Assembly: GCA_020343435.1 (NCBI GenBank)
Contig: CP070794.1
Coordinates: 583,712-647,711 of the forward strand
Direction: 5' to 3'
Origin: an archaeon
GTDB lineage: Archaea > Nanobdellota > Nanobdellia > Pacearchaeales > UBA284
DNA: 64,000 nucleotides
Shown here one piece after another: positions 1-64,000 of this stretch. The notes beneath the pieces were generated by a model. The model worked only from the letters and a program-made list of their open reading frames with translations, made no database searches and was not told the DNA's origin. The translations under genes were made by a program, and so were the position numbers. Positions within the stretch are counted from its first letter, which is position 1. Every line of letters starts with the position of its first letter.

Positions 1-13
1 TCTGGATTTTGTA

Positions 14-1429
14 GTGGAAAACCAAACAATAACAGATGTTTATGGAAATGCGCAAGAAGTAGGATTAGAATTAGATATGGAAGTAACTACAATTAATAGT
101 TATTCTTTAGAAGATAACTCTTTTATAGAAATTAAATTAGAAGTTGAACCTTCTTTAAGGGTAGAAATAAAAACCAACAAACAAGAGTACATTTTCTTAA
201 CTTCAGAGGATTTAGGATTAACATTAAAAGAGATTTCAGGAACAAGAATTGCAACAGGTTTAGATCTTCAAGGAGGGGCAAGAGCAATAGTAAAACCTGT
301 AGAACCAATCTCAGAACAAGAATTTGAAAAATTACTCTCAACAGTGAGATACAGACTTAATGTTTATGGTATAACTGATGTTAATGTAAGAAAAGCAAAA
401 GATATCTCAGGAGAATCTTATTTAGTAGTAGAATTAGCAGGAGCAACTCCCAAAGAATTGAAAGATTTAGTTTCAAAACAAGGAAAATTTGAAGCTAAGA
501 TAGCAAACCAAACTGTTTTTGTAGGAGGAAATAATGATATTACTTTTGTTTGTAGAGATGATGCAAGTTGTGCTTATATCAAAGAGTGTTTTGATACAGA
601 ACAAGGAGCAGCATGTACTTTTAATTTCGGAGTTCATCTGAGCAGTGAAGCAGCAAAAAGACATGCAGAGATGACAAAAGATTTAGAAGAGAATATTACA
701 GAAGGAAGCTCTTATCTTAACGAATCTCTAGAATTATATTTAGATGATGTCCTAGTTAGTACTTTACGTATTTCTTCAGATTTGAAAGGTAAAGAAACAA
801 CAGAAGTAGCTATTTCTGGATCAGGAGTTGGAAAAACAAAACAAGAAGCTTATGATGCTGCAGAAGCAGATATGAAAGAACTTCAAACAGTTCTTATTAC
901 AGGAAGTTTACCAGTAAAACTTGAAGTAGATAAACTAGATTTCATTTCTCCAGCTTTAGGAAAAGAATTCTTAAGAAATATTATTATAGCAGCACTGGCA
1001 GTTTTCTTAGCAGTTTTGGTTATTATCTATATAAGATATAGAAAAATCAAGTTCTTTATTCCAGTTATCATAACTTTAGTTTCAGAATTATTCTTAATTT
1101 TAGGAATTGCAGCATTAATTAGATGGAATATTGATCTCCCAAGTATTGCAGGAATTATAGCAGCAATCGGTACGGGTGTTGATGATCAGATTGTTATGTT
1201 AGATGAATCAAAATCTCGCCAGTATAGCATCAAAGAGCGTATTAAGAGAGCATTCTTTATTATTTTAGCAGCTTATGCAACCACATTTGTAGCAATGATT
1301 CCTTTGATGTGGGCAGGTGCAGGATTATTAAGAGGATTTGCAGTAACAACCTTAATTGGAATCACAATCGGAGTTCTTATAACACGACCAGCATTTGGAG
1401 AGATCTTAAAACTAGTTGTGAAGAAATAG
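14..1429 (+). CDS. secD: Protein-export membrane protein SecD (probably 5'-partial)
   Basis: A large extracytoplasmic region is followed by 5-6 hydrophobic helices and the SecD/F-type motif 'GTGVDDQIVMLDE'. The frame stays open back to position 2, so the true start and first TM helix probably lie upstream of the window. Confidence 0.7.
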   Translation: MENQTITDVYGNAQEVGLELDMEVTTINSYSLEDNSFIEIKLEVEPSLRVEIKTNKQEYIFLTSEDLGLTLKEISGTRIATGLDLQGGARAIVKPVEPISEQEFEKLLSTVRYRLNVYGITDVNVRKAKDISGESYLVVELAGATPKELKDLVSKQGKFEAKIANQTVFVGGNNDITFVCRDDASCAYIKECFDTEQGAACTFNFGVHLSSEAAKRHAEMTKDLEENITEGSSYLNESLELYLDDVLVSTLRISSDLKGKETTEVAISGSGVGKTKQEAYDAAEADMKELQTVLITGSLPVKLEVDKLDFISPALGKEFLRNIIIAALAVFLAVLVIIYIRYRKIKFFIPVIITLVSELFLILGIAALIRWNIDLPSIAGIIAAIGTGVDDQIVMLDESKSRQYSIKERIKRAFFIILAAYATTFVAMIPLMWAGAGLLRGFAVTTLIGITIGVLITRPAFGEILKLVVKK

Positions 1430-2845
1430 CTATTTAACTAATCGTTTTATAGCATTATTTATATGAAACATATCCCTATTCTTGAGAAAGTGGGCCACTT
1501 CTCTGAAAACTGTTGCTAAAAACCCTTGTTTTTTTAGATTATAAAAAACCATTGTTGTATCTATCCAATTTCTAGAATATCTTATATATCCCTCTTTTTC
1601 AAATCTTTTCATGATTTTTTTCTTAACTTGTTCAGGATAAGTTTCATCCCAATTTTCTGTTCTATAACCATGAAAATCATAATTATAGATATCTAAACCA
1701 GGATTATGTTTTTCAAAATTAAAATGAAATCTTGTATGCGGAACAGAATTAGCTATATTCATAAACACTTTTTCAGAATTAAGAGATAATGCAAAATTAA
1801 TTGTATCATCAATCTCTTCTTTTTTCTCTCCAGGAATACAAATCATAAATGAACAACAGGTTCTTATTCCAAGTTTTTGAGCTTCATTAACAGTATCTCT
1901 TGCTTTTTGTAATGTAAAATTCTTTCCTATTACTTCATTAAGAACTCTCTGTGATCCACTCTCTATACCAAAAAATATGAGATCACAACCAGATTCTCTC
2001 ATTTTTTTAAGAATTTCAGAATCCATAGTATTTATCCTACATCCTCCTGTCCAGGTTATATTTAATTCTTTCATAACATCACAAACTTTACTTAACCATT
2101 CTCTATCAGTTGAAACTTCATTATCTGAGAAATCAAATTTTCTTATTCCATATCTTTTTATCAATTCTTTTAATTCTTCTTTTAAGTTTTCAGGAGATCT
2201 TTGTCTATAAGTACCAGCAATTTTTCTTAAAGCAGGCATACAATTAGCACAGTTATAAGGACAAGATCTAGAACCTAGAATTGGAATACTTAATTTACCA
2301 AACATTTTTTGATAAATCCCCTGATTATATTTTTCTATATCTACAATATCTCTATCTGGAAAAGGTAGAGAATCTAAATCTTGAATCCAGGGCCTTGATT
2401 TAGTAACTTTCATCTTACCTTTTTCAAGATAAGCTATTCCTTTAACATCTTTTAAATTCATTTTTCCTTCAAAAACTTGAATTAATTCAAACATTGTTTC
2501 TTCACCTTCTCCAATAACCACAATCTCTGCTAATTGATTTTTGAAAAAATCATCTGGCATCAAAGTTGCATGGGGCCCGCCAGCAACAATCTTTATTTCA
2601 GGATTTATCTCTTTAATCCTCTTAACAATTCTTTTCAAACCTAAGAAAGATTTACTCATAACACTAAAACCTATAACATCAGTATTAGAGATTTCTTTAT
2701 ACAACTTCTCTTCTGGTTCTACCCCCAAATCAACCCCAACAACATTTTTGTAACCTTTATCTTTCAAATAAGAAGAAATATATGCTATTGATAATGGAAA
2801 CCCTGAGAAATATCCTGTTTTTAAATTAACAAGTAAGATTTTCAT
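1430..2845 (-). CDS. B12-binding-domain radical SAM enzyme (class B)
   Basis: The N-terminus looks like a Rossmann-type cobalamin-binding region (MKILLVNL..., VVIGEGEET). It is followed by the radical SAM cluster motif 'SCPYNCANC' (CxxxCxxC). Confidence 0.8.
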   Translation of the reverse strand: MKILLVNLKTGYFSGFPLSIAYISSYLKDKGYKNVVGVDLGVEPEEKLYKEISNTDVIGFSVMSKSFLGLKRIVKRIKEINPEIKIVAGGPHATLMPDDFFKNQLAEIVVIGEGEETMFELIQVFEGKMNLKDVKGIAYLEKGKMKVTKSRPWIQDLDSLPFPDRDIVDIEKYNQGIYQKMFGKLSIPILGSRSCPYNCANCMPALRKIAGTYRQRSPENLKEELKELIKRYGIRKFDFSDNEVSTDREWLSKVCDVMKELNITWTGGCRINTMDSEILKKMRESGCDLIFFGIESGSQRVLNEVIGKNFTLQKARDTVNEAQKLGIRTCCSFMICIPGEKKEEIDDTINFALSLNSEKVFMNIANSVPHTRFHFNFEKHNPGLDIYNYDFHGYRTENWDETYPEQVKKKIMKRFEKEGYIRYSRNWIDTTMVFYNLKKQGFLATVFREVAHFLKNRDMFHINNAIKRLVK

Positions 2846-2852
2846 TCTAGAA

Positions 2853-3587
2853 TTAACTAAAAGCTTCTTTCATAATACTTCTTGCATAAAGTAAATCAGT
2901 TTCTGTGTTAATATTAGTATACTTGTCAGCAACAAAAAAAGCCCTAACATGTTTATTATCATCTATAGCTGCTTGAATCAAATCAACCATTTCTTTTTCT
3001 CCTCTTATTGGATTGGTAGGAGTCCTATCAAGATAATTAAATAAATCAAAACTAAACACACAAAAACCAGTTCCTTGTAAATTTCCAGTAGGATTTTTTG
3101 GTTTTTCAACTAATCTATGAATTTTCCATTCAGGATCACACATCAAAGAATAAGTTCTTCCAATCTTACTGTGATCTTCTTCTTTGATAACTCCGCAAGA
3201 AGAAAACAATTTTTTCTCATTGAAATCTTTTATCATTTCATGAATTTTTGGTCCAGTTATAACTTGGTCCCCCATTCCCAAAACAAAATCTTGTCCCTCT
3301 AAGGCTTCTCTTGCAACTTCCATTGCATTAACAACCCCCCTTTGTTCTGGTTGTATTACATATTTTATTTTTTTACCTTTATATTCAATTCCAAACCTAT
3401 TTATCAAATCTTCAGCTCTATGACCAACAACCATGACTATTTCACTAATTTCAGGAATATTAACAAACATATCTAAATTATGTTCAATTAATCTTTTACC
3501 ATTTATCTCTATTAAACACTTATTTCCCCCATCTGTAAGTGGATCTATCCTTTTACCTCTCCCACCTGCAAGAATTAATGCTTTCAT
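2853..3587 (-). CDS. Sugar-1-phosphate nucleotidylyltransferase
   Basis: The N-terminal 'MKALILAGGRGKRIDPLT' loop is the signature of the NDP-sugar pyrophosphorylase family. The gene sits in a sugar-nucleotide context. Confidence 0.8.
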   Translation of the reverse strand: MKALILAGGRGKRIDPLTDGGNKCLIEINGKRLIEHNLDMFVNIPEISEIVMVVGHRAEDLINRFGIEYKGKKIKYVIQPEQRGVVNAMEVAREALEGQDFVLGMGDQVITGPKIHEMIKDFNEKKLFSSCGVIKEEDHSKIGRTYSLMCDPEWKIHRLVEKPKNPTGNLQGTGFCVFSFDLFNYLDRTPTNPIRGEKEMVDLIQAAIDDNKHVRAFFVADKYTNINTETDLLYARSIMKEAFS

Positions 3588-3590
3588 TTT

Positions 3591-4631
3591 TTAATGAAAA
3601 AGATTTCTATTTGCTTTTATCCATTCAACAATTTTAGTTACACCCTCTTTTGGAAGCACTTCTGGCTCCCATTTCAATTCCCTCTTAGCCTTATTGGTAT
3701 CAGAAACCCAGTATCTTAAATCTCCAAATCTATCTTTATCAAACTTTACTTCAGATTTCTTTCCAGATATTTCATCTATCATTTTAATACATTCAATCAG
3801 TGAAATCATTGTTTTCTCTCCACCACCAATGTTATAGATCCCAGGTTTTTGATTATTAAAGAAAGCATCAAATGCCTTTGCAACATCTGTGGCATATAAA
3901 ACATCTCTTAATTGTTTTCCTGTCCCAAAAATTGTTAAAGGCATCCCTAAAACATTCCTAATAGCGAAATTAGCAACCCAACCATGGTCTTCTCCACCAA
4001 ACTGATTAGGACCATAAATACCAGTTAATCTGAAACTTGCAGCCTTTAATTTGTAAGTATCAATAAAACATTGGACATAATGTTCAGCAGAAGATTTTGA
4101 AGCATGTAATGGGGTCACAACCCCCTGCAAAAGAGCTTCGCTTTCATCGATTGCTGCAGGATCTCTTACATACCTTGTTTCTTCTTCTTTTAATTCAGAG
4201 TTAATCTTATCAGGTCCATAACAATGTATAGAATTACATGATACAATTGGAATATCCCATTTTCTTGCAGCTTCTAGAACATTAAAAGTTCCCCTAACAT
4301 TTGTTGAAAAATCTAGTTCAGGATCTTCCCAACTCATAGTCATTGTTGGTTGTGCTGCAGTATGACAAATAAAATCACATCCCTCTGCAAATTTAATCAT
4401 AGTTTCCTTATCTCTGATATCTTCAACAGCAATCTTAACTCCAAGTTTTTCAAGAAAATCTTTATTGAAGTATCTTGCTTCAGGTTTCATATAAACGTTT
4501 CTTTTGAATTCATGCTTTGTAAGATTATCATAAGCAATAACTTCCCAACCTTTTTTTTGGTACATCTCACAGATGTGGCTTCCTAAAAAACCACACCCAC
4601 CAGTAACTAAAACCTTCATAACATAAGGCAT
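3591..4631 (-). CDS. NAD-dependent NDP-sugar epimerase/dehydratase (extended SDR)
   Basis: It carries the 'VLVTGGCGFLGSH' Rossmann motif and has extended-SDR length (346 aa). It ends 4 nt from the nucleotidyltransferase gene. Confidence 0.8.
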   Translation of the reverse strand: MPYVMKVLVTGGCGFLGSHICEMYQKKGWEVIAYDNLTKHEFKRNVYMKPEARYFNKDFLEKLGVKIAVEDIRDKETMIKFAEGCDFICHTAAQPTMTMSWEDPELDFSTNVRGTFNVLEAARKWDIPIVSCNSIHCYGPDKINSELKEEETRYVRDPAAIDESEALLQGVVTPLHASKSSAEHYVQCFIDTYKLKAASFRLTGIYGPNQFGGEDHGWVANFAIRNVLGMPLTIFGTGKQLRDVLYATDVAKAFDAFFNNQKPGIYNIGGGEKTMISLIECIKMIDEISGKKSEVKFDKDRFGDLRYWVSDTNKAKRELKWEPEVLPKEGVTKIVEWIKANRNLFH

Positions 4632-4710
4632 ATCTCATCATTTAAATAAATTTCTACAATAAAACAATATCTTTGAAGTAGTTACTAGGGAATTAATACA
4701 AAACCACAAT

Positions 4711-4718
4711 TTTTATAA
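4711..4718 (+). promoter_or_regulatory. TATA-like box for the 4742 ORF (leaderless spacing)
   Basis: 'TTTTATAA' lies exactly 23 nt before the ATG at 4742. This is the same spacer seen at four tRNA genes in this window. Confidence 0.45.
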
Positions 4719-4741
4719 ATTAGAGAAATCCCTAAAGTAAC

Positions 4742-5605
4742 ATGAGCGATGTAATAACATACCAACGTGCTAACTTCGATGAAGCTGCTATGAATGAATT
4801 ATGTGATGCAGTACACTCTCCCTCTTCACTCGATTTGACATTTACAGAAGGTGCTACAGAGGCCACAGCAATAATGGAAAGATTAAAGAAAGCTAGATTA
4901 ATCAGCGAAGGATCTCATTTACAATTGGGAACCAAGAGGATTACTTATGACCCTGATTCAAGAGTATTAAGTATTTCTTCAGTTCCTTTACAGTTTCCTT
5001 CATATGGTAAAGGAAGTTTGATGGAAGCAATTGGAGCTAGAGAAGAGAAAGAAGATTTAGTTGGTCCATTAACTAGTGTTTTTGTACATGTTCATGATGG
5101 AGAACTCTATTCAATGCAGATAAGAGGGGGTAACATTGGTGCTCCAGGAAAATTACAAATTCCAGCAGGATTCTGTGTCTATGATGTTCATCCTGCAACA
5201 ACAGCACTTAATGAAGTTGCAGAAGAAGTTTTCAAAGTAGATGATGAAGAAGCAATAGCAAGGGCTATAGAACAACATAGATTAGAATACTCCTTACCAA
5301 GAAACCAATTTTTGGATATAGCTCCATTTGTCCATGGAAGCGGGATGATAGACCCTTTATTGTCTTATGTTGTAAGAGCAGATTTAAGTGAAACTGGTTC
5401 AGTCATAACAAGTACAGATGATCTCAAAAAATTCGAAGCAGGATTGCCTTCTGAAAGAGTTGGAGAAGCATATACTTTCAGAGTTCCTTTAGAAAAAACA
5501 AGAGAACTTTTGGAAAAATTAGAACCAAAGATGTATGGTCCTGTAAGAAGAACTGGAGAAAGATTCTTAGATTGGTTTAATAAAGAAAAAGGAACTAATT
5601 ACTAA
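4742..5605 (+). CDS. Hypothetical protein with a degenerate Nudix-like box
   Basis: The coding call is clear: a 287-aa ORF with its own promoter box. The segment 'GKLQIPAGFCVYDVHPATTALNEVAEEVF' lines up position by position with the Nudix box Gx5Ex7REUxEExGU, but several catalytic positions are replaced. Composition is richer in G/A/R/E and poorer in K/I than the neighbouring genes. Confidence 0.35.
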   Translation: MSDVITYQRANFDEAAMNELCDAVHSPSSLDLTFTEGATEATAIMERLKKARLISEGSHLQLGTKRITYDPDSRVLSISSVPLQFPSYGKGSLMEAIGAREEKEDLVGPLTSVFVHVHDGELYSMQIRGGNIGAPGKLQIPAGFCVYDVHPATTALNEVAEEVFKVDDEEAIARAIEQHRLEYSLPRNQFLDIAPFVHGSGMIDPLLSYVVRADLSETGSVITSTDDLKKFEAGLPSERVGEAYTFRVPLEKTRELLEKLEPKMYGPVRRTGERFLDWFNKEKGTNY

Positions 5606-6698
5606 TAACTTTTCTACACTCTTGAACAATCCCTTCACTAAATCTATCCCAACTTAATTTTTCCCTGACAAATTTCTTCCCTTTTTCAGCTATTTTCTTA
5701 TGTTTTTTAGAATTCTTATAAACATCTAAAATTGATTTAACAAAATCTTTAGTTACAGTTCCAACACCTTCTTTTCTGATCATTGGGGAAGCAGTCATCT
5801 CATCAGAAACAATTATGGGTAAAGAAGCGCAAAGAGCTTCAAAAGGAGCCAACCATCCCCCCTGTGCCTTAACAGGATGCAAAAGAACATCACATGAATT
5901 ATATAGCCCTCTAACTTTAGATCTATCTACATGGCCTGTAAAGCTAACAAATTTTTCTAATTTATTTTTCTTAATATAATCATCTAAAACAGATTTATCT
6001 TTGTCCTCTCCCCACCCAGCAAATATAATTTTTAATTTAGGAATCTTATCTTTAATTTTATTTAAAGTTTTCAGGGTTTCTATCTGATTCTTAAAAGGAT
6101 TTAACATTCCAACATGTAGAACTGTAAAATCCTTTGATTTTTTCTTTTTAATTCTTTTAGAAAAGAAAGGATAATCTATCCCATAAGGTGCTATTCTATT
6201 AGGATTTTTATCATAAATTTTCTTAAATCTTTTATAATTATATTCATCAGCAACAACCACTCTGTTAATTTTCTCCTTGGCCAAGCATTTACCTATTTTC
6301 AACAAAATAGAGTTCTTAATCCTTGAAAAAAGAGATTTGGCTAACTTCAATCTTAAAAAAACAGCAGGTTCATTACACATCCAAACAGAAGGTTTTTTAT
6401 TAAATAATAAAGAATATTCAGCAGGATAATTATGGATATTCAAAACATCATATTTATGAGAATTTTTCCTGACTCCTTTATTCAAAGCAAGGATCTCTCC
6501 AAAATCAAAAGGTAATCTATCTTTTTTTTCAACAATAATCTCAGTGTCATCTAAATCTTTCCTCATCTGATCAGGAATCTCTGTTGTTAATATACCATTC
6601 TTAATCCCTTTTTTTGTCATATAATTAGCTAGCCTAACAATAAGATGTTCAGCACCCCCATAAACATACATGCCAGAATGAACAATTAAGATTCTCAT
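5595..6698 (-). CDS. Glycosyltransferase family 1 (GT-B, GT4-like)
   Basis: The protein shows 'MRILIVHSGMYVYGGAEH' and a C-terminal 'GGWLAPFEALCASLPIIVSD' EX7E-type region. I moved the start to the internal ATG at 6698, which abuts the stop of the upstream gene; the track start at 6767 would overlap that gene by 68 nt. Confidence 0.8.
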   Translation of the reverse strand: MRILIVHSGMYVYGGAEHLIVRLANYMTKKGIKNGILTTEIPDQMRKDLDDTEIIVEKKDRLPFDFGEILALNKGVRKNSHKYDVLNIHNYPAEYSLLFNKKPSVWMCNEPAVFLRLKLAKSLFSRIKNSILLKIGKCLAKEKINRVVVADEYNYKRFKKIYDKNPNRIAPYGIDYPFFSKRIKKKKSKDFTVLHVGMLNPFKNQIETLKTLNKIKDKIPKLKIIFAGWGEDKDKSVLDDYIKKNKLEKFVSFTGHVDRSKVRGLYNSCDVLLHPVKAQGGWLAPFEALCASLPIIVSDEMTASPMIRKEGVGTVTKDFVKSILDVYKNSKKHKKIAEKGKKFVREKLSWDRFSEGIVQECRKVISN

Positions 6699-6699
6699 T

Positions 6700-7899
6700 T
6701 TATATTTTTTCAGCAACTCCATATTTCTTTTCTCTAACTGTAGTGTTATAAGCTCTACATCCCTCACAAAGAATCGGGACCTTCTTATTTTTAAGAGTAA
6801 TCATCTCTCTAAACTTCCTATATCTTTTAGAGTTCCATATTTTTTTAAATGGAGTTTCATAAATATTACCAAAAGCATATTTTCTTAAGAAATCTCTTTT
6901 ATTACTCATCAAAACAGCACAACAAGGCATTACATATCCCCCCATCATAATATATGGTTCTGCCCAAGCTCTACATTCATGTAATGGGGGAAGTTCTTCT
7001 TTACTACTATGTGCAAAAGCAACCCTAATTCCATGTTTCTCTGCTCTTTTCAAAACCTCATTTCTGATTTCATCAGGAATTTTATCAACATAAAGATGTT
7101 CAACTTCTTTAAAACACAATAAACCAGCAAATTCTACCCTATACCCATCCCCTAAAGATTCTCTATCTCCTAATCCAGCGATAAAATCAATAAAATCAGG
7201 CATTTCATGAACATTTAATTTTGTAACAATAAATCTGAAACATAATTCTGGGATAGGGGATTTCATTTCTTTCTTTAGTTCAATCAAATCTTTAAGATTT
7301 TTTAAACTTCTATCCCATTTACATCCTCTTTTTATCTTTTCATAAGTCTTTTTATTAGAAGAATCCCAAGAGACCCAAATTCCATCCACACCCAATTTAA
7401 TAACCTTCTTAGAAGTTTCTTTATTTAGCAAATCAAAACTCTCTACAAGATATATTGGTAGTTTATGCTTCTTTTTCAAATAAGCAATCATCTTAATATA
7501 ATCTGGATTTAAGAAAGCATCACCTTCTCCTGTTAAATTAACCCATTTCAAATTAGGGAATTGATCAACCAATTCCTTAAATTCTTCAAAAGTAACATCT
7601 CTACTTGGTTCTTTCCAATAAGTATGTTCACAAATAACACATTTTTTATTACATTTGTTACTTACCTCAATTTCAAATGTAGAAGGCATAGGAACAAAAT
7701 TATTTACAGCAAATCTTGGGAATAACTTAAACCAAGGTTCTACCAGATACTTTCCCAAAAAATTAGAAGTACCCTCTCCTCCAGCCATTATAAAAGATTT
7801 AATATAAAGGAACTTAAACAAACCAACTGGCCCCTGTTTTTTCAAGAGATATCTCAAAGTTCTTCTATAGTTGTAAATTGCCTTTAAATTGCCTAACAT
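6700..7899 (-). CDS. Radical SAM protein with SPASM-like C-terminal Cys cluster
   Basis: 'CNKKCVICEH' is a CxxxCxxC motif. The Cys-rich C-terminus ('CRAWAEPYIMMGGYVMPCC', 'CEGCRAYN') resembles a SPASM/twitch auxiliary-cluster domain. Confidence 0.7.
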   Translation of the reverse strand: MLGNLKAIYNYRRTLRYLLKKQGPVGLFKFLYIKSFIMAGGEGTSNFLGKYLVEPWFKLFPRFAVNNFVPMPSTFEIEVSNKCNKKCVICEHTYWKEPSRDVTFEEFKELVDQFPNLKWVNLTGEGDAFLNPDYIKMIAYLKKKHKLPIYLVESFDLLNKETSKKVIKLGVDGIWVSWDSSNKKTYEKIKRGCKWDRSLKNLKDLIELKKEMKSPIPELCFRFIVTKLNVHEMPDFIDFIAGLGDRESLGDGYRVEFAGLLCFKEVEHLYVDKIPDEIRNEVLKRAEKHGIRVAFAHSSKEELPPLHECRAWAEPYIMMGGYVMPCCAVLMSNKRDFLRKYAFGNIYETPFKKIWNSKRYRKFREMITLKNKKVPILCEGCRAYNTTVREKKYGVAEKI

Positions 7900-8006
7900 C
7901 TTATGGTCCCCTTAACCATGCTTAATAAAACACATATTTAAAGTTTTGTTTAGTTTATTATATCCGATAGTAAAGAATATAAAAACCCATTTTGTATTAA
8001 ATTAAT

Positions 8007-9533
8007 ATGGCATATGATCTTGAAAAACATAAGCGAGATTTATTAAAACAAAAGGTTGTTAAAAATTCTGTTTACAACTCTTTTGCGATTCTTGTAAGCA
8101 AATTTGGAGGATTTATCTTCACAATCATAGTAGCAAGACTTCTATTCCCAGAATTATTTGGTATATACACTCTTGCATTAGCTTTAATATTAACTCTGGC
8201 AACAATTACAGAACTAGGAATTAATACAACAATTATCAGATTTATAGCAGATTCCTTAGGTAAGAAAAATGGAAAACAAGAAGCAAGGTCTAGGTTGAAA
8301 TTCTTATTCACAATTAGAATTCTTTTTACTTTTGCTATATCAATCCTCTTATTTATATTTTCAAAACAAATAGCTATAGGAGTATTTAGCAAACCTTTAC
8401 TACAATTACCACTCCAAATTGGAGCCATTTACTTAATTGTTAACTCAATACAACAAGTAATCCTTTCAATATTCGTAGCATTACAAAAGATAAAACATGT
8501 TGTAACATCTGAAATAATATTCCAAGTTTCAAGAATAGCATTAATCTTTATTTTCTTGTACTTCTTCAAATCAGTTAGTTCAGTATTCATAACCTTATCC
8601 ATTGCAATAGGTTTAACGATTTTAGTGATGTACCTTATTTTAGCTAAAGAGGATAAGTATCTCTTAAAAGGCAAAACTCTTCCTGTTGAAAGAAGAAGAT
8701 TACTGAGCTTCTTTAGTTGGATGACTTTATCAGCAATTTCTTTAATGATATTAACAAGAATTGATACTTTCATCTTAGGAGCATTTTTAAAATCTCAGTT
8801 TATTGGTTATTATGGAGCGATTTTTACAATAATTTCTACAGCAGCTTTAGCAATAACTTTCTCAGGAGTTCTACTTCCAGTTTTCACACAACTACAAGGA
8901 AGAAATCTAAAAACGTTATTCCAAAAAACGTTCCATTACATCTGTCTATTTTCTATACCCCTAGCTCTAGGATTGGCGATAATGATTCCTTGGATTATCA
9001 GAGTAATCTTTGGAGCAGTATATGTTCCAACAGCTTACACAACACAATTAACAATTACTGCAGCACTATTAGCATTTATTGTAATAGAAACACCAATCAC
9101 CAATTTCTTTGCAATGGTCTTTACTGCAAAAGAAAAGACAAAAACACCAGCTCTTCTAGCATTCTTTTCCTTAGTTTTAATAATTGTTCTAAGCTTCTTA
9201 ATAATCCCTCCATTTATTAGGATATCCCCACAACATGGATTAATCGGAGCAGCCTTAGCAGTGGTAATTGGAAGAGTATTCTATCTAATTATTCTTGCTG
9301 TACTCACAAAAACAAATCTAAAATTACTTTCAAAACCAATGTCAATAATAAAACCAGTTATAGCATCAATAATCATGGTTTTTGTTTTATTATGTTTTGT
9401 TAACTTTACATCTCTAAATCTATTCTGGGGGATAATTTCAATCATAGTAGCAATAGCAGTTTACTTCTTAGTAATGGTTTTAATAAAAGGAGCAACTGTT
9501 GATGATCTTAAACTAATAAAACTTATCAGATAG
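8007..9533 (+). CDS. Oligo/polysaccharide flippase (MOP/Wzx-like)
   Basis: This 508-aa polytopic membrane protein has about 12-14 helices and sits in a glycan-cluster context. Confidence 0.7.
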   Translation: MAYDLEKHKRDLLKQKVVKNSVYNSFAILVSKFGGFIFTIIVARLLFPELFGIYTLALALILTLATITELGINTTIIRFIADSLGKKNGKQEARSRLKFLFTIRILFTFAISILLFIFSKQIAIGVFSKPLLQLPLQIGAIYLIVNSIQQVILSIFVALQKIKHVVTSEIIFQVSRIALIFIFLYFFKSVSSVFITLSIAIGLTILVMYLILAKEDKYLLKGKTLPVERRRLLSFFSWMTLSAISLMILTRIDTFILGAFLKSQFIGYYGAIFTIISTAALAITFSGVLLPVFTQLQGRNLKTLFQKTFHYICLFSIPLALGLAIMIPWIIRVIFGAVYVPTAYTTQLTITAALLAFIVIETPITNFFAMVFTAKEKTKTPALLAFFSLVLIIVLSFLIIPPFIRISPQHGLIGAALAVVIGRVFYLIILAVLTKTNLKLLSKPMSIIKPVIASIIMVFVLLCFVNFTSLNLFWGIISIIVAIAVYFLVMVLIKGATVDDLKLIKLIR

Positions 9534-10644
9534 AACTATAGATTTTCAGAAGTTCTAAAGCAGATTTCTTCCAAGAGAATTTTTTAGATTGTTTTAAAGA
9601 TTTTTTAGATAATTCTTTTCTCATCTTACTACTCTTTAGAATTTTTTCTATTTTATTTGCAACATCTTTTGGATTTTTTTCATTTATCTCTAATCCAGCA
9701 TTACCAACAACTTCTTTCAAACTAGAATTCTTTCCACAAAGAACAGGTTTTCCACAAGCCATAGCTTCTAACAATGGTAAACCAAAACCCTCATAAATAG
9801 AAGTAAAGACAAAAATTTCACATAAATTAAAAATCATAGGCATATCTTTACCTTCAGCATATCCAATAATCTTAACTTTATCCCTAATTTTCAATTTTTT
9901 AATCAACTTATCAACCCTTTCTTTTTCATTTCTCCAACCATATCCACCAACAATAACTAATTTTTCATCAATTTTATCAGAAATTAAAGAATAAGCTTTA
10001 ATCAAACAAGAAAGGTTCTTTCTAGGTTCTATTGTGGATACATCTAATATAAATTTATCAGGGAGATTATATTTTTTCTTAATTTTTTCTTTAATATTTT
10101 TATTTTTTATTATTTTGAAAGATTCATCTCTTCCAGGGTAAATTACATAGACCTTTTTTCCATGAATTCTGAAGTATCTGATCAGATCTCTTTTAGTATT
10201 TTGAGAAATGGCAATAATAGCATTAGCTTTTCTTAAAACTCTTTTTAGAAAAAGTCTATAATAGATAGAACTCCTTTTTAAATGAGTGTGTGGTAAAACA
10301 ATTGGGGACAAATCATAAACAGTCATAATTCTTTTTGTATTATTTTTTACCATAAATGGCATAAATACGTTGAATTCATGTAAAATATCTAGATTTAATC
10401 TTTTTACAAATTTAGAGAGATGAAATAAATTCCTTAAACTTGTTTTCTTTCCAAAAAGAGAATAGGGAATGATAACCTCTTTAGCTTTTTTATACAATTT
10501 TTCATCATTTTTTTCAGAATGCAAAAGGAAAAATTGATTTTTCTTATTCAAATTCAGAATATTTTTTATTAAATGGTAAACATAGAAACTAATCCCAGTT
10601 TTTCTTTTCAAATCTATAGCATCACTAACTAACCCAATCTTCAT
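9526..10644 (-). CDS. Glycosyltransferase family 1
   Basis: It has GT-B architecture and the C-terminal motif 'FTSIYEGFGLPLLEAMACGKPV'. Confidence 0.8.
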   Translation of the reverse strand: MKIGLVSDAIDLKRKTGISFYVYHLIKNILNLNKKNQFFLLHSEKNDEKLYKKAKEVIIPYSLFGKKTSLRNLFHLSKFVKRLNLDILHEFNVFMPFMVKNNTKRIMTVYDLSPIVLPHTHLKRSSIYYRLFLKRVLRKANAIIAISQNTKRDLIRYFRIHGKKVYVIYPGRDESFKIIKNKNIKEKIKKKYNLPDKFILDVSTIEPRKNLSCLIKAYSLISDKIDEKLVIVGGYGWRNEKERVDKLIKKLKIRDKVKIIGYAEGKDMPMIFNLCEIFVFTSIYEGFGLPLLEAMACGKPVLCGKNSSLKEVVGNAGLEINEKNPKDVANKIEKILKSSKMRKELSKKSLKQSKKFSWKKSALELLKIYSSI

Positions 10645-11747
10645 TTTAATATCTCCTCATAAACTTTCTTAGTTTCATTTATTGTTTTATTCCAAGAAAA
10701 TTCTTTTCTAGTATTTTTTGCTATTTTTTTAGCAAAAGAATTCCTTTTCTTAGTGTTTTTTAATAAATTAATCATCTTTTTTGAAGCATCAGAGATATCT
10801 TTCGCTATGATACTAGATTTAACAACTTCTTTTGGGATGTGAGCATCTTGCATTGTGATAACAGGAATACCTAACGCTGCTGCTTCTATGATTGGCAATC
10901 CAAATCCATCAACTTCACTCGGATAAATAAACATATCAAAGCCTCCCATAACTTTGAGCCTTTCAGTTTCTTTCACAAACCCTTTGAAATAAACCTTACC
11001 ATGAGACATTTTTTTAATCTTTTCAATAAAGGCATTCCTTCGAACTTTACCATATATTTCTAATTTAGAATTTGGTAATTTTTCATTTACTTTATTAAAG
11101 ATCTTAATAGCCAAATCTGGTCTCTTACTTGGAACAATAGAAGTAAGAAAGCCAATAATAAATTCTCTCTTTTTTTTATGATTCTTGACTTTGGTTTTAA
11201 CAAATTCTTCTTTGATAGAAATAGGAATTACAGTAATCTTCCTTTCAGGAACCTTTAGATATTTAATTAAATCCTTTTTAGTTTGTTCAGATATTGAAAT
11301 AATGTGATCAACTTTCTTAACAGCTTTGCTAAAAAGCTTTTTCTGCATTCTAGCATAACCTCTACTCAGCATCCTTCTAGGACTAGTAACTGGAAAAAGA
11401 TCATAAAATGTTACAACACTTTTTTTATTCTTAATAGGAGAGAGAGGAACTAAACTTGGATTAAGATAATGAATTAAATCTGGAGAAAAACCTTTTTTTT
11501 GATAATTTTTATAACCTTTTCTTATCTTCTCAGGATTTTTGATAAGTCTTCTAATCGCATTTAAGAAAAGATACACTATTTTTTTAATAAAATCCCTATC
11601 ATAACCTTTTATTCCAACTTCAGAATATGTATCTATTACCCCAATATCAATTAACTTCTTGAATCCATCTATAAGTCCAACTTCATAATTACTTATTCCT
11701 TCTCCAATATCTCCCCTTATTTTCTCTCCTATAAACAAGACTCTCAT
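10641..11747 (-). CDS. Glycosyltransferase family 1
   Basis: It carries the 'YPSEVDGFGLPIIEAAALGIPVI' motif. It overlaps the downstream GT1 gene by 4 nt. Confidence 0.8.
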   Translation of the reverse strand: MRVLFIGEKIRGDIGEGISNYEVGLIDGFKKLIDIGVIDTYSEVGIKGYDRDFIKKIVYLFLNAIRRLIKNPEKIRKGYKNYQKKGFSPDLIHYLNPSLVPLSPIKNKKSVVTFYDLFPVTSPRRMLSRGYARMQKKLFSKAVKKVDHIISISEQTKKDLIKYLKVPERKITVIPISIKEEFVKTKVKNHKKKREFIIGFLTSIVPSKRPDLAIKIFNKVNEKLPNSKLEIYGKVRRNAFIEKIKKMSHGKVYFKGFVKETERLKVMGGFDMFIYPSEVDGFGLPIIEAAALGIPVITMQDAHIPKEVVKSSIIAKDISDASKKMINLLKNTKKRNSFAKKIAKNTRKEFSWNKTINETKKVYEEILK

Positions 11748-11827
11748 ATCTCTACTTACATCATAGAATTATTAAAGATTATGGTATAACTGGATAACTT
11801 TATAAATTTCAACCAATTTCCAGGATT

Positions 11828-12268
11828 ATGAAGATCCTTTTAGTAGCAGCATCTGGTGGACATGTAGAAGAGATACTTGGATTATGTAAACACTTGAAAG
11901 GACATGATATATCTTTCTTTACTTTTGATGATAGACATCTAAAGAGCTTAAAATATACCCAACATTTAACACAAGACCCAAGAAGAAATCCTCTAAAACT
12001 TTTGAAAATATTCTTCAAATCTCTTAAAATACTCAGTAAAGAAAAACCAGATGTAATAATCTCTACAGGAGGACAGATTTCAGCTATTATCGGAGTTTTA
12101 TCTAAACTATTCAAAACAAAGCTGATCTATATAGAGACCTCTTCAAGAATTACCTCACCATCCCAAACAGGAAAAATTCTTTATCCTTTCTCAGATCTTT
12201 TCATTGTTCAATGGAAACCTTTATTGAAAGTATACAAAAAAGCAAAGTATGGAGGTCTTTTAATATGA
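11828..12268 (+). CDS. Alg14-like (PssD/Cps14F-like) membrane-anchor subunit of a split UDP-sugar glycosyltransferase
   Basis: The 146-aa protein begins 'MKILLVAASGGHVEEILGL' and contains 'PDVIISTGGQIS', the N-terminal half of a GT28/MurG-type fold. It is coupled by an ATGA overlap to an Alg13-like ORF. Confidence 0.65.
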   Translation: MKILLVAASGGHVEEILGLCKHLKGHDISFFTFDDRHLKSLKYTQHLTQDPRRNPLKLLKIFFKSLKILSKEKPDVIISTGGQISAIIGVLSKLFKTKLIYIETSSRITSPSQTGKILYPFSDLFIVQWKPLLKVYKKAKYGGLLI

Positions 12269-12762
12269 TATTTGTAACAGTTGGAACAGATAAAACAGGA
12301 TTTAACAGATTAATAAAAAAGATAGATCAATTAGTTGGTTCTAGAAAAATAAAAGAAAAAGTAGTTATGAACATAGGTTATTCTAATTATATTCCTAAAA
12401 AAACAAAATACTTCAAAGTTATGGATAGGAATAGGTGGAATGATTATATGAAAAAAGCAGATATCATATTATGTCATGCTGGTACTGGTTCTCTTTTGTC
12501 TGCTATAAGGTTCAAAAGAAAAATAATCACAATCCCACGTTTACCAGAACATGGAGAAGTCTGTGATAATCATCAAATGGAGATAATTAAAGAATTAGAA
12601 AAAAGCAAACAAGTTTTAGCTTGTAGAGATCTAAACAAATTACCAGGATATATCAAAAAAGCAAAGAAATTCAGACCAAAGTTTCCAAATAAAAAAGCAA
12701 AGATTTTTTATTTGGTAAATCATTTTTTAAAAGATTTAGAAAATGGTAAAAAGGAACTATAA
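12265..12762 (+). CDS. Alg13-like (PssE/Cps14G-like) catalytic subunit, GT28 C-terminal domain
   Basis: The protein shows 'MIFVTVGTDKTGFNRL' and 'ADIILCHAGTGSLLSA'. I placed the start at ATG 12265, which overlaps the Alg14-like stop (ATGA), rather than at the track start 12211. Confidence 0.65.
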   Translation: MIFVTVGTDKTGFNRLIKKIDQLVGSRKIKEKVVMNIGYSNYIPKKTKYFKVMDRNRWNDYMKKADIILCHAGTGSLLSAIRFKRKIITIPRLPEHGEVCDNHQMEIIKELEKSKQVLACRDLNKLPGYIKKAKKFRPKFPNKKAKIFYLVNHFLKDLENGKKEL

Positions 12763-12773
12763 CAAAAATTTAA

Positions 12774-13478
12774 TTATTCTTTCTTGCACAAGATAATAAT
12801 CCCTTCTTTCATAGATAAAGGAACAAGATCATTAATCAACTTTCTTATTTTTTTATATCTTCCACCCTCCTCCCGAGATGTTCTTTTCACATTACCATAA
12901 TCAAAACCATCTAGGGCAACTATCTCAAATCTATTTATTTGCATCCAATGTTTTAATCCCGAATAAGTAAAAACACTTTTATGTTCTCCACCAAACCTCT
13001 CCCTCATAAATGGATTACCAATACAAGGGCCACCTGTTGAATGATAGTTGCTTGGAGAAAACCCAAGCAAAATAAAAAAACGATTGTAAATTGAAGCCAA
13101 GTTTGGAGTACTAATTAATAAATGGCCCCCTTCTTTTAAGCAGTGTCTCGCTCCCTCTATAAATTTTTCAGGAGAAAATAAATGTTCTAAAGTATCACAT
13201 AGAAAAATCAAATCAAAATAACCTTTCTTAAATTTTTTAGATAAATTTTCAACAGATCCAATAAATGGGTTGTGAACATTCGCCATTTCTTTTTTATTCA
13301 AATTCAAAGAAATAATCTTAGATTTTGGAAAAATTTTCTTAAGAAAATAATAAGAGTAATCTGTTCCTCCACCATCTAAAATCATATTTATTTTTTCTCT
13401 ATTTTTAAGATTTCTAAGAATTCTCTCTATTTTAGGATATTTTTTTATACCTGTTGGAGGAATGCATTCAATTTTCAT
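12774..13478 (-). CDS. Class I SAM-dependent methyltransferase
   Basis: 'ILDGGGTDYS' is motif I and 'DLIFLCDTLEHL' is motif II/III-like. The start is moved to ATG 13478, which lies 23 nt downstream of a TATA-like box; the first 29 codons of the track ORF look non-coding. Confidence 0.7.
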   Translation of the reverse strand: MKIECIPPTGIKKYPKIERILRNLKNREKINMILDGGGTDYSYYFLKKIFPKSKIISLNLNKKEMANVHNPFIGSVENLSKKFKKGYFDLIFLCDTLEHLFSPEKFIEGARHCLKEGGHLLISTPNLASIYNRFFILLGFSPSNYHSTGGPCIGNPFMRERFGGEHKSVFTYSGLKHWMQINRFEIVALDGFDYGNVKRTSREEGGRYKKIRKLINDLVPLSMKEGIIILCKKE

Positions 13479-13501
13479 TGTTTTTACCAAAATTAAAGAT
13501 A

Positions 13502-13509
13502 AATATAAA
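13502..13509 (-). promoter_or_regulatory. TATA-like box for the methyltransferase gene
   Basis: 'TTTATATT' on the minus strand lies 23 nt upstream of ATG 13478. Confidence 0.4.
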
Positions 13510-13598
13510 TCTTGTGGTCTCTGTATAATAATAGTTAAAAAAATCAAATATAGCCTCCAGATCAATAAATTTATAAGTTAAATTTAATAATTAGGCAT

Positions 13599-15053
13599 AT
13601 GAAAGTTTTGTTATTGAACCCCCCCTATCTACCTTATTACTCTAGGCAAAGTAGATCTCCCTGTGTAACTAAGAGTGGAACACTATACTATCCTTATTTT
13701 TTAGCTTATACTACAGGAATCTTAGATGAATTAGACTTTGATACCAAGTTACTTGATGCTGTTGTAAACAACCTTTCTCATGAAGAAACTATCAAAGAAG
13801 TAAAAAAATTCAATCCAGATCTGATAGTTATAGAAACAAGTACACCAAGTATAAAGAATGATATTTCTATAGCTAAAAAAATAAAAAGAGCACTTCCAAA
13901 ATCTCATGTTAATTTATTGGGGGTTCATGCAACAGCCTTGCCAGCAGAAACTCTAAAAGAGGCAGGCATAGTTGATTCAATATGTAGGGGAGAATATGAA
14001 TACACTGTAAGAGATCTTGCAATAGCGATAAAAGATAAAAAATCTTTAAATAAAATCTTAGGATTATCTTTTAAAAGAAAAAATAAAATAACTCATAATA
14101 AACCAAGACCTCTTTTAAGAGATATAGATAAATTACCTTTTGTTTCTAAAGTTTATAAAAAACATTTTGGAAAAGAAGGAATCAAGAAATATTTCTATTC
14201 TTCCTTAAGATGGCCACAAGTAACAATTCTAACTGCAAGAGGATGTCCCCACAACTGTACTTTCTGTAATTCCCCATTTAAGGGATCATATAGGCCAAGA
14301 AGTCCAGAGAATGTTGTTAAAGAGTTTCAATTCATAAAAAAAGAACTACCTTTTGTTAAAGAAATCATGATTGAAGATGAAACTTTTCCAGCATTAAAGA
14401 GAAGAACAATCAAAATATGTAAACTTTTAATAAAGAAAAAAGTAAAATTAAACTGGTCATGTAATGCTCGTGTAGACACAGATTTAGAAACCCTTAAAAT
14501 AATGAAAAGAGCAGGAGCAAGACTTTTATGTGTTGGTTTTGAGAGTGTTGAACAAAAATCTTTAGATGCTATTGGAAAAGGAACTAGCAAACATATACAA
14601 AACATATTTATTAAAAATATAAGAAAAGCAAAACTACTTGTTAATGGATGTTTTATTTTAGGATTACCTGGAGAAACTAAAGAAGATATCCAAAGAACAA
14701 TAGAATTTGCAAAAAAACTTAATCCGGACACTGCTCAATTCTATCCTTTAATGGTTTATCCAGGAACAGCTGCTTATGAATGGGCAAAAAAACAAAAATA
14801 TATCAAAACAGAAGATTATTCTAAATGGTTAACAAAGGAAGGACATCACAACACAGTTGTTTCAAGGTCAGGATTATCAAATAAAGAGCTTGTGGCCTTA
14901 TGCGACCTTGCTAGAAAGAATTTCTATTTAAGAGCATCTTATCTCATCCCAAAAATAGCCCAAATAATCTCAAATCCTCAAGAAGCAAAGAGAACACTTA
15001 AATCTGGAAAAACCTTTTTCCCCTATATGAAAAAAGTTTTACTTAAAAAATGA
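13599..15053 (+). CDS. B12-binding-domain radical SAM enzyme (class B), second copy
   Basis: 'MKVLLLNPP...' opens an N-terminal B12-like domain. The radical SAM motif 'GCPHNCTFC' follows. It overlaps the downstream GT2 gene through an ATGA junction. Confidence 0.8.
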   Translation: MKVLLLNPPYLPYYSRQSRSPCVTKSGTLYYPYFLAYTTGILDELDFDTKLLDAVVNNLSHEETIKEVKKFNPDLIVIETSTPSIKNDISIAKKIKRALPKSHVNLLGVHATALPAETLKEAGIVDSICRGEYEYTVRDLAIAIKDKKSLNKILGLSFKRKNKITHNKPRPLLRDIDKLPFVSKVYKKHFGKEGIKKYFYSSLRWPQVTILTARGCPHNCTFCNSPFKGSYRPRSPENVVKEFQFIKKELPFVKEIMIEDETFPALKRRTIKICKLLIKKKVKLNWSCNARVDTDLETLKIMKRAGARLLCVGFESVEQKSLDAIGKGTSKHIQNIFIKNIRKAKLLVNGCFILGLPGETKEDIQRTIEFAKKLNPDTAQFYPLMVYPGTAAYEWAKKQKYIKTEDYSKWLTKEGHHNTVVSRSGLSNKELVALCDLARKNFYLRASYLIPKIAQIISNPQEAKRTLKSGKTFFPYMKKVLLKK

Positions 15054-16045
15054 AAGTTTCAGTAATAATCCCCACATATAATTCTAAAGATACTCTAATC
15101 AAATGTCTAAATTCTTTGATTAAGCAAAATTATAGATCAAAATATGAGATTATTGTTATTGATGATGGATCTACTGATAAAACAGGAGAAGCTATCAAAA
15201 AAAATTTCAAAAAAAGTAAACTTATCAGATATTTTTCTCAAAAAAATAAAGGGCCAGCAGTTGCTAGAAACTTTGGTGCTAAAAAAGCAAAAGGGGAATT
15301 CATATTATTTACAGATGCTGATTGTGTTCCTGAGAAAAATTGGATAAAAAATATTACTTCCCCATTCAAAAATAAAAAAGTTGTGGGAGTCTCAGGATCT
15401 TATGGAAAAAACCTTAATAAAAAAAGTATAATTTCAAGATTAATTCATTTTGAGATTCTTGAAAGATATAAAAAATTAAAAAAACAAAAAGAAATTGATT
15501 TTATCTCTACATATTCTGCAGCATATAGGAGAAAAATTTTCTTAAAAACAAAAGGGTTTGATGAATCTTTCAAAAAACCAGCAGGAGAAGATACAGAACT
15601 TTCTTTTAAAATGCATAAATATGGGAAACTAATCTTTAAACCAGAAGCAAAAGTAGGGCATTTCCATAGAAGCGCCCTAACAAAATACATAAAACAAAAA
15701 TCAACAACAGGATTCTGGAGAGCAGATCTGTACATGAAACATTCTAATAAAATATTTAGACATTCCTTTACCCCCTTAAAAGATTATTTTGAATTAGCTC
15801 TTTTAGGATTAGCCTTTCTATTCTTAATCTTCTTTTTAATATCATTTAATACAGTTTTATTATACGTTTTTTTAGGATTCCTAATTGCTAGCATAGCTTG
15901 TTCTCTAAGAACTGTACTTAAAATAAAAGGAGATCCAGAATTAGCGATCTTAGCTCCTTTCATAATCCTTATAAGAAACTTCTTTTTAGGGTGGGGAGCT
16001 TTTGTGGGTTTCTTCAAAAAGAAAAGGAAATTAAATAACAAGTAG
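15050..16045 (+). CDS. Glycosyltransferase family 2 with C-terminal membrane helices
   Basis: 'VSVIIPTYNS', 'VIDDGSTD' and 'FTDADC' (DxD) are GT-A motifs. The C-terminal tail is hydrophobic. Confidence 0.8.
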   Translation: MKVSVIIPTYNSKDTLIKCLNSLIKQNYRSKYEIIVIDDGSTDKTGEAIKKNFKKSKLIRYFSQKNKGPAVARNFGAKKAKGEFILFTDADCVPEKNWIKNITSPFKNKKVVGVSGSYGKNLNKKSIISRLIHFEILERYKKLKKQKEIDFISTYSAAYRRKIFLKTKGFDESFKKPAGEDTELSFKMHKYGKLIFKPEAKVGHFHRSALTKYIKQKSTTGFWRADLYMKHSNKIFRHSFTPLKDYFELALLGLAFLFLIFFLISFNTVLLYVFLGFLIASIACSLRTVLKIKGDPELAILAPFIILIRNFFLGWGAFVGFFKKKRKLNNK

Positions 16046-17095
16046 AATTCCAATAATTACAAGGAGTATCTCTAACGTCCATAATGCCCAAACAACATCA
16101 GTTTCCCTAACCTTGTGATTTGGTTTTATCTTCTTAATAAATCTTAAAAAGAAATGTGTTAAACTATATATCTTCTTAGATTTTGGTTCTAAATATCCAT
16201 CTTTTGTTGGTCTTCCAAAGTTTTGAGCTTTAAACTTACTTCTCCATTTTAAAAATCCTTCAATTATAAATGGTATAAATAGGAATAACGCGAATTGTTC
16301 CATATTACCAAAAACAGCAAAACAAGCTACAAGCGCACCAATCCCAAACGTTAAACTATCTCCTGGGAAAACTTTCGCTGGGAATTTATTAAATATCAAA
16401 AATCCAATTAAAGCTAAAATTGCAATTGCAGCAATCAAAGCTAACCAAGGTTGTCCTGTTGCTAAAGCTAAAACACCAAAACCAGCAAACATTATTATCC
16501 CAAACCCTGTTTCTAATCCATTATATCCTGCTAAAAGATTAAATCCATTTGTTGCCCCAACAACAGCTATTGTAACAACTACTAAAGGATAAGCTAATCC
16601 AATCCAAACTTGTCCAAGAATAGGCAAACTAATAATATCAATACCAGCATTCATAACAACTAATGGGATTGCTGCTGGCAATGTGAATAACATTCTCTTC
16701 CAACCCCCAATCCCTCTTCCTTTTCTACCTAAAAATTCAGCAAATATTTCTTTATCTTTAGTAACTTTCATACTTAAAACATCATTAAAGAATCCAATTA
16801 ATGAAGCTACGATTACTGTAATTATTATAACAAAAAGTTCTGTAGATTGTGAAGAATTCTTAAAAACAAAAGTATTAAAGAATATGTAAACAAAAATAGC
16901 AGTTATGATTGCAACTATGGGCATCATCCCCCCAAAATCAGAAACCTCTCTTTTATCATACTTGTTCATATCTTTACCAAGTATTCCATTCCTTCTAGCC
17001 ATCCCAATCCAGTTTTTGGTAAAATCAAAACTAAGTAAAAAAGCAACAACTAAACAAATTACTAATATTAATCCGTTTATAAGCACATTTACCAT
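16031..17095 (-). CDS. aglH: UDP-GlcNAc:dolichyl-phosphate GlcNAc-1-phosphate transferase (AglH / Alg7 / WecA-MraY family)
   Basis: This polytopic membrane protein carries 'FNDVLSM', 'NGFNLLAGYNGLE' and 'FPGDSLTFGIG' PNPT-family motifs. Its start overlaps the aglB stop, so the two are likely co-transcribed. Confidence 0.8.
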   Translation of the reverse strand: MVNVLINGLILVICLVVAFLLSFDFTKNWIGMARRNGILGKDMNKYDKREVSDFGGMMPIVAIITAIFVYIFFNTFVFKNSSQSTELFVIIITVIVASLIGFFNDVLSMKVTKDKEIFAEFLGRKGRGIGGWKRMLFTLPAAIPLVVMNAGIDIISLPILGQVWIGLAYPLVVVTIAVVGATNGFNLLAGYNGLETGFGIIMFAGFGVLALATGQPWLALIAAIAILALIGFLIFNKFPAKVFPGDSLTFGIGALVACFAVFGNMEQFALFLFIPFIIEGFLKWRSKFKAQNFGRPTKDGYLEPKSKKIYSLTHFFLRFIKKIKPNHKVRETDVVWALWTLEILLVIIGILLVI

Positions 17096-19845
17096 AATGG
17101 GAATGGCAGATCACTTTCTCTGCTTAAGTAACGTTTAATTGTTTCTTCAGGAACTTCAAAATTAGAAGGATAATCAACCTTCCATATCTTTATTGGCCCG
17201 TTCATTTGACCACCAGCAAATATTAAATCACCAACATCAAGATTATAATTTGCTTTTAGTTCTGCAACAACAGGAGCAGGTTCTTTATACCCTAATTCAA
17301 AGTTTTCTGAATCATTAAAAAGATATAGTTTTGCCCATAAAGCATTCATTGTTTTTTCAGAGAGATACATCGAAGCCCCGAAGTTATTTAATCCTTGTTG
17401 ATCAACACTGGGCACAATATAGAAACACCCTTCAAAAACATTAGTTTTATTTCCAGTTAAATCAAATAAATCATTATTAATATAAACGTATCTTACTGGA
17501 ATCATATATTGCTGTTCATTATATATCAACACAGCTTCCACCATTTTAATATTGTTATCTTGATCTGTAGTCATTATAAATGCAGGAATCCCAGCTTTTT
17601 GTTTTGGGAATATTTGCCCCATATACTTAAAATCAGCATCCAACAGTGTTCCACCCAGATAAGCATATTTTTTCTCATCTCTTGTTTCTTGTGTTTGTTT
17701 TGGATCCATAACAAAAGTTCCTATCCATGTATACCTATCCCACCCAGTTTCATCAGAACCAATGCTACTATAAGCACTAGCTTTTCCAATATCAGTGGAA
17801 TCTATCAAAAGATAACTAGTATTGTGAGCATATAAAAATTCTAAAGCATCTTTTTCTTCAGGCGTCGTTAAAACATATCTTGCCATAAGATAATTCCAGA
17901 ATCCTCCATGGCCTGCATGGCCCCCATCAAGAATTGTTGGTCGTTCTCCTATACTCTGTACCCAGTATCCATAATCCCACCAATGTGCAAAAATAGAATC
18001 TTCAGTTGTGTTTTCTCTAACCCAAGACATTGCTCTTTGCCATTGTTGATTATAAGCACCTGGAATAGTAAATTTAGCACTGTTTGCAGTTCTTTGTTCA
18101 TAATTGATAAATGTAATTATTAATAGAATAGCAATAACTATTACTAAACACCACACAACAATCTTTCTTAATTCATCTTTTGATTTTGCAAATGTAAATA
18201 ATTTAATCGGCAGGAATGAAAATGCTAAAATCATAAAAGGACTTATTATGAAGAATAATCTTATCCCTCCCCTTATTGAAATTATTGTCCAGAAAATTGC
18301 TGAAATTAAAAGCAAGTAACCGAATTTTATATTTTTGAAATCATCAGATCCTTCTATGTAAGATTTTATGTAGGCATATAATAAATAAACAATAAAAATT
18401 ATTGGCCCCGCAAAATACAAGAACTTACTAAAACCATTTTCTCCATTAAACACACTTCCTGGAGAATGTCTTGAGAACAATAAGAACACTAAAAATATGA
18501 AGAATGTGATTAAAAGACCTGTCCTTAATTTCTTATTCTTAAAATGTTGTATTGCTGAGTAGAATAATAAGATAACTCCAATGAAGAATAGCCAGAAAAC
18601 AGTTTTTGAAAAGCTTGCTAAGAGTTCAACCAAGTAAGGAGCTCTATTTTCAGCAACAGTCAAACCAATTCTACCAGTACCAAAAGGATGAACTAATCTA
18701 GAGGTTATTTCTGAAAATAAACTTCCAATTAGTGAGGGATTAATAATAAGAGCAACTATAAAAGCGACAATAACTGATATGATTATGCTCACTATGCTTC
18801 TCGGTAGTTTTATATTCTTTAATTTCTCTTTAATCTTCGTTTCAAACAGAATTTTATCAATAATCATGAGTATTAAGATTATGAAACAGAACCCAACATC
18901 AGACATACTCTTTAAAGCAGCATTCAAACTAAACGCAGGATCTATGGCTGCAATTGTAATAAGGCTTAAAATAAACCACATAATGTAAACCATAAATTCT
19001 TTTTTCCTTATTTTCCCAAACAAGAAAGCTATGAGCATTGCCAATCCTACAATCATGAAGATATACTTGCTTCCTCCAGCCCATGAAGACATCATTAATC
19101 CTGTAGCAATTCCAGCGATTACTGAAAAGATCATTGCCTTTTTACCCTTAGAATCCCAACCTAAAACAAAGAAATAAAGTGCTAAGAATAAAAAGAATAT
19201 GCCTGAAGATTCGTGTTCTGGAATTCCCGCGATGGTTCTATGTAACATATCTGGGATAATTGCAAAAAAAGCCGTAGAAACTAAAGCAGCAATATTTGTT
19301 TTCGTTTTATCAAGGAATTTAGCAAAAACTCTTCTTGAAAATAAGAAAAAGAAAACTATCGCTAAACAAAAAAAAACTGCAGGAAATAAAATCGCAGATA
19401 ACTTAAACTGTATATTTGGACTAAATATTGATGTTATTTTGTGGAATCCCGCAATAAGATATGAATGAAGATTATACGACGCCTCTACTCCCAATGGCGC
19501 AGCTCTCATCATATCTGGATTCAAAGGAGATCCATGAGTTGATATTTCTTCAGCAATTCGCGTATACCAGAATGGATCCAAATCTGGTCCAAGCGTATAA
19601 TTTCCAGTTGTAACATCTTTTAATCCAGAAACATTAGAGATTCTTATAAAAAAAGCAAGAGCGATTATTGCCAATAATATAATCAAGATTATCAATGGCC
19701 ATTTGGGCTTAATAGCACCTTTCTTTTGAGGTTTAGATTCAACAATAACTTTCTTAGGTTCCTCTTTTTTAATTTCAACAGGTTTTTCTTGAATTTCCTC
19801 TGTTCTTGGTTCTTCAATTTTAATATTTTGAGTAGTTTCTTCCAT
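17089..19845 (-). CDS. aglB: Archaeal oligosaccharyltransferase AglB (STT3 homologue)
   Basis: The 918-aa protein has about 13 N-terminal TM helices with 'GPDLDPFWY' in the first loop. The diagnostic 'HWWDYGYW' (WWDYG) motif is followed by a soluble C-terminal domain. The N-terminal cytosolic extension is K/E-rich. Confidence 0.92.
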   Translation of the reverse strand: MEETTQNIKIEEPRTEEIQEKPVEIKKEEPKKVIVESKPQKKGAIKPKWPLIILIILLAIIALAFFIRISNVSGLKDVTTGNYTLGPDLDPFWYTRIAEEISTHGSPLNPDMMRAAPLGVEASYNLHSYLIAGFHKITSIFSPNIQFKLSAILFPAVFFCLAIVFFFLFSRRVFAKFLDKTKTNIAALVSTAFFAIIPDMLHRTIAGIPEHESSGIFFLFLALYFFVLGWDSKGKKAMIFSVIAGIATGLMMSSWAGGSKYIFMIVGLAMLIAFLFGKIRKKEFMVYIMWFILSLITIAAIDPAFSLNAALKSMSDVGFCFIILILMIIDKILFETKIKEKLKNIKLPRSIVSIIISVIVAFIVALIINPSLIGSLFSEITSRLVHPFGTGRIGLTVAENRAPYLVELLASFSKTVFWLFFIGVILLFYSAIQHFKNKKLRTGLLITFFIFLVFLLFSRHSPGSVFNGENGFSKFLYFAGPIIFIVYLLYAYIKSYIEGSDDFKNIKFGYLLLISAIFWTIISIRGGIRLFFIISPFMILAFSFLPIKLFTFAKSKDELRKIVVWCLVIVIAILLIITFINYEQRTANSAKFTIPGAYNQQWQRAMSWVRENTTEDSIFAHWWDYGYWVQSIGERPTILDGGHAGHGGFWNYLMARYVLTTPEEKDALEFLYAHNTSYLLIDSTDIGKASAYSSIGSDETGWDRYTWIGTFVMDPKQTQETRDEKKYAYLGGTLLDADFKYMGQIFPKQKAGIPAFIMTTDQDNNIKMVEAVLIYNEQQYMIPVRYVYINNDLFDLTGNKTNVFEGCFYIVPSVDQQGLNNFGASMYLSEKTMNALWAKLYLFNDSENFELGYKEPAPVVAELKANYNLDVGDLIFAGGQMNGPIKIWKVDYPSNFEVPEETIKRYLSRESDLPFPLW

Positions 19846-19891
19846 TTTTTATTTTAAGCTATACACCCTTTATATCTTTTGTTATTATAAA

Positions 19892-21124
19892 TCATTGCTT
19901 TCGTAGACTAACAATCAGCAACGTCACAAACATGAAAATATTGACTATTAAGATCATAGTGATATACTGCATTAATGTGGAGTGGAAAATTAATAAAAGA
20001 GCCACTTGCATGAATACTGCTGATGCTAGAATTCTAATACTTATTTTCTTATTTTTATTAATAGATAAATTATAAAAGACCATTAAAGTTGATAAGGAGA
20101 AGAAACTAAATGCTAGAATTATATATTTAAGTATTGGAGCAACATCAAGATATTTAGATCCTAAGAAAACACTAATCCATACTTTTGGGAAAAATATAGA
20201 GATCACTAAAAATAAAGCAAAAAGTCCACAGATCATAAGGGCAGTTTTACCCAATAATTTTCTCGATTTTTTTTGATTTTTCTCTTCCTTAACTATTGAA
20301 GGTAACATAACCCTCTTAGCATTCATAGCAATAAAGAACAGAGATTTGGCAATCATAGATAAACCAGCATACCATCCTGAAACTGTTTCAGTGAAAAAAT
20401 AACGAGCAAGTATAACATCTATAGAATGTAGAGCAGCAATTAATGAAAATAGAGCCAATGATGCCACAACGTATTTAGATACTTTTTCTCCAGGAACTTT
20501 AACTGGCTTCGTTTTTAGAATATCTTTTATAGGAATCAATCCAACTAAAAAAGATAATAGAATAGAAGCTGGAATCGCTGCTATTGCTCCAATAACCTTC
20601 CATGGTCCCGGAAGAAGTAAAACCAATAGAACAGCAATTCCTAACTTAAAGAACATCTCTGCAGAGTTATTTATCCCAAGTTGTTTAAATCTAAAAGTTC
20701 CTTGTAAAATCCCCCAAACTATTGGTAAAATAAATGCGAAAATAAGCGCAATTCCAATTAGCATTAGGGGCAGCGAAGTTGTTTTGAACAAAGTTTTGAG
20801 ATATGGAATCAATAAAAGAAAAATCACGAATACAATAACTCCTATCAAAAGCATCTGTTTCAAAAATTTCGAAAATAAGAAATGGATCTTACCTTTCTGC
20901 CCTTTTCCTAAGAACTTGGTAGAAAATCTTGATAAAACAGTTCTAATAGTCTCTTGAGGAATTGTTAGAATATAACTAAAAGCAATTAAAGAATATAATA
21001 AACTATATGATTCAACACTTAAAAAACGAGCCATTAGAATATAAAATAATGCACTAGCTAATCCAGCAAAACTTGACCAACCCCATAGTGTAAATGTGTT
21101 TTTAACTAGTTTAGATTTTGCCAT
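19892..21124 (-). CDS. Polysaccharide biosynthesis / flippase-like membrane protein (MOP superfamily)
   Basis: This 410-aa polytopic membrane protein lies directly downstream of the aglB-aglH pair. Confidence 0.55.
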   Translation of the reverse strand: MAKSKLVKNTFTLWGWSSFAGLASALFYILMARFLSVESYSLLYSLIAFSYILTIPQETIRTVLSRFSTKFLGKGQKGKIHFLFSKFLKQMLLIGVIVFVIFLLLIPYLKTLFKTTSLPLMLIGIALIFAFILPIVWGILQGTFRFKQLGINNSAEMFFKLGIAVLLVLLLPGPWKVIGAIAAIPASILLSFLVGLIPIKDILKTKPVKVPGEKVSKYVVASLALFSLIAALHSIDVILARYFFTETVSGWYAGLSMIAKSLFFIAMNAKRVMLPSIVKEEKNQKKSRKLLGKTALMICGLFALFLVISIFFPKVWISVFLGSKYLDVAPILKYIILAFSFFSLSTLMVFYNLSINKNKKISIRILASAVFMQVALLLIFHSTLMQYITMILIVNIFMFVTLLIVSLRKQ

Positions 21125-21125
21125 T

Positions 21126-22019
21126 TTATAAGAATCCAGCGAGTACTGGAGTTAAAAAGACTTCTATAAATGCCGCTAAAATCAAAATAACTATCCCAAT
21201 AATTATTAGATCCATTGAATCATGTAAAATATGTAAAAACTTTCTTTTTTCCACTTTATGTCTTATTACTGCTGCCCCGATTATGCCTCCCGCCAACGCC
21301 GCTACAAAAAATCCAGCTATTTCCGGGATTCCATGTACCATATACCTCGTGAATCCTCCAAATAATCCATAACTGCTATCCCTTGCGAAAATCCCTATCG
21401 CTGCAGAGATGACACTAGCATTCCAAGCTAAGATGAATATCGCCCCCGCTCCAAATATCAACGAAAATATGAGACAATTAACAAATACTGTTAGATTTGT
21501 TGCAAGAATAGAAGATACATAAGACATTCCTTGTTTTATACTATGCACAGTAAGATAAGATTTTCCAGTTACACTATTCACACATTCTTCTATGCTGCCC
21601 CGATTATTGACCATGCAAAACGTCCTTATCTGAGATTCAAAATTAGTATTAGCAACATCTGCTGGCAAAGCAAGATAGATAACTGAAAATGCTGCAACAA
21701 AACCTATGAAAAGAAAAACCAAAGCCATTATTGCTTTTCCATGTTCTTTCAATATTCCCCTCTCACTACTCATCTTCTCTTCTTTCTTTTCTTCTAACTT
21801 AATGATATAATACATGAAAGGTAGAGAGAACATAACAGTAAATATCAAAACAAATAAACTAGTATAGGGTTTTAAAGCAACATTATTCAAGAATAAAAAG
21901 TTAGCTAGAAGTATAGCAATAGCTGCATACACAAACCCAACAAAAAACATCTCCCAAGGTTTTCTCTCCGCTTTTTTTGGATTAATCAGCGTTTCAAGCA
22001 TTTTATTATAAGGCTTCAA
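21126..22019 (-). CDS. SpoIIM/DUF95-like integral membrane protein
   Basis: The protein is multi-helical. The C-terminal region 'HGIPEIAGFFVAALAGGIIG' is typical of the stage II sporulation protein M family. Confidence 0.45.
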   Translation of the reverse strand: MKPYNKMLETLINPKKAERKPWEMFFVGFVYAAIAILLANFLFLNNVALKPYTSLFVLIFTVMFSLPFMYYIIKLEEKKEEKMSSERGILKEHGKAIMALVFLFIGFVAAFSVIYLALPADVANTNFESQIRTFCMVNNRGSIEECVNSVTGKSYLTVHSIKQGMSYVSSILATNLTVFVNCLIFSLIFGAGAIFILAWNASVISAAIGIFARDSSYGLFGGFTRYMVHGIPEIAGFFVAALAGGIIGAAVIRHKVEKRKFLHILHDSMDLIIIGIVILILAAFIEVFLTPVLAGFL

Positions 22020-22087
22020 CCTCTTTTAAACTTTATTTTTACACTCTAAAACAACAAATTTAAAAGATCCAGTTTTTTATTAATATC

Positions 22088-22933
22088 ATGAAAAAAAGTG
22101 GTTTTGATAAAATATGTAAAGATATACAATCTCTTAAAATTCAAGGAGCAGAATCTGTTGCAAAAGCTGCTCTTAAAGCATTATTAATCAGGAGTGATCC
22201 TCAAGCCATAAGAAAACTCTCAGCCATAAGACCAACAGAACCTTGTTTAAGAAACTGTTTAAAATATACTACTTCTTTCCAAGATATTCGTGAGGGAACA
22301 GAAGACACTCTTAAAATAATGGATAATGCTAGAAAAAAAATTATTAAAATTGGAGCTAGAAAAATACAAAATGGAATGACTATCTTTACTCATTGTCATA
22401 GCACAACTGTAATATCTATTCTTAAAGAAGCAAAAAAACAAGGAAAAAAATTCAAAGTCTATAACACAGAAACTCGTCCAAATTTTCAAGGAAGAATAAC
22501 TGCTAAAGATCTTTTAAAGGTAAACATCCCTGTTACAATGTTTATAGATTCTGCTGCAACTTCAGCATTAAAAGGGGCCGATCTTTTCATATTCGGGGTA
22601 GATGCTATAACCTCCGAAGGGGCAATAATAAATAAAATCGGAAATAAAATGATGGCAGAAATAGCTCACAAATATGATATCCCACGTTATGCTTGTACTT
22701 TTTCATGGAAATTCGATCCAAAAACTGTTTTAGGAGAAATAGAAAAACTTGAATCAAGAAAAGTAACAGAAGTCTGGCCAAAGAAACCATCTAAACTTAA
22801 GATTAGTAATGTTGTATTTGAAGAAATACCTGCAGAGTTAGTAACATCAATTATATCAGAATTGGGAGTTCTAGAACCCGCAACATTTGTTAGCGAATTA
22901 GAAAAAACATACCCATTTATCTTTTCAAAATGA
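22088..22933 (+). CDS. eIF-2B alpha/beta/delta family protein (aIF-2BII or ribose-1,5-bisphosphate isomerase-like)
   Basis: 'IFTHCHSTTV' and 'FGVDAITSEGAIINKIG' are IF-2B family motifs. The conserved Cys and Asp match the isomerase-type members. Confidence 0.65.
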   Translation: MKKSGFDKICKDIQSLKIQGAESVAKAALKALLIRSDPQAIRKLSAIRPTEPCLRNCLKYTTSFQDIREGTEDTLKIMDNARKKIIKIGARKIQNGMTIFTHCHSTTVISILKEAKKQGKKFKVYNTETRPNFQGRITAKDLLKVNIPVTMFIDSAATSALKGADLFIFGVDAITSEGAIINKIGNKMMAEIAHKYDIPRYACTFSWKFDPKTVLGEIEKLESRKVTEVWPKKPSKLKISNVVFEEIPAELVTSIISELGVLEPATFVSELEKTYPFIFSK

Positions 22934-23580
22934 AGAGACTTATTTCCTTTGATTTAGATCAAACTTTGGTTGATACTATTTCAAGCCATATGGCATCTTA
23001 TCTTGAAGTTCTTAAAAAAAATAATCTCAAAGTTCCCCACAAATCAAAATTAAGAAAATTAATTGATGGAAGACACGGAAGAGATTTGATCAATGCTTTA
23101 TACCCCAATCTTTCTAAAAAATTAAGAGAAAAGATTAGAATAGAAAGAAAACCAATCCTAAAAAAGCATTCAAATTTAATGAGACCAATACCTGGAGCTA
23201 AAAAAACCCTTTTTATATTAAAAAGAAACTATAAACTAGCATTGATTACTAATGCTGCTAAAAATGAGGTAAACTTATTTCTAAAAAAATCAAAAATACC
23301 TAAAAAAATTTTTGATTTTATCCTTTTAGGAGATCAACTAAAAAAACCAAAACCTTTTCCAGATGGGATTATTAAAGTAGAACACCTTTTGCATGTTAAA
23401 TCAGACATTCATGTGGGAGATTCAACATATGATATAATCTCAGCCAAAAAAGCGAAAGCAATCTCTGTGGGTGTTTTAACAGGGCAAGTTAGTAAAAGAG
23501 GATTAAAAAGAGCTGGAGCAGATTTTATAATCAAATCTGTTGCAGATCTCTCAAAACTTTTATCTAAGAACAAGCTTTGA
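22930..23580 (+). CDS. HAD-superfamily hydrolase (phosphatase)
   Basis: 'ISFDLDQTLVDT' is the DxD motif I, and 'ITNA' and 'VGDSTYDI' are further HAD motifs. It overlaps the upstream gene through an ATGA junction. Confidence 0.75.
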   Translation: MKRLISFDLDQTLVDTISSHMASYLEVLKKNNLKVPHKSKLRKLIDGRHGRDLINALYPNLSKKLREKIRIERKPILKKHSNLMRPIPGAKKTLFILKRNYKLALITNAAKNEVNLFLKKSKIPKKIFDFILLGDQLKKPKPFPDGIIKVEHLLHVKSDIHVGDSTYDIISAKKAKAISVGVLTGQVSKRGLKRAGADFIIKSVADLSKLLSKNKL

Positions 23581-23962
23581 TTTCTTCACCAATTTTTCTT
23601 AATTTCTCAAGAATTTTTTCAGCTTTTTTATTTAATTCTTGCTGAATAAACTCTATTTTATGAAGCCTATTCTCAATACTTTTCTTAACTTCCTCTAATC
23701 CTTTATTAACAAAAATCTTAGAACCCACATTAACTAAAACTTTTTTAGTATCTTTTAACTCAGATCTTACAAAAGTATCTTGTCCAACAATACTAAACAT
23801 CTCTGTTTGTGGTTTCATCTCACCAACTTGGTCTAAAGATAATTCAAGATTTCTTAGTTCAGTCATCTGTTTTTCTACAATCTCTTTTTGTTGTGCAAGC
23901 TCATTAAGCTGCATTTCAAACATCTGAAATTCTATTATTCTCTGATTTAAATTCTCTTTCAT
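23564..23962 (-). CDS. pfdA: Prefoldin alpha subunit
   Basis: The 132-aa protein has coiled coils flanking two beta-hairpins (FSIVGQDTFVRSEL..VLVNVGSKIFVNK). Confidence 0.7.
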   Translation of the reverse strand: MKENLNQRIIEFQMFEMQLNELAQQKEIVEKQMTELRNLELSLDQVGEMKPQTEMFSIVGQDTFVRSELKDTKKVLVNVGSKIFVNKGLEEVKKSIENRLHKIEFIQQELNKKAEKILEKLRKIGEEIKACS

Positions 23963-23964
23963 TT

Positions 23965-24399
23965 TTAAGCCTTTAAAACTTTTTTTAGAACTAAACTGAA
24001 TATAACACTAAATACTACATATGTCCAGAACCAATTAAGGTTTCCTAAAATAGGCAATCTCATTACTGTTCCAACTTCCAATCCTCTGTACAATTTATCA
24101 AGCAATCCTAAAACAATTATAATTGGTACAAAACTAACTAACATTGGTTTCATTGATAATTTCATTTGTTCTGCACTTTGCTGCATCATTTCTTTTTGGA
24201 TTTCCATCATTTTTTGTGGATTACTCCTATTCTCTTTCATTTGTTTACGTAACTCTTTCTGTCTTTCATTCATTGCTTTAACTTTTTTCTGATCTGTTAA
24301 CCATTTGTAAAGTAAAGTTAAAAAGAATGTAATTATCAACGAGAAAATAACAATGCTAAGTAATGTGCTATTCTGCGCAAAAGTTGTAATAAAACCCAT
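23965..24399 (-). CDS. DUF106 / EMC3-TMCO1-like membrane insertase (archaeal YidC/Oxa1 homologue)
   Basis: TM1 is followed by a K/E/Q/M-rich coiled coil (RQKELRKQMKE...MEIQKEMMQQSAEQMK) and two further TM helices. It sits immediately downstream of secY. Confidence 0.6.
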   Translation of the reverse strand: MGFITTFAQNSTLLSIVIFSLIITFFLTLLYKWLTDQKKVKAMNERQKELRKQMKENRSNPQKMMEIQKEMMQQSAEQMKLSMKPMLVSFVPIIIVLGLLDKLYRGLEVGTVMRLPILGNLNWFWTYVVFSVIFSLVLKKVLKA

Positions 24400-24421
24400 T
24401 TTGTTATGTTATAAGTTAAAT

Positions 24422-25798
24422 TTAAGCATTAATAAACTTTCTTGCTGCAGGACTCATGTCCATTGCGTGTTGTTGTGCGATTTCTTCATACATCCTATAT
24501 AATATCATAACTGCAAGCAAGATGCCTGTACCTCTAACTAATGCTCCGAGGATATCTGCTCCAGCTGCAAGCAATCCTACTGCCGCTCCTCCCATAATTG
24601 TTAATGGCATGATATATCTTGAAAGCAAAGACTCTATAACTCTAGGATCTCTTCTAAATCCCGGAACTTGTAATCCACTTGAAACTAATTGATCTGCCTG
24701 GCTTCTTGCATCCATTCCTGATGTTTTCATCCAAAATATTGCAAATAAGATAGATCCTGCTATCATAAACAGGATATATATCCCAGACTGCGCCAGCATA
24801 ATCGGCGCAAAAGACCCTTTAATCAAATGTTCTATTAATCCTCCTGGCGGTGCTGAGAACCAGAATGCTAGTCCTGAAACTGGAACCCCGTTCGCACTAA
24901 AGCTTCCTAACCACGTCGCGTGCCCAGCCCATCTTTCAGCAAGGGTTGCGAACAACGTGACATTCGCGTGCAGAGCTGCAGTAAGTATAACTGGAATGTT
25001 ACTTGTGTAAAAGAACGGCAATGGCCAACGTATTCCCATACCCCTAATCCTCCCAAATGATAAGGGTATCTCAACTTTGATACTTTGAGTATAAACTACA
25101 ATTAAGAATATTAAGACTGTAACTGCAATCGCAACAAATGCAGCCAATGCTCCAACAGTATTTGCATTGATTAGAGATACAAAGAATACTGGAACTTTTC
25201 CAATTGGTTGAATCGTTTTTGCAGGTCCAATAAATGCAAATGCTCTCGTACATAACTGTGATGCTACCCCCCCAACAATGAATAGACCAACTCCAGATCC
25301 AAAACCCCATTTACTTACCACTTCATCCATTAAAATAATTAAGAATCCACCGATGAGCAATTGGATAAATAAGATTGTCCCCATTCCTGGTGCAGCTGTT
25401 AAACCACCCATCATAATGTAAACGAATGCTTCAAATACTGTGAAAAGAATAGCTAACAATTTCTGTAAACCTTGGAAATATCTCTTTCCTTCTTTTGTTT
25501 TAGTATCTATATTCAATAATTTTGAACCTACTAAAAGCTGTAGAATAATAGATGCTGTAACAATTGGGCCAATACCCAACGACATTAAACTTCCAAAACT
25601 TGCTCCAAGAATAATTGAGAGATATTCAAAGTTTGCCAATGCATTTGAAGCAAGACCATATAAAGGAATGGCAGAAAGTATAAAGAATGCAACAAGAATA
25701 ATCAATGTCCACTTAAGTCGTATATTGAAACTTAATTTTTTTTCTTTAGGTGCCTTTACTTCAGGCAAGAACTTCATGAGTCCTCTCAAAAAAGACAT
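24422..25798 (-). CDS. secY: Preprotein translocase subunit SecY
   Basis: This is a 458-aa, 10-TM protein with a typical SecY/Sec61alpha sequence. It occupies the conserved position after uL15. Confidence 0.95.
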   Translation of the reverse strand: MSFLRGLMKFLPEVKAPKEKKLSFNIRLKWTLIILVAFFILSAIPLYGLASNALANFEYLSIILGASFGSLMSLGIGPIVTASIILQLLVGSKLLNIDTKTKEGKRYFQGLQKLLAILFTVFEAFVYIMMGGLTAAPGMGTILFIQLLIGGFLIILMDEVVSKWGFGSGVGLFIVGGVASQLCTRAFAFIGPAKTIQPIGKVPVFFVSLINANTVGALAAFVAIAVTVLIFLIVVYTQSIKVEIPLSFGRIRGMGIRWPLPFFYTSNIPVILTAALHANVTLFATLAERWAGHATWLGSFSANGVPVSGLAFWFSAPPGGLIEHLIKGSFAPIMLAQSGIYILFMIAGSILFAIFWMKTSGMDARSQADQLVSSGLQVPGFRRDPRVIESLLSRYIMPLTIMGGAAVGLLAAGADILGALVRGTGILLAVMILYRMYEEIAQQHAMDMSPAARKFINA

Positions 25799-25799
25799 T

Positions 25800-26228
25800 T
25801 TATAGTTTTTCAGTTTTGCTTCCAGCAGATTTTATTTTTTCTTTAGCTTTTTTTGAAAATTCTGTGGCTTTTATCAAAAATCCTGATCCCAAATCACCGG
25901 AAGCTAAAATTTTATAATTTTTCAAAGTGATTTGTACTTCTTTCCCTTCTTTTTTTGCAATACCTCTTTTTAAAAAATCTTGAACTTTTTCTTTTATTCT
26001 GTTTAAATTAATAACTTTAAATTTTACTTTTTTAGACTTAAATCCATGTTTTCCTAAGTAATCTTTATGATATTTCAAAACATAAGTTCTTTTATGTCCA
26101 GCCATTTTTCCAGTACCTGCATTCCCTTTTCCACCAGTACTTCCTTTTCCTCTAGACTTGAATTTATGTCCATGATATCCTCGTCTATTTCCTCTTAATC
26201 TTGAACGTTTTGATCTTTTTCTTTTCAT
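25800..26228 (-). CDS. rpl15: Ribosomal protein uL15
   Basis: The N-terminus is basic and Gly-rich ('GKGSTGGKGNAGTGK'). The gene is in the expected operon position. Confidence 0.9.
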   Translation of the reverse strand: MKRKRSKRSRLRGNRRGYHGHKFKSRGKGSTGGKGNAGTGKMAGHKRTYVLKYHKDYLGKHGFKSKKVKFKVINLNRIKEKVQDFLKRGIAKKEGKEVQITLKNYKILASGDLGSGFLIKATEFSKKAKEKIKSAGSKTEKL

Positions 26229-26665
26229 AGCATCCTTTTAATTAATTCATTTATTTTTTCATTTTTTCCAAGAATCCCTTTTGGATATCTTAATTTTATA
26301 CTTTTCTTGAATCCTCTTAATGGAGGATGTAATCTAAAAAATGGTTTTATTCCAAAATCTTTTAATTTCTTTTTATTAGCAACAAATTCTTTTACAAATT
26401 CATCTAATTTATTCCCAGCACCTTTTAATTTCTTATCTCCGGGAAATCTACCTCGTTTTAATATCAGTTCTTTCAAAGTAGATTCATTAATCTTTTCATA
26501 AGCAACAAAATTTTCAACTTTTTGGATCATACCCATGTTTTCTGGTGTTTCTTCTAATATAATACAAACAAATTTTTTTCTTAATCTTAATTTATTTAGA
26601 GTTTCAGCTATATCTTTTCTTATTCCAACCAATCCCCTAATTCTTATTACAGCTATCTTACTCAT
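26225..26665 (-). CDS. rpl30: Ribosomal protein uL30
   Basis: The protein begins 'IAVIRIRGLVGIRKDIAETL'. The gene is in the expected operon position. Confidence 0.9.
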   Translation of the reverse strand: MSKIAVIRIRGLVGIRKDIAETLNKLRLRKKFVCIILEETPENMGMIQKVENFVAYEKINESTLKELILKRGRFPGDKKLKGAGNKLDEFVKEFVANKKKLKDFGIKPFFRLHPPLRGFKKSIKLRYPKGILGKNEKINELIKRML

Positions 26666-27351
26666 TTTTCCAATACATATTCTGAAAGTTTTTTAAGTGC
26701 AACCATGCAGGCCTTGATCATATTTATTTTAGTTTTTGTTTGTCCATAGGACTTGGTATAAACATCCTTGATTCCAGCCAATCTTAATATCTTCTTACAT
26801 TCATCATCTGCAACTAATCCTGTTCCTTTTGGAGCTGGGATTAAAATCATCTTAACACTCCCAACTTTTCCTTCAACTTTTATTGGTATACTGTGTTTTT
26901 CATTACATATACAATCAAAACTACCACAGCCAAGATTTAAACTTAATATATTTAACTTAGCTTTTCTAATTGCTTTTTGTTTTGCAGGAACTGTTTCTTT
27001 AGACCTTCCATATCCTAATCCAAGATGACCTTTTCTATCTCCAACAACAGCCATACAACCAAAAGTAGGTACATTTCCTTCAGAAGTTTTTTTCTGGGTT
27101 TGTCTCCATGGTCTTCTCTTTCCTCCTCCAAACTTACCTTTTGCTTGACCTATCCTAATAATATCTGATTCAAGATTAGGTAATAAGTAATCTACAACTT
27201 CTGATTCGAATACTTTTAAGTTATGTCCTAAAATATCCTCTATTTTCTTTATTTTTCCAGCTACAACGTCTTTTCCAAGCTTTGTTTTTGGGGACCATTC
27301 TGCTAGTGCTCTTTCTCTTTCCTTCTTTTCTCTTTCTTTTCTATCAACCAT
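26662..27351 (-). CDS. rps5: Ribosomal protein uS5
   Basis: It carries 'FGCMAVVGDRKGHLGLGYGRSKE'. The gene is in the expected operon position. Confidence 0.92.
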   Translation of the reverse strand: MVDRKEREKKERERALAEWSPKTKLGKDVVAGKIKKIEDILGHNLKVFESEVVDYLLPNLESDIIRIGQAKGKFGGGKRRPWRQTQKKTSEGNVPTFGCMAVVGDRKGHLGLGYGRSKETVPAKQKAIRKAKLNILSLNLGCGSFDCICNEKHSIPIKVEGKVGSVKMILIPAPKGTGLVADDECKKILRLAGIKDVYTKSYGQTKTKINMIKACMVALKKLSEYVLEK

Positions 27352-27826
27352 TTTTTCCTAACTCCTTCTTTATAGTCTCAATAATCTCTTTTATTTTTTT
27401 ATTCTTATATTCCATGTATACTCTTTGGTCTGTTGGAAGTATTTTTTCTTCACATAAGATACCAACACCAGCATCTTTTATTCCCTTAACCACAGCATAA
27501 ATCCTAGATCCTTTAGTTGATCTTTGTAATCCTAAATCTAAAATTACCTTCCCAGTTTTTTTGTATTTCTTTCCTAAAACAAACCCGGTTAGATACGCAG
27601 CAGCAAGATTTTTGAATGTAATTGGCCAAGAATATTTCTTCAAACCTTTTGAATTGAAATATGCGACAGTTTTATCTTGTGCTTCTTTACTTTCTACAAT
27701 GTGTGCAATGATATACTTGTTTGTTTTTCTAACCACCAATCTTGGTAAGTTAGACTTAAGAAGATTAAATCTAGCCTTATAGTCTGTTTTGTTTTCTCTT
27801 CTTCTTTTAGCTCTTCTTATTCTCAT
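27344..27826 (-). CDS. rpl18: Ribosomal protein uL18
   Basis: It carries 'RRENKTDYKARFNLLKSNLPRLVVRKTNKYIIAHI'. Confidence 0.9.
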   Translation of the reverse strand: MRIRRAKRRRENKTDYKARFNLLKSNLPRLVVRKTNKYIIAHIVESKEAQDKTVAYFNSKGLKKYSWPITFKNLAAAYLTGFVLGKKYKKTGKVILDLGLQRSTKGSRIYAVVKGIKDAGVGILCEEKILPTDQRVYMEYKNKKIKEIIETIKKELGKNG

Positions 27827-28242
27827 TTTCCTATCTTAGTTTTTATATCTTTTATCTCAGTTATATACCCTCCTTTGATTAATTTCTTAATCTTAAGAAA
27901 TTCTTCTTTAGGGATTAATGGTTTAACCTTTTGAAGATAATCTCTTATCTTTCTTATTTTTTTAACATAAGTTTGTTTTCTTTTGTTTACTCTCTTTCTA
28001 ACTTTTCCAACTCCCCGTCTACGCCCCTTCTTCTTTCTTTCCAACTTCTTTTTATGCGCTCTTTTTTTAACTCCTCTAATGGGCCTCTTTTTTATTGCCT
28101 TATCTTTGATTAGTGTTACTATATCTTGTTTAGTTACAGCTTCTTTAATGTCATCCATTCTTTCAGGATCAAAATAAACTTTGTTTACTCCAACTTTCAT
28201 TACTCTTGCTGCCATTTGCTTTTGTGCTTGGAAAGTTTTCAT
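27823..28242 (-). CDS. rpl19e: Ribosomal protein eL19
   Basis: It carries 'QKQMAARVMKVGVNKVYFDP', an archaeal/eukaryotic-only protein. Confidence 0.9.
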   Translation of the reverse strand: MKTFQAQKQMAARVMKVGVNKVYFDPERMDDIKEAVTKQDIVTLIKDKAIKKRPIRGVKKRAHKKKLERKKKGRRRGVGKVRKRVNKRKQTYVKKIRKIRDYLQKVKPLIPKEEFLKIKKLIKGGYITEIKDIKTKIGK

Positions 28243-28643
28243 TTTTTGATATATTTTTCAGTTTTTATGTTTAAAATTTTTATTTTCTTTTCAAGAGCTT
28301 TCTTGATTATTTCGATTTTTTTCTTCTTTCCGAGTTTAGCTAAAATAATTTTTTCGCCATCTTTAATTCTTTTTAGTTCTTCAATGGAAGACACTTTTTT
28401 AATTAGAGTTTCTCCAATAAATCCTTTAATCTTCTTTGGGGATCCCCAACCAATTGAAGGTTGTCTTGAATAGCCCCCTTGTTTTTCTCTTATTTTATTA
28501 TCTCTTCCTCTTGGTCTTCTCCACTTCTGCTTTTTCTTTCTTTTCTTCCCTATTTTTGAGATTTTTTTACTATCTTTTCTCAAGAACTTAGGTTTTCTCT
28601 TCTTTACCTTTCTCCTTTGTTTTAATAGCTTTTTAGTTTCCAT
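28239..28643 (-). CDS. rpl32e: Ribosomal protein eL32
   Basis: It carries 'KWRRPRGRDNKIREKQGGY...PSIGWGSPKKIKG'. Confidence 0.88.
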   Translation of the reverse strand: METKKLLKQRRKVKKRKPKFLRKDSKKISKIGKKRKKKQKWRRPRGRDNKIREKQGGYSRQPSIGWGSPKKIKGFIGETLIKKVSSIEELKRIKDGEKIILAKLGKKKKIEIIKKALEKKIKILNIKTEKYIKK

Positions 28644-29184
28644 CGTGCCTTCCTTTCTCCTTTTTTACAATCCAAATCCCATCTTGAAATACTCTCCTAT
28701 CTTTTTCAACTATCCTTGAAATTTTTTCAATAATTGAAGCTTGCAATCCTGCTTTTTCCTTATTAATTGATCTAACATAAACATGATTTCCTTTAACTTC
28801 TATTTCAATCTCTGGCATTATATCAATAGTTTTCTCTTTTCTTTCTCCAAGGAAATTTTTAATAACAAGTTTATCTTTCTCAGCTTTAACATTCATTGGG
28901 AAATGTACAGAACATATCTCTAAAACATACTCATATTTCTTTTGAACACCTTTAATTAGATTAGCAATATGAGAAGCTAAACTATTCATTAATTTTTTAT
29001 CTTTTTTATTTGCCTTTCCTTTTTTAAGAATAATCTTCTTATCTTCAAAACTGATTTTAATTCCATCTAACTTAATTTTTCTTTTATCTTCTCCAAGAGG
29101 CCCTTTCAAATTTATGAAACCTCCATCTATCCTTGCCTGTATCCCCTCAGGAATATCTATAACTTTTTCTAGATCTTTCTTCAT
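28633..29184 (-). CDS. rpl6: Ribosomal protein uL6
   Basis: It shows the duplicated uL6 fold sequence. I placed the start at the internal ATG 29184 (MKKDLEKVIDIPEG), just after the uS8 stop. Confidence 0.88.
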   Translation of the reverse strand: MKKDLEKVIDIPEGIQARIDGGFINLKGPLGEDKRKIKLDGIKISFEDKKIILKKGKANKKDKKLMNSLASHIANLIKGVQKKYEYVLEICSVHFPMNVKAEKDKLVIKNFLGERKEKTIDIMPEIEIEVKGNHVYVRSINKEKAGLQASIIEKISRIVEKDRRVFQDGIWIVKKEKGRHDGN

Positions 29185-29185
29185 T

Positions 29186-29596
29186 TTAAAAACAATAAGC
29201 AACCAAGGATCCTCCTAATCCTTTTTCTATAGCTTCATGATGAGTCATTAGACCTTTACTTGTTGAAACAATGATTATCCCAACATCTCTTGCTGGTAAG
29301 AATCTTCTAATATACTTCTCAAATTCATTTTTCTTTACAAAAAATCTTGGTTTTATTGCTTGACATTCATTTAACTTTCCAATACTAATCTTAATCCTAT
29401 CAAACTTTTCTTTTTCTGTCTTAATTTCTTTAATATACCCTTCTTTCTTCATGATTTTTAATATGTTTAACAATAGTTTAGAACTAACTGGAACAGAAGT
29501 TTCCATCTTTCCAGCCTTTTTACAATTCATTAAATCATTCAAAACACTTGAAACCCAATCTTTTACTACCATTTTAACTATATTTTTTAAAGCCAA
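29186..29596 (-). CDS. rps8: Ribosomal protein uS8
   Basis: It carries '[16 protein letters not shown]' and '[17 protein letters not shown]'. Confidence 0.9.
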
Positions 29597-29804
29597 GACT
29601 TTCAGCTATTTCTCTAAAGCAATGTCTACATAGATGTAATCCATATTTACTAATATGTGCTCCAAATCTCCCACATCTTCCACATTTTCTTGCAGCAATT
29701 CCAATTTTCCTCTCTTTTGGTTTACAAAACTTTAGGAATTTCTCTTTAACAGCTGGCTTTGCATTTAATTGTTTGAGTATTTTTTTCCAATCACTTGCAG
29801 TCAT
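29574..29804 (-). CDS. rps14: Ribosomal protein uS14 (zinc-ribbon type)
   Basis: It carries '[25 protein letters not shown]' (CxxC...CxxC). It overlaps uL5 through an ATGA junction. At 76 aa it is longer than typical archaeal uS14. Confidence 0.88.
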
Positions 29805-30304
29805 TTTAATTTAACCTCAAAATTTTGCTTGAAAAATTCAATAGTTTCTTCTTGACTTATTTTATGTTTATTTCCAATTTTACTTCTCTTTCTCTTTCTT
29901 TCATCAATCTTAAATCCTTTTCTAGCTAAAACTGCTGTGACATCAAATCCTAGAATTCCAATATCTCTCCTGAATTCTATTGCTTGAATTTCAATGTACT
30001 CTTTAATTCCGAAATTTAGATACCCTTCTCCAAAATTATCTTCTTCAAGCTCTGTGATACCAGTCAACACTGTTTTCAAAACTCTTGCAGCATCAGCTTT
30101 TCTTAATGTGACTTTACATCCTATTGGTAATCCTGGTCTGACTTTGAATGTAGGGATTCTTTTTCTTGCTTTTGTTTTGATTGGTTTTTTACCTGAGATC
30201 AACTTTAGCAAATTCATATACCTCTCTAATTTTTGCTGGTCAGCAGTAGAACAATGTAAAACTACTTTATCCAATTCTAACTGAAACATTTTATTTGAAC
30301 TCAT
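29801..30304 (-). CDS. rpl5: Ribosomal protein uL5
   Basis: It carries '[27 protein letters not shown]'. Confidence 0.9.
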
Positions 30305-30956
30305 TTTCTTCTACAACATATAGGTTTTCAGATGACATCTCTTTCTCTTCATCATCCAATTTAATTTTAACTTTTTTATCTTTAACATTTGTAACTTTTC
30401 CATACTTTCCAGCATTCTTACCTTTTATCAAAAATGCTGTTGCTCCTTTTTCTAAAGGTAAAACCTTTCCTATTTTCTTATTTTTTATGTCTAATAGTAA
30501 ACTATCTCCAACTTTGATCTTATTTTCTTTTAAAATTAAGTTATATCCTTCTTCAAAATTAAGTTGCATCTTTTTTTTCTTCAGAATTCTTTTTCCAATA
30601 ACTTTTGTTGGTCTTAATCCATATCTTTTAGTATCTATCCCCTTAACTTTTAATTTTCCTCTTTCATCCAAATGAAGAGTAAAGTGTTTCTTCAATTCTT
30701 TTATGAAAATTCTATCAAATAATGCTACCGGAAACTTTTCATCTTTCACAATTTTACCATTAACCTCCACATGTCCTGCTTTAATTGCTTTTTTTGCTTC
30801 TCTAAACGTGCTAACTTCTTTTAGTAAGTCTCTCAGGAACACAACCAGAGCAACACTTCTTTCTTTTATCTTTCCTGGCCTTTGTGCTACTATGAAATTC
30901 TTTTCTTTCCTTGCTATTGGCCAAGGTTTGGGCATTGTTATCCTTTTTATGTGCAT
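30291..30956 (-). CDS. rps4e: Ribosomal protein eS4
   Basis: It begins 'MHIKRITMPKPWPIARKE', and a KOW-like region follows. Confidence 0.9.
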   Translation of the reverse strand: MHIKRITMPKPWPIARKEKNFIVAQRPGKIKERSVALVVFLRDLLKEVSTFREAKKAIKAGHVEVNGKIVKDEKFPVALFDRIFIKELKKHFTLHLDERGKLKVKGIDTKRYGLRPTKVIGKRILKKKKMQLNFEEGYNLILKENKIKVGDSLLLDIKNKKIGKVLPLEKGATAFLIKGKNAGKYGKVTNVKDKKVKIKLDDEEKEMSSENLYVVEENEFK

Positions 30957-30957
30957 T

Positions 30958-31341
30958 TTATCCCCGTGTTTTCTTCAATCGCTTATTATCATCTAAATTT
31001 AATTCTTTTATTTGTAAATTTGAAGCATCAAAATGAACATTTACTTTAGTTCCATCTTTTTTAGATATCTGAATTCCTTCAATATTTATTCTATATTTTT
31101 TTAGATCAACTTTTGCTATTTTTCCTTCCCTCTTTCTGAATCTCCCAACCATAATCTTAACAAGATCGCCTTTTCTTGGTTCAACACTTCTTATTTTATA
31201 TTTTGATCTTAAATCTTTATCCAAATTTACTTTGACTAACTTATGTCTTGTTTTATTATCAGCTTTGTGTCTATACTTTCTTTGCTTTTTCTTGTTCTTA
31301 CTTGATTTCCATGCTTTTGAAAATAATCTCATTTTAAACAA
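30958..31341 (-). CDS. rpl24: Ribosomal protein uL24
   Basis: It carries the KOW motif 'KGDLVKIMVGRFRKREGKI'. The start could instead be ATG 31332. Confidence 0.88.
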   Translation of the reverse strand: MFKMRLFSKAWKSSKNKKKQRKYRHKADNKTRHKLVKVNLDKDLRSKYKIRSVEPRKGDLVKIMVGRFRKREGKIAKVDLKKYRINIEGIQISKKDGTKVNVHFDASNLQIKELNLDDNKRLKKTRG

Positions 31342-31735
31342 TCACTCCTGCAATTTTAGCTATAAATGGCCATCTATCTGTAACTTCTCTAGCTACAGGC
31401 CCTTTAGTTTGGGTTCCTTTAGGATTTCCTGCAGTATCTTTCAATAATACAACAGCATTACTCTCAAAACATATTCTTTCTCCTGTTAATCTCCTATATG
31501 GTTTCTTTTGTCTTACTACAACTGCCCAAAAAACCTGTTTTCTTACATCTTTATTCCCCTCTTTTACCGAAACCTTCACTAATGCACCAACACCACAAGC
31601 AATCTGTCTACCTTTTCTACTTTTTCCTTTTTTTACTGCTATGATCCTGGCTTTTTTTGCTCCGCTGTTATCAGCGACATCAACTGTTGCCCCCAGGTTC
31701 AAGCTTTTTATTATCCTTGCTTTTAACGCTTTCAT
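31334..31735 (-). CDS. rpl14: Ribosomal protein uL14
   Basis: It carries 'VDVADNSGAKKARIIAV'. Confidence 0.92.
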   Translation of the reverse strand: MKALKARIIKSLNLGATVDVADNSGAKKARIIAVKKGKSRKGRQIACGVGALVKVSVKEGNKDVRKQVFWAVVVRQKKPYRRLTGERICFESNAVVLLKDTAGNPKGTQTKGPVAREVTDRWPFIAKIAGVIV

Positions 31736-32043
31736 TTTATTTTTTCTGTTACAACAAAATGTACAATTTTGCTTAAAGGTCTACATTCTGTTATTTTTAT
31801 TATATTTCCCACTTTCAATTGCTTAAGCATACATTCTGGGATATGGGCATGTAATTTGGTTTTTGCTTTTGCATATCTATCATATTTTGGATAGTAAAGA
31901 GATCTTTCAAACCCTATTGCTGCCCTACTTCCAATAATCTTTATGATGTTTCCTTTGAATGTTCTCCCTCTTGCGCTAAGTTTGCCATGAAATGGGCAAT
32001 TTTTATCCCTACAAGGACTTTCTTTCTTTGTTTTCTTTTCCAT
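31732..32043 (-). CDS. rps17: Ribosomal protein uS17
   Basis: It carries 'CPFHGKLSARGRTFKGNIIK' and 'HIPECMLKQLKVGNIIKITECRPLSK'. Confidence 0.9.
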   Translation of the reverse strand: MEKKTKKESPCRDKNCPFHGKLSARGRTFKGNIIKIIGSRAAIGFERSLYYPKYDRYAKAKTKLHAHIPECMLKQLKVGNIIKITECRPLSKIVHFVVTEKIK

Positions 32044-32047
32044 TTTC

Positions 32048-32341
32048 TTATCTTTCTATGGTTTCCTTATTGAATCCAAGCTTTTGGAGTTTTTCTATCA
32101 CTTTCTTCACATGTTCTCCTTGTAACTCGATTCTCTTGTCTTTCACTGTTCCTCCACAGGCAAGCTCTTCTTTAAGTTGCTTTGCAACTTTTTTTGTATC
32201 CTGCGTTATTCCATCAATAATGGTTACTTTCTTTCTGTACTTTCTCTCTGCAACAGAAATTTTTATTTTCTGTTGGCTTTTTTCTAGTTCTCCACAAATG
32301 CAAGTTTCTTTCGGCAAACCACATTTAGGACATATATCCAT
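32048..32341 (-). CDS. Translation initiation factor SUI1 (aIF1)
   Basis: An N-terminal zinc knuckle 'CPKCGLPKETCIC' precedes the SUI1 fold ('KKVTIIDGI...LKEELACGGTVKD'). Confidence 0.85.
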   Translation of the reverse strand: MDICPKCGLPKETCICGELEKSQQKIKISVAERKYRKKVTIIDGITQDTKKVAKQLKEELACGGTVKDKRIELQGEHVKKVIEKLQKLGFNKETIER

Positions 32342-32342
32342 C

Positions 32343-32534
32343 TTATTTTATATCTTTAAGCTTAGCATGAATTCTGGCTATTGTTTTTTTAATTTCTTTG
32401 ATTCTTTTAGTACCAGCTGTTGCTTGACCACCCTTGGCTTTTGTTTTTAAGATTTCAAACTTTAATTGTTTTAACCTTTCTTCTAGTTCTTCTTTATTCA
32501 AATGTCTTATTTCACTTTTTCTTATTACGGCCAT
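32343..32534 (-). CDS. rpl29: Ribosomal protein uL29
   Basis: The 63-aa protein carries 'LNKEELEERLKQLKFEILK'. Confidence 0.88.
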   Translation of the reverse strand: MAVIRKSEIRHLNKEELEERLKQLKFEILKTKAKGGQATAGTKRIKEIKKTIARIHAKLKDIK

Positions 32535-33180
32535 TTTTCTTTTTTTCTTCTTTTTTTATTTCTTCTTTGATTTCTTCCTTTATTTTAGTATAATCTATAT
32601 CAATTTTATCCGGGATTTTAGTATCTCTAGGAACTATTGAAACTTTTACTCCAACAACTCCTGGTTTTGTTTTTGCTATTGCAAGTTTTTTATTTACAAT
32701 GAATCTGCTTTCCCCAGTCTTTTTCAAATAACCGAATGCAAATCTATGTGATTTTGCTCTTTCACTTGGTAATCTTCCACTTAACCTTATTTCAGCTCCC
32801 AAGGCTCCAGCTTTCATTAACCTATCTAATTCTCTATATGCAATCAACTTGAAACTTAATTGTCCGAATCTTTCTAATGCAACCGCAATCCTATCTGCGA
32901 TTGTTGCAGCATCAAATTCAGGATTTTCTACTTCAAGAACCTCTATCTGAGGATTTTCTAATTTGAATCTTCTTTTTAATATTGTTGTTAGTCCCTGGAT
33001 ATTTTCTCCAGCTCTTCCAATAACAATTCCTCTTCTTGTTGTTGTAATCACAATCTTTTCACCAACAGGAGTTCTTTCTATCCTTACTTCGCTGATTTTT
33101 CCTTTTCCAAATTTCTTCTTTATGAATTCTTTTATTTCAAATTCTTGTTTCTTGGATTCTATGAATTTTTTTTCAATCAT
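32512..33180 (-). CDS. rps3: Ribosomal protein uS3 (K/E-rich C-terminal tail)
   Basis: It has a KH domain ('VIGRAGENIQGL') and a C-terminal low-complexity tail 'KIKEEIKEEIKKEEKKKNGRNKKK'. Confidence 0.9.
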   Translation of the reverse strand: MIEKKFIESKKQEFEIKEFIKKKFGKGKISEVRIERTPVGEKIVITTTRRGIVIGRAGENIQGLTTILKRRFKLENPQIEVLEVENPEFDAATIADRIAVALERFGQLSFKLIAYRELDRLMKAGALGAEIRLSGRLPSERAKSHRFAFGYLKKTGESRFIVNKKLAIAKTKPGVVGVKVSIVPRDTKIPDKIDIDYTKIKEEIKEEIKKEEKKKNGRNKKK

Positions 33181-33794
33181 TTTTCTTTTGCTTCAATTAT
33201 GAAATGAGTTCTTTTAAATTGTTTAGGGCCATAAGCTAATCTTGTTCCTCTTCTTGGTCTATTAGCTAGATTTGCCTTTGCTAGTGTGATATACATTTTA
33301 TCAACTGCCAATAATTTAAATTTAGCATTTCCAATTAAATTCTTTAATGCTTTTATGAAATATCTTGAAGCTTTAACAGGATATCTTCCTGCTGGTTTTC
33401 CTTTAACTTTATGTTTTCTGTGTGGGATCTCCCCTTTCATTGGAATTGGCAATCTTTTTGCTATAACTTTTTCCAATAATGTTATACATTCTTGTGGATT
33501 TTTATGTTTGATGAATCTACAAATAGCAATTGAGTGTTTTGTTGAGATTGGAATATTTTTGAAGTGAACACTTGCTTTTCTTTCTCCTTTTGGGGGTATT
33601 TTCTTTGGTTCAGGTTTCTTCTCTTCTTTCTTTTCCTCTGCTGGTTTTTCTTCACTAGTTGGTTTTGGTTTCTCTTCCTTTTTTTCAACAGGTTTTGTTT
33701 CTGTTTTCTTTTCAGTTTCTGGTTTTATTTCTTTCTTCTCTTTAATTTGTTCTTTTTTCTCAACTTTTTCTGGTTTTTTCTTTTCTTCAGTCAT
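33177..33794 (-). CDS. rpl22: Ribosomal protein uL22 with about 75-aa K/E/P-rich N-terminal extension
   Basis: The uL22 core starts near 'ASVHFKNIPISTKHSIAICRFIK'. An extension 'MTEEKKKPEKVEKKEQIKEKKEIKPETEKK...' precedes it. Confidence 0.88.
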   Translation of the reverse strand: MTEEKKKPEKVEKKEQIKEKKEIKPETEKKTETKPVEKKEEKPKPTSEEKPAEEKKEEKKPEPKKIPPKGERKASVHFKNIPISTKHSIAICRFIKHKNPQECITLLEKVIAKRLPIPMKGEIPHRKHKVKGKPAGRYPVKASRYFIKALKNLIGNAKFKLLAVDKMYITLAKANLANRPRRGTRLAYGPKQFKRTHFIIEAKEK

Positions 33795-33796
33795 TT

Positions 33797-34183
33797 TTAT
33801 TTAACAGACAAGAAGGATGTACTTCTTGTAGCTCCAATACCTGGAGCACCGTGTTTAACTTGGCCTCTTGTTGGAACAAACTCTCCTAATCTATGTCCTA
33901 ACATTTGTTCAGATATTTTAACATCAACAAAACTTTTACCACTATGAACCTTGATAGTTAACCCAACCATTCTTGGGATGATTATAAGATCTCTTAAATG
34001 AGTTTTAATTGGTTTCTTCTTATCTATCTTCTTTTGAATTCTTTTTAGGAAATTCTCAAAAACATCAACATTTCTTATTAATGATCTTCTTTCTCTTGAT
34101 TTTAAGAGATTTGCAAATTCTCTTAAGTCCATTTTCTTTAATTCTTCAAGACTTTTTCCTCTGAATTTTATTTCTTTTGCCAT
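33797..34183 (-). CDS. rps19: Ribosomal protein uS19
   Basis: It carries '[31 protein letters not shown]'. Confidence 0.92.
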
Positions 34184-34184
34184 T

Positions 34185-34886
34185 TTACTTTTTCTTTCCA
34201 GTTTTTCTTGGTCTTAAATGACCAACTTTAGCTCCTGGAGGAGCATTTCTCTTTGCAATTTTACTTTTAATTCTTTTTCCTCTTCCTGAACCAAAAGGAT
34301 GATCGGTAGCATTCATCTTAACTGCAGAAGATCTTGGATAAACTCTTGCTCCAACAGACCTCATTTTATGATATCTACTTCCAGCTTTAACAAATGGTTT
34401 TTCTCTTCTTCCTGCACCAGCAATTGTTCCAACAGTTACTCTAATTTTTGGATTCATTTTCTTCTCTCTTTTTGAGGGCATTAAAACTGTTATTAAATTT
34501 TTATCTTTCTTTATGATTCTTGCAGCTATTCCACTTGTTCTTACTAACTTTCCGTTACTTCCTGGAAAAGATTCTATGTTAAAAACCATGGTTCCAATTG
34601 GAAGGTCTTTTAATTGAACAATATTCCCCCCCTCAGTTCCTTGTCCAATTATGATTTTTTGACCTTCTTGTAAATTTTGGGCAGCAATATTATAGTAAAC
34701 TTTTCCATTAAACATAATCTTAGCAATTGGGGCGCTATATCCTGTTATATTTATTAATTTTAACACTTCTGCAGAACCAGTTTTACCTAAATCAGGATAT
34801 TGTAATCCTATTCTGAATGATCTTTTCTTAGATCTATATCTTGAACTTCCTTTTCCTCGTGCTTGTTGTATGATCCTTTTTCCCAT
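34185..34886 (-). CDS. rpl2: Ribosomal protein uL2
   Basis: It carries '[16 protein letters not shown]'. Confidence 0.95.
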
Positions 34887-34888
34887 TT

Positions 34889-35134
34889 TTACATAATTCC
34901 GAGTTTAGTTGCAATCTCAATTGCTGGAGATCCTTTTTTTAGTTTGATCATTGCAATTTTTTTATTATCTTTGATGTAAGTATTCATACTTTCCACTTTT
35001 GATTTGAAAGTTTTTTCTAATTCTTCTTTAATCTCTTTCTTCTTAGCATTTCTTTTAACTACAAAAACGATTTTATTCTCCAATTCAATCATTCTCAATA
35101 CTTTTTCTGATGTTACAGGTTCTAACAATATCAT
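34889..35134 (-). CDS. rpl23: Ribosomal protein uL23
   Basis: The 81-aa protein carries 'VTSEKVLRMIELENKIVFVV'. Confidence 0.88.
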   Translation of the reverse strand: MILLEPVTSEKVLRMIELENKIVFVVKRNAKKKEIKEELEKTFKSKVESMNTYIKDNKKIAMIKLKKGSPAIEIATKLGIM

Positions 35135-35757
35135 TTTTTCAAATAGTCTGGAATTTGGAATTTATTAAACTCTTCAAATAAGTTTTTACCATACATTAAA
35201 CGAGAGAAACATTCTGCTTCAAGTTTAGCATCTTCCAATGCGTTGTGTGTTTTTCTTTTAGGATACTCAGACATCCCCACAAATTCTAATATGTGTCTTA
35301 ACCCCATATCTGTATAATCTTTATTAGTTAAAAATTTTCCATGAACTTCAAAATATTTCATTAGAGCCATTGTATCAATATCCATACATCTATGATAAAA
35401 TGGAACTTCCAAACCATATTTTTCAAATTTTGCCCAGAAGAAAGAATAATCAAACTGGGGATTTTGACAAACAAAGTTTTTTATTCTAACTGTTTTAATC
35501 CATTCCGCAAAATGTTCTAACATTTCTTTTTCAGATTGTTTTTTTGGGTCTCTCATCTCTTCTTCAGTCATCCCTAAAATTTCTGTGACTTTTCTAGGAT
35601 CAACTAAGTTGGTCTTGTTAAATATTCCGTCTTCATCGCTTAATCTCGCTTTTTCGCGAAAGATGTTTTTAGGATTCTCCAAATCAACAGCCCCTATTTC
35701 AAGGATTCCTGCTCTGTTATATCCTGTTCCACTTGTTTCAATATCTACACAAATCAT
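35131..35757 (-). CDS. DEDDh-type 3'-5' exonuclease (DnaQ/RNase T superfamily) embedded in the r-protein operon
   Basis: Exo I is 'VDIETSG...EIGAV', Exo II is 'QNPQFDYSFF' and Exo III is 'HNALEDAKLEAECF'. It has 4-nt ATGA overlaps with both uL4 (upstream) and uL23 (downstream). Confidence 0.8.
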   Translation of the reverse strand: MICVDIETSGTGYNRAGILEIGAVDLENPKNIFREKARLSDEDGIFNKTNLVDPRKVTEILGMTEEEMRDPKKQSEKEMLEHFAEWIKTVRIKNFVCQNPQFDYSFFWAKFEKYGLEVPFYHRCMDIDTMALMKYFEVHGKFLTNKDYTDMGLRHILEFVGMSEYPKRKTHNALEDAKLEAECFSRLMYGKNLFEEFNKFQIPDYLKK

Positions 35758-36542
35758 TTTTTCTCTTCCTTAATTTTATTTATTCTTTTATCTAAATCTT
35801 GAATAGCTTGTTCAGAATAAACTGTTAATCTTCCTGGAATTCCTCCTGAAGCAAGTTCTTTTACTGAAACTTTTCCAGCTTTTACAGTCTCAATTCCATA
35901 GTTATTTAGTTTATTTTTCTCATTATTTCCAGTTATTAATAATAAAGAATAACTTTTTTTGTATTTCCTTCCCCTCATCTTTCCTTTTCCAGGTCTTACT
36001 TTTCTAACTCTTTCTACTTTTATCTTAGTTAAATCTTCTAAAAATTTCTTTATCTCTTTATTCTTCTTTTTTAATTCATCAGAACTAATTACTAATGGCA
36101 AAACACAAGTTATTTTCTTCTTTTCATACTTCTTTTGAACACATTTTTTATCAGCAGTTGCAGCAATTGCGCATTTTAATGCCAATTCTTTTTCTTTTTT
36201 ATTTATCTTTAAGGATTTTCTTATTGCCTTTGGGGGGTGTGCCCTTCTTCCACCAACAACACCTGGAATAAATGTTCCAATCCAGTAATACTGTTCTCCT
36301 CTCTTAATTATGAACTTTCTAGGAATTCTTGAAACTCCTCTTCCAGCTAATGTTTTCCATTTTCCTCTTCTATGTCTTTGTTTTCCTGCAGAAGATTGTT
36401 TTCCTGCTAAGATATATGCTCCATAAGGTTGGTGTTTTAAACTTGAAACATAAGCTCTAAAGATAAGATCATCTCTAATTTTTTGTTCAAAAAACTTAGG
36501 CAATGCAATTTCTTTATTTCCTGGATTTATTTTAGCTTTCAT
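35754..36542 (-). CDS. rpl4: Ribosomal protein uL4
   Basis: It carries 'AGKQRHRRGKWKTLAGRGVSRIPR'. Confidence 0.92.
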   Translation of the reverse strand: MKAKINPGNKEIALPKFFEQKIRDDLIFRAYVSSLKHQPYGAYILAGKQSSAGKQRHRRGKWKTLAGRGVSRIPRKFIIKRGEQYYWIGTFIPGVVGGRRAHPPKAIRKSLKINKKEKELALKCAIAATADKKCVQKKYEKKKITCVLPLVISSDELKKKNKEIKKFLEDLTKIKVERVRKVRPGKGKMRGRKYKKSYSLLLITGNNEKNKLNNYGIETVKAGKVSVKELASGGIPGRLTVYSEQAIQDLDKRINKIKEEKK

Positions 36543-37522
36543 TGTAGTATTTTAACAATCTCAAAATTTTTCTTTTTAGTTTTCTTAGATTCCCTTAGTG
36601 GATAAGTAAATATAATTGGTCGTTTAACAGAGCCTTGGACAGAACCTCTAATCAAAAGATATGTTGTATTAACGTTCCCATAACCTTTGAATCCTTTAAC
36701 ATTCTTATGTAACTCTTCTCCTAATCCAAAATCTAATATTTTTTTATTATAAGATTGTCTTGTGAACATTCCTAATTGTCCTGCTTGTGGAGCTCTGAAA
36801 GTTACTCTTGAAGGATTCCATGGAGCAAGACTCCCTGGTCTTCTTCTCCCTTTTTCAGATTTGTGATCTTTTAATCCAATTCCAAATCTTTTTACTGGTC
36901 CTACAAACCCTTTTCCTTTAGTTAAAGCTTTAACATCTACCAAAGATCCTTTTTCAAAGAAGTTTCTAAATTCTAATTCTTTTCCTAGATTAGCTTTAAC
37001 AAATTCAAACTTTTCTTTTATTGATCCTCCTAATCCTATTTCTGCAAAATCAGGAGTTTTCTTCTTTTTAGTTTTCTTAGCAACAGTATGAATAATTATT
37101 CTAAGATCATCAAACTCTTCTAATCTTTTTTCAAAATCATCTAATTTTTTGCCTTCTTTTTTCTTAGGAACTTTTAATTTCTTTTTTAATTCTTTATCTA
37201 AGTTTGGGGCTAAAACTTCAGTAGAAACATTAAAACCTTTATCATCTTTTTTATAAAATCTCACAGAAATAATTTTTATTGGAGGAACTTCAACAACTGT
37301 GGTGGGGATAATAATCTGTCTATTTTTTGTTAAAGAATCAGCAGTTAAATCACGAGCAAGAACTCTTAACATACCGACACGATAACCAACAAATCCCAAA
37401 AGTTTTTTATCAGAATGTTTTTGTTCTAAGGGAATCCAGTTCACGCTAGGTAAAAGTTTAGAAGCTCTTTTTCTTGGCCAAATCTGCAAACTTCCTGCTC
37501 TTGGCTTGTGTATCTTTCCCAT
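36539..37522 (-). CDS. rpl3: Ribosomal protein uL3
   Basis: It carries 'HKPRAGSLQIWPRKRA' and 'TKGKGFVGPVKRFG'. It is the first gene of the operon. Confidence 0.95.
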   Translation of the reverse strand: MGKIHKPRAGSLQIWPRKRASKLLPSVNWIPLEQKHSDKKLLGFVGYRVGMLRVLARDLTADSLTKNRQIIIPTTVVEVPPIKIISVRFYKKDDKGFNVSTEVLAPNLDKELKKKLKVPKKKEGKKLDDFEKRLEEFDDLRIIIHTVAKKTKKKKTPDFAEIGLGGSIKEKFEFVKANLGKELEFRNFFEKGSLVDVKALTKGKGFVGPVKRFGIGLKDHKSEKGRRRPGSLAPWNPSRVTFRAPQAGQLGMFTRQSYNKKILDFGLGEELHKNVKGFKGYGNVNTTYLLIRGSVQGSVKRPIIFTYPLRESKKTKKKNFEIVKILQ

Positions 37523-37615
37523 TTCTTATCTTTGTTTTTCCTTTTAATAGCATTCTTCCACCCGTACCTTGAACCTTAGAATACCGAGTAAAAATTGATT
37601 TATAAACCTTGCTGT

Positions 37616-38194
37616 TTAACTAGAAATCTTCAGAAATTCTTCTAAAAGTACTGGTAATTCTTTAGTTCCAACTTCTTCATTAAAGTGACCTCCCCCATGT
37701 TTTATGATTACTTTGGCCCCTAATTTTTCTTTGAAAAGTTCAGAATCTGAGAGGGGAATGTAAGGATCATCATCCGAGAAAATACATATAATCTTTTGAG
37801 TATGTTTTAGGACCTTTTCAAAACCTATTGGAGTTTCCAACCATGGCCTGGCGATTTCTTCATAACCTTCTTCCTCAAAAGAAGCTTCAGTTAAATTAAA
37901 CCATGGCGCTACAAAAACACAACCACCAATCCTAATATCTTCAGAAAGTTTTTCTAGAAATCTTAAAACTGTTTGACATCCTATTGAATGCGCAATAAAA
38001 TAAGTGTTCTTATCAGGAGTTCCAACAACTTCTTCTAATTTAGATAACCAAGCTTCAATTACAGGTTCATCAGTCTCTGGCATTTCTGGCACAGTAACTT
38101 CAAATCCTTTAGATTCTAGTTCTTTTTTTATCCAAGGCAACCATTCTGTTTCTGGAGTCCCTTCCCAACCATGAATCACAATAACTTTTTTCAT
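37616..38194 (-). CDS. Alpha/beta-fold serine hydrolase (YdeN/RBBP9-like)
   Basis: It carries 'VIVIHGWEGTPE', a nucleophile elbow 'AHSIGC' and a C-terminal 'GGHFN'. Confidence 0.65.
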   Translation of the reverse strand: MKKVIVIHGWEGTPETEWLPWIKKELESKGFEVTVPEMPETDEPVIEAWLSKLEEVVGTPDKNTYFIAHSIGCQTVLRFLEKLSEDIRIGGCVFVAPWFNLTEASFEEEGYEEIARPWLETPIGFEKVLKHTQKIICIFSDDDPYIPLSDSELFKEKLGAKVIIKHGGGHFNEEVGTKELPVLLEEFLKISS

Positions 38195-38195
38195 T

Positions 38196-38855
38196 TTAAG
38201 CTACAAAATCAGATTCTTTATCTGATTTTTTACCATCAATTTCAAGTTTTCTGATAATTTTTCCTTTTCTTTTTGCTAGAATTCTTATTTTAGCAAAATC
38301 TTTTTCCCCTTTTGGCATAATAATCTCTGTTATTTCAAATGTATGTCTTGACTTTGCTTTTTTAAAATCGAGAATATCCCAAAAGAAAACCCGTTTCGCT
38401 TTATCTTTATATTTTAAGTCAAGATCTAAAACAGAGAAATTTTCTCCCAATTCATCTTTTCCTGGTTTGGGTAATCGTTGTCCAATCTTTAGTTTAATAC
38501 CCTCTGCCTCACAATTTAATAGAGGAAAATAACATTTTTCAAGAATATCTTTAATTTCTTTACTACTTAATTCTTTATCTAAAGAATATTCATAAACCCT
38601 CCCTTTTTTCTCATTTTCTAAATTAAGTTTATTCCTTGATAAAACCTTCCCTTTAACTTTAACTTTATCAACCAAATCAATAATAAATTCAATTAAATCG
38701 AAAGTCATATCAAAACTAGTGACAAGTCTAACTTTGGAAGGAGTTATTCTCATTGTAACAATTGCTCTACCATTAAAAGTCCCCTTTCCAAATTTAGTAA
38801 ACTGATTATGCACAGATTCATCAACCCTATTTTCAAATATTTTTTTGATAAACAT
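38196..38855 (-). CDS. Hypothetical protein
   Basis: The protein is 219 aa counted from ATG 38855 (MFIKKIFENR). The first 14 codons of the track ORF overlap the tRNA-Val gene and are discarded. I recognise no family motif. Confidence 0.5.
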   Translation of the reverse strand: MFIKKIFENRVDESVHNQFTKFGKGTFNGRAIVTMRITPSKVRLVTSFDMTFDLIEFIIDLVDKVKVKGKVLSRNKLNLENEKKGRVYEYSLDKELSSKEIKDILEKCYFPLLNCEAEGIKLKIGQRLPKPGKDELGENFSVLDLDLKYKDKAKRVFFWDILDFKKAKSRHTFEITEIIMPKGEKDFAKIRILAKRKGKIIRKLEIDGKKSDKESDFVA

Positions 38856-38863
38856 CTTCCTAA

Positions 38864-38936
38864 TGGGCCTGGCTGGGATTGAACCAGCGACCTCCACCTT
38901 GTAAGGGTGGCGTCATAACCACTAGACCACAGGCCC
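38864..38936 (-). tRNA. tRNA-Val (anticodon UAC)
   Basis: Hand-folded cloverleaf: GGGCCTG/CAGGCCC acceptor, anticodon arm CCACC-CTTACAA-GGTGG and T-arm GCTGG-TTCAATC-CCAGC. It is 73 nt with no encoded CCA and no intron. Confidence 0.9.
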
Positions 38937-38959
38937 TCAAACTGAAGACAGCGTAAAAC

Positions 38960-38967
38960 TTTAAAAA
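38960..38967. promoter_or_regulatory. BRE/TATA-like box shared by tRNA-Val (minus) and the 38989 ORF (plus)
   Basis: On the minus strand 'GAAAGC-TTTTTAAA' ends 23 nt before tRNA nucleotide 1. The same A/T box read on the plus strand lies 21-22 nt before ATG 38989. Confidence 0.5.
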
Positions 38968-38988
38968 GCTTTCTTGCTCTTTTCAACC

Positions 38989-40818
38989 ATGCCAAAATCA
39001 AAGAAACAGGACATTCCAAATAATGCTTATAATGGAGTTATTCCCCAAAAAGCCCCAAATTTAAAGGACTTAGAACAACAAATTCCAGAAGAAGTTAAGA
39101 AAGAAATAGAAAAAACAAGGCAAAAATTACAACAAGTTAAAAAACAACTACTCAAAAAATTCTCTTATATTGATACTGTGAGTATTCTTCCTCCATGGGC
39201 TGCTAGAGACATTGAAGAAGATGAAAACATAGTAAAAGAAAATCCTAAAGAAAATTATGTTCATTTACTAATTCTTTTACCAGATGATAAATTTAAAGAA
39301 ATTAACAATGTTAAAGCAGAAGCTATAAAACTTGTTAAAGATTTTGCCCCAAAGATATGGGTTTCTGTAAGAACTCGTGCAAGTGTTTGGGATTGTTGTT
39401 TAGATGGAAAATACCCTTTAGTTGATGGTATTGCTTTATCTTTCCCTTTACATGATAAAGAAGGATTTTTAGCATCATTGAGATTAGCAACAATTCATAA
39501 AAGAATGTGTTTAGGTAAGTTTGAGAGATATGTAACAAGTTATGTTATTGCAGGATCTCTTGTAAGAGGAAATGCTAAGAAAACATCTGATGTTGATGTC
39601 TATATTGTTATTGATGATACTGATGTTAAAAGAATGTCTCGTTATGAACTAAGAGATAAATTAAGAGCAATTATCTGGAATTATGCTATCCAAGCTGGAG
39701 AAGAAGCTGGAATTAAAAACAAACTTAATGTTCAGATCTATATTTTAACTGATTTTTGGGAAGCTGTAAAAGATGCTCACCCAGTTATATTTACATTAAT
39801 CAGAGACGGAGTTCCACTTTTTGATAAAGGAGCATTCATGCCTTGGAAATTATTATTAAAGATGGGAAAAATTAAACCATCTCCTGAAGCAATTGATCTT
39901 TTCATGAGTATGGGTGAAAAAGTTTCTGAAAATGTTAAAAGAAAATTAACAGATATAGTATTAGAAGATATTTGGTGGGGAGTAATAACCCCAAGCCAAG
40001 CTGTTTTAATGTTATATGGGCTAGCTCCACCAACACACAAGGAAACTGCAAAAGTGATGAGAGATGTTTTAGTAAAAAAAGAAAAGTTACTAGAGGAAAA
40101 ATATGTTAAAATTTTAGAAAAAATTGTTAAAACTTACTCTACATATGAACACGATTTTGCTTATAGAGTCACAGGAAAACAAATTGATGAATTCTTAGCA
40201 GATGTTACAGATTATATTGCTAGATTAAAAAAATTAATGAAACAAATTGAAGAAAAAATAGCTGATAAAAATGTTAAAGAACAATTCAAACAAGTTTTAG
40301 ATTTAATTACCCATATAACTGGAAAAGTCCCTAAAACCAAAATAGCAGAGAAATTCAAAAAAGAATTAATAGATAAGAAAAAGATTGCACCAAGAAATCT
40401 AAGATTATTGCAAGAAATCAACGAAGTTGTTAAGAAAAGTATTGCTAAAAAAGCAACCAAACATGATTTAGCAAGATTAAGAAGATCAACTTATGAATTA
40501 TCTTCAGCATTATTAGAATATATTCAAAGAAAGGAGCATCTTGCTGTTCAAAAAAGTAAAACAGATATTGTTTATATCACAAAAGTAAATGGAAAGAATG
40601 TTAAAAAACAAGGACAATTATTTATATTCGACAAAGCAGCTTTTGTAATCCCCGATATTAATCAAAGCGAAATTAAAAAAATCGTTGGAAAATCAGTCAC
40701 AAACTCTGATCAAACAGAACTTAAGAAATATCTGGCAAAACCAACTTACAAAAAGATAACTCCAGAGTTGATTTCTGCTCTCAAAAACCTTTTTAAAGAG
40801 TTCGAGATTATCTTCTAA
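38989..40818 (+). CDS. Large Pol-beta-superfamily nucleotidyltransferase-domain protein with helical (HEPN-like) C-terminal region
   Basis: 'AGSLVRGNAKKTSDVDVYIVIDD' is the GS-x10-DxD NTase signature. Long helical/coiled-coil regions follow. The start is set at ATG 38989 (MPKSKKQ), not the non-ATG track start. Confidence 0.55.
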   Translation: MPKSKKQDIPNNAYNGVIPQKAPNLKDLEQQIPEEVKKEIEKTRQKLQQVKKQLLKKFSYIDTVSILPPWAARDIEEDENIVKENPKENYVHLLILLPDDKFKEINNVKAEAIKLVKDFAPKIWVSVRTRASVWDCCLDGKYPLVDGIALSFPLHDKEGFLASLRLATIHKRMCLGKFERYVTSYVIAGSLVRGNAKKTSDVDVYIVIDDTDVKRMSRYELRDKLRAIIWNYAIQAGEEAGIKNKLNVQIYILTDFWEAVKDAHPVIFTLIRDGVPLFDKGAFMPWKLLLKMGKIKPSPEAIDLFMSMGEKVSENVKRKLTDIVLEDIWWGVITPSQAVLMLYGLAPPTHKETAKVMRDVLVKKEKLLEEKYVKILEKIVKTYSTYEHDFAYRVTGKQIDEFLADVTDYIARLKKLMKQIEEKIADKNVKEQFKQVLDLITHITGKVPKTKIAEKFKKELIDKKKIAPRNLRLLQEINEVVKKSIAKKATKHDLARLRRSTYELSSALLEYIQRKEHLAVQKSKTDIVYITKVNGKNVKKQGQLFIFDKAAFVIPDINQSEIKKIVGKSVTNSDQTELKKYLAKPTYKKITPELISALKNLFKEFEIIF

Positions 40819-40819
40819 A

Positions 40820-41074
40820 ATGAAAGGAATAGTTAGATCTTTTAGATCAGGAAAAAAAACACAAAAGCCTAGGCACTTTATTATAGAGGTAGAAAGCGTA
40901 AAAGATTTGAAAAAAGCAAAGACTTTTGTGGGCAAAGAAGTAACTTGGAAATCTCCAAAAGGAAAGGAGATCAAAGGAAAGATCACATCTACCCATGGTC
41001 AATTTAAATTAAGAGCTGTTTTTAATCCTGGATTACCAGGGCAAGCAATAAACACAACTGTTGAAATAAAATGA
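40820..41074 (+). CDS. rpl35ae: Ribosomal protein eL33 (L35Ae)
   Basis: The 84-aa protein carries 'GKEVTWKSPKGKEIKGKITSTHG...RAVFNPGLPGQA', matching the L35Ae pattern. Confidence 0.8.
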   Translation: MKGIVRSFRSGKKTQKPRHFIIEVESVKDLKKAKTFVGKEVTWKSPKGKEIKGKITSTHGQFKLRAVFNPGLPGQAINTTVEIK

Positions 41075-41724
41075 AAATAAAACTATTAGTCCAAGCAGGA
41101 GCAATGAAACCAGGTCCAGCTCTAAGTCAAAAACTGGGTCCTTTGGGAGTAAATATGGGGAAAGTAATCTCCCAAGTTAATGCTGCAACTAAAGATAACA
41201 AAGGAATGAAAGTTCCTGTAATCCTTAATATTGATGGAAAAACCAAAAGTATCTCAACAGAGGTTTTAACACCTCCAGCAGCTGAATTATTGAAAAAAGA
41301 AATTGGAATCAAAAAAGCTTCTCCATTAGCTAGAAAATTAAAAGTAGCTAATATCCCCCTAGAAATGGTGATTAAAGTAGCTAAAATCAAAGAGAAAGAT
41401 ATGTTAGTTCATGGTTTAAAATCTGCTGTTAAAACTGTTCTAGGATCATGTGTTGCTTTGGGAGCATTAGTAGAAAGCAAAGAACCTTCTGAGATCATGG
41501 GAGAAGTTGATCAAGGAAAATTTGATGATATAATCAATAAAGGGTCTGAACAAGCTTCTCCTGAAAAGCTTAAGAAATTAGCTGAAGATTTTGAAGAAGT
41601 TAAGAAAGAACAAGTAAAAATAGAGAAAGAGATAGCTGAAAAGAAAGCTAAAGCAGAAGAAGCAAAAGCAGCTGGCTCAGAACCAGCAGCTGAAAAAAAA
41701 GAGGAGCCGAAACCTTCTAAATAA
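41071..41724 (+). CDS. rpl11: Ribosomal protein uL11 with about 60-aa charged C-terminal extension
   Basis: It carries 'VQAGAMKPGPALSQKLGPLGVNMGKV'. The extension is '...KEQVKIEKEIAEKKAKAEEAKAAGSEPAAEKKEEPKPSK'. Confidence 0.88.
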   Translation: MKIKLLVQAGAMKPGPALSQKLGPLGVNMGKVISQVNAATKDNKGMKVPVILNIDGKTKSISTEVLTPPAAELLKKEIGIKKASPLARKLKVANIPLEMVIKVAKIKEKDMLVHGLKSAVKTVLGSCVALGALVESKEPSEIMGEVDQGKFDDIINKGSEQASPEKLKKLAEDFEEVKKEQVKIEKEIAEKKAKAEEAKAAGSEPAAEKKEEPKPSK

Positions 41725-41726
41725 AC

Positions 41727-41734
41727 CTTTTAAA
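41727..41734 (+). promoter_or_regulatory. TATA-like box for tRNA-Pro
   Basis: 'CTTTTAAA' ends 23 nt before tRNA nucleotide 1. Confidence 0.45.
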
Positions 41735-41757
41735 CCAATAATCCTTTAATTTTCTAC

Positions 41758-41832
41758 GGGGCTGTGGTGTAGCTTGGTCTAGCATTTAAGGTTTGGGACC
41801 TTACGACCCCGGTTCAAATCCGGGCAGCCCCA
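41758..41832 (+). tRNA. tRNA-Pro (anticodon UGG)
   Basis: Hand-folded: GGGGCTG/CAGCCCC acceptor, anticodon arm TAAGG-TTTGGGA-CCTTA and T-arm CCCGG-TTCAAAT-CCGGG. It is 75 nt with no CCA. Confidence 0.9.
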
Positions 41833-41841
41833 TGTTGAAAA

Positions 41842-42453
41842 ATGCCAGTATTAATCAATTTCAAGATTTGCGATAATGCAAAAGAATGTGGAGGAATCAC
41901 AGCTTGCAAAAGCGGAGCTATCTACTGGGACAAGGAAAAGAAAACAATTGCTATAGATAACTCAAAATGCACCGGATGTGGTGAATGTGTTAAAGAATGC
42001 CCTGTTGGAGCTATTAGATTAGCTAAAACAGATGAAGAATATGAAAGAATTAAGAAAGAAATAGAAGAAGATCCAAGAAAAACATCTGACTTATTTGTAG
42101 ATAGATATGGAGCACAACCAATTCACGATTACTACTTAACAACTAGTGAGAATTTTGATTCTGAAGTTGTACAATCAAATAAACTAACCGTGGCAGAATT
42201 ATTCAACGATGATTCTATACAATGTTTATTAGACTCAATTCCAATCAAAGATCTATTTGAAGGAATAGATATTAAGTACAAAAAAGTAGAATTAAAAGAT
42301 AATTCTTTGCTAGAAAAATATGAAATTAAAGAACTTCCATCCCTATTATTTTTCAAAGATGGCAAGCTCTTAGGCAGAATAGAAGGGTACAAAGAAACTA
42401 AAGATAAAGAGGCTGTTAAACAAGAAATCAAGGAAATTACATCTAAATCCTAA
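41842..42453 (+). CDS. 4Fe-4S ferredoxin-domain / thioredoxin-fold fusion protein
   Basis: The N-terminus has 'CTGCGECVKECPVGAI' plus additional Cys residues. The C-terminal 'ELPSLLFFKDGKLLGRIEG' is a thioredoxin-fold signature, but no CxxC is present. Confidence 0.55.
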   Translation: MPVLINFKICDNAKECGGITACKSGAIYWDKEKKTIAIDNSKCTGCGECVKECPVGAIRLAKTDEEYERIKKEIEEDPRKTSDLFVDRYGAQPIHDYYLTTSENFDSEVVQSNKLTVAELFNDDSIQCLLDSIPIKDLFEGIDIKYKKVELKDNSLLEKYEIKELPSLLFFKDGKLLGRIEGYKETKDKEAVKQEIKEITSKS

Positions 42454-42484
42454 CCTTTATAAACTATCTTTTGATCAAGACAAC

Positions 42485-42703
42485 ATGGCAAGGACAAAAA
42501 AGACAAAATCAACAGGCCGATTCGGTCCAAGATATGGTGTAAGAGTAAAAGGAAGATTAAAGGCAATAGAATCAAAACAAAGAAAAACTCAAAAATGCCC
42601 TTTCTGTAAGAAAAAAACAGTAAAAAGATTAGCAAAAGGAATATGGTCTTGTAACTCATGCAAAAGAAAATTCACAGGAGATGCTTATTTCCTAAACATT
42701 TAA
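42485..42703 (+). CDS. rpl37ae: Ribosomal protein eL43 (L37Ae)
   Basis: It carries 'GRFGPRYGVRVK' and a zinc ribbon 'CPFCKKK...CNSCKRKFTG'. Confidence 0.9.
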   Translation: MARTKKTKSTGRFGPRYGVRVKGRLKAIESKQRKTQKCPFCKKKTVKRLAKGIWSCNSCKRKFTGDAYFLNI

Positions 42704-42727
42704 AAAATTTAAACAGATAATTAAAAA

Positions 42728-42865
42728 ATGGTTGTATACAAATGCTTTTTTTGTGGAAAACAAATCTCAGATAAAGTCCTAAAAACAAGGTTTTCTTGTC
42801 CATATTGTGGTGCAAAGGTTTTCTTCAAACCAAGAAAAGCAATTAAAAAGGTAAAAGCAATTTAA
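42728..42865 (+). CDS. rpoP: DNA-directed RNA polymerase subunit P (Rpo12/RpoP)
   Basis: This 45-aa ORF is below the track cutoff: MVVYKCFFCGKQISDKVLKTRFSCPYCGAKVFFKPRKAIKKVKAI. It has a CxxC...CxxC zinc ribbon and sits in the conserved eL43-RpoP-prefoldin beta neighbourhood. Confidence 0.8.
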   Translation: MVVYKCFFCGKQISDKVLKTRFSCPYCGAKVFFKPRKAIKKVKAI

Positions 42866-42866
42866 A

Positions 42867-43199
42867 ATGACAATTCAAAATCCTATGGAACAACTACAAC
42901 TTGCTGAACAAAACATGCAAAATATCACATTGCAAAAACAAGTATTCCAAATGGAGCTAGTTGAGACAAATAATGCACTAGAAGAACTAAAAAATGTGAA
43001 AAATGAGGAAGTTTTCAAAGTTGTTGGTTCAGTTATGGTTAAAACAGATAAAAAAAAGGTTACAGAAGACTTAAAAAAGAAGTCTCAAGTCCTAGATTTG
43101 AGGATGAAGGCTCTAGAAAAGCAAGAAGAAGATCTAAAACAAAAAATTATCAAGATAAGGTCGGAAATATTGAAGAAAACAAAGGTTGAAAAAAAGTAA
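42867..43199 (+). CDS. pfdB: Prefoldin beta subunit
   Basis: The 110-aa protein has two coiled coils flanking a single hairpin (VFKVVGSVMVKTDK). Confidence 0.75.
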   Translation: MTIQNPMEQLQLAEQNMQNITLQKQVFQMELVETNNALEELKNVKNEEVFKVVGSVMVKTDKKKVTEDLKKKSQVLDLRMKALEKQEEDLKQKIIKIRSEILKKTKVEKK

Positions 43200-43239
43200 C
43201 AAAAAGTTTATAAAGTGGGAGGGATTAAGACAATTTAAG

Positions 43240-43611
43240 ATGCCATTTTTCAAAAAAATTTTCGGATCAGAAAAGACACCAGAGACAGCTGAATATATTG
43301 AAATAGAGACTGGAAGAGACACAAAAAAAGGCAAAATTATATTAAAACCATTTGTTCTTAAAACATTTGAAGACACTAGCAAAGTATTAGATATCTTAAG
43401 AGAAGGATATGCTATAGCTTTGATTGATATCAAACCTTTGAAAAACAAGGATGTTGTTGAACTTAAAAGAGCAATAGCAAAACTCAAGAAAACAGTAGAT
43501 GCTTTAGAAGGAAGCATAGCTGGTTTTGGAGATAATGTTATTGTAGCAACACCTTCTTTTGTAGAGATCTCACGTGGTGGACCAATTCCAGCACCAAAAG
43601 AAGAGAAATAA
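43240..43611 (+). CDS. sepF: Cell-division protein SepF homologue (DUF552)
   Basis: The N-terminal 'MPFFKKIFG' is an amphipathic membrane-targeting-like peptide. The core is 'LKTFEDTSKVLDILREGYAIALIDIKPL...ALEGSIAGFGDNVIVATP'. The start is set at ATG 43240. Confidence 0.7.
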   Translation: MPFFKKIFGSEKTPETAEYIEIETGRDTKKGKIILKPFVLKTFEDTSKVLDILREGYAIALIDIKPLKNKDVVELKRAIAKLKKTVDALEGSIAGFGDNVIVATPSFVEISRGGPIPAPKEEK

Positions 43612-43615
43612 GCAG

Positions 43616-44278
43616 ATGAAAGTTCTTTTTGTCCCTACACAGAGCAATGTTTCTATCTCAGATTCTATTATTCAGAAAATATCTAGAAAACTTCCTAAAA
43701 AAATAGGGATTATATCTACAATTCAATTCTCCTACTTGATTAATCAATTTAGATCTGTTTTGAGAAGAGAAGGAAAATCTGTTTTTGTAGACAAAAAAGG
43801 ATTAATTCTTGGTTGTGATGTTAAATCAGGACTAACTTTACAAAATAAAGTAGATGTTTATCTTTACATTGGTTCTGGTAGGTTTCATACTCTTGCTTTG
43901 GCATTAGAATTGAAAAATCAAAAACCAATATTCATCTTTAATCCTTCAACACTGGATTTTTATGAATTTAATTGGGATGAAGTTAAAAAAATTAAACAAA
44001 AACAAAAAGCAGCTCATGTTAAATTCTTATCAGAAGATAAAATTGGGATTATTGTATCTACAAAATCAGGACAAAATAATTTATCAGAAGCTTTTAATCT
44101 AAAAAAACAATTTGAAAAAAAGAAAAAGAAATCTTATATCTTTTTAACAGATAATTTTGACCTTAATCAACTAGAAAACTTTCCAGAAATTAAGTCATGG
44201 GTTAACACAGCTTGCCCAGGTTTATCTCGAGAAAATCCCTCTTTAATCTTAGACTTTAGAAACATTAAAAAAGGGTGA
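43616..44278 (+). CDS. dph2: Dph2-like 2-(3-amino-3-carboxypropyl)histidine synthase, N-terminally short form
   Basis: It carries 'LGCDV', 'YIGSGRFHTLALA', 'KIGIIVSTKSGQ' and 'VNTACPGLS'. It aligns to roughly the C-terminal two thirds of archaeal Dph2 (about 340 aa). The start is at ATG 43616. Confidence 0.65.
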   Translation: MKVLFVPTQSNVSISDSIIQKISRKLPKKIGIISTIQFSYLINQFRSVLRREGKSVFVDKKGLILGCDVKSGLTLQNKVDVYLYIGSGRFHTLALALELKNQKPIFIFNPSTLDFYEFNWDEVKKIKQKQKAAHVKFLSEDKIGIIVSTKSGQNNLSEAFNLKKQFEKKKKKSYIFLTDNFDLNQLENFPEIKSWVNTACPGLSRENPSLILDFRNIKKG

Positions 44279-44293
44279 TCTTTTCTTTCATAG

Positions 44294-45169
44294 ATGCCTA
44301 AGAAGTCTGATAAGAAACTTAAGGAAAAAATCAAAAAGGCTGATGTATCACGGTCTGGAGGAATCTTTTATAGAACTGAAAGAAAAATAATTGAAAACTG
44401 GGTGAAAAAATTTCCCTTATTCTTAACTCCAGATAGATTAACTGCAATCTCTATTATTTCTGCTGCATTAATTGGTCTATGTTTTTATCTAACAAATTTT
44501 AGCAAAATTTGGCTCCTATTTGTTTGTTTATTTCTATTCACCAATTGGATTGGGGATAGTTTTGACGGAGAAGTTGCAAGATACAGAAAGATTCAGAGAC
44601 CAAGATATGGTTATTATATAGATCATGTTTTAGACGCTTTTGTATTTGTATTCATGATTGTGGGATTGGGATTATCTCCTTATCTGAGTATGACTCTTGC
44701 TTTAGCTTTAGTTATATGTTTCTTACTACTCAATGTTATGACTTCTATAGCAGCATATACTCAAGCAAGTTATAGAATTGGATATGGTGGATTAGGAGGG
44801 ACAGAAGGAAGGATAGTATTCTTTGTATTTAGTTTAATTCTATTCTTTTTCATACCTGCGAGTGGAACCATCTTTTTCCTAGGAGCTACAGCATTCACTT
44901 TCCTAGATCTTATAGCTCTCATATGTCTGGGACTCTTCACTTACATGATCATCATAGGATTTGTTGTTAATATTAGACACTTTAATAAAGTCGATAAGAA
45001 AACATATAAGGAAATGACTATAGCTGAAGCTTTTGATAAATTAGAGTTCATACAAAACTTGAGGAAAAGTGATGTTGGAAAATTCCTGAGTGGAGAATAT
45101 ATAGAACAAGAAATTAAGAAATTTACAGATAGTTTCAATGGAACCCCTCCTAAAAAGAAGAAATCTTAA
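44294..45169 (+). CDS. CDP-alcohol phosphatidyltransferase family protein (copy 1)
   Basis: It carries 'DSFDGEVARY...GYYIDHVLD' (a DGxxAR...GxxxDxxxD-type motif) and is a polytopic membrane protein. Confidence 0.75.
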   Translation: MPKKSDKKLKEKIKKADVSRSGGIFYRTERKIIENWVKKFPLFLTPDRLTAISIISAALIGLCFYLTNFSKIWLLFVCLFLFTNWIGDSFDGEVARYRKIQRPRYGYYIDHVLDAFVFVFMIVGLGLSPYLSMTLALALVICFLLLNVMTSIAAYTQASYRIGYGGLGGTEGRIVFFVFSLILFFFIPASGTIFFLGATAFTFLDLIALICLGLFTYMIIIGFVVNIRHFNKVDKKTYKEMTIAEAFDKLEFIQNLRKSDVGKFLSGEYIEQEIKKFTDSFNGTPPKKKKS

Positions 45170-45180
45170 TTTTCAAGAAG

Positions 45181-45888
45181 ATGTATAAAATAGAAAACAA
45201 GATTGATGATAGTATAACAAGAAAATTAAAAGATAAACTTAAAAAAAAGTGGACTCCAAAACTAGCAAATGTCTTTTCTCCAAATTTTTTGAGTATTCTT
45301 GGATTAATTTCTTCAGTATTTGCTGGCTTATGTTTCTATTTAACTCAATTTAGTGAATATTGGCTTTTCGGTGCAGCTGCAGCAATTCTTATCAATTGTT
45401 TTGCAGATGAATTTGATGGAGAAGTGGCTAGATATAAAAAAGAAGCAACTGGCCATGGATTTTTTACAGATAGGATGTTCGATCAATTAGGATTCTTTTT
45501 GGTTATGTTAGGATTAGGATTATCCCCCCTAATGCAACTTCCTTTAGCGCTCCTATTAGTTGTTGTTTACTTCATAATATCTATGAATGTTTTTTTAATG
45601 GCTTATGCTACAGGGAAGTTTAGAATAGCTTATGGAAAATTTGGGCCAGTGGAACTTAGGTTAGGTTTTGTTATCTATTGTATATGCACTCCTTTTTCCA
45701 AATATATCTATCCATATGTTCTTTCAGAAGGAAAATTTTTAGGTATTACCCCAATAACTTCCTTTGATCTTATTGCGTTGATTGGAATAGCAATTTTCGC
45801 ATTAATTGCTATTTTTACAATTGTAGAGAACTTTACTTATTTATTTAAAGTCAGGAAAAAAATTCTTTTTAAAAGTCAGGTGAAATAG
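45181..45888 (+). CDS. CDP-alcohol phosphatidyltransferase family protein (copy 2, tandem paralogue)
   Basis: 'DEFDGEVARYKKEATGHGFFTDRMFD' is a perfect DGx2ARx8Gx3Dx3D motif. The topology is similar to copy 1. Confidence 0.78.
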   Translation: MYKIENKIDDSITRKLKDKLKKKWTPKLANVFSPNFLSILGLISSVFAGLCFYLTQFSEYWLFGAAAAILINCFADEFDGEVARYKKEATGHGFFTDRMFDQLGFFLVMLGLGLSPLMQLPLALLLVVVYFIISMNVFLMAYATGKFRIAYGKFGPVELRLGFVIYCICTPFSKYIYPYVLSEGKFLGITPITSFDLIALIGIAIFALIAIFTIVENFTYLFKVRKKILFKSQVK

Positions 45889-45891
45889 AAA

Positions 45892-45972
45892 CGCCCGGAC
45901 CAGGAATCGAACCTGGATGCCCCGGAGGGCACGGCTTTCCAGGCCGTTGCGATACCATTACGCGACCCGGGC
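45892..45972 (-). tRNA. tRNA-Ser (anticodon GGA), class II with long variable arm
   Basis: Hand-folded: GCCCGGG/TCCGGGC acceptor, anticodon arm ACGGC-CTGGAAA-GCCGT, a 14-nt variable arm and T-arm CCAGG-TTCGATT-CCTGG. It is 81 nt. Confidence 0.85.
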
Positions 45973-45995
45973 ATAAATTTTACAGTCTTATACAA

Positions 45996-46013
45996 GTTAA
46001 AAAGCTTTTTAAA
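45996..46013. promoter_or_regulatory. Palindromic bidirectional BRE/TATA element (tRNA-Ser and 46035 ORF)
   Basis: A perfect 16-bp palindrome TTAAAAAGCTTTTTAA spans 45997-46012. Minus-strand 'TTTTTAAC' ends 23 nt before the tRNA-Ser 5' end. Plus-strand 'TTTTTAAA' ends 21 nt before ATG 46035. Confidence 0.5.
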
Positions 46014-46034
46014 ATAGATTTTATTTGAATACCT

Positions 46035-46571
46035 ATGAAAAAAGAGGTCAAACAAGCAAAACCAAAAAGAAAGATTAAAGCTTGGTTGATGGTAGTGATT
46101 ATAATAATTATCTTAATCTTATCATTCTATTTTATAATTTTAAACCCAGCAGTTAGTAAACCAGAATTAGAAAAACCAGCATTATTAAATGAAATGGTTA
46201 ATGGAACGCTTGTACAATTAGATCATACTCACTTAACCTACATCTTAACAGAATTAGGGTACTATAAAATCCATAAAAATCCATTAAATGGAGAAGTTCC
46301 TTTACTAACAATAAGAATGTCTGATCTTAACAAAGAATTTAACTTTACAACAAATAGGGGAAGAGTTATTCATGTTCCTACTTCCAGTGCTCTTCAAGAT
46401 GTAATTCTAACATCTGACCAAGAAACAATGGTTGGTATATATGAATCAGAAGATGTGATTCAAGCAACTAAAAATAAGATCAATGAAGGTAAGTTTGCTG
46501 CAGCAGTTCTTAAGGAGACTACAGATTTAACAATGAAAGGTTATATGACTGTCTATAATTCTTTATCTTAA
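46035..46571 (+). CDS. Hypothetical N-terminally membrane-anchored protein
   Basis: A basic N-terminus and a single TM helix (AWLMVVIIIIILILSFYFIIL) precede an extracytoplasmic domain. I recognise no family. Confidence 0.5.
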   Translation: MKKEVKQAKPKRKIKAWLMVVIIIIILILSFYFIILNPAVSKPELEKPALLNEMVNGTLVQLDHTHLTYILTELGYYKIHKNPLNGEVPLLTIRMSDLNKEFNFTTNRGRVIHVPTSSALQDVILTSDQETMVGIYESEDVIQATKNKINEGKFAAAVLKETTDLTMKGYMTVYNSLS

Positions 46572-47071
46572 GTTCTAATACCTGGTTTGTGAAATGGCCA
46601 TCCATTTGCCCATGGGACAAAATCATTAAAACGCCTTGCTCTTGAAGTTTCTACAGGAGAGCTTTTATATTCTAATTTAAGGGTGAGATAACCTGCCTCT
46701 CTAGTTGGGCACCAACCATGTTTTTTATATGGGTCAAATGTCCTTTCTTCTCCAGGGACGAGGGCATTAAAAGAACCAGCCAAATCATCAAACTCTTTCG
46801 TATTTATGAATAAAACTCCACTCCCTTCTAAAACAGAAATTCCTCTGCTTCCATGCATCATTTTTTCAATATCTGATGGAAGAGTATAACATCTATCAAC
46901 AACCAGAGGACTAACTTTTTTTATTAAAATACCTGTTTCTGGATCTAATTCATAACCCTTAGCCAAATGCTCTTTAGTTATACTAGCAAATCTCTCAAGA
47001 TCTGTTCTTTCTGCCCACCAGTTTAAAACTCTACTATTATTAACAACCTTTAATACATCTGGAAGTGGCAT
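46568..47071 (-). CDS. Hypothetical protein (compositionally atypical)
   Basis: This 167-aa ORF is richer in G/R/P/W than its neighbours. I recognise no motif. Confidence 0.45.
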   Translation of the reverse strand: MPLPDVLKVVNNSRVLNWWAERTDLERFASITKEHLAKGYELDPETGILIKKVSPLVVDRCYTLPSDIEKMMHGSRGISVLEGSGVLFINTKEFDDLAGSFNALVPGEERTFDPYKKHGWCPTREAGYLTLKLEYKSSPVETSRARRFNDFVPWANGWPFHKPGIRT

Positions 47072-47144
47072 TTTACTCTCTTAACACCAAAGAATATTTA
47101 AAGAATATTGCAGTTTAATCCTTGTTTTACAGAATATAATTAAA

Positions 47145-48359
47145 ATGAGGCTGATATCTGATCTACATGTTCATTCTAGATTTGCAAGAGCAACTTCTAA
47201 TGAATTAAATATCCCTAATCTAGAAAAATGGGCAAAAGTAAAAGGACTAGGACTTATAGGAACAGGAGATTTCACACATCCAGAATGGAACCAAGAACTA
47301 AAAAGAGATCTAAAGGAAGATGGAACAGGAATTCTAAAAACAGAAAATAACTTTCCATTTGTTTTACAAACAGAAGTTTCATTAATGTATTCTCAAGGAA
47401 ATAAAGGAAGAAGAGTTCATTTAGTCCTATTAGCTCCTTCTTTTGAAATAGTAGATCAAATCATAGATTATTTTGCAAAAAAAGGAAGATTAGATTATGA
47501 TGGAAGACCAATATTTGGATTAAATGCAATAGAAGTTACAGAATCTTTAAAATCAATTTCAGATCAAATAGAAATCATTCCAGCACATATCTGGACACCA
47601 TGGTTTGGTTTACTCGGATCTAAATCAGGATTTAATTCTTTTGAAGAAGCATTTGAAGATCAAGTTAAACATATTTATTCCTTAGAAACAGGATTAAGCT
47701 CAGATCCCCCTATGAACTGGAGACTTTCCCAATTAGATAAATACTCTATTTTATCATTCTCAGATCTACATAGTTTCTGGCCATGGAGAATAGGAAGAGA
47801 ATCAACTATCTTTGAATTACCAGAATTAACTTATAAAAATCTAATAAATGCAATAAGAACAAAACAAGGATTAGCAGGAACAATAGAAGTAGATCCTGGC
47901 TATGGAAAGTATCATTTTGACGGACATAGATTTTGTAAATTCTCTTGTTCACCTCAAGATTCTAAAAAAAGAAATAATACATGTCCTAGGTGTAATAAAC
48001 AATTAACAATCGGAGTTTTAAACAGAGTAGAAGAATTAGCAGATAGAGAAGAAGGATTTAAACCTGAAAATCCAAAACCTTTTCATTCTTTACTTCCATT
48101 ACATGAATTAATCTCACTAGTTCTTGAGACTTCAATTTCAACGCAAAAAGTTTGGAAAGAATATAATCATTTGATAATGAAATTTGGAAATGAATTTGAT
48201 ATTCTACTTAACACTCCAGAAGAACAGTTAATAAAAGTTGTTTCAGAAAAAATTACTTCAACAATAATAAAAAATAGAGAGGGGAAAATTAAAGTTAAGC
48301 CAGGATATGATGGAGAATATGGGAAAGCAATGTTAGAAGAGCAAAAGACTTTATTCTAG
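47145..48359 (+). CDS. endoQ: Endonuclease Q (PHP-domain, deaminated-base endonuclease family)
   Basis: It has PHP-type 'DLHVHSRFARATS' and 'GTGDFTHPEW' motifs and 'PAHIWTPW'. A Zn-finger 'CPRCNKQLTIGVLNRVEEL' and a C-terminal 'KPGYDGEYG' follow. The match to Pyrococcus EndoQ architecture, as I recall it, covers the whole length. Confidence 0.8.
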   Translation: MRLISDLHVHSRFARATSNELNIPNLEKWAKVKGLGLIGTGDFTHPEWNQELKRDLKEDGTGILKTENNFPFVLQTEVSLMYSQGNKGRRVHLVLLAPSFEIVDQIIDYFAKKGRLDYDGRPIFGLNAIEVTESLKSISDQIEIIPAHIWTPWFGLLGSKSGFNSFEEAFEDQVKHIYSLETGLSSDPPMNWRLSQLDKYSILSFSDLHSFWPWRIGRESTIFELPELTYKNLINAIRTKQGLAGTIEVDPGYGKYHFDGHRFCKFSCSPQDSKKRNNTCPRCNKQLTIGVLNRVEELADREEGFKPENPKPFHSLLPLHELISLVLETSISTQKVWKEYNHLIMKFGNEFDILLNTPEEQLIKVVSEKITSTIIKNREGKIKVKPGYDGEYGKAMLEEQKTLF

Positions 48360-49894
48360 GGTAGATCTTCTGGTCTTGTACCATACATCCTGAAAAAAAT
48401 ACTTTGGGAAGAATCCCTTCTATTTTCTTCTGGAACTAACCCTCTAAACTGTCTAACTGCATGAATAGCATCATCCCCAAACCTTAATCCGACATCTGTT
48501 TCTGATACATCTCCTTTATATCCCATCACTGTTGCAGCCATTGCCATCTGTCTTATCTCAGCCACATCAGCATCATAGCATGCTCTAAACTGTTCTGAAG
48601 TAAATTCCCCTCCCCTTCTAGCACGCGCTAAACCATATGCTAAGTTAAACATTTCCTCAACTCCTGGGTGCATGTCGGTATCTCTTTGTGGTCTATTTCT
48701 TGCAGCAGAGATTATTGCATCATATATATTCTGTCTTCCTTTTTTTCTTCTCCAAACAACATCTTCAACTAGTCCTCCAATTGCACGATAATTATCTGTT
48801 GATAGAAGTGCTTGTTCTAGTGGAAGAGACATCTCTCCATCTTCAGCCATCCTCCAAACTGTTGTCCTATCTTTTCCCCGTAACCTCCTCTTTAGTAATT
48901 CATAAAAAATTCCCGCTCTTTCACTATCTCTCCCAGTTACAACCCTACTTAAAGGAGCTATTGGGACTGCCAATGGAGAAACCAAGTTTATTAGCTCTCT
49001 TTGGTGGAGTGAAGGACGATCAAAAACATCATCTAATTTTTGTTGGCTTGTTACAATAACAATACCATTTCTTGGAGTAGAACTTATCTCTTTTATTGCC
49101 TCAACAGCTTGTTCAATAGTATAACCCGGATTTCTTAATCCAAAACGTTGAACATCCTCTAAAATTAAAATATTAGCATTATAAACCCCATCTAAGAATC
49201 TTTGGGCAGCTTCTTTCTGAGTATCTGAAGTTCTTGTATCAAATCTTTGTTTAGTTCTTCTTATCAAATTACCCGCAGTTGTATAGACTAAACGTGGTCT
49301 TCTACTTTTTAATTTTCTTCTGTTTCCAGGAGTTAATGCCGCAATTTCATTATCTAAAATCCTATGTCCTATGGCCTGTACTAAATATGTCTTTCCAAGT
49401 CCAGAGTCTCCATGTAGGAATAATACCGGGAAAAGAATCTCTCTTTTAGAACAATAACTCTTTGCCATTCCGGCAGCAACGCCATTATGTCGTGAAACTA
49501 GCATATCTCTAAATGTATGTCTCGAATCTAATTGATTTCTCATTCCTTCTATCTTGGCAACTCTTTGTTCCAATTTAGAAGGACTTCTTGAATCTCCTCC
49601 TTCTCCCCAAACTCTATCAGCCTCCCATAAAAGTCTAGACATGTGGGTATTTTCAAGAACTCTTCTTCCACCATCTTCATATCTGACTGTTTTAATTCCC
49701 AAATCTTTTACAGCACCAAGCACTTTATCTATGTGGTTTTTTTCTCCATGAATCATTATTGCTTCAGGAACACAGATAGTCAAAACTTCTCCATCAACAT
49801 CTAATACAGATCTTTGATAAAATCCTGCCGCAGCAGGACCCAAAGCATCAAAAATTTTCTGATTAAGTTCTCTTTGATCAATTCCCTCAGCCAT
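48356..49894 (-). CDS. Bacterial-type DnaA-like AAA+ protein (domains I-IV recognisable)
   Basis: It carries 'HTFRDMLVSRHNGVAAGMA', Walker A 'LFLHGDSGLGKTYLVQAIGH', Walker B 'ILILEDVQRF', sensor I 'IVIVTSQQ' and sensor II-like 'DNYRAIGGLVEDV'. The C-terminal HTH-like region is 'AEIRQMAMAATV...VGLRFG'. Each element parallels E. coli DnaA motifs as recalled from memory. Confidence 0.7.
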   Translation of the reverse strand: MAEGIDQRELNQKIFDALGPAAAGFYQRSVLDVDGEVLTICVPEAIMIHGEKNHIDKVLGAVKDLGIKTVRYEDGGRRVLENTHMSRLLWEADRVWGEGGDSRSPSKLEQRVAKIEGMRNQLDSRHTFRDMLVSRHNGVAAGMAKSYCSKREILFPVLFLHGDSGLGKTYLVQAIGHRILDNEIAALTPGNRRKLKSRRPRLVYTTAGNLIRRTKQRFDTRTSDTQKEAAQRFLDGVYNANILILEDVQRFGLRNPGYTIEQAVEAIKEISSTPRNGIVIVTSQQKLDDVFDRPSLHQRELINLVSPLAVPIAPLSRVVTGRDSERAGIFYELLKRRLRGKDRTTVWRMAEDGEMSLPLEQALLSTDNYRAIGGLVEDVVWRRKKGRQNIYDAIISAARNRPQRDTDMHPGVEEMFNLAYGLARARRGGEFTSEQFRACYDADVAEIRQMAMAATVMGYKGDVSETDVGLRFGDDAIHAVRQFRGLVPEENRRDSSQSIFFRMYGTRPEDLP

Positions 49895-49916
49895 ATCTCA
49901 CCTTAGTTCTATCAAT

Positions 49917-49924
49917 TTATAAAG
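49917..49924 (-). promoter_or_regulatory. TATA-like box for the DnaA-like gene
   Basis: Minus-strand 'CTTTATAA' ends 22 nt before ATG 49894. Confidence 0.4.
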
Positions 49925-49964
49925 ATTATTATTTCTAAAGTAGTAACATTTTTCAGGATATAAG

Positions 49965-49972
49965 GTTTTAAA
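49965..49972 (+). promoter_or_regulatory. TATA-like box for tRNA-Arg
   Basis: 'GTTTTAAA' ends 21 nt before the tRNA 5' end. This is 2 nt closer than at the other tRNAs, and there is no AAAGC-type BRE. Confidence 0.35.
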
Positions 49973-49993
49973 ATCAAGATACTTATCCTTTTT

Positions 49994-50065
49994 GCCTCTG
50001 TAGTTCAACGGATAGAACACGCGGCTACGGACCGTGAGATCTGGGTTCAAATCCTAGTAGGGGCA
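49994..50065 (+). tRNA. tRNA-Arg (anticodon ACG)
   Basis: Hand-folded: GCCTCTG/TAGGGGC acceptor (with G-U pairs), D-arm GTTC-AACGGATA-GAAC, anticodon arm CGCGG-CTACGGA-CCGTG and T-arm CTGGG-TTCAAAT-CCTAG. It is 72 nt. Position 34 is A. Confidence 0.8.
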
Positions 50066-50722
50066 TTAATCACAACTAGAACATGTTTCATAACCTCTCA
50101 ATTCAGCTTCTTCCTTTGTTTCAAAACAAATCAAATTCTCTTTCTTAATTTTCTGGGCCCATTGACAACCACATTTATGATATTTATTCGAATTCTTACT
50201 TGCAGCATAGTTATCTTCTTTAGAACATGCCAAATAAACACATCCAGAACTCTTAGTTATTGGCTCTCCTATCTGTTTCCAAATACCTTTCTTAGCTTCA
50301 ATAGCTTGCTGTTCAGCTTGAGAAATCATATTTTGATATTTTTCATCTTCATTATAGAATTTTGCAATAGCTAATCCTTCTCCAACAATCTCAGCATTAA
50401 CTAAAGAACCATCTAACCAAACCCATCTCAATAACCTATCATACCTATCCTTATTTTCAATATCTCGTTCTAATTCTATTTCTTTAAACAAAACTCTAGA
50501 TTCTAAGAACTCTTTAGCTTCTAAATAAAATTGTTCATTTTTTTCAGGAGTATCTATTCCCAATAACCTAACTCTATCTCCTCCTTGTATTGTCAAAGTA
50601 TCTCCATCAATAACTTCAGTTACCAGACCTTTTTCAAAAGATTCTCTAGTTGTTTGTTGAGTTACACAACCAGAACTAATTAGAATAACCGCTAATATAA
50701 AGATCAAAACCCCTTTTTTCAT
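50066..50722 (-). CDS. Secreted/lipid-anchored thermonuclease (SNase-like) with C-terminal Cys-rich metal-binding motif
   Basis: The signal peptide has a lipobox-like 'LISSGC'. The SNase hallmark 'VIDGDTLTIQGGDRVRLLGIDTPE' is present. The C-terminal motif is 'YHKCGCQWAQKI...CFETKEEAELRGYETCSSC'. Confidence 0.8.
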   Translation of the reverse strand: MKKGVLIFILAVILISSGCVTQQTTRESFEKGLVTEVIDGDTLTIQGGDRVRLLGIDTPEKNEQFYLEAKEFLESRVLFKEIELERDIENKDRYDRLLRWVWLDGSLVNAEIVGEGLAIAKFYNEDEKYQNMISQAEQQAIEAKKGIWKQIGEPITKSSGCVYLACSKEDNYAASKNSNKYHKCGCQWAQKIKKENLICFETKEEAELRGYETCSSCD

Positions 50723-50794
50723 AAAAAATAAAGAAAAAAAGAAAATTTAAACTTTTTTAAATTTAGGGTTATCAGAAGTTTTTAGACAGATTTT

Positions 50795-50899
50795 TTAGTC
50801 CTCTTCATCATCCCAATTTTCTTCCTCTTCATCACGTTTCTTCTTCTCTTCATCTTCTTCCCCTTCTTCGTCATCCCAATCATCCCCATATTCTGCCAT
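50795..50899 (-). CDS. Putative 34-aa hyper-acidic Trp-containing micro-protein
   Basis: The ORF is not in the track: MAEYGDDWDDEEGEEDEEKKKRDEEEENWDDEED. A strong Shine-Dalgarno-like 'GGAGGTC' lies 5 nt upstream of the ATG. It contains two WDDEE motifs. Confidence 0.4.
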   Translation of the reverse strand: MAEYGDDWDDEEGEEDEEKKKRDEEEENWDDEED

Positions 50900-51050
50900 T
50901 TTTTGACCTCCAAATTTTAATTTGTTATGCCCAAATTCTTTTTAAACATTCTTTAAGAAAATTTAGTCCCTGGTTAGTTAATCCAAGAGTTTAAATACTT
51001 AAATTAAATCAAAATTCAGCAAATTTTACTGCAAAAAGGAGGTCTCTAAA

Positions 51051-51104
51051 ATGTCTTGTAAAAAAAATAAAAAAGGTGTATCTACTAAGAAAAAAAAGAA
51101 ATAA
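51051..51104 (+). CDS. Putative 17-aa poly-lysine micro-protein
   Basis: The ORF is not in the track: MSCKKNKKGVSTKKKKK. It is preceded by 'AGGAGGTC' 6 nt upstream of the ATG and is divergent from the acidic micro-ORF. Confidence 0.3.
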   Translation: MSCKKNKKGVSTKKKKK

Positions 51105-51164
51105 TCATTCTTTACTTAATTTAAATTTCAATCATTTATCTTCTTCTTTATTTCTTTCTTTAAG

Positions 51165-51237
51165 TGGCTGTGGCGGGAGTTGAACCCGCGACATCTGCCT
51201 TATGAGAGCAGCACTCTAACCACTGAGTTACACAGCC
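51165..51237 (-). tRNA. tRNA with CAU anticodon (elongator Met or Ile2)
   Basis: Hand-folded: GGCTGTG/CACAGCC acceptor, anticodon arm CTGCT-CTCATAA-GGCAG and T-arm GCGGG-TTCAACT-CCCGC. It is 73 nt. It lacks the initiator features (A1:U72 and three G:C pairs in the anticodon stem). Confidence 0.85.
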
Positions 51238-51260
51238 TTATTCAGACTAATAAGCTATAT

Positions 51261-51268
51261 TTTAAAAA
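51261..51268 (-). promoter_or_regulatory. TATA-like box for tRNA(CAU)
   Basis: Minus-strand 'TTTTTAAA' ends 23 nt before tRNA nucleotide 1. Confidence 0.45.
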
Positions 51269-51306
51269 CTTATCATTTAAAAAAAGAAAAGAAAAAGAAA
51301 TAAAAT

Positions 51307-51597
51307 TTATTTCTTCACTAAAACAATATCCATTGTACTTACGTTAACGTTCTTACCTTCTTTGTTCTTGAATTCTTCACTGTTGATTTTTATGTCCTTT
51401 ATCTCAATACCGTGTTCTTTCAAGAATCTCCTTGTAGCAACTTCAGCAACATCTACAGCTCTACTGATAAACTTTCCTCTAGCTTTTATTGTAACTTCTT
51501 TTGCTCCCTTGGTTGTAAATTGCATTACAACTCCTGTAACGTAGTTCATGAATGGTTTACCACCGATGAAGATGGTGTTTTCGTCATTGTCTGCCAT
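51307..51597 (-). CDS. albA: Chromatin/RNA-binding protein Alba
   Basis: The 96-aa protein carries 'NTIFIGGKPFMNYVTGVVMQF...VTIKARGKFISRAVDVAEV'. Confidence 0.88.
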   Translation of the reverse strand: MADNDENTIFIGGKPFMNYVTGVVMQFTTKGAKEVTIKARGKFISRAVDVAEVATRRFLKEHGIEIKDIKINSEEFKNKEGKNVNVSTMDIVLVKK

Positions 51598-51616
51598 TTT
51601 TACCTCCGTTTATAGT

Positions 51617-51799
51617 TTAGCATTTCTTCTTTAATCTTGTCACATAACCAGCAATCTTATTCCTAGTTTTTTTATCAGATCCCATAATATCTTTTAGAAT
51701 CTTCTTTGTTTTTTCAAAATCTTTGTCAAAAACTTCTGGCTTTTCTTCTACCAGTTTTCTAGCTTTTCTCTTGATTGCTGTTGACTTAATTCGTCCCAT
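51617..51799 (-). CDS. rps17e: Ribosomal protein eS17
   Basis: It carries 'MGRIKSTAIKRKARKLVEE...NKIAGYVTRL'. The start is set at ATG 51799. Confidence 0.85.
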   Translation of the reverse strand: MGRIKSTAIKRKARKLVEEKPEVFDKDFEKTKKILKDIMGSDKKTRNKIAGYVTRLKKKC

Positions 51800-52391
51800 T
51801 TTTACTCTTGTATCTCCCTCTTGTCTCAACTTTTTTCAGTTGTTTTAACACGTTTTCATTACCTTTTCTGTATGTTTTTATTACTTCTTTTAAGTAGTTT
51901 TGCCAGCTTTTAAAATGTTTCGATTTCAAAGCTTGAGCTAACAAATATAAGTCCACAGCTTTATCTTCTACCCTCGCTGAATGAAATCCTAAACCAAAAT
52001 CTATGAAATAAACTTTCCTGTTTCTCAGAATCATATTACTAGTAGTTAAGTCTCCATGAATTATGTTATTTTTATGTAAGATTGCCAGATTTTTCCCTAT
52101 TTCTTTACAAATTCTGAAAGCTTCTGTTTTAGGTAATTTATCTAACCATTCACTTAGTTTTTTTCCAGATAAAAATTCCATTTCTATCTGAAATTCTGAT
52201 GTTTTTTTGATTTTTGGGACATCAACCATCTTAGAAGTCTTCTCTAATAATCGAGATTCTCTCTTTGTTCTTCTTTTTCTTAGCATTAAATCTAGATTTT
52301 TATGTCTATAACCCTTTTTTATTCTATCCTTAATCAAAGAATTCCCTTTTCTAATCAGAATTGCTTCAGCTCCTTGTGCTATGATTTTCAT
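51786..52391 (-). CDS. bud32: KEOPS complex kinase/ATPase Bud32 (PRPK, RIO-like)
   Basis: This 201-aa mini-kinase carries 'GAEAIL', 'HGDLTTSNMIL' and 'YFIDFGLG'. Confidence 0.8.
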   Translation of the reverse strand: MKIIAQGAEAILIRKGNSLIKDRIKKGYRHKNLDLMLRKRRTKRESRLLEKTSKMVDVPKIKKTSEFQIEMEFLSGKKLSEWLDKLPKTEAFRICKEIGKNLAILHKNNIIHGDLTTSNMILRNRKVYFIDFGLGFHSARVEDKAVDLYLLAQALKSKHFKSWQNYLKEVIKTYRKGNENVLKQLKKVETRGRYKSKNGTN

Positions 52392-52441
52392 TTTAGAACG
52401 TATGCTGCAAAACTTATAAATTTTAACTTCTAATCTTAACT

Positions 52442-53266
52442 ATGAAAATTCCATGTAAGAACAGAATTTTCTTAGCTCCAATGGCTGAGATTAATGACAT
52501 AGCATTTAGATTATTATGTAAAAAAGCTGGCTGTGGATTAACTTATACTGGAATGATTACTCCATTAACAAAACAGAAATGGGAAATGGATGATAAACCA
52601 GCACTACAATTATTCTCTACATCAACAAGAGGGGTAAAAGAATTCATAAAAAAATATGAAAATAAAGTAACTTTATTTGACTATAACCTTGGATGTCCAG
52701 CACCAACAGCTAGAAAACAAAGGTTCGGATATTTTATACAATCTAAACTAAAAACTATTGAAAAAATTCTACAAATAATGAGGAAATCAACTAAAAAACC
52801 AATAACAATTAAACTAAGAAAATCAAAATATGCATTAAAAATAGCTAAAATAGCAGAAAAATACGTTGATGCAATTGGAATCCATCCAAGAAAAGCTAAT
52901 CAAGGTTATTCTGGAACTCCTGATCTAGATTTTGCTTTGAAATTAAAGAAATCTGTTAAAGTTCCTATAATCTATTCAGGAAATGTTAATGAAACAAACT
53001 ATAAATCTCTATTAAAAAAATTTGATTATATAATGATTGGAAGGAGAGCTATAGGAGATCCAAACATCTTCGCTAAATTAACTAAGAAGAAATCTAATTT
53101 GGGATTCAAAGATTATCTTAAACTAGCTAAAAAATACAAATTCTCTTTTACAAGACTAAAAAGGCAAGCAATTTCATTTACAAAAAGAAGAGCTGGAGCA
53201 AAAAAACTAAGATTAAAGTTAATAAAAACAAAAAATATCAAAGAAATAGAAAAAATTAATGTTTAA
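52442..53266 (+). CDS. tRNA-dihydrouridine synthase (Dus family TIM barrel)
   Basis: It carries 'IFLAPMAEINDIAFRLLCKKAG', 'DYNLGCPA' and 'IGRRAIGDP'. Confidence 0.75.
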   Translation: MKIPCKNRIFLAPMAEINDIAFRLLCKKAGCGLTYTGMITPLTKQKWEMDDKPALQLFSTSTRGVKEFIKKYENKVTLFDYNLGCPAPTARKQRFGYFIQSKLKTIEKILQIMRKSTKKPITIKLRKSKYALKIAKIAEKYVDAIGIHPRKANQGYSGTPDLDFALKLKKSVKVPIIYSGNVNETNYKSLLKKFDYIMIGRRAIGDPNIFAKLTKKKSNLGFKDYLKLAKKYKFSFTRLKRQAISFTKRRAGAKKLRLKLIKTKNIKEIEKINV

Positions 53267-53846
53267 ACAGAGGACAATCAACAACTTCTGTTTCAGCTTC
53301 TCCTCCCTCAAATCTTAGATCAAATCTGAACTTCTCACTTAACTTCTTTAATCCTTCCAAGTTTTCATCATCAATAATTCTTCCAACCCAGGAATTATCT
53401 AATCCATCTGCAGCAACTTTAACGATTCTTACCTTAAAATTATTAGAAATTAATTTTTTCCAATATTCTTCTGCACTTATCCTCCAAATAGGATTAAAAC
53501 ATTTTAATTTTAATTTATCACAAATCTTCTGAATTCTTAATTTTTGGTAATTGGAAGCAACAGCACCAGTTACAATTCCATCAATTTTGAATTTTTCTTT
53601 AGCATTTTGAATAGCTTTTTCTAAATCAACAAGTTCTTCTTCTTTTTCACCTTTAGTTTTCTGAAAAATAATCGGCAAACCAATTTTTTTAGCAATTTTT
53701 TCTATTTTATCTTTAGAAACTTGTTGAAACATATAACTATCAGGATTTTCAGAAAGAATTGAAATCAAACAAACTAATTCTTTTTTATATAAGAATCCAG
53801 AATAAGTAGAATCTTTCCCTCCTGAAAATAAAACTCCTAATTTCAT
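53256..53846 (-). CDS. Diphthine-ammonia ligase-like ATP pyrophosphatase (Dph6/MJ0570 family)
   Basis: 'MKLGVLFSGGKDSTYS' is a PP-loop (SGGKDS). The start is set at ATG 53846, next to the proS stop. Confidence 0.7.
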   Translation of the reverse strand: MKLGVLFSGGKDSTYSGFLYKKELVCLISILSENPDSYMFQQVSKDKIEKIAKKIGLPIIFQKTKGEKEEELVDLEKAIQNAKEKFKIDGIVTGAVASNYQKLRIQKICDKLKLKCFNPIWRISAEEYWKKLISNNFKVRIVKVAADGLDNSWVGRIIDDENLEGLKKLSEKFRFDLRFEGGEAETEVVDCPLFKH

Positions 53847-53847
53847 C

Positions 53848-55266
53848 TTAATAACTCTTAGCAATATAAACTACAGAATTAGATTTTTTACCACAATAAC
53901 AACATTTTCCTTTAGGTTTTTCATTAATCTTACAAATAATCTTTGCTCCACCAGTTTTTGTTTTTATCCAATCTTCACATTTCTGATTTCCGCACCATTC
54001 TGTTTTCACTAATTTCTTGTTTTTAATACTTTTAACAACATCAGATATATTTTTAGCAAGAACAGTGTTGTTTTTCAGATGTCTTTTAGCTTTATTATAG
54101 AGATTATTATGAATATCCTCTAAAACTTTCTCAACTTTTTTAGCAACATCTTTAATCTTAACAAATTCTTTTTTTCCAGTATCTCTTCTAACTAGAACAA
54201 CTTGTTTTAACTTAATGTCTTTAGGTCCTAATTCTAATCTTATTGGAATTCCTTTCATTTCCCAGTCATTGAATTTGAAACCAGGACTAACATCTCTATC
54301 ATCAATCTCAACTCTAACTTTACCTAACTTAATCTTTTTAGCTTCAGAAACAACTTGTTTCTTATCTTTTTTGTAAATAGGAACAATTACAACTTGAGTT
54401 TCAGCGACTTTTGGAGAAACCACTAATCCTTTGCTATCAGAATGCATCATTATTGCAATTCCAATACTTCTAGCTGATAATCCCCAAGAATTCTGCCATA
54501 CATATCTCTCTTTTCCATTTTCATCTTTAAACTTAATATCAAAAGCTTTTGCAAAGTTTTGTCCAAGATTATGAGATGTTCCAGCCTGAGCACATTTTCT
54601 AGAAGGTAAAAAAACTTCTGTAGTTAATGTCTTATCTGCACCTGCAAATTTTTCTTTATCTGTTTTAACTCCTTTAATTACAGGAATTGCAAATATATCT
54701 TTGTAAACATCAACATAATAATCCAATATTTTTTCAACTTCTTGGATAGCTTCTTTTTCAGTTGCAAAAGCAGAATGTCCCTCTTGCCATAAGAATTCTC
54801 TAAATCTAATCAAAGGAATAGGATTCTTAAATTCCCACCTAACAACATTATTCCACTGGTTTAATCTTAATGGTAAATCTCTCCATGATCTTATCCATTT
54901 AGCATAAGCAGGATACATACTACTTTCAGAAGTTGGTCTAATCGCTAACCTTTCTTTTAATTTTGTGTTCCCTGTTTGAGTGACCCAAGCAACTTCAGGA
55001 TTAAATCCTTCAACATGCTCTTTTTCTTTTGCTAAATTAGATTCTGAAACTAATAAAGGAAAATAAGCATTCTTCACACCATCTTTTTTTATCTTATCAT
55101 CAAAATACTTCATAACTTGTTCCCATATAAAATAACATCTTGGTCTAAGAATATAACATCCAGAGACATTAGAGTATTCAATTAGTTCTGCTTTTTGAAT
55201 TAACTGAACAAACCATTCTGAAAATTCATCTTTTTCAGCTGTTATTCCTATCTCCTTCTTTTTCAT
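53848..55266 (-). CDS. proS: Prolyl-tRNA synthetase (archaeal/eukaryotic type)
   Basis: It has class II motifs ('FRPRCYFIWE'-like 'ILRPRCYFIWEQ' and 'RWEFKNPIPLIRFREFLWQEGH'), the anticodon-binding domain and a C-terminal Zn-binding domain ending '...YIAKSY'. Confidence 0.92.
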   Translation of the reverse strand: MKKKEIGITAEKDEFSEWFVQLIQKAELIEYSNVSGCYILRPRCYFIWEQVMKYFDDKIKKDGVKNAYFPLLVSESNLAKEKEHVEGFNPEVAWVTQTGNTKLKERLAIRPTSESSMYPAYAKWIRSWRDLPLRLNQWNNVVRWEFKNPIPLIRFREFLWQEGHSAFATEKEAIQEVEKILDYYVDVYKDIFAIPVIKGVKTDKEKFAGADKTLTTEVFLPSRKCAQAGTSHNLGQNFAKAFDIKFKDENGKERYVWQNSWGLSARSIGIAIMMHSDSKGLVVSPKVAETQVVIVPIYKKDKKQVVSEAKKIKLGKVRVEIDDRDVSPGFKFNDWEMKGIPIRLELGPKDIKLKQVVLVRRDTGKKEFVKIKDVAKKVEKVLEDIHNNLYNKAKRHLKNNTVLAKNISDVVKSIKNKKLVKTEWCGNQKCEDWIKTKTGGAKIICKINEKPKGKCCYCGKKSNSVVYIAKSY

Positions 55267-55347
55267 AAAATACTAAAGATTAATCAATTTTTAAATTTAT
55301 TCAAGAGACACAAAAAGTCTTATAAACAAAAGAATTCTTATAAAATA

Positions 55348-55908
55348 ATGATTGAAAAAGAGCATACATTAAGAGTTCTAAAAAAGACAATCAAAACTTT
55401 GAAAGCAAGAGATATGACTATGTTAAGGACATTATCTAATCAAACAATTCACACAGCTTCTGTTTATCAAGATCCCGATGCAATTGCATTAGCTGTTACT
55501 ATTTATGCTTTAAGTAAGATTGTTGAAAGAGAAAATTACAGACATTATCCTGATTGGAAACCTTTCATAAAATCTTGTTTAAGTTATTTGGATAAAACAA
55601 TCACTTATCTGGAAAAAGGGGATATGAAAAGATTCAGGAATAATTTAATGGGCATTAGAGGAGAAATAGAAAATATTAGTTCTAAACTTAAAGAGTATAT
55701 CAAAGAAGTTTTTAGAAAAGCTGCTATTAGTAAAGCTTCTAGAATATATGAACATGGAATTTCAAGAGCAGAAACAGCAAAACTTCTAGGAATAACTCAA
55801 TGGGAATTAGCAGAATATGTTGGAAGAACTGGAATTGCAGATATTCGTCTAAGTGTCACAAGAACTGTTAGAGACAGAATTAAACTAGCACAATCTTTAT
55901 TCAAATGA
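55348..55908 (+). CDS. Hypothetical protein with C-terminal helix-turn-helix
   Basis: 'ISRAETAKLLGITQWELAEYVGR' is HTH-like. It has a 4-nt ATGA overlap with the downstream PIN-like gene. Confidence 0.45.
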   Translation: MIEKEHTLRVLKKTIKTLKARDMTMLRTLSNQTIHTASVYQDPDAIALAVTIYALSKIVERENYRHYPDWKPFIKSCLSYLDKTITYLEKGDMKRFRNNLMGIRGEIENISSKLKEYIKEVFRKAAISKASRIYEHGISRAETAKLLGITQWELAEYVGRTGIADIRLSVTRTVRDRIKLAQSLFK

Positions 55909-56555
55909 AAGCCTTATTCTTTGACTCATCTTCAATAATCTCTTTAGCATTAAATGATCTTCTATACATTTTAGAACCTTTAAAAAAAGAATTCAAGGGA
56001 GAATTTTATATTACCCCAGATATAAAAGCAGAAGTTATAGATTACTCACTGAACACTAAAAGATTCATGTTAGAAGCACTTATGGTAAAAAAATTAATTG
56101 ATAAGGGAATTCTGAAAATCTACAACAAGAAATTTAATTTCAGGAAATTTTTAGATATGGCAAATAAAACTTTTAAAGCAGATGGAAAATTTATTAATCT
56201 TTTACATAGGGGAGAAGCATCTTGTATTGCAGCATATAGAAGTTTTAATGAACAAAAGAAAGCAATTGTTATTGATGAACGAACCACTAGAATGCTATGT
56301 GAAGCACCAGATAAATTAAAAGATCTTTTAGAAAAGAAATTATCTAAAAAAATACAACCAGTTAAAGATAATTTTAAATTTTTTAAAGATATTAACATAA
56401 TACGATCAAGTGAATTGGCTTTCTTAGCTCTGAATAAGAAAATTCTTGAGTTTCAAGCAACCAAAACTAAAGTTAGAGAAGCTTTACTTTATGCATTAAA
56501 GTTCAAGGGATGTGCTATCTCCACCCAAGAGATTAACGAAGCAATAAAAATCTAA
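55905..56555 (+). CDS. PIN-like domain protein (putative nuclease)
   Basis: The acidic residues follow the PIN pattern: 'FFDSSSII' (D), 'HRGEASCIA' (E) and 'VIDERTT' (D). At 216 aa it is larger than a typical VapC. Confidence 0.45.
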   Translation: MKALFFDSSSIISLALNDLLYILEPLKKEFKGEFYITPDIKAEVIDYSLNTKRFMLEALMVKKLIDKGILKIYNKKFNFRKFLDMANKTFKADGKFINLLHRGEASCIAAYRSFNEQKKAIVIDERTTRMLCEAPDKLKDLLEKKLSKKIQPVKDNFKFFKDINIIRSSELAFLALNKKILEFQATKTKVREALLYALKFKGCAISTQEINEAIKI

Positions 56556-56589
56556 AAACATTTTTAAATTACCAATTCTTATTTTAAAC

Positions 56590-57042
56590 ATGGTAAGAAG
56601 AACCAGAAGAAAAAAGAGGAGAACTACTAGAAAACGAAGAAAGACAGTAAAACCAGCACCAGTTAAAAGAAGAGCATTTACATCAACACAGAGGCATGTA
56701 AACCCAGTTACAGAGGTTCATGTCTTAGGAATTGCAGGAGGAATAGTAACATTGCTTGCAGGGATTCTGTGGTTGCTAGGAAGTCTTTTTTCATGGAGTT
56801 TAGAAGCATTTACATGGTTTAGTTTCGGAGATCTAGGGTTGATAAATATTGCTTGCGGTTTAATCCTTTTACTTTCAGCAGCAACTTTAAAGAAAAATTT
56901 CTTAGGAGTGGGTTTGGTATTATTAATATTTTCAATAATAGCAATAATAGCACCACCAGGAGGATTTGTTGTTGGTCCAATCTTAGGATTGATTGGGGGT
57001 ATAATCGCTTTAGTAAAGTCTGCTAACCCTTCATTCAGATAA
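56590..57042 (+). CDS. Hypothetical membrane protein with poly-Arg/Lys N-terminus
   Basis: 'MVRRTRRKKRRTTRKRRKTVKPAPVKRR' is followed by 3-4 Gly-rich TM helices. Confidence 0.5.
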   Translation: MVRRTRRKKRRTTRKRRKTVKPAPVKRRAFTSTQRHVNPVTEVHVLGIAGGIVTLLAGILWLLGSLFSWSLEAFTWFSFGDLGLINIACGLILLLSAATLKKNFLGVGLVLLIFSIIAIIAPPGGFVVGPILGLIGGIIALVKSANPSFR

Positions 57043-58225
57043 GAGTTAACTGCTTTGATGTGAGAAATCTCTCTTTTCCAGTTTTCATATCCCTTAGTTT
57101 AAACTTTTTCTTTTTTATTTCTTCAGAACCAATGAAAACAACATAAGGGATCTTTTCTTTATTTGCATATTCTAAAGCTTTTGAGATTTTATCCATAATA
57201 AAACAAGAAATATTATTTTTTCTTAATTCTTTTACAATTTTAATAGATTCTTTATCCTGATTTATTGATATTACAATACATTTAACTCTATCACTATCAA
57301 CTTTAGCTATTCCAGTTATCCTATCTAAACCAAAAGACAAACCAACAGCAGGAATCTGTTTATTTAATAATCTTCCAACAGAATCATCAAATCTTCCTCC
57401 ACCAACTAATGAGAATTTGTATTGTTTTGAATTTATTTCAAAAACATTTCCAGTGTAATAACTTAAACCCCTTGCTAAAGAAGCATCAAATTCAACATTA
57501 AATCCATAATCTTTACATAATTTTATTAATTCTTTTACTTCATCTGAACCTTTGAATTCCTCTTCTGTAAAAAAACTTAAATCTTTTTTAATGAAATCTA
57601 AAATTTTCTTAGCTTTCTTATTCCCAGTTACTGAAGAAATATTTTTTTCAATTTCTTGTCTTGTTAACTTATCCAGTTTATCTAATTCTCTCAAAACTTT
57701 TTCTTTATCTGAAATCCCAAATCTTGTTAATAAATCATCTAATAATTTTTTGTTATTAATTCTAATTTTAACTTCAATTTTTAATTCTTTGAAAATATCA
57801 TTAACAACTGCCAAAACTTCAGCATCAGCTTTTATTGAAGAATCACCAATAATATCAATATCACATTGTGTAAATTCTCTATATCTTCCTTTAGCAACAG
57901 GTTCATCTCTAAAAACAGAACCAATCTGATATCTCCTAAAAGGCAATTTTAAATTAGGGTTTTGTTTCAACAATCTTGCTAATTGAAAAGTAAACTCATA
58001 TCTTAAAGCTAGGGCTCTTTTTCCTCTATCTTTTAACTTGAAAATATTACTTACAGCTTCATCTTGTAAATTATCCCCTTTTACAATCTTTTCATACTCA
58101 ATTATTGGGGTCTCAATAGGGCTAAAGCCATATAATCTAAACCATTTTTCAATGATCTCTTTAACCTTAATTCTCTTTAGTGCTTCAACACCAAGAATAT
58201 CTCTAAAACCCTTTACAGATTCCAT
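57035..58225 (-). CDS. hisS: Histidyl-tRNA synthetase
   Basis: It carries 'VKGFRDILG', 'RYEFTFQLAR', 'FRDEPVAKGRYREFTQCDIDIIG' and 'GGGRFD'. Confidence 0.92.
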   Translation of the reverse strand: MESVKGFRDILGVEALKRIKVKEIIEKWFRLYGFSPIETPIIEYEKIVKGDNLQDEAVSNIFKLKDRGKRALALRYEFTFQLARLLKQNPNLKLPFRRYQIGSVFRDEPVAKGRYREFTQCDIDIIGDSSIKADAEVLAVVNDIFKELKIEVKIRINNKKLLDDLLTRFGISDKEKVLRELDKLDKLTRQEIEKNISSVTGNKKAKKILDFIKKDLSFFTEEEFKGSDEVKELIKLCKDYGFNVEFDASLARGLSYYTGNVFEINSKQYKFSLVGGGRFDDSVGRLLNKQIPAVGLSFGLDRITGIAKVDSDRVKCIVISINQDKESIKIVKELRKNNISCFIMDKISKALEYANKEKIPYVVFIGSEEIKKKKFKLRDMKTGKERFLTSKQLTLI

Positions 58226-58239
58226 TCTCTTTTGAAAAG

Positions 58240-58311
58240 GGCGGTAACCGGGAATTGAACCCAGGCCTCACGGACCACAACCGTACGCGCTACCATTACG
58301 CTATTACCGCC
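58240..58311 (-). tRNA. tRNA-His (anticodon GUG) with genome-encoded G-1
   Basis: Hand-folded: G(-1) plus GCGGTAA/TTACCGC acceptor with C73 opposite G-1, anticodon arm TACGG-TTGTGGT-CCGTG and T-arm CTGGG-TTCAATT-CCCGG. It lies 14 nt upstream of hisS on the same strand. Confidence 0.85.
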
Positions 58312-58335
58312 ATATTTAACTTCAAATTCTTGAGA

Positions 58336-58343
58336 ATTAAAAA
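58336..58343 (-). promoter_or_regulatory. TATA-like box for tRNA-His (and possibly hisS)
   Basis: Minus-strand 'TTTTTAAT' ends 24 nt before G-1. Confidence 0.4.
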
Positions 58344-58479
58344 CCTTTGTAATATAAGCAAAGCTAGAAAATCTAATTGGAGTGATGAACACCCCCCCAC
58401 AGTTTACTTTGCTTTTCCATAGAGAAACCAATGAAATTTGGCTTTTAAAATTAACGGTTTGTTCATATAACCTATTTAT

Positions 58480-58562
58480 ACACACATATTAAGTATTAAC
58501 TAACAATATTAAGTATCTATTAGAAAGCTTTATAAGTATAAAAGTACACACAAATTAAGTAT
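58480..58562 (+). repeat. Repeated operator-like motif upstream of the giant ORF
   Basis: The 17-mer ACACACA[T/A]ATTAAGTAT occurs at 58480-58496 and at 58546-58562, with 1 mismatch; the second copy overlaps the ATG. The 11-mer ATATTAAGTAT occurs at 58486-58496 and 58506-58516, exactly 20 bp apart. Confidence 0.5.
58528..58535 (+). promoter_or_regulatory. BRE/TATA-like box for the giant surface-protein gene
   Basis: 'GAAAGC-TTTATAAG': the box ends 24-25 nt before ATG 58561. The AAAGC flank is the same as at the tRNA-Val and tRNA-Ser promoters. Confidence 0.5.
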
Positions 58563-61500
58563 GGATTTCAGGGGCAGAAAAAAGGAGTTAGTTAAACTCA
58601 GAAAGATAAGTAAAAATCATTCTAGCGAGAGAGAAATCTCTGGAGTCATTAAAAGAGAGATACTCCAAATTAAAAGACTTCCTAAAATAAAAGTAGAAAA
58701 GGAAAAAAGTTTTCAAAATACTTTAAAAATACTCATTCCCCTTGCTGTTATCCTCTTAATTCTCTTTTTATTTTTAGGTCCACAAATAGTAGATCTTACT
58801 GGATTAACTATTCGAACTTCAGTAACATATCAAGATGATCTTAATCTTAATTTCACAAATCTGACATCCTATCAATGGGTTTTAGAAAATCATGGTCAAT
58901 TAAAAAGCGCAAGAGTATCAGGAGAACTGACTCTTATTGGAGAGGGTTCTGTAAGGATTTATTTAGGAGATAAATTAATCCTTAATAGTTCTCAACTAAA
59001 TGAAACGATTAGTGAAAACCAGGGAGGATTTATTACTGGCCTCTCTGTTTTAGAAGGAGAAGCAACAGAAACACAAGGAACAGTAGAACAAACTGTAACT
59101 GAAGTTGAGGTTCCAGTTGAGAAAGAAACAGTTCCTAAAGAAGATTTTTCTGCCCCTGAAGAGGAATCCATACAAGCAGAAGAAACTCCTGAAGAGGAAC
59201 CAGTAGAGCCCTCTCCTGAAGAAATAGTAGAAACCCCTCCCCCTAAAGAAGAAGCAGAAGGAAAAAACATAACAGAAGAAATCAGCAAAGAACCAGTATT
59301 AGAAGAAGAAATCCCAGCTGAAAATATTAGTGAAGGACCAATATTAGAAGAAGAAAACATAACAGAAGAAAGCAATATTACTATTGAAGAGAACATCACT
59401 GAACAAAACATAACTTCAGAAAATGAAACCAATATAACTCTAGAAGAAAACATAACAGAAGAAATCAGCGAAGAACCAGTATTAGAAGAAGAAAACATAA
59501 CTGAAGAGATTGAAGAAATTAAAGAGACAATAAAAATAAGAACCATCAAATTTTCTGATATTTGTGTTGATACATGTAATTTAGAAGGTTTAGATCTAAA
59601 CAAAGAAGAGTATACTTTAAGATTTGAAGTAGAGAACTCAACTGGTTTTTTAAATTCAATTAGTTATGAGATCTATGAAGTAGAAGAAATTATAGAAGAA
59701 AGAGTAAATTACACTCAATATAGGAAAATACAAGATGATCCTAATTTTGATGTATTTATCAATTCTAGTTTTTTAGAAGAAAATAATTTATTTGTTATTT
59801 TTTATCATGATTCTCCTGAAGCTCAAAAAATTAGAGTTAATGGAAGTGTTGATTTTAATTTAGATAAAGAAATTTCTTTACAAAACGAATTTGTAACCCT
59901 TATTGTTTATAACTACAACAACGAATATTTTGAATTAGCTGTTGGAAACGAAACTGAAATTCTAGTTTTCGGAGAAGAACCTCCTTCCTTTGAAGAAATT
60001 TCTTTCAAAAGAAGATTAGATTGTCATAGATGTGGTCAACATAAAGTTCCTCCTTTAACTGAGGTTAATATGATAATAACAGCAGAGTTTGAAGGAACTT
60101 TACAAAATATAACTTTCTCAGATTATTATAGTAATGAATGGCAAGTAACGAATTCTAATAACGGAACAATAGAAGAATATAATGATACTTATAATAAAAT
60201 ATCATGGTTTATTGAAAGTGCAACAAACACAATAGAAAGATCATATATAATATCTAGTCCTGAGAGAACTCTTCCCCCTACTAAATATTACTTTTTCTCA
60301 GAACTAGGAAATCAAACAAGTGATATATGGGATGTTATTGTCTCAGATCCAACAAATAACAGGCAATACTATCTTCAAGGAGATTCTGGAACAGGTCCTG
60401 GAATAGCAGGATCTTTGCAATTAACCCAAGGTTCTGCAATAGCACAAAGAACCATCTTAAATGATGGTGAAGAAGCAATTTGGGTTAGATCTGCTTATAC
60501 TGTAAATACAACTCTCCCAATCCAGACTTTTGATGTAGAGGTTTGGTGTAATAGAACAGGAACAGCTGGAGGAGCAAAAGTCATATTAAAGGAGTTCAAT
60601 GTTTATGATTGTGCAGATTCTTCTTGTGCAGATAAAACAGCAGTTTGTTTTGTTACTGGTTTAACCCTTGATTGCTACTCTGCAATCCCAATAATGGTGA
60701 GCCCTTCATGTACATCTGTTGGTGAATATAATATTACCTTAGGAAGATATTTAGCAATGGGATTAACTTTAGATAAAAACAAAGCTCCTGGAGTAAACTT
60801 ATTCTTCAATGATTCTTCCAGTTATCCTTCACATATCAATTTAAAAGAAACATGGGCAGACCAGACTCCTCCCCAGATTTCAAATACAGCAGTTAATGCA
60901 ACTCTTGTAAATGTTAGTGATACTATCTGTATTAATGTTACAGTAACTGATCCTGGAACAGTAGATAAAGTATGGGCCCAAATAACTTCTCCAAAAGGAA
61001 CTGTAGGAAATTCTTCCTTCTTTTCTGATACAGGTTCTTGTGCAGGAGGAGCAGGAGATGATATCTATTCTTTAGATCTTGGTGCTGGAGAATTTGGGGG
61101 AAATTTAACAATTAATACAACTTTTGCTAATGATACTTCAACTAACGTAGGTAATGAAATACCTTGGCCAAATTTACAAGTTCAGGTTTTATCTTCAGAT
61201 CCAAATGTTACAATTAAATGGCCAACTAATGATTCTCAACATGGAAATGGAACTTTTTATGTTGTGTATAATGTTAGTGATAATGAAAATGTCTCTAATT
61301 GTTCTTTGATTAATGGGTTAACTCATACTATTCTTGAAACAGATGATACTATCTGGAAAAATGTTTCACAGATATTTAATAGAAATGTTGCTGCAGAAGG
61401 AACTTTTAGCATATATATTAATTGTACTGATGATGGTGGACATGTTGGTTCAAGCGAAAATATCACATTTCATCTAAATGCATCTAAAGCAGATATTTAT

Positions 61501-64000
61501 ACTAAAATAAAAGATTCAGAGTGGAATGATCTAAATACAACCATCGTTTTTGAACAAGAGGGATCAGAGATTTATAATAATACAGATGTAGAACATTATT
61601 TCACAGTTGATGATGGTTTTTATAATATAACAATAATGCCAGAACTAGCGCCAAATCAAAGTATTGGGTCAATTTACCTTGAGAATTTTAATTTAACAAA
61701 CAATATAGCAAGAAAACTTATAGATATTGATGGGCATACTAATTTCAGCAAATATAAGTTTCCAAGAACTTTTGCAATAGATCCAACAGCAATAAATTTT
61801 ACAAATGCAACAGTAACTTTTTACCCAATTGGGAGAAGATTATACAAATGTTCAGACTGGAACTTCACAACAAGCACTTGTCAAGGAGACTGGGTTTTAA
61901 TAGATCCTTACGTGATTCCTGGCCAAGAGTATACTTTAACTATTACTTCTGATGACCCTGCTCTTGGAGAAATTGTAATAACTAATGCTGAACATTTAAA
62001 TGAAACTCGTGATCTTATCTCAAATATTTATAATGAAACTAAAGCACAAGATGGAAACTGGTCAGAACCAATTTATCATAATGAATATGTTAGAGTAATG
62101 TTTATAACAAATCTTACTTCTGATAAAGATATTACTGTATATGTTAGAAACAATGGTTCAACTAATACAAGTATTGAAATTTATTATTTTAATTCAACAG
62201 AAAAGATAGATGAATTTCCAGTGATAAATGAAACAGGTTATTATAAAATTTTACTAACTAATATGACTGGTTCAAATGATATTTTTGATTTAAAAATAAA
62301 GGATATAGATAATAATTCTTCTGCATTTCTTGAATTTGATCATATAGTTGATCCAGTTCTTCTGCAACCAGAAGGAGATAATCAAGTAGGTTTTTTAGTT
62401 TTTCCATCAGACCCTCATTTTCAACAAGTTAGTGATGGTGATCCTAATACTTATGTTTATGAGCAAACTGCTCAAGTTTTTGACCTCTATGATATGAGTG
62501 ATACTTTCTTAACTGCAGGAACAGTTGTGATAGAGAATATAACAGTAACTGCTGTAGCTTATAGATATTCCGCTAATCAAAAAAGAATGCTGATTATGAT
62601 AAAAAGTGGAGAAACAGAAGACTTTAGTTCAGAATTTGTTCTTGGTTCTACTGCTGCTGAACAGAATTACACATGGACTACAGATCCAGGTAGTGTAGGA
62701 GGTAGTAGTGCTTGGACTGTTGATGCACTTGATCAGTTATTAGCAGGAGTAAAGCTTCCAGATTCAGCACCAGGAGCATATGTAACTGAATTTTATATTA
62801 CTGTGTATTATATCCCAGATGATATTGATCCAGTAGTCAATCTAAATTCTCCTATTGATAATTACAACACCTCAAACCAAACAATTGATTTCAATTGTAC
62901 TGTATATGATAATCTTCAATTAACAAATGTTTCATTATTTGGTAATTGGTCAGGGGGATGGCATAGGAATGAAACAAATACAAGTGGAATTAATAATACT
63001 CCTTATGTTTTCACAAAAACAATCCCAGAAGGAATCTATAAATGGAATTGTGAAGGTTGTGATTTCGCAGACAATTGTGGTTTTAATTCAACAAATAGAA
63101 CACTTACTATTGATACAACCAATGCAACTGCTTCATTTGGAGCAAATCCTGCAAATGAATCCACAGATACTGACGGAACAGTAACTTTTGATCTTAAATG
63201 TTCAGATAACTTTGTATTAAACACATTGCAGTTATGGACAAATACAACAGGAACCTGGCATGCAAATCAAACAAATTCATCTCCAATAAACGATAGCTAC
63301 TGGAATGTTACTGTTAGTGATTTAGCAGATGGAACTTATATCTGGGGAGTCTACTGTAATGATTCTGCTAATAATACCGATTGGACAGGAAATAGGACAC
63401 TTACTGTTAACACAGGTAACCCACCAACAATCGATGATATATCCCCTATCTCTGATCAAAGTATTACAGAAGGAGGAATAACTAATGTAACTTTTTTTGT
63501 TAATGTTTCAGATGAGCAAGGAACTGGAACAATAAATATAGTTAATGCAACATTTACAAAAACTGGAGATGATCAAAGGTTTAATGCAAGCTGTGAAGAT
63601 ATTGGAGATCTAAACTCAACACAAGCAAATTATTCATGTACTATTGGGGTATATTACTGGGATGGATCTGGAACATGGGATGTCAATGCTACAGCAAATG
63701 ATTCTACAGCATTAGTTTCAACAGCTTATAATGAAACTTTTGTATTACAAGAAACAACAGCACTTGAAACAACTCCTGCTACTTTAAATTTTCCAGTATT
63801 CATTCCAGGAGCAACAAATGAAACTGCAACCAATGATCCTTCTTTATTAAATAATACAGGTAATAAAAATATATCAGATGGAAGTATTGAACTTAATGCA
63901 ACTGATTTAGTAGGGATGCCCGATACTGCTTACTCCATTTATGCTTCAAACTTCACAGTTGATGTTGATACAGGAGGATCACCTCCTGCAGAATGTGATG
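58561..64000 (+). CDS. Giant membrane-anchored, heavily sequon-decorated surface protein (3'-partial, more than 1813 aa)
   Basis: I translated this frame by hand from ATG 58561 to the window end and found no stop codon. It is absent from the ORF track because it is open-ended. It has a basic N-terminus, one TM helix (ILIPLAVILLILFLFLGP), an acidic E/P-rich repeat region and then Asn/Thr/Ser-rich beta-type modules with conserved Cys/Trp. I counted about 100 N-X-S/T sequons by hand. Confidence 0.85.
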   Translation, partial: MDFRGRKKELVKLRKISKNHSSEREISGVIKREILQIKRLPKIKVEKEKSFQNTLKILIPLAVILLILFLFLGPQIVDLTGLTIRTSVTYQDDLNLNFTNLTSYQWVLENHGQLKSARVSGELTLIGEGSVRIYLGDKLILNSSQLNETISENQGGFITGLSVLEGEATETQGTVEQTVTEVEVPVEKETVPKEDFSAPEEESIQAEETPEEEPVEPSPEEIVETPPPKEEAEGKNITEEISKEPVLEEEIPAENISEGPILEEENITEESNITIEENITEQNITSENETNITLEENITEEISEEPVLEEENITEEIEEIKETIKIRTIKFSDICVDTCNLEGLDLNKEEYTLRFEVENSTGFLNSISYEIYEVEEIIEERVNYTQYRKIQDDPNFDVFINSSFLEENNLFVIFYHDSPEAQKIRVNGSVDFNLDKEISLQNEFVTLIVYNYNNEYFELAVGNETEILVFGEEPPSFEEISFKRRLDCHRCGQHKVPPLTEVNMIITAEFEGTLQNITFSDYYSNEWQVTNSNNGTIEEYNDTYNKISWFIESATNTIERSYIISSPERTLPPTKYYFFSELGNQTSDIWDVIVSDPTNNRQYYLQGDSGTGPGIAGSLQLTQGSAIAQRTILNDGEEAIWVRSAYTVNTTLPIQTFDVEVWCNRTGTAGGAKVILKEFNVYDCADSSCADKTAVCFVTGLTLDCYSAIPIMVSPSCTSVGEYNITLGRYLAMGLTLDKNKAPGVNLFFNDSSSYPSHINLKETWADQTPPQISNTAVNATLVNVSDTICINVTVTDPGTVDKVWAQITSPKGTVGNSSFFSDTGSCAGGAGDDIYSLDLGAGEFGGNLTINTTFANDTSTNVGNEIPWPNLQVQVLSSDPNVTIKWPTNDSQHGNGTFYVVYNVSDNENVSNCSLINGLTHTILETDDTIWKNVSQIFNRNVAAEGTFSIYINCTDDGGHVGSSENITFHLNASKADIYTKIKDSEWNDLNTTIVFEQEGSEIYNNTDVEHYFTVDDGFYNITIMPELAPNQSIGSIYLENFNLTNNIARKLIDIDGHTNFSKYKFPRTFAIDPTAINFTNATVTFYPIGRRLYKCSDWNFTTSTCQGDWVLIDPYVIPGQEYTLTITSDDPALGEIVITNAEHLNETRDLISNIYNETKAQDGNWSEPIYHNEYVRVMFITNLTSDKDITVYVRNNGSTNTSIEIYYFNSTEKIDEFPVINETGYYKILLTNMTGSNDIFDLKIKDIDNNSSAFLEFDHIVDPVLLQPEGDNQVGFLVFPSDPHFQQVSDGDPNTYVYEQTAQVFDLYDMSDTFLTAGTVVIENITVTAVAYRYSANQKRMLIMIKSGETEDFSSEFVLGSTAAEQNYTWTTDPGSVGGSSAWTVDALDQLLAGVKLPDSAPGAYVTEFYITVYYIPDDIDPVVNLNSPIDNYNTSNQTIDFNCTVYDNLQLTNVSLFGNWSGGWHRNETNTSGINNTPYVFTKTIPEGIYKWNCEGCDFADNCGFNSTNRTLTIDTTNATASFGANPANESTDTDGTVTFDLKCSDNFVLNTLQLWTNTTGTWHANQTNSSPINDSYWNVTVSDLADGTYIWGVYCNDSANNTDWTGNRTLTVNTGNPPTIDDISPISDQSITEGGITNVTFFVNVSDEQGTGTINIVNATFTKTGDDQRFNASCEDIGDLNSTQANYSCTIGVYYWDGSGTWDVNATANDSTALVSTAYNETFVLQETTALETTPATLNFPVFIPGATNETATNDPSLLNNTGNKNISDGSIELNATDLVGMPDTAYSIYASNFTVDVDTGGSPPAECD
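59266..59494 (+). repeat. Intragenic direct repeats encoding ENITEEIS(K/E)EPVLEEE
   Basis: Two 46-nt copies at 59266-59311 and 59449-59494 differ at 1 position. Shorter AACATAAC(A/T)GAAGA units (encoding N-I-T-E-E) recur in and next to this span at about 59356, 59405 and 59483. Confidence 0.85.

Follow-up and report, generated by a model that had tools for sequence, protein, structure and literature searches.

A DnaA-like gene occupies a variable, tRNA-linked slot in a DPANN archaeal chromosome

In the textbook view, archaeal replication is started by Orc1/Cdc6, whose initiator AAA+ fold is the one that archaeal genomes are expected to encode. Domain IV of bacterial DnaA (PF11638 + PF00308 + PF08299; TIGR00362) carries a basic loop and a GGRDHTTV recognition signature. 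The DnaA-like ATPase of the SSV type is shorter (~250 aa) and has no DnaA domain I. In common with this SSV-type family (arCOG07960; 2014, PMC4158269), the protein described below is an initiator-clade AAA+ ATPase occurring in archaea, and it is narrowly distributed and fast evolving, as are genes of archaeal "dark matter" islands near integration sites. The DnaC/IstB/DnaI loaders also belong to the initiator/loader AAA+ clade. Here, we describe a gene which shares features with each of these systems.

The window, by which we mean the whole analyzed stretch of 64,000 nucleotides, holds an ORF starting with ATG whose product is identical to UCD20906.1 (GenBank entry on a 647,887-bp contig), deposited as "MAG: hypothetical protein JSW08_04010 [archaeon]". 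The locus comprises the following features:

47145..48359, forward strand: EndoQ-like (PHP / MJ0043_C) gene, conserved flank of the variable slot
48356..49894, reverse strand: DnaA-like gene, 512 aa plus stop (ORF list, sequence, identity to UCD20906.1)
49898-49902, reverse strand: GGTGA, between the TATA-like box and the ATG of the DnaA-like gene
49916..49923, reverse strand: TATA-like box TTTATAAA, 29 nt upstream of the ATG (sequence and a survey upstream of 55 window genes)
49993..50066, forward strand: tRNA-Arg(ACG), orthologue of the relatives' tRNA-Arg(GCG) (ARAGORN, Rfam, alignment)
50066..50722, reverse strand: gene for a secreted SNase-type nuclease, conserved flank on the opposite side of the slot (Pfam PF00565, 77.5 bits; synteny)

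The stop codons of the DnaA-like gene and the convergent EndoQ-like gene overlap via a palindromic CTAG, and a spacer of 98 nt lies between the 5' end of the DnaA-like gene and the tRNA-Arg gene. The ORF is flanked by genes for Alba, eS17e, a RIO-type kinase and the EndoQ-like protein, in an order common to Woesearchaeota/Pacearchaeota MAGs. This bears out the archaeal surroundings ascribed to the gene in the original prediction; the host chromosome is archaeal and of the Woesearchaeota/Pacearchaeota type.

The same prediction described the protein as a full-length bacterial-type DnaA that parallels its counterpart over all four domains. We compared the regions of the protein one by one:

49649..49894, reverse strand: probable DnaA domain I, residues 1-82, alpha-alpha-beta-beta-alpha-beta (hhalign, shuffles, AF2)
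48959..49540, reverse strand: DnaA-type AAA+ core, residues 119-312 (PF00308, hhalign, Foldseek)
49388..49411, reverse strand: Walker A GDSGLGKT, residues 162-169 (sequence and family alignment)
49154..49174, reverse strand: Walker B strand ILILEDV, residues 241-247 (family alignment)
48695..48925, reverse strand: helical lid region with "NYRAIGG", residues 324-400 (alignments)
48359..48694, reverse strand: helical C-terminal region, residues 401-512

The ATPase core is clearly DnaA-type. Pfam Bac_DnaA (PF00308) matched residues 122-250 with 36.6 bits (gathering score 23), with an alignment that covers profile positions 1-108 of 162 only. Profile comparison by hhalign linked the ATPase region of the family to DnaA with 99.5% probability (E 7e-23) and the whole family with 99.7% (E 8e-26). 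DnaA models were also the best matches in NCBIfam (53-60 bits, against 15-23 bits for the DnaC, IstB, DnaI and Hda models), the best PDB sequence matches were DnaA chains, and the top Foldseek matches in the PDB were the DnaA structures 8btg, 2hcb, 3r8f and 1l8q (E 2e-11 to 7e-9). The DnaA-like Walker A region and the box preceding it, as initially proposed, are thus confirmed by PF00308 and by the NCBIfam and PDB matches. The core holds the pre-Walker "HTFRDMLV" box ("HTFRDMLV..N..A") and, between beta2 and beta3, a two-helix insert at the site of DnaA's initiator-specific motif. G165, G167 and K168 of the P-loop are invariant across the family alignment. The acidic Walker B residues (E-D) are present in the window protein and replaced by R-N in the L032 relative. 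In the lid, which matched the DnaA lid with a probability of only 2.4% in hhalign, Y369 is invariant in the family, and R370, present here and not family-wide, falls at the position of the DnaA sensor II arginine. The residue assigned as arginine finger differs from one alignment to another. An insert of ~15 residues after the Walker A helix is specific to the family.

Profile comparisons point to a probable DnaA domain I at the N-terminus. The family N-terminus matched domain I with 85% probability (E 6e-6) in hhalign, while non-cognate DnaA domains reached 0.1-0.9% and the reversed family N-terminus 5.4%, and none of 2000 shuffles equaled the domain I HMM score of the real sequence. A Pfam DnaA_N search gave no match for the window protein (P0001) itself; the N-terminal ORF of the L005 relative scored 24.2 bits with this model (gathering score 24.6). 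AF2 predicted the elements H7-18, H20-26, E30-34, E37-41, H52-65 and E69-74, in agreement with domain I topology, from an input alignment that included DnaA sequences. The domain I parallel is therefore probably right, although it escapes Pfam in the window protein.

The proposed parallel to domain IV could not be demonstrated. A search of the window protein with Pfam Bac_DnaA_C gave no match even at E<=10, hhalign of the C-terminus against domain IV gave 1.9% probability, and the AF2 model from a family-only alignment, free of DnaA sequences, had a pLDDT <50 in this region. A domain IV HMM scored 3.8 bits on the window protein, which 5 of 2000 shuffles matched; for the closest full-length relative, 256 of 2000 shuffles did so. 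The short resemblance to domain IV, "RQMAMA ... S..[DE][IV]G..FG" (here "RQMAMA...SETDVGLRFG"), is real. The basic loop and the GGRDHTTV signature are absent by our reading of the alignment against the known features of DnaA, and half of the four-member family (the relatives in L005 and L032) lacks the whole C-terminal region. At best, the C-terminal region may be a degenerate remnant of DnaA domain IV. Since domain IV is not demonstrable, the four-domain description is overstated: the ATPase core stands, and domain I probably does.

Compared with bacterial DnaA, the protein thus shares the pre-Walker box, the P-loop, Walker B, the two-helix insert and the sensor II arginine, as well as a similar length and domain order with an N-terminus that is probably domain I. 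It differs in the undetectable domain IV, the family-specific insert, the archaeal host, a gene that is not universal in its lineage and lacks DnaA boxes, and in its scores against the DnaA equivalogs TIGR00362 and NF001154 (53.0 and 59.7 bits, below the cut-offs 343.9 and 410).

Other members of the clade were rejected as assignments. The protein resembles the DnaC/IstB/DnaI loaders through weak matches (PHROG 50, E 7e-7; NCBIfam, 18-23 bits against cut-offs of ~190-230), but these lie 30-40 bits under the DnaA models, the pre-Walker box and probably also the N-terminal domain are of the DnaA kind, Pfam IstB_IS21 was not among the matches, and neither a transposase nor a DnaB-type helicase was found near the gene. 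Hda is discounted by a TIGR03420 score of 15.5 bits (cut-off 194.8) and by the presence of N- and C-terminal domains in a protein of 512 aa. For Orc1/Cdc6, no model was among the listed Pfam or NCBIfam matches, no winged-helix C-terminus was detected, and Foldseek matches to ORC/Cdc6 reached E about 6e-6, against 2e-11 for DnaA. The protein also falls outside the SSV-type family, for lack of viral-family similarity and of element genes nearby: PHROGs gave DnaC-like loaders only, tblastn against a phage and archaeal-virus collection matched no archaeal virus, the best viral structural matches (E 4e-6 only) were generic AAA+ or DnaC-like, and the carrier loci hold no integrase, capsid or viral genes.

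The family is exceedingly rare. Among 1.84e9 representative proteins only two relatives were detectable, synteny searches added one, and word-indexed protein searches returned the window protein alone. These relatives place the same family at the same position in three further lineages. We retrieved 160 related loci, of which the 100 closest encode EndoQ-like proteins with 59-79% identity (48-79% overall). The slot is bounded by the EndoQ-like gene and the SNase/Alba/eS17e/RIO block, and all four versions of the DnaA-like gene adjoin one and the same tRNA-Arg gene, close to EndoQ; three copies lie 0-30 nt from the tRNA 3' end and the window copy lies on the tRNA 5' side. In the closest relatives the slot is empty or otherwise filled. 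In the closest one (L088, with 79% identity in the EndoQ-like protein), the genes for EndoQ, tRNA-Arg(GCG) and SNase are present, but neither a DnaA-like gene nor a remnant of it, and in L009, L010 and L079 the gap between EndoQ and SNase consists only of a ~70-nt tRNA gene or ~180 bp, leaving no room for the gene. Other occupants are a Zot-like ATPase (L020), a LAGLIDADG endonuclease (L008) and a reverse-transcriptase-like ORF (L012; assigned by visual inspection on account of a YVDD motif, while Pfam gave no match). The four carriers form one clade with non-carriers interleaved, in a crude EndoQ-based NJ tree without support values. As for the tRNA-Arg(ACG), initially considered unusual, its anticodon is real and corresponds to a G34-to-A change in the syntenic tRNA-Arg(GCG). 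This tRNA gene is the landmark of an insertion hot spot rather than a functional partner of the DnaA-like gene.

None of the four carrier loci holds an integrase, an att-like repeat or other element genes along with the DnaA-like gene, and no repeat arrays were found near it. Searches of IMG/VR, INPHARED phages and PLSDB plasmids yielded no relative, and no episomal source pool of the family was seen in these collections, which hold few DPANN elements and of which IMG/VR was searched with poor peptide patterns.

The composition of the gene is mixed. With an R/(R+K) of 0.73, the protein ranks first among 56 window ORFs, and the GC content of the gene is 0.38 compared to 0.31 for the window; the gene exceeds its locus in GC in all four carrier genomes. 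Such values could be expected if mis-assembly or contamination during binning had joined bacterial DNA to an archaeal contig, but the chance of such an artefact is practically negligible. The gene overlaps the EndoQ-like stop codon, lies 98 nt from an archaeal tRNA gene and has host-like GC3 (0.205) and promoter. Moreover, a chimeric assembly is effectively refuted because assemblies produced independently (ENA, JGI and NCBI) carry the same family at this syntenic position. The TATA-like box predicted for the gene was recovered at -29, the spacing of many window genes, and together with GC3 it agrees with the domesticated look noted at the outset. The gene looks adapted to its host, with a foreign flavor in its composition.

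Divergence within the family is extreme. The four versions share only 21-27% identity with each other, against 60-85% for flanking genes. In the pair L001 and L032, the EndoQ-like protein, a glycosyltransferase and Alba are 84.5, 84.3 and 95.8% identical (dN 0.12, 0.09 and 0.02), compared to 26% for the DnaA-like protein (dN about 0.9). This dN is ~10 times that of its neighbor, while the short-term ratio, taken from L001 and L087, amounts to only 1.8 times; in the latter pair, the DnaA-like gene has half the dS of the gene next to it. In one lineage, purifying selection acts on the gene (dN/dS 0.20 overall; 0.12 for the ATPase region, 0.46 for the N-terminal and 0.34 for the C-terminal region). 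Purifying selection and a native promoter are equally compatible with a host gene of cellular role. Three assemblies of one lineage (L004-6) carry a frameshift in the P-loop at a G6 run. The best reading is a very small, very fast-diverging family that descended from DnaA and is functional yet dispensable.

A vertically inherited gene, present in the ancestor of the sub-clade, evolving at an extreme rate, repeatedly lost and serving the host, for example as an ATP-dependent transcription or cell-cycle regulator, would account for the shared neighborhood in all four lineages, carriers confined to one clade, the low dN/dS, the host-type promoter and GC3 and the lack of element genes and att repeats. 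We nevertheless regard this history as rather unlikely. It requires at least five losses within a small clade, the L001/L032 divergence (26% where neighbors retain 84-96%) is 5-6 times that predicted from the short-term rate, the gene lies on differing sides of the tRNA between lineages, and the slot is also home to other selfish genes. Extreme divergence between close hosts, presence/absence polymorphism, a hot spot common to selfish genes and the higher dN/dS of the terminal regions could also reflect a conflict gene of defence or anti-defence, whose ATPase would hinder the replication of invading elements and diversify in an arms race. To this idea we give little credence: no PADLOC defence model was matched (best TRIP13, E 0.01), the gene stands alone without an effector partner, and dN/dS is well below 1 in all regions.

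Is the protein a replication initiator, as the original prediction considered? The absence of the gene from the closest relatives and the P-loop frameshift in one lineage weaken this idea. According to a 2026 preprint, Orc1/Cdc6 is present in 206 of 208 complete Nanobdellota genomes, and no dnaA was found at a strict threshold. On the basis of this phylum-wide survey, Orc1/Cdc6 is the principal initiator in the phylum to which the genome belongs. DnaA boxes (TTATCCACA, up to 1 mismatch) were not enriched: 18 matches compare with an expectation of 19.8, none of them lies close to the gene, and there are no repeat arrays; no obvious unwinding element was apparent in the 98-bp upstream spacer or nearby, and no skew feature marks the locus. 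The DnaA-like protein is probably not the main chromosomal initiator, since it is encoded by an accessory gene in a tRNA-linked slot which in close relatives is either empty or taken up by selfish genes.

By analogy with the captured origins of Sulfolobus, which have initiator genes next to them, a working secondary initiator could be envisaged, in which the DnaA-type protein of a captured replicon fires an extra origin beside its gene. A probable domain I with a DnaA-type AAA+ core, an intact P-loop, Walker B and the sensor II arginine are what an initiator requires, one lineage shows purifying selection on the gene, and archaeal initiator genes usually adjoin their origins (Robinson & Bell 2007, as cited in PMC11880632). 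We consider it improbable, as the surroundings of the gene offer no repeat array, box enrichment, unwinding element or skew, domain IV lacks its recognition signature and is itself missing in two relatives, and the closest relatives lack the gene. More doubtful still is a DnaA-descended initiator of bacterial type that is functionally integrated in the archaeal chromosome, where it would mark and fire an extra, captured origin beside tRNA-Arg before the MCM machinery of the archaeon takes over; it would represent a natural hybrid of both initiation systems, with presence/absence polymorphism among Woesearchaeota-like DPANN archaea.

On balance, we lean towards an accessory gene that is derived from DnaA, came from a mobile element or from bacteria, has adapted to the host and is distinct from the chromosomal initiator; among the alternatives initially offered, a remnant of a mobile element fits best. 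The source may have been a mobile element's replication initiator or, alternatively, a bacterial dnaA acquired by way of such an element. The gene would have been captured at the tRNA-linked integration hot spot and subsequently adapted to host codon usage and promoter type, and lineages within one sub-clade of Woesearchaeota-like DPANN archaea may exchange, replace or lose the single-gene cassette. The family would combine a DnaA domain I and an AAA+ domain with intact P-loop with a variable, sometimes missing helical C-terminus that is devoid of the signature for recognizing DnaA boxes. Going by family resemblance, ATP binding could drive DnaA-like self-assembly on DNA, with domain I recruiting a partner and with a specific target other than DnaA boxes.

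If the gene is a decaying relic, our findings amount to a modest note on annotation and evolution. In either case, DnaA-descended proteins with a DnaA-type ATPase, and probably domain I, exist in DPANN archaeal chromosomes, and threshold-based annotation misses them, as the deposited "hypothetical protein" illustrates. The locus provides a specific example of a replication-initiator module transferred across domains or by means of an element, and it delimits a variable hot spot in the reduced genomes of DPANN archaea. As a candidate initiator or replication regulator of an unconventional kind, the protein lends itself to testing.

The gene under study is the following open reading frame (ORF).

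48356..49894, minus strand: DnaA-like ORF, ATG start, 512 aa (from the ORF list)

The encoded protein is identical to GenBank UCD20906.1 ("MAG: hypothetical protein JSW08_04010 [archaeon]"; 647,887-bp contig). Its Pfam score places it in the Bac_DnaA ATPase family (36.6 bits, gathering score 23; residues 122-250, profile positions 1-108 of 162). The best NCBIfam matches were the DnaA equivalogs, whose 53-60 bits fall well short of the respective cut-offs (344-410); the DnaC, IstB, DnaI and Hda models reached 15-23 bits. Orc1/Cdc6, Hda and DnaC/IstB identities were ruled out, as their scores were lower than those for DnaA or absent. A PDB sequence search placed DnaA chains at the top, but over residues ~112-186 only. 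When the four-member family (the versions from the window and from the syntenic loci L001, L005/L004-6 and L032) was compared with 18 bacterial DnaAs in hhalign, the probability was 99.7% (E 8e-26); the ATPase region gave 99.5% (E 7e-23) and the lid region 2.4% against the DnaA lid. The database-level signal comes from the ATPase region only. Its Walker A residues G165, G167 and K168 are invariant across the family, and in the window protein Walker B is acidic (E-D) and the sensor II position is occupied by an Arg (R370). The sensor Arg is missing from the relative P0002 and from the L032 version, in which R-N also replaces the Walker B acids. The AF2 model shows two helices (207-218 and 224-238) between beta2 and beta3, which we take to be the position of the DnaA/Orc initiator-specific motif. 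Placing the donor by phylogeny is not feasible because the stretch alignable to bacterial DnaA (about 65-180 residues at 25-45% identity) is too small.

Of the Pfam DnaA profiles, Bac_DnaA matched, while DnaA_N and Bac_DnaA_C had no match in the protein even at E<=10. In hhalign, the N-terminus matched domain I at 85% (E 6e-6), with controls of 0.1-0.9% for non-cognate DnaA domains and 5.4% for the reversed sequence against domain I. The score of the domain I HMM was reached by none of 2000 shuffles. Further, DnaA_N scored 24.2 bits (gathering score 24.6) on the N-terminal ORF of the L005 relative, and the AF2 model, with DnaAs included in the alignment, has the alpha-alpha-beta-beta-alpha-beta order of DnaA domain I. 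The N-terminus is therefore probably a DnaA domain I.

The C-terminus matched domain IV at 1.9% in hhalign, and the domain IV HMM gave 3.8 bits, a score reached by 5 of 2000 shuffles (256 of 2000 for P0002). The aligned piece reads 'ADVAEIRQMAMA..SETDVGLRFG' versus 'RQvAMY..S..eIG..FGG' in DnaA. The DNA contacts of DnaA domain IV are made by a basic loop and an RDHTTV-type signature; our protein lacks both the loop before this piece and the signature after it. When the alignment included DnaAs, AF2 predicted a confident helical C-terminus and Foldseek aligned ~395 columns to DnaA domains III-IV, whereas on the family-only alignment overall pLDDT was 55, the C-terminus stayed under 50, and Foldseek then returned generic helical repeats alone. 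PDB single-sequence searches with N- and C-terminal fragments gave chance matches only, and the L005 and L032 versions stop before this region. The C-terminus is possibly a degenerate remnant of domain IV. Of the four-domain parallel to DnaA in the original prediction, the ATPase is clear and domain I probable, but domain IV could not be demonstrated.

The family is extremely rare. Exhaustive phmmer against 1.84 billion representative proteins yielded 102 matches at E<=1e-3, 100 of which are bacterial DnaAs similar over ~65 residues around the P-loop. The remaining two, P0002 (526 aa, 27% identity over residues 10-341) and P0006 (238 aa), are genuine relatives and are encoded in the same neighbourhood on other DPANN-like contigs. 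A further member, in L032, emerged when the EndoQ-like neighbour was used to collect 160 syntenic loci and all their ORFs were searched. The four versions share 21-27% pairwise identity and their EndoQ-like neighbours 60-85%. Word-indexed homologue searches with the protein, a three-sequence alignment or P0002 returned the query only; IMG/VR scans with the protein and a two-member alignment detected no episomal relative, and tblastn against phages and plasmids gave just weak bacterial dnaA matches. An SSV-type 'DnaA-like' ATPase, the kind found in archaeal viruses and 'dark matter' islands (PMC4158269), was ruled out: our protein has another length and architecture, no viral match, and no PHROG match beyond DnaC-like families.

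The surroundings are archaeal, as originally proposed. The EndoQ-like flank is 59-79% identical to proteins of MAGs titled Woesearchaeota, Pacearchaeota or Nanoarchaeota (best 100 of 160 loci), which share with the window the order RIO kinase, eS17e, Alba, tRNA-Met, SNase, tRNA-Arg, EndoQ-like. This marks the locus as part of a genuine DPANN archaeal chromosome; an assembly chimera was ruled out by the same synteny in independent assemblies. A TTTATAAA box lies 29 nt 5' of the ATG, a distance that recurs in front of many other first genes of the window. This bears out the TATA-like box proposed originally. GC3 of the gene is host-like (0.205). Its overall GC is 0.38 versus 0.31 for the window, and in all four carrier genomes the family member exceeds the GC of its own locus. 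The amino-acid composition is foreign-looking, with the highest R/(R+K) (0.73) among 56 window ORFs. At its 3' end, the gene converges with the EndoQ-like gene on a palindromic CTAG (48356-48359) that provides both stop codons, leaving neither intergenic space nor terminator between the two.

Related genomes have a variable hot spot beside tRNA-Arg, on the downstream side of the EndoQ-like gene. According to a crude NJ tree of the EndoQ-like neighbours, without support values, all four carriers fall into one clade with non-carriers interleaved. In the closest relative, L088 (EndoQ-like protein 79% identical), EndoQ is followed after 35 nt by tRNA-Arg(GCG) and then SNase, with neither the DnaA-like gene nor a remnant in the slot. 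Three further loci (L009, L010, L079) have an EndoQ-SNase gap consisting of a ~70-nt tRNA gene or ~180 bp, leaving no room for the gene, and no remnants were found in the relatives' empty slots. Other loci carry different cargo in the slot.

L020 6080-6937: Zot-like P-loop ATPase
L008 11311-12057: LAGLIDADG endonuclease with HTH
L012 11229-13390: reverse-transcriptase-like ORF (by eye, from a YVDD motif) and an unknown ORF
L007 11424-12008: unknown 195-aa ORF

One ORF of the L012 reverse-transcriptase region (12271-12981) was scanned and had no Pfam match. Directly past tRNA-Arg in the L004-6 lineage lies a 349-aa ORF (L005 10848-11897, minus strand) with a winged-helix-looking C-terminus and no Pfam match, which may be further cargo of the slot. 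As an alternative reading, the DnaA-like gene could be a conflict gene; it shares its slot with selfish genes, and PADLOC defence-system models did not match its protein.

The adjacent tRNA is annotated as follows.

49993-50066, plus strand: tRNA-Arg, anticodon ACG

The DnaA-like gene lies 98 nt from the 5' end of this tRNA, on the opposite side from the other versions. In L001, 2 nt separate its stop from the 3' end of a tRNA-Arg(GCG) that contains an intron of ~40 nt (11583-11694, minus strand; missed by ARAGORN, found by Rfam at 49.1 bits), in L005 gene and tRNA overlap by 19 nt, and in L032 they are 30 nt apart. A34 tRNAs are unusual in archaea, and nine relatives (L088 and eight aligned) have GCG at this place; compared with the eight aligned orthologues, the sole anticodon difference is G34 to A, which may be either a genuine substitution or an error of the consensus. 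Among 15,790 window codons CGC is nearly absent (CGT 21, CGC 2, CGA 17, CGG 4). The tRNA is unusual in its anticodon, as noted originally, but a functional tie to the DnaA-like gene was ruled out, since AGA makes up 40 of its 57 Arg codons. Nearby, between SNase and tRNA-Met, an extremely acidic 34-aa ORF, MAEYGDDWDDEEGEEDEEKKKRDEEEENWDDEED, is located at 50795-50899 (minus strand); an apparently similar ORF was read by eye from the reverse complement of the L088 tRNA-Arg/SNase spacer. At 41758-41848, ARAGORN made overlapping calls of tRNA-Pro(TGG) (plus strand) and tRNA-Gln(TTG) (minus strand). The latter is probably a mirror artefact because the corresponding region of relatives carries tRNA-Pro(TGG) (plus strand in L009, L012 and L088, minus strand in L007).

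Between L001 (10001-11581) and the near-identical L087 (1183-2763), dN/dS of the DnaA-like gene was 0.20 (ATPase 0.12, N-terminus 0.46, C-terminus 0.34), compared with 0.055 for the adjacent glycosyltransferase, and its dN was 1.8 times that of this neighbour. Its dS of 0.17 was half that of the glycosyltransferase (0.34), which hints at more recent exchange. L001 and L032 differ as follows.

Protein identity and dN between L001 and L032
EndoQ-like: 84.5%, dN 0.12
Glycosyltransferase: 84.3%, dN 0.09
Alba: 95.8%, dN 0.02
DnaA-like: 26%, dN about 0.9

The DnaA-like dN is here ten times the neighbour's, well above the prediction from the short-term relative rate. This speaks for either episodic acceleration or copies that are non-orthologous, having been replaced from a diverse pool; a fast-evolving host regulator is an alternative reading of the gene. 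In L004, L005 and L006 (~9960-10000), a frameshift at CTTTGGGGGGCC (G6 run) falls exactly in the Walker A/P-loop, is identical in the three assemblies and splits the gene into 177-aa and 238-aa ORFs. It may reflect a pseudogene, programmed frameshifting or a systematic error. Taken with the low dN/dS, this means that selection keeps the gene in one lineage, whereas a second lineage apparently has a decaying copy.

A role as replication initiator, raised by the original prediction, is unlikely for the chromosome because a 2026 preprint reports Orc1/Cdc6 for 206 of 208 complete genomes surveyed from the phylum and dnaA, at strict thresholds, for none, and because DnaA boxes are not in excess (18 matches versus 19.8 expected), with no DnaA-box or other repeat arrays around the gene. 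Unlike bacterial DnaA initiators, the protein falls short in equivalog score, domain IV, DnaA boxes and universality. An initiator of a captured secondary origin would be an alternative.

We classify the protein as an archaeal accessory DnaA derivative with domain I and domain III. A DnaA-derived accessory gene that came via, or is left over from, a mobile element and has since become host-adapted fits best, because it combines DnaA descent, extreme rarity, presence and absence among close relatives, constant tRNA adjacency at a site that also houses selfish genes, non-orthologous divergence, and a foreign amino-acid composition yet host-like synonymous sites and promoter. The mobile-element remnant considered originally is thereby favoured by slot, patchiness and divergence; since the searches turned up neither an integrase or att repeat nor an episomal relative, we infer this origin from behaviour. 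The gene would have entered through, or would remain from, such an element and then adapted to its host, where its product may self-assemble on DNA in an ATP-dependent manner and recruit a partner through domain I.

Follow-up and report, generated by a model that had tools for sequence, protein, structure and literature searches.

Multi-domain surface proteins that combine LamG, PKD and Ig-like domains occur in DPANN archaea, for example SVXNc_0801-0831 of Ca. Nanohalococcus occultus (Castelle et al. 2015/2018, cited in PMC10266531). We analyzed a gene beginning at position 58561 of a 64,000-nucleotide stretch of DNA (the window), whose predicted product resembles these proteins, as that source outlines them: they are large, secreted or membrane-bound and strain-specific, belong to small-genome archaea, contain lectin-like jelly-rolls and Ig-like modules, take up several percent of the genome, and are predicted to act in host recognition and attachment. 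Unlike the LamG/PKD proteins outlined there, the 58561 protein has neither LamG (PF13385) nor PKD at threshold, its defining modules fall in no curated family, and its sequon density is far higher. The SPEARE-type giant proteins of Nanohaloarchaeota (Hamm et al. 2019, re-analysed in PMC10266531), as the re-analysis presents them, likewise come from DPANN archaea and have a membrane-anchored giant ectodomain rich in Ig-like domains and a proposed role at the host interface. However, SPEARE proteins are given there as 5,000-9,400 aa long, with a VirB4/TraG-like ATPase domain and a neighbouring secretion ATPase, whereas the 58561 protein has 1,874 aa, and neither an ATPase nor an enzymatic domain was detected in it. 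The two have no sequence relationship.

DGR-diversified surface proteins of Pacearchaeota and Woesearchaeota (Paul et al. 2017 and Handa et al. 2016, cited in PMC6349945) are, as that source describes them, from the same clade and of the same class of giant surface protein. We rejected a DGR variable protein, as the genome has no PF00078 reverse transcriptase and no template/variable repeat pair. Unlike DGR targets, the 58561 protein has no C-type-lectin variable region at its C terminus, and the only DNA repeats are cassettes common to paralogues.

Like archaeal S-layer glycoproteins (Haloferax volcanii SLG, Sulfolobus SlaA; PMC5744192), the protein is predicted to be exported, beta-rich and N-glycosylated in an AglB-dependent manner, and in both cases sequons are concentrated in surface proteins. 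However, S-layer proteins are core, abundant and lattice-forming, whereas the family described here is patchy (9/41 genomes), mosaic and multi-copy. S-layer anchors are C-terminal or lipid, while the anchor here is a predicted N-terminal signal-anchor with a cytoplasmic tail.

Bacterial giant repeat adhesins combine Ig-like extenders with sugar-binding modules (the RTX adhesins MpIBP and LapA; SiiE). The 58561 protein has in common with them a cell-proximal anchor, a long extender or spacer, distal jelly-roll/lectin modules and cassette shuffling among paralogues. It differs from these adhesins in being archaeal, in having a Sec signal-anchor instead of a T1SS, in lacking RTX repeats, and in an extender not built from near-identical tandem repeats. 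While these adhesins use Ca2+-rigidified repeats, the 58561 protein is predicted to rely on N-glycans.

The reading frame and its 3′ end

From the ATG, the plus-strand frame (58561..63999(+)) continues for 1,813 codons with 0 stops to the end of the window. At a stop probability of 0.078 per codon (genome GC 31.6%), the chance of such an open frame is ~1e-64; the GC content of the gene is that of the genome. An earlier note on this DNA had proposed a single uninterrupted ORF missed by the ORF track, and we found no in-frame stop that would break it. The frame is listed only if open-ended ORFs are allowed, which explains the miss. All three small track ORFs, taken in that note for shadows, fall entirely within the gene; the antisense ORF at 58992-59603 (203 aa) lies opposite its GAA-rich spacer. 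Homologue alignments begin at the N terminus (M.F.GR..EL) and reach the final residue. We conclude that the frame is one real gene, predicted to encode a membrane-anchored surface protein. The organism, noted earlier as a small-genome archaeon, is a Pacearchaeota-type DPANN.

Beyond the window, the frame extends for 25 further codons to genome position C1:647787, where a 100-N assembly gap ends the scaffold. The earlier note had left the 3′ end to an extension of the contig. We located it through an exact 72-bp overlap, unique in the genome, that places the last 36 codons and the stop at C1:461230-461122(-). The join across the gap uses these 72 bp, without read support. The full product has 1,874 aa, 97% of it encoded in the window. 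The frame is unbroken across the junction, and one relative (P0003) aligns over it (residues 1517-1873, 55% identity). Next after the join comes a gene with homology (E 6e-27) to one that lies downstream of P0003. An alternative 3′ end, such as a tailed form, may exist in the natural population. The term "giant" used earlier is relative: the gene is the second-longest ORF of the genome, and many relatives have 2,000-5,900 aa. The analysis also showed that the "single-contig" genome consists of 14 contigs strung together in arbitrary order, for which any gene-order argument must allow.

The center of a BRE/TATA-like promoter element lies ~29 nt before the ATG. By the general spacing rule for archaeal promoters and starts, this distance suggests a leaderless or near-leaderless mRNA.

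Table 1. Features of the 58561 gene, and the AglB gene, in window coordinates
Feature	Residues	Position	Strand	Basis
BRE/TATA-like promoter element, AGAAAGC TTTATAAG		58522..58536	+	read from sequence
Coding sequence	1-1813 of 1874	58561..64000	+	open frame; homologues align from N terminus to last residue
Basic cytoplasmic N-terminal tail, net charge +10 (predicted)	1-53	58561..58719	+	charge count
Single transmembrane helix, N-in/C-out (predicted)	~54-76	58720..58788	+	hydropathy, positive-inside rule
N-terminal module, beta block 1, starts with conserved LTG motif	77-151	58789..59013	+	AF2, relatives
Acidic disordered sequon-bearing spacer	152-320	59014..59520	+	composition, AF2
N-terminal module, beta block 2, "F..iC.eTC.L...Y.LR.E", conserved Cys pair	321-385	59521..59715	+	AF2, alignment
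Variable middle	386-1137	59716..61971	+	homologue coverage map; sub-threshold Pfam
Paralogue cassette	~485-588	60013..60324	+	blastn and tblastn vs genome
Signature jelly-roll "AEHL...FDHIVDP", CBM6/CBM32/discoidin-like	1138-1265	61972..62355	+	AF2, Foldseek, homologues
Linker without relatives	1266-1399	62356..62757	+	coverage map; one sub-threshold Pfam match
Ig-like repeat region, two diverged Cys/Trp modules	1400-1639	62758..63477	+	staggered HSPs
Conserved C-terminal two-domain module, "NNTGN" and "GQEQLYYC" motifs	1640-1874	63478..64000	+	alignment A2
AglB (STT3-family oligosaccharyltransferase), sole genome copy; presumed enzyme for the sequons		17089..19845	-	PF02516

Modules of the predicted surface protein

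Hydropathy and charge agree with the layout first read from the sequence (a basic N terminus, one transmembrane helix, an acidic E/P-rich spacer and an Asn/Thr/Ser-rich exterior), except that a folded beta block of ~75 residues sits ahead of the spacer. Apart from a borderline window at 695, Kyte-Doolittle values rose above 1.6 only over residues 50-66, and the ectodomain has a net charge of -185. In relatives, a longer, conserved cytoplasmic N-domain precedes the same helix, so the helix is probably a signal-anchor rather than a cleaved signal peptide. The predicted topology is thus that of a type II-anchored surface protein with its bulk outside the cell.

The whole anchor module (transmembrane helix, LTG motif, beta block, acidic spacer and Cys-pair block) aligned with 12 relatives (alignment A3). 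AF2 gave beta block 1, which is conserved in 13 relatives, a pLDDT of 92-95 over residues ~87-145. Beta block 2 (pLDDT 81-96; C265, T268 and C269 invariant in A3) co-occurs with block 1 in every case and had no significant fold match. The spacer between them is 33% Glu and 8% Pro, has a net charge of -52 and bears 10 sequons, with "NITEE"-type motifs. Its pLDDT is <50, AF2 gave it no secondary structure, its length and sequence differ among relatives, and we found no DNA tandem repeat within it. Together, the models predict a membrane-proximal beta-domain split by a disordered acidic spacer.

Cassettes common to only one to six relatives, with weak Ig-like (Big_7) hints, make up the variable middle. 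A cassette in this region also recurs in two other genes for surface proteins of the genome, at C1:16991-16679(-) and C1:237641-237299(-), with DNA identities of 85% and 80%.

The jelly-roll is common to 30/37 homologues, with 34-60% identity to 27 relatives (alignment A1; conserved columns H21, D40, R54, D119 and D140). Its AF2 model had a pLDDT of 88 and a pTM of 0.82. The best Foldseek matches in the PDB were APC10/Doc1, CBM6, CBM32 and discoidin (probability 1.0, E 1e-4 to 1e-3), with TM-scores of 0.43-0.58 that denote superfamily-level similarity only. In a viral structure library, lectin-like domains of phage tail fibres matched at TM about 0.5-0.58. For residues 1130-1300, there was no Pfam match (CBM_6, F5_F8_type_C, ANAPC10), and a PDB profile search returned nothing at E <= 10. 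The module is placed by structure, not by sequence profile, in the galactose-binding-domain-like fold, as which it is confidently modelled. Its profile found 1,680 cluster representatives, mostly giant proteins, and its close relatives with names are Pacearchaeota/Nanoarchaeota. We detected it in 9/41 related genomes, 4/26 genera and 2/11 high-quality genomes, at 1-3 copies per genome where present; the match in its own genome had E 3e-52. Assembly failure at such genes may partly account for this patchy detection among MAGs.

The Ig-like region gave multiple staggered HSPs to relatives' repeat arrays and weak matches to Big_3_4, Big_13 and X25, and has a paralogue at C1:488945-489733. Self-BLAST of the protein revealed no repeat at E <= 1e-3. 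The C-terminal module is 28-56% identical to 13 relatives (A2) and has a weak FN3-type match (IL-21 receptor, E 0.03). It is interrupted first by the window edge and then by the assembly gap. The protein terminates in "...GSWTIKIT*", without a second transmembrane helix. In Pfam and NCBIfam, no model reached cut-off on any module, no catalytic, enzymatic or ATPase domain was detected in the protein, and no curated lectin or adhesin family appeared at cut-off.

Sequon load and a mosaic family

The full protein has 104 N-x(not P)-S/T sequons, 101 of them encoded within the window, or ~1 per 18 residues, in line with the hand count of about 100 in the earlier note. Composition-preserving shuffles gave 29.6 +/- 4.6 vs 101 observed (z = 15.4), and control patterns (reversed, adjacent, shifted) were at chance or slightly under. 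Sequons contain 60% of the protein's Asn residues, and 103/104 are extracytoplasmic. The comparison with the proteome proposed in that note gave observed/expected ratios of 0.91 for cytoplasmic proteins, 2.02 for exported proteins and 3.47 for the surface protein, the genome maximum; within its own family, its sequon load is in the top 1%. From one relative to another, most sequons change position. Selection appears to preserve their density more than the individual sites.

As noted earlier, an AglB gene lies about 39 kb upstream (given then as ~40 kb); its product matches PF02516 with 57 bits vs a cut-off of 24.5 and has the STT3/AglB core domain. The surface protein was also held to be probably the major substrate of AglB. 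This is unsupported, since it holds just 103 of ~1,636 sequons of the genome (6.3%) and one other protein has more (116). It is among ~ten large exported proteins of similar sequon density. What is expected of an AglB-dependent N-glycoprotein was found (predicted export, sequon excess and an AglB in the genome), and the protein is probably very heavily sugar-coated.

We retrieved 37 homologues; where the source gives a name, it is mostly that of a Pacearchaeota/Nanoarchaeota MAG. Word-seeded searching of 5.8 billion proteins returned no full-length orthologue; the best single local alignment covers 21% of the query. Some relatives (P0006, P0007, P0010 and P0012) carry LamG, and beta-helix (NosD/pectate-lyase-like) modules also occur among relatives. 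Judged by its modules, the gene belongs, in a tail-less form, to a large and uncurated family of mosaic giant surface proteins: it has the family's anchor, jelly-roll and C-terminal modules, without the second transmembrane helix and tandem-HTH tail. In 10/13 relatives with the same C-terminal module, a transmembrane helix follows, then an RRKKK motif and a cytoplasmic, Sigma70_r4-like tail of 2-4 tandem HTH units; the giant ectodomain of these relatives is predicted to be held in the membrane at both ends. The 58561 protein ends exactly at the strand where this second helix begins, and tblastn of the genome found no HTH tail anywhere. Since three relatives (P0013, P0026 and P0027) end at the same structural position, the tail-less form recurs, and since the next gene begins 26 nt past the stop, there is no tail remnant.

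Possible roles at the cell surface

The reading that we favor, and hold to be fairly probable, is that the product of this one real gene, a modular surface glycoprotein of 1,874 residues from a Pacearchaeota-type DPANN, serves as an accessory, glycan-shielded adhesin or lectin. Transcription from the TATA box ~29 nt upstream would yield a near-leaderless mRNA. Going by hydropathy and charge, the single signal-anchor would leave the 53-residue tail inside and ~1,800 residues outside, and the single AglB would move lipid-linked glycans onto many of the 104 sequons as the chain emerges. The membrane-proximal beta-domain, broken by its ~170-residue acidic, disordered, glycosylated spacer, would be followed further out by the exchangeable cassettes, the CBM/discoidin-like jelly-roll, the Ig-like modules and the conserved C-terminal module. 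As a strain-specific adhesin or lectin, the protein could then bind to glycans or proteins, be it on a host cell or on another surface, with the dense glycan coat as a hydrated shield against proteases and viruses. A role in host attachment is plausible. It would fit both the CBM-like and Ig-like modules and the patchy distribution, and also published views of DPANN, in which, as far as two sources set them out, such surface proteins are candidate host-attachment devices (PMC10266531; PMC6349945).

The same jelly-roll could instead serve glycan capture, with the CBM-like and Ig-like modules keeping polysaccharides from the environment or a host at the cell surface for uptake rather than attaching cells. 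Its best fold matches are the CBMs of glycoside hydrolases (CBM6, CBM32, CBM4), and the beta-helix and LamG modules of relatives fit such scavenging. However, TM-scores are only ~0.5, the protein has no catalytic domain, and the fold serves protein binding (APC10, discoidin) and phage receptor-binding proteins equally well; we consider this role quite unlikely. An S-layer or main structural envelope protein, forming an outer lattice, is very unlikely. Size, membrane anchoring, beta/Ig-like-rich build and extreme sequon density are all typical of archaeal S-layer glycoproteins (PMC5744192), but the presence of the jelly-roll in just 9 of the 41 related genomes (2 of 11 of high quality), at one to three copies, argues against that role. 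So do the mosaic architecture without a full-length orthologue, the ~ten similar proteins in the same genome, the absence of any S-layer family in Pfam/NCBIfam at E <= 5 on any segment, and a long disordered acidic stalk by the membrane, which is untypical of lattice subunits.

Since the protein stops just where most relatives with its C-terminal module continue into a helix and HTH units, and the genome holds no HTH tail, the gene might also derive from a surface-to-cytoplasm receptor whose second helix and HTH tail this copy lost, leaving a degenerate or decoy remnant that is non-signalling and possibly non-functional or being lost. We regard this as the least probable of the three alternatives: 1,874 codons are intact, the tail-less form recurs in relatives, the downstream gene leaves no room for a tail remnant, and the sequon enrichment, which no other protein of the genome exceeds and which ranks in the top 1% of the family, argues for continued selection on the gene.

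On the favored reading of an accessory adhesin or lectin, the protein is plausibly an attachment protein of the kind already expected in DPANN archaea. To our knowledge, Pacearchaeota-/Woesearchaeota-type DPANN archaea have no cultured representative, and the gene is a concrete, nearly complete candidate for what recognizes or holds their partners. It also defines three conserved modules outside any curated family, and for just one of them, the jelly-roll, there are at least 1,680 cluster representatives. The sequon enrichment (60% of Asn, observed/expected 3.5) is among the strongest pattern-specific ones likely to be found, which makes the protein well suited to testing glycan shielding in archaea.

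Across the family, the presence of HTH tails on the cytoplasmic side of giant surface proteins suggests a testable signalling hypothesis. A speculative reading, which we think unlikely, is that the family is a so far undescribed class of "surface-to-chromosome" receptors of DPANN, with this gene as their tail-less form, in which contact of the ectodomain with a host or ligand is coupled directly to DNA binding or transcription factor release; in the tailed relatives, sequestration or regulated proteolysis could provide the coupling. Episymbiotic archaea would in that case possess a contact-sensing gene switch in this family, and the tail-less copy would mean that the ectodomain also works alone as an adhesin, with its extreme sequon load a selected glycan shield.

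An intact giant gene and its displaced 3′ end

Near the right edge of the window, the plus-strand frame that the earlier note had translated runs uninterrupted from its ATG to the window end, giving 1,813 residues with zero stops. The gene to which it belongs is real and intact, and almost all of it lies in the window. At the genome GC content of 31.6%, the stop probability per random codon is 0.078, and the chance of a frame this long is therefore about 1e-64. The ORF track missed the gene for a trivial reason, since the frame is open-ended and is listed only if such frames are permitted. The three small track ORFs lie wholly within the gene and are, as proposed, its shadows; an antisense 203-aa ORF sits opposite the GAA-rich acidic spacer. 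The flanking genes are a HisRS gene and a tRNA gene, the latter overlapped by a 90-aa GTG ORF that is almost certainly spurious. DNA tandem repeats were not found in the gene, nor did self-BLAST of the protein detect internal repeats at E ≤ 1e-3. A foreign origin was rejected, as the GC content resembles that of the rest of the genome.

C1, the single record of the parent assembly, spans 647,887 bp, and the window stops 176 bases short of its end. Beyond the window the gene continues for 25 codons and then enters a run of 100 N, one of 14 such gaps in C1 and the point at which the window's contig terminates. Exact overlaps of 141, 136, 72 and 22 bp exist between the ends of non-adjacent C1 pieces. 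C1 is therefore made up of 14 contigs strung together across 100-N gaps, with their order and orientation arbitrary, and arguments from gene order or GC skew are unreliable across its gaps. A circular wrap into the contig start was rejected, given the 100 N at the contig end and a post-wrap frame that encodes an unrelated 12-residue peptide.

Immediately before the terminal gap lie 72 bases that, once reverse-complemented, match a segment elsewhere in C1 exactly, and this 72-mer occurs nowhere else. Joining the two pieces preserves the frame and adds '...NGQEQLYYCITPQLSTTLIAQEYNTTTLGSWTIKIT' followed by a stop, for a completed protein of 1,874 aa with 104 sequons. Thirteen relatives align straight through the junction (e.g., the closest, P0003, residues 1517-1873, 55% identity), and the 193-aa gene beyond the join is homologous (37% identity, E 6e-27) to one that lies a short way downstream of P0003 on that relative's contig. 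The exact unique overlap, the relatives spanning the junction and the downstream-gene homology thus support the join, and extending the contig, as the earlier note had advised, yields a predicted full product of 1,874 aa. An alternative allele may exist at the break. The true order after the gene is this 193-aa small membrane protein, then a 1,737-aa sequon-rich secreted protein.

The 193-aa protein has a signal peptide, a beta-rich domain, a C-terminal TM helix and a Lys-rich tail. It is the product of a conserved small partner gene without family assignment, with a homologue on the downstream side of the closest relative's giant gene. Elsewhere in C1, another giant surface gene rich in sequons is divided between two pieces (912 + 962 residues, 55 + 52 sequons), which share 22 bp at their ends.

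Coordinates of features in the window, in the genome record C1 and in L002, the contig locus of P0003
Feature	Position	Remark
AglB gene	window 17089-19845(-)	only copy in genome
GTG ORF	window 58213-58485(-)	90 aa
tRNA gene	window 58240-58310(-)	
Surface-protein gene, window part	window 58561-63999(+)	
LTG-type motif, first copy	window 58783-58806	residues ~75-82
LTG-type motif, second copy	window 59035-59058	residues ~159-166
Shared cassette, 313 nt	window 60013-60324	residues ~485-588
Cassette match	C1:16991-16679(-)	85% DNA identity
Cassette match	C1:237641-237299(-)	80% DNA identity
Jelly-roll module	window 61972-62355	residues 1138-1265
Segment matching last 72 bases	C1:461231-461302	
193-aa protein gene	C1:461096-460515(-)	
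Split giant surface gene	C1:238107-235474(-) and C1:488251-491020(+)	outside the window
100-N gaps	C1 15865, 19594, 78302, 84823, 125262, 235374, 347721, 356351, 461303, 472530, 488151, 512797, 519241, 647788	all outside the window
P0003 gene	L002:10001-16612	HTH-tailed
Homologue of 193-aa gene	L002:17777-18328	

Anchor and ectodomain modules

Residues 1-53 are basic (net charge +10), residues ~54-76 form the sole strong hydrophobic segment, and the remainder carries a net charge of -185. These features together predict an N-in/C-out signal-anchor (type II), in agreement with the basic cytoplasmic N-terminus, single TM helix and acidic spacer described from the sequence earlier. Because this helix is preceded in relatives by cytoplasmic N-domains that are longer and conserved, the N-terminus is probably not a cleaved signal peptide. 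In an AlphaFold2 model built from 13 sequences, the spacer (residues 152-320; 33% Glu, 8% Pro, net charge -52, 10 sequons) is disordered, having a pLDDT below 50 and lacking secondary structure, with confident beta blocks on either side at residues ~87-145 and ~321-375 (pLDDT 85-96). A fold search of this N-terminal module against solved structures gave no significant match (best E 0.3).

A short motif, [L/I/M]-T-G-[F/L]-x-[V/I]-x-E, directly follows the TM helix, and a second copy opens the spacer. The family conserves it: in A3, the N-terminal module alignment, G11 is invariant and T89 and G90 are nearly so. It recurs in relatives after amphipathic hydrophobic stretches, and might serve in processing or docking. 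Upstream of the gene, an AGAAAGC-TTTATAAG element is centered about 29 nt before the ATG, a spacing that suggests a near-leaderless transcript.

Residues 386-1137 comprise variable cassettes that are common to a handful of relatives at most. One, encoding a CxxC motif ('CHRCGQHK'), matches two other surface-protein genes of the same genome, one of them the split giant gene, which also has Ig-like modules in common with the gene studied. The sharing genes have diverged outside the cassette, a pattern suggestive of recent gene conversion, or of cassette exchange, between surface-protein paralogues. Family and PDB sequence/profile searches with this cassette returned no match. A diversity-generating retroelement (DGR) mechanism was rejected, as the genome has neither a reverse transcriptase nor a template repeat.

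The family signature, common to 30 of 37 homologues, is the module at residues 1138-1265, which is modeled as a jelly-roll (pLDDT 88, pTM 0.82). Its nearest structural neighbors are APC10/Doc1, CBM6, CBM32, discoidin and CBM4, and its matches in a viral library are tail-fiber and lectin-like domains. Since TM is about 0.5-0.58 for all neighbors, the likeness holds at fold level only; the model predicts a lectin-type jelly-roll fold. Residues 1400-1639 contain diverged Ig-like modules with weak matches to Big_3_4, Big_13 and Big_7, and residues 1640-1874 form a conserved two-domain module in which 'NNTGN' is invariant. When the whole protein and eight segments were searched against Pfam and NCBIfam, no model reached its cut-off, and PDB sequence/profile searches with the whole protein, jelly-roll and C-terminal module gave nothing significant (best, the IL-21 receptor FN3 domain, E 0.03). 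We infer a stalk-and-head arrangement.

Sequon excess

The count of about 100 sequons made by hand was accurate: the window part contains 101 N-x(not P)-S/T, vs 29.6 ± 4.6 in shuffles (z = 15.4). The excess is real and specific to this pattern, as control patterns (reverse, adjacent N-S/T, N-x-x-S/T, Q-x-S/T, D-x-S/T) were at or slightly under chance. Sequons contain 60% of all Asn residues, and NxT is favored over NxS. Against the proteome background, the protein has 5.5 sequons per 100 aa and an observed/expected ratio of 3.47, the top of the genome, vs 2.17 and 2.02 for N-terminally anchored or secreted proteins and 0.37 and 0.91 for cytoplasmic proteins. Its own family (140 representatives) has a median of 3.8 per 100 aa and a ratio of 2.24, placing the gene in the top 1%.

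With 11 sequons, the jelly-roll reaches 7.3 per 100 aa, whereas 27 relatives average 2.7; on this conserved fold, glycosylation sites have been gained specifically in this lineage. Across the three aligned modules, only 1/11, 7/17 and 3/16 sequon positions are common to at least half of the relatives, a turnover more in keeping with selection for glycan coverage than with selection for individual sites. The sequons are probably glycosylated, and the glycans would have a shielding role.

The earlier interpretation stands in part, including the gene, its predicted type II topology, the sequon excess and the AglB gene encoded upstream. The description of the protein as the major AglB substrate is not supported: it carries only 6.3% of all genome sequons, one other protein carries more (116), and a similar sequon density is seen in about ten large exported proteins. 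Judged by the number of sequons, it belongs to a group of about ten heavy substrates.

A mosaic family with HTH-tailed relatives

The closest proteins, where the source names them, are 1,300-3,100 aa long and mostly from Pacearchaeota/Nanoarchaeota MAGs; the adjoining HisRS is 52-61% identical to HisRS of Nanoarchaeota and Pacearchaeota MAGs. We found no full-length orthologue, and the best single local alignment covers only 21% of the query; the architecture is therefore mosaic. The jelly-roll profile matched 1,680 representatives of 50%-identity clusters (1,108 at E ≤ 1e-30), most within proteins of 1,000-5,900 aa. The module occurs, in 1-3 copies, in 9 of 41 related genomes (4/26 genera, 2/11 high-quality genomes), although absences may be overcounted where MAGs are fragmented at such genes. 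This accessory distribution argues against a core S-layer role.

Of 13 relatives sharing the C-terminal module, 3 end where our protein does and 10 (P0003, P0005, P0006, P0007, P0011, P0012, P0015, P0018, P0019 and P0023) extend past the last strand ('GSW.I.I') with a second TM helix, an RRKKK motif and 2-4 HTH units. In P0003, this tail exceeds Pfam cut-offs for Sigma70_r4_2 (55 bits vs 25.7), HTH_38 and HTH_23. At the N-terminus, many tailed relatives possess a further cytoplasmic domain, conserved and about 100 aa long; their predicted topology places both ends inside the cell and a giant loop outside. The gene studied has a stop at the tail position, the next gene starts 26 nt on, and no detached HTH tail or second TM helix was found elsewhere in the genome.

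In the literature searched, no specific description turned up of this family or of cytoplasmic HTH tails on giant surface proteins, and the HTH-tailed architecture of the relatives is the most novel lead. Large surface proteins rich in LamG, PKD and Ig domains are regarded as probable host-recognition devices of DPANN archaea (PMC10266531; PMC6349945). Our protein fits that kind, but comes from an uncurated family; it would bind host or surface ligands.
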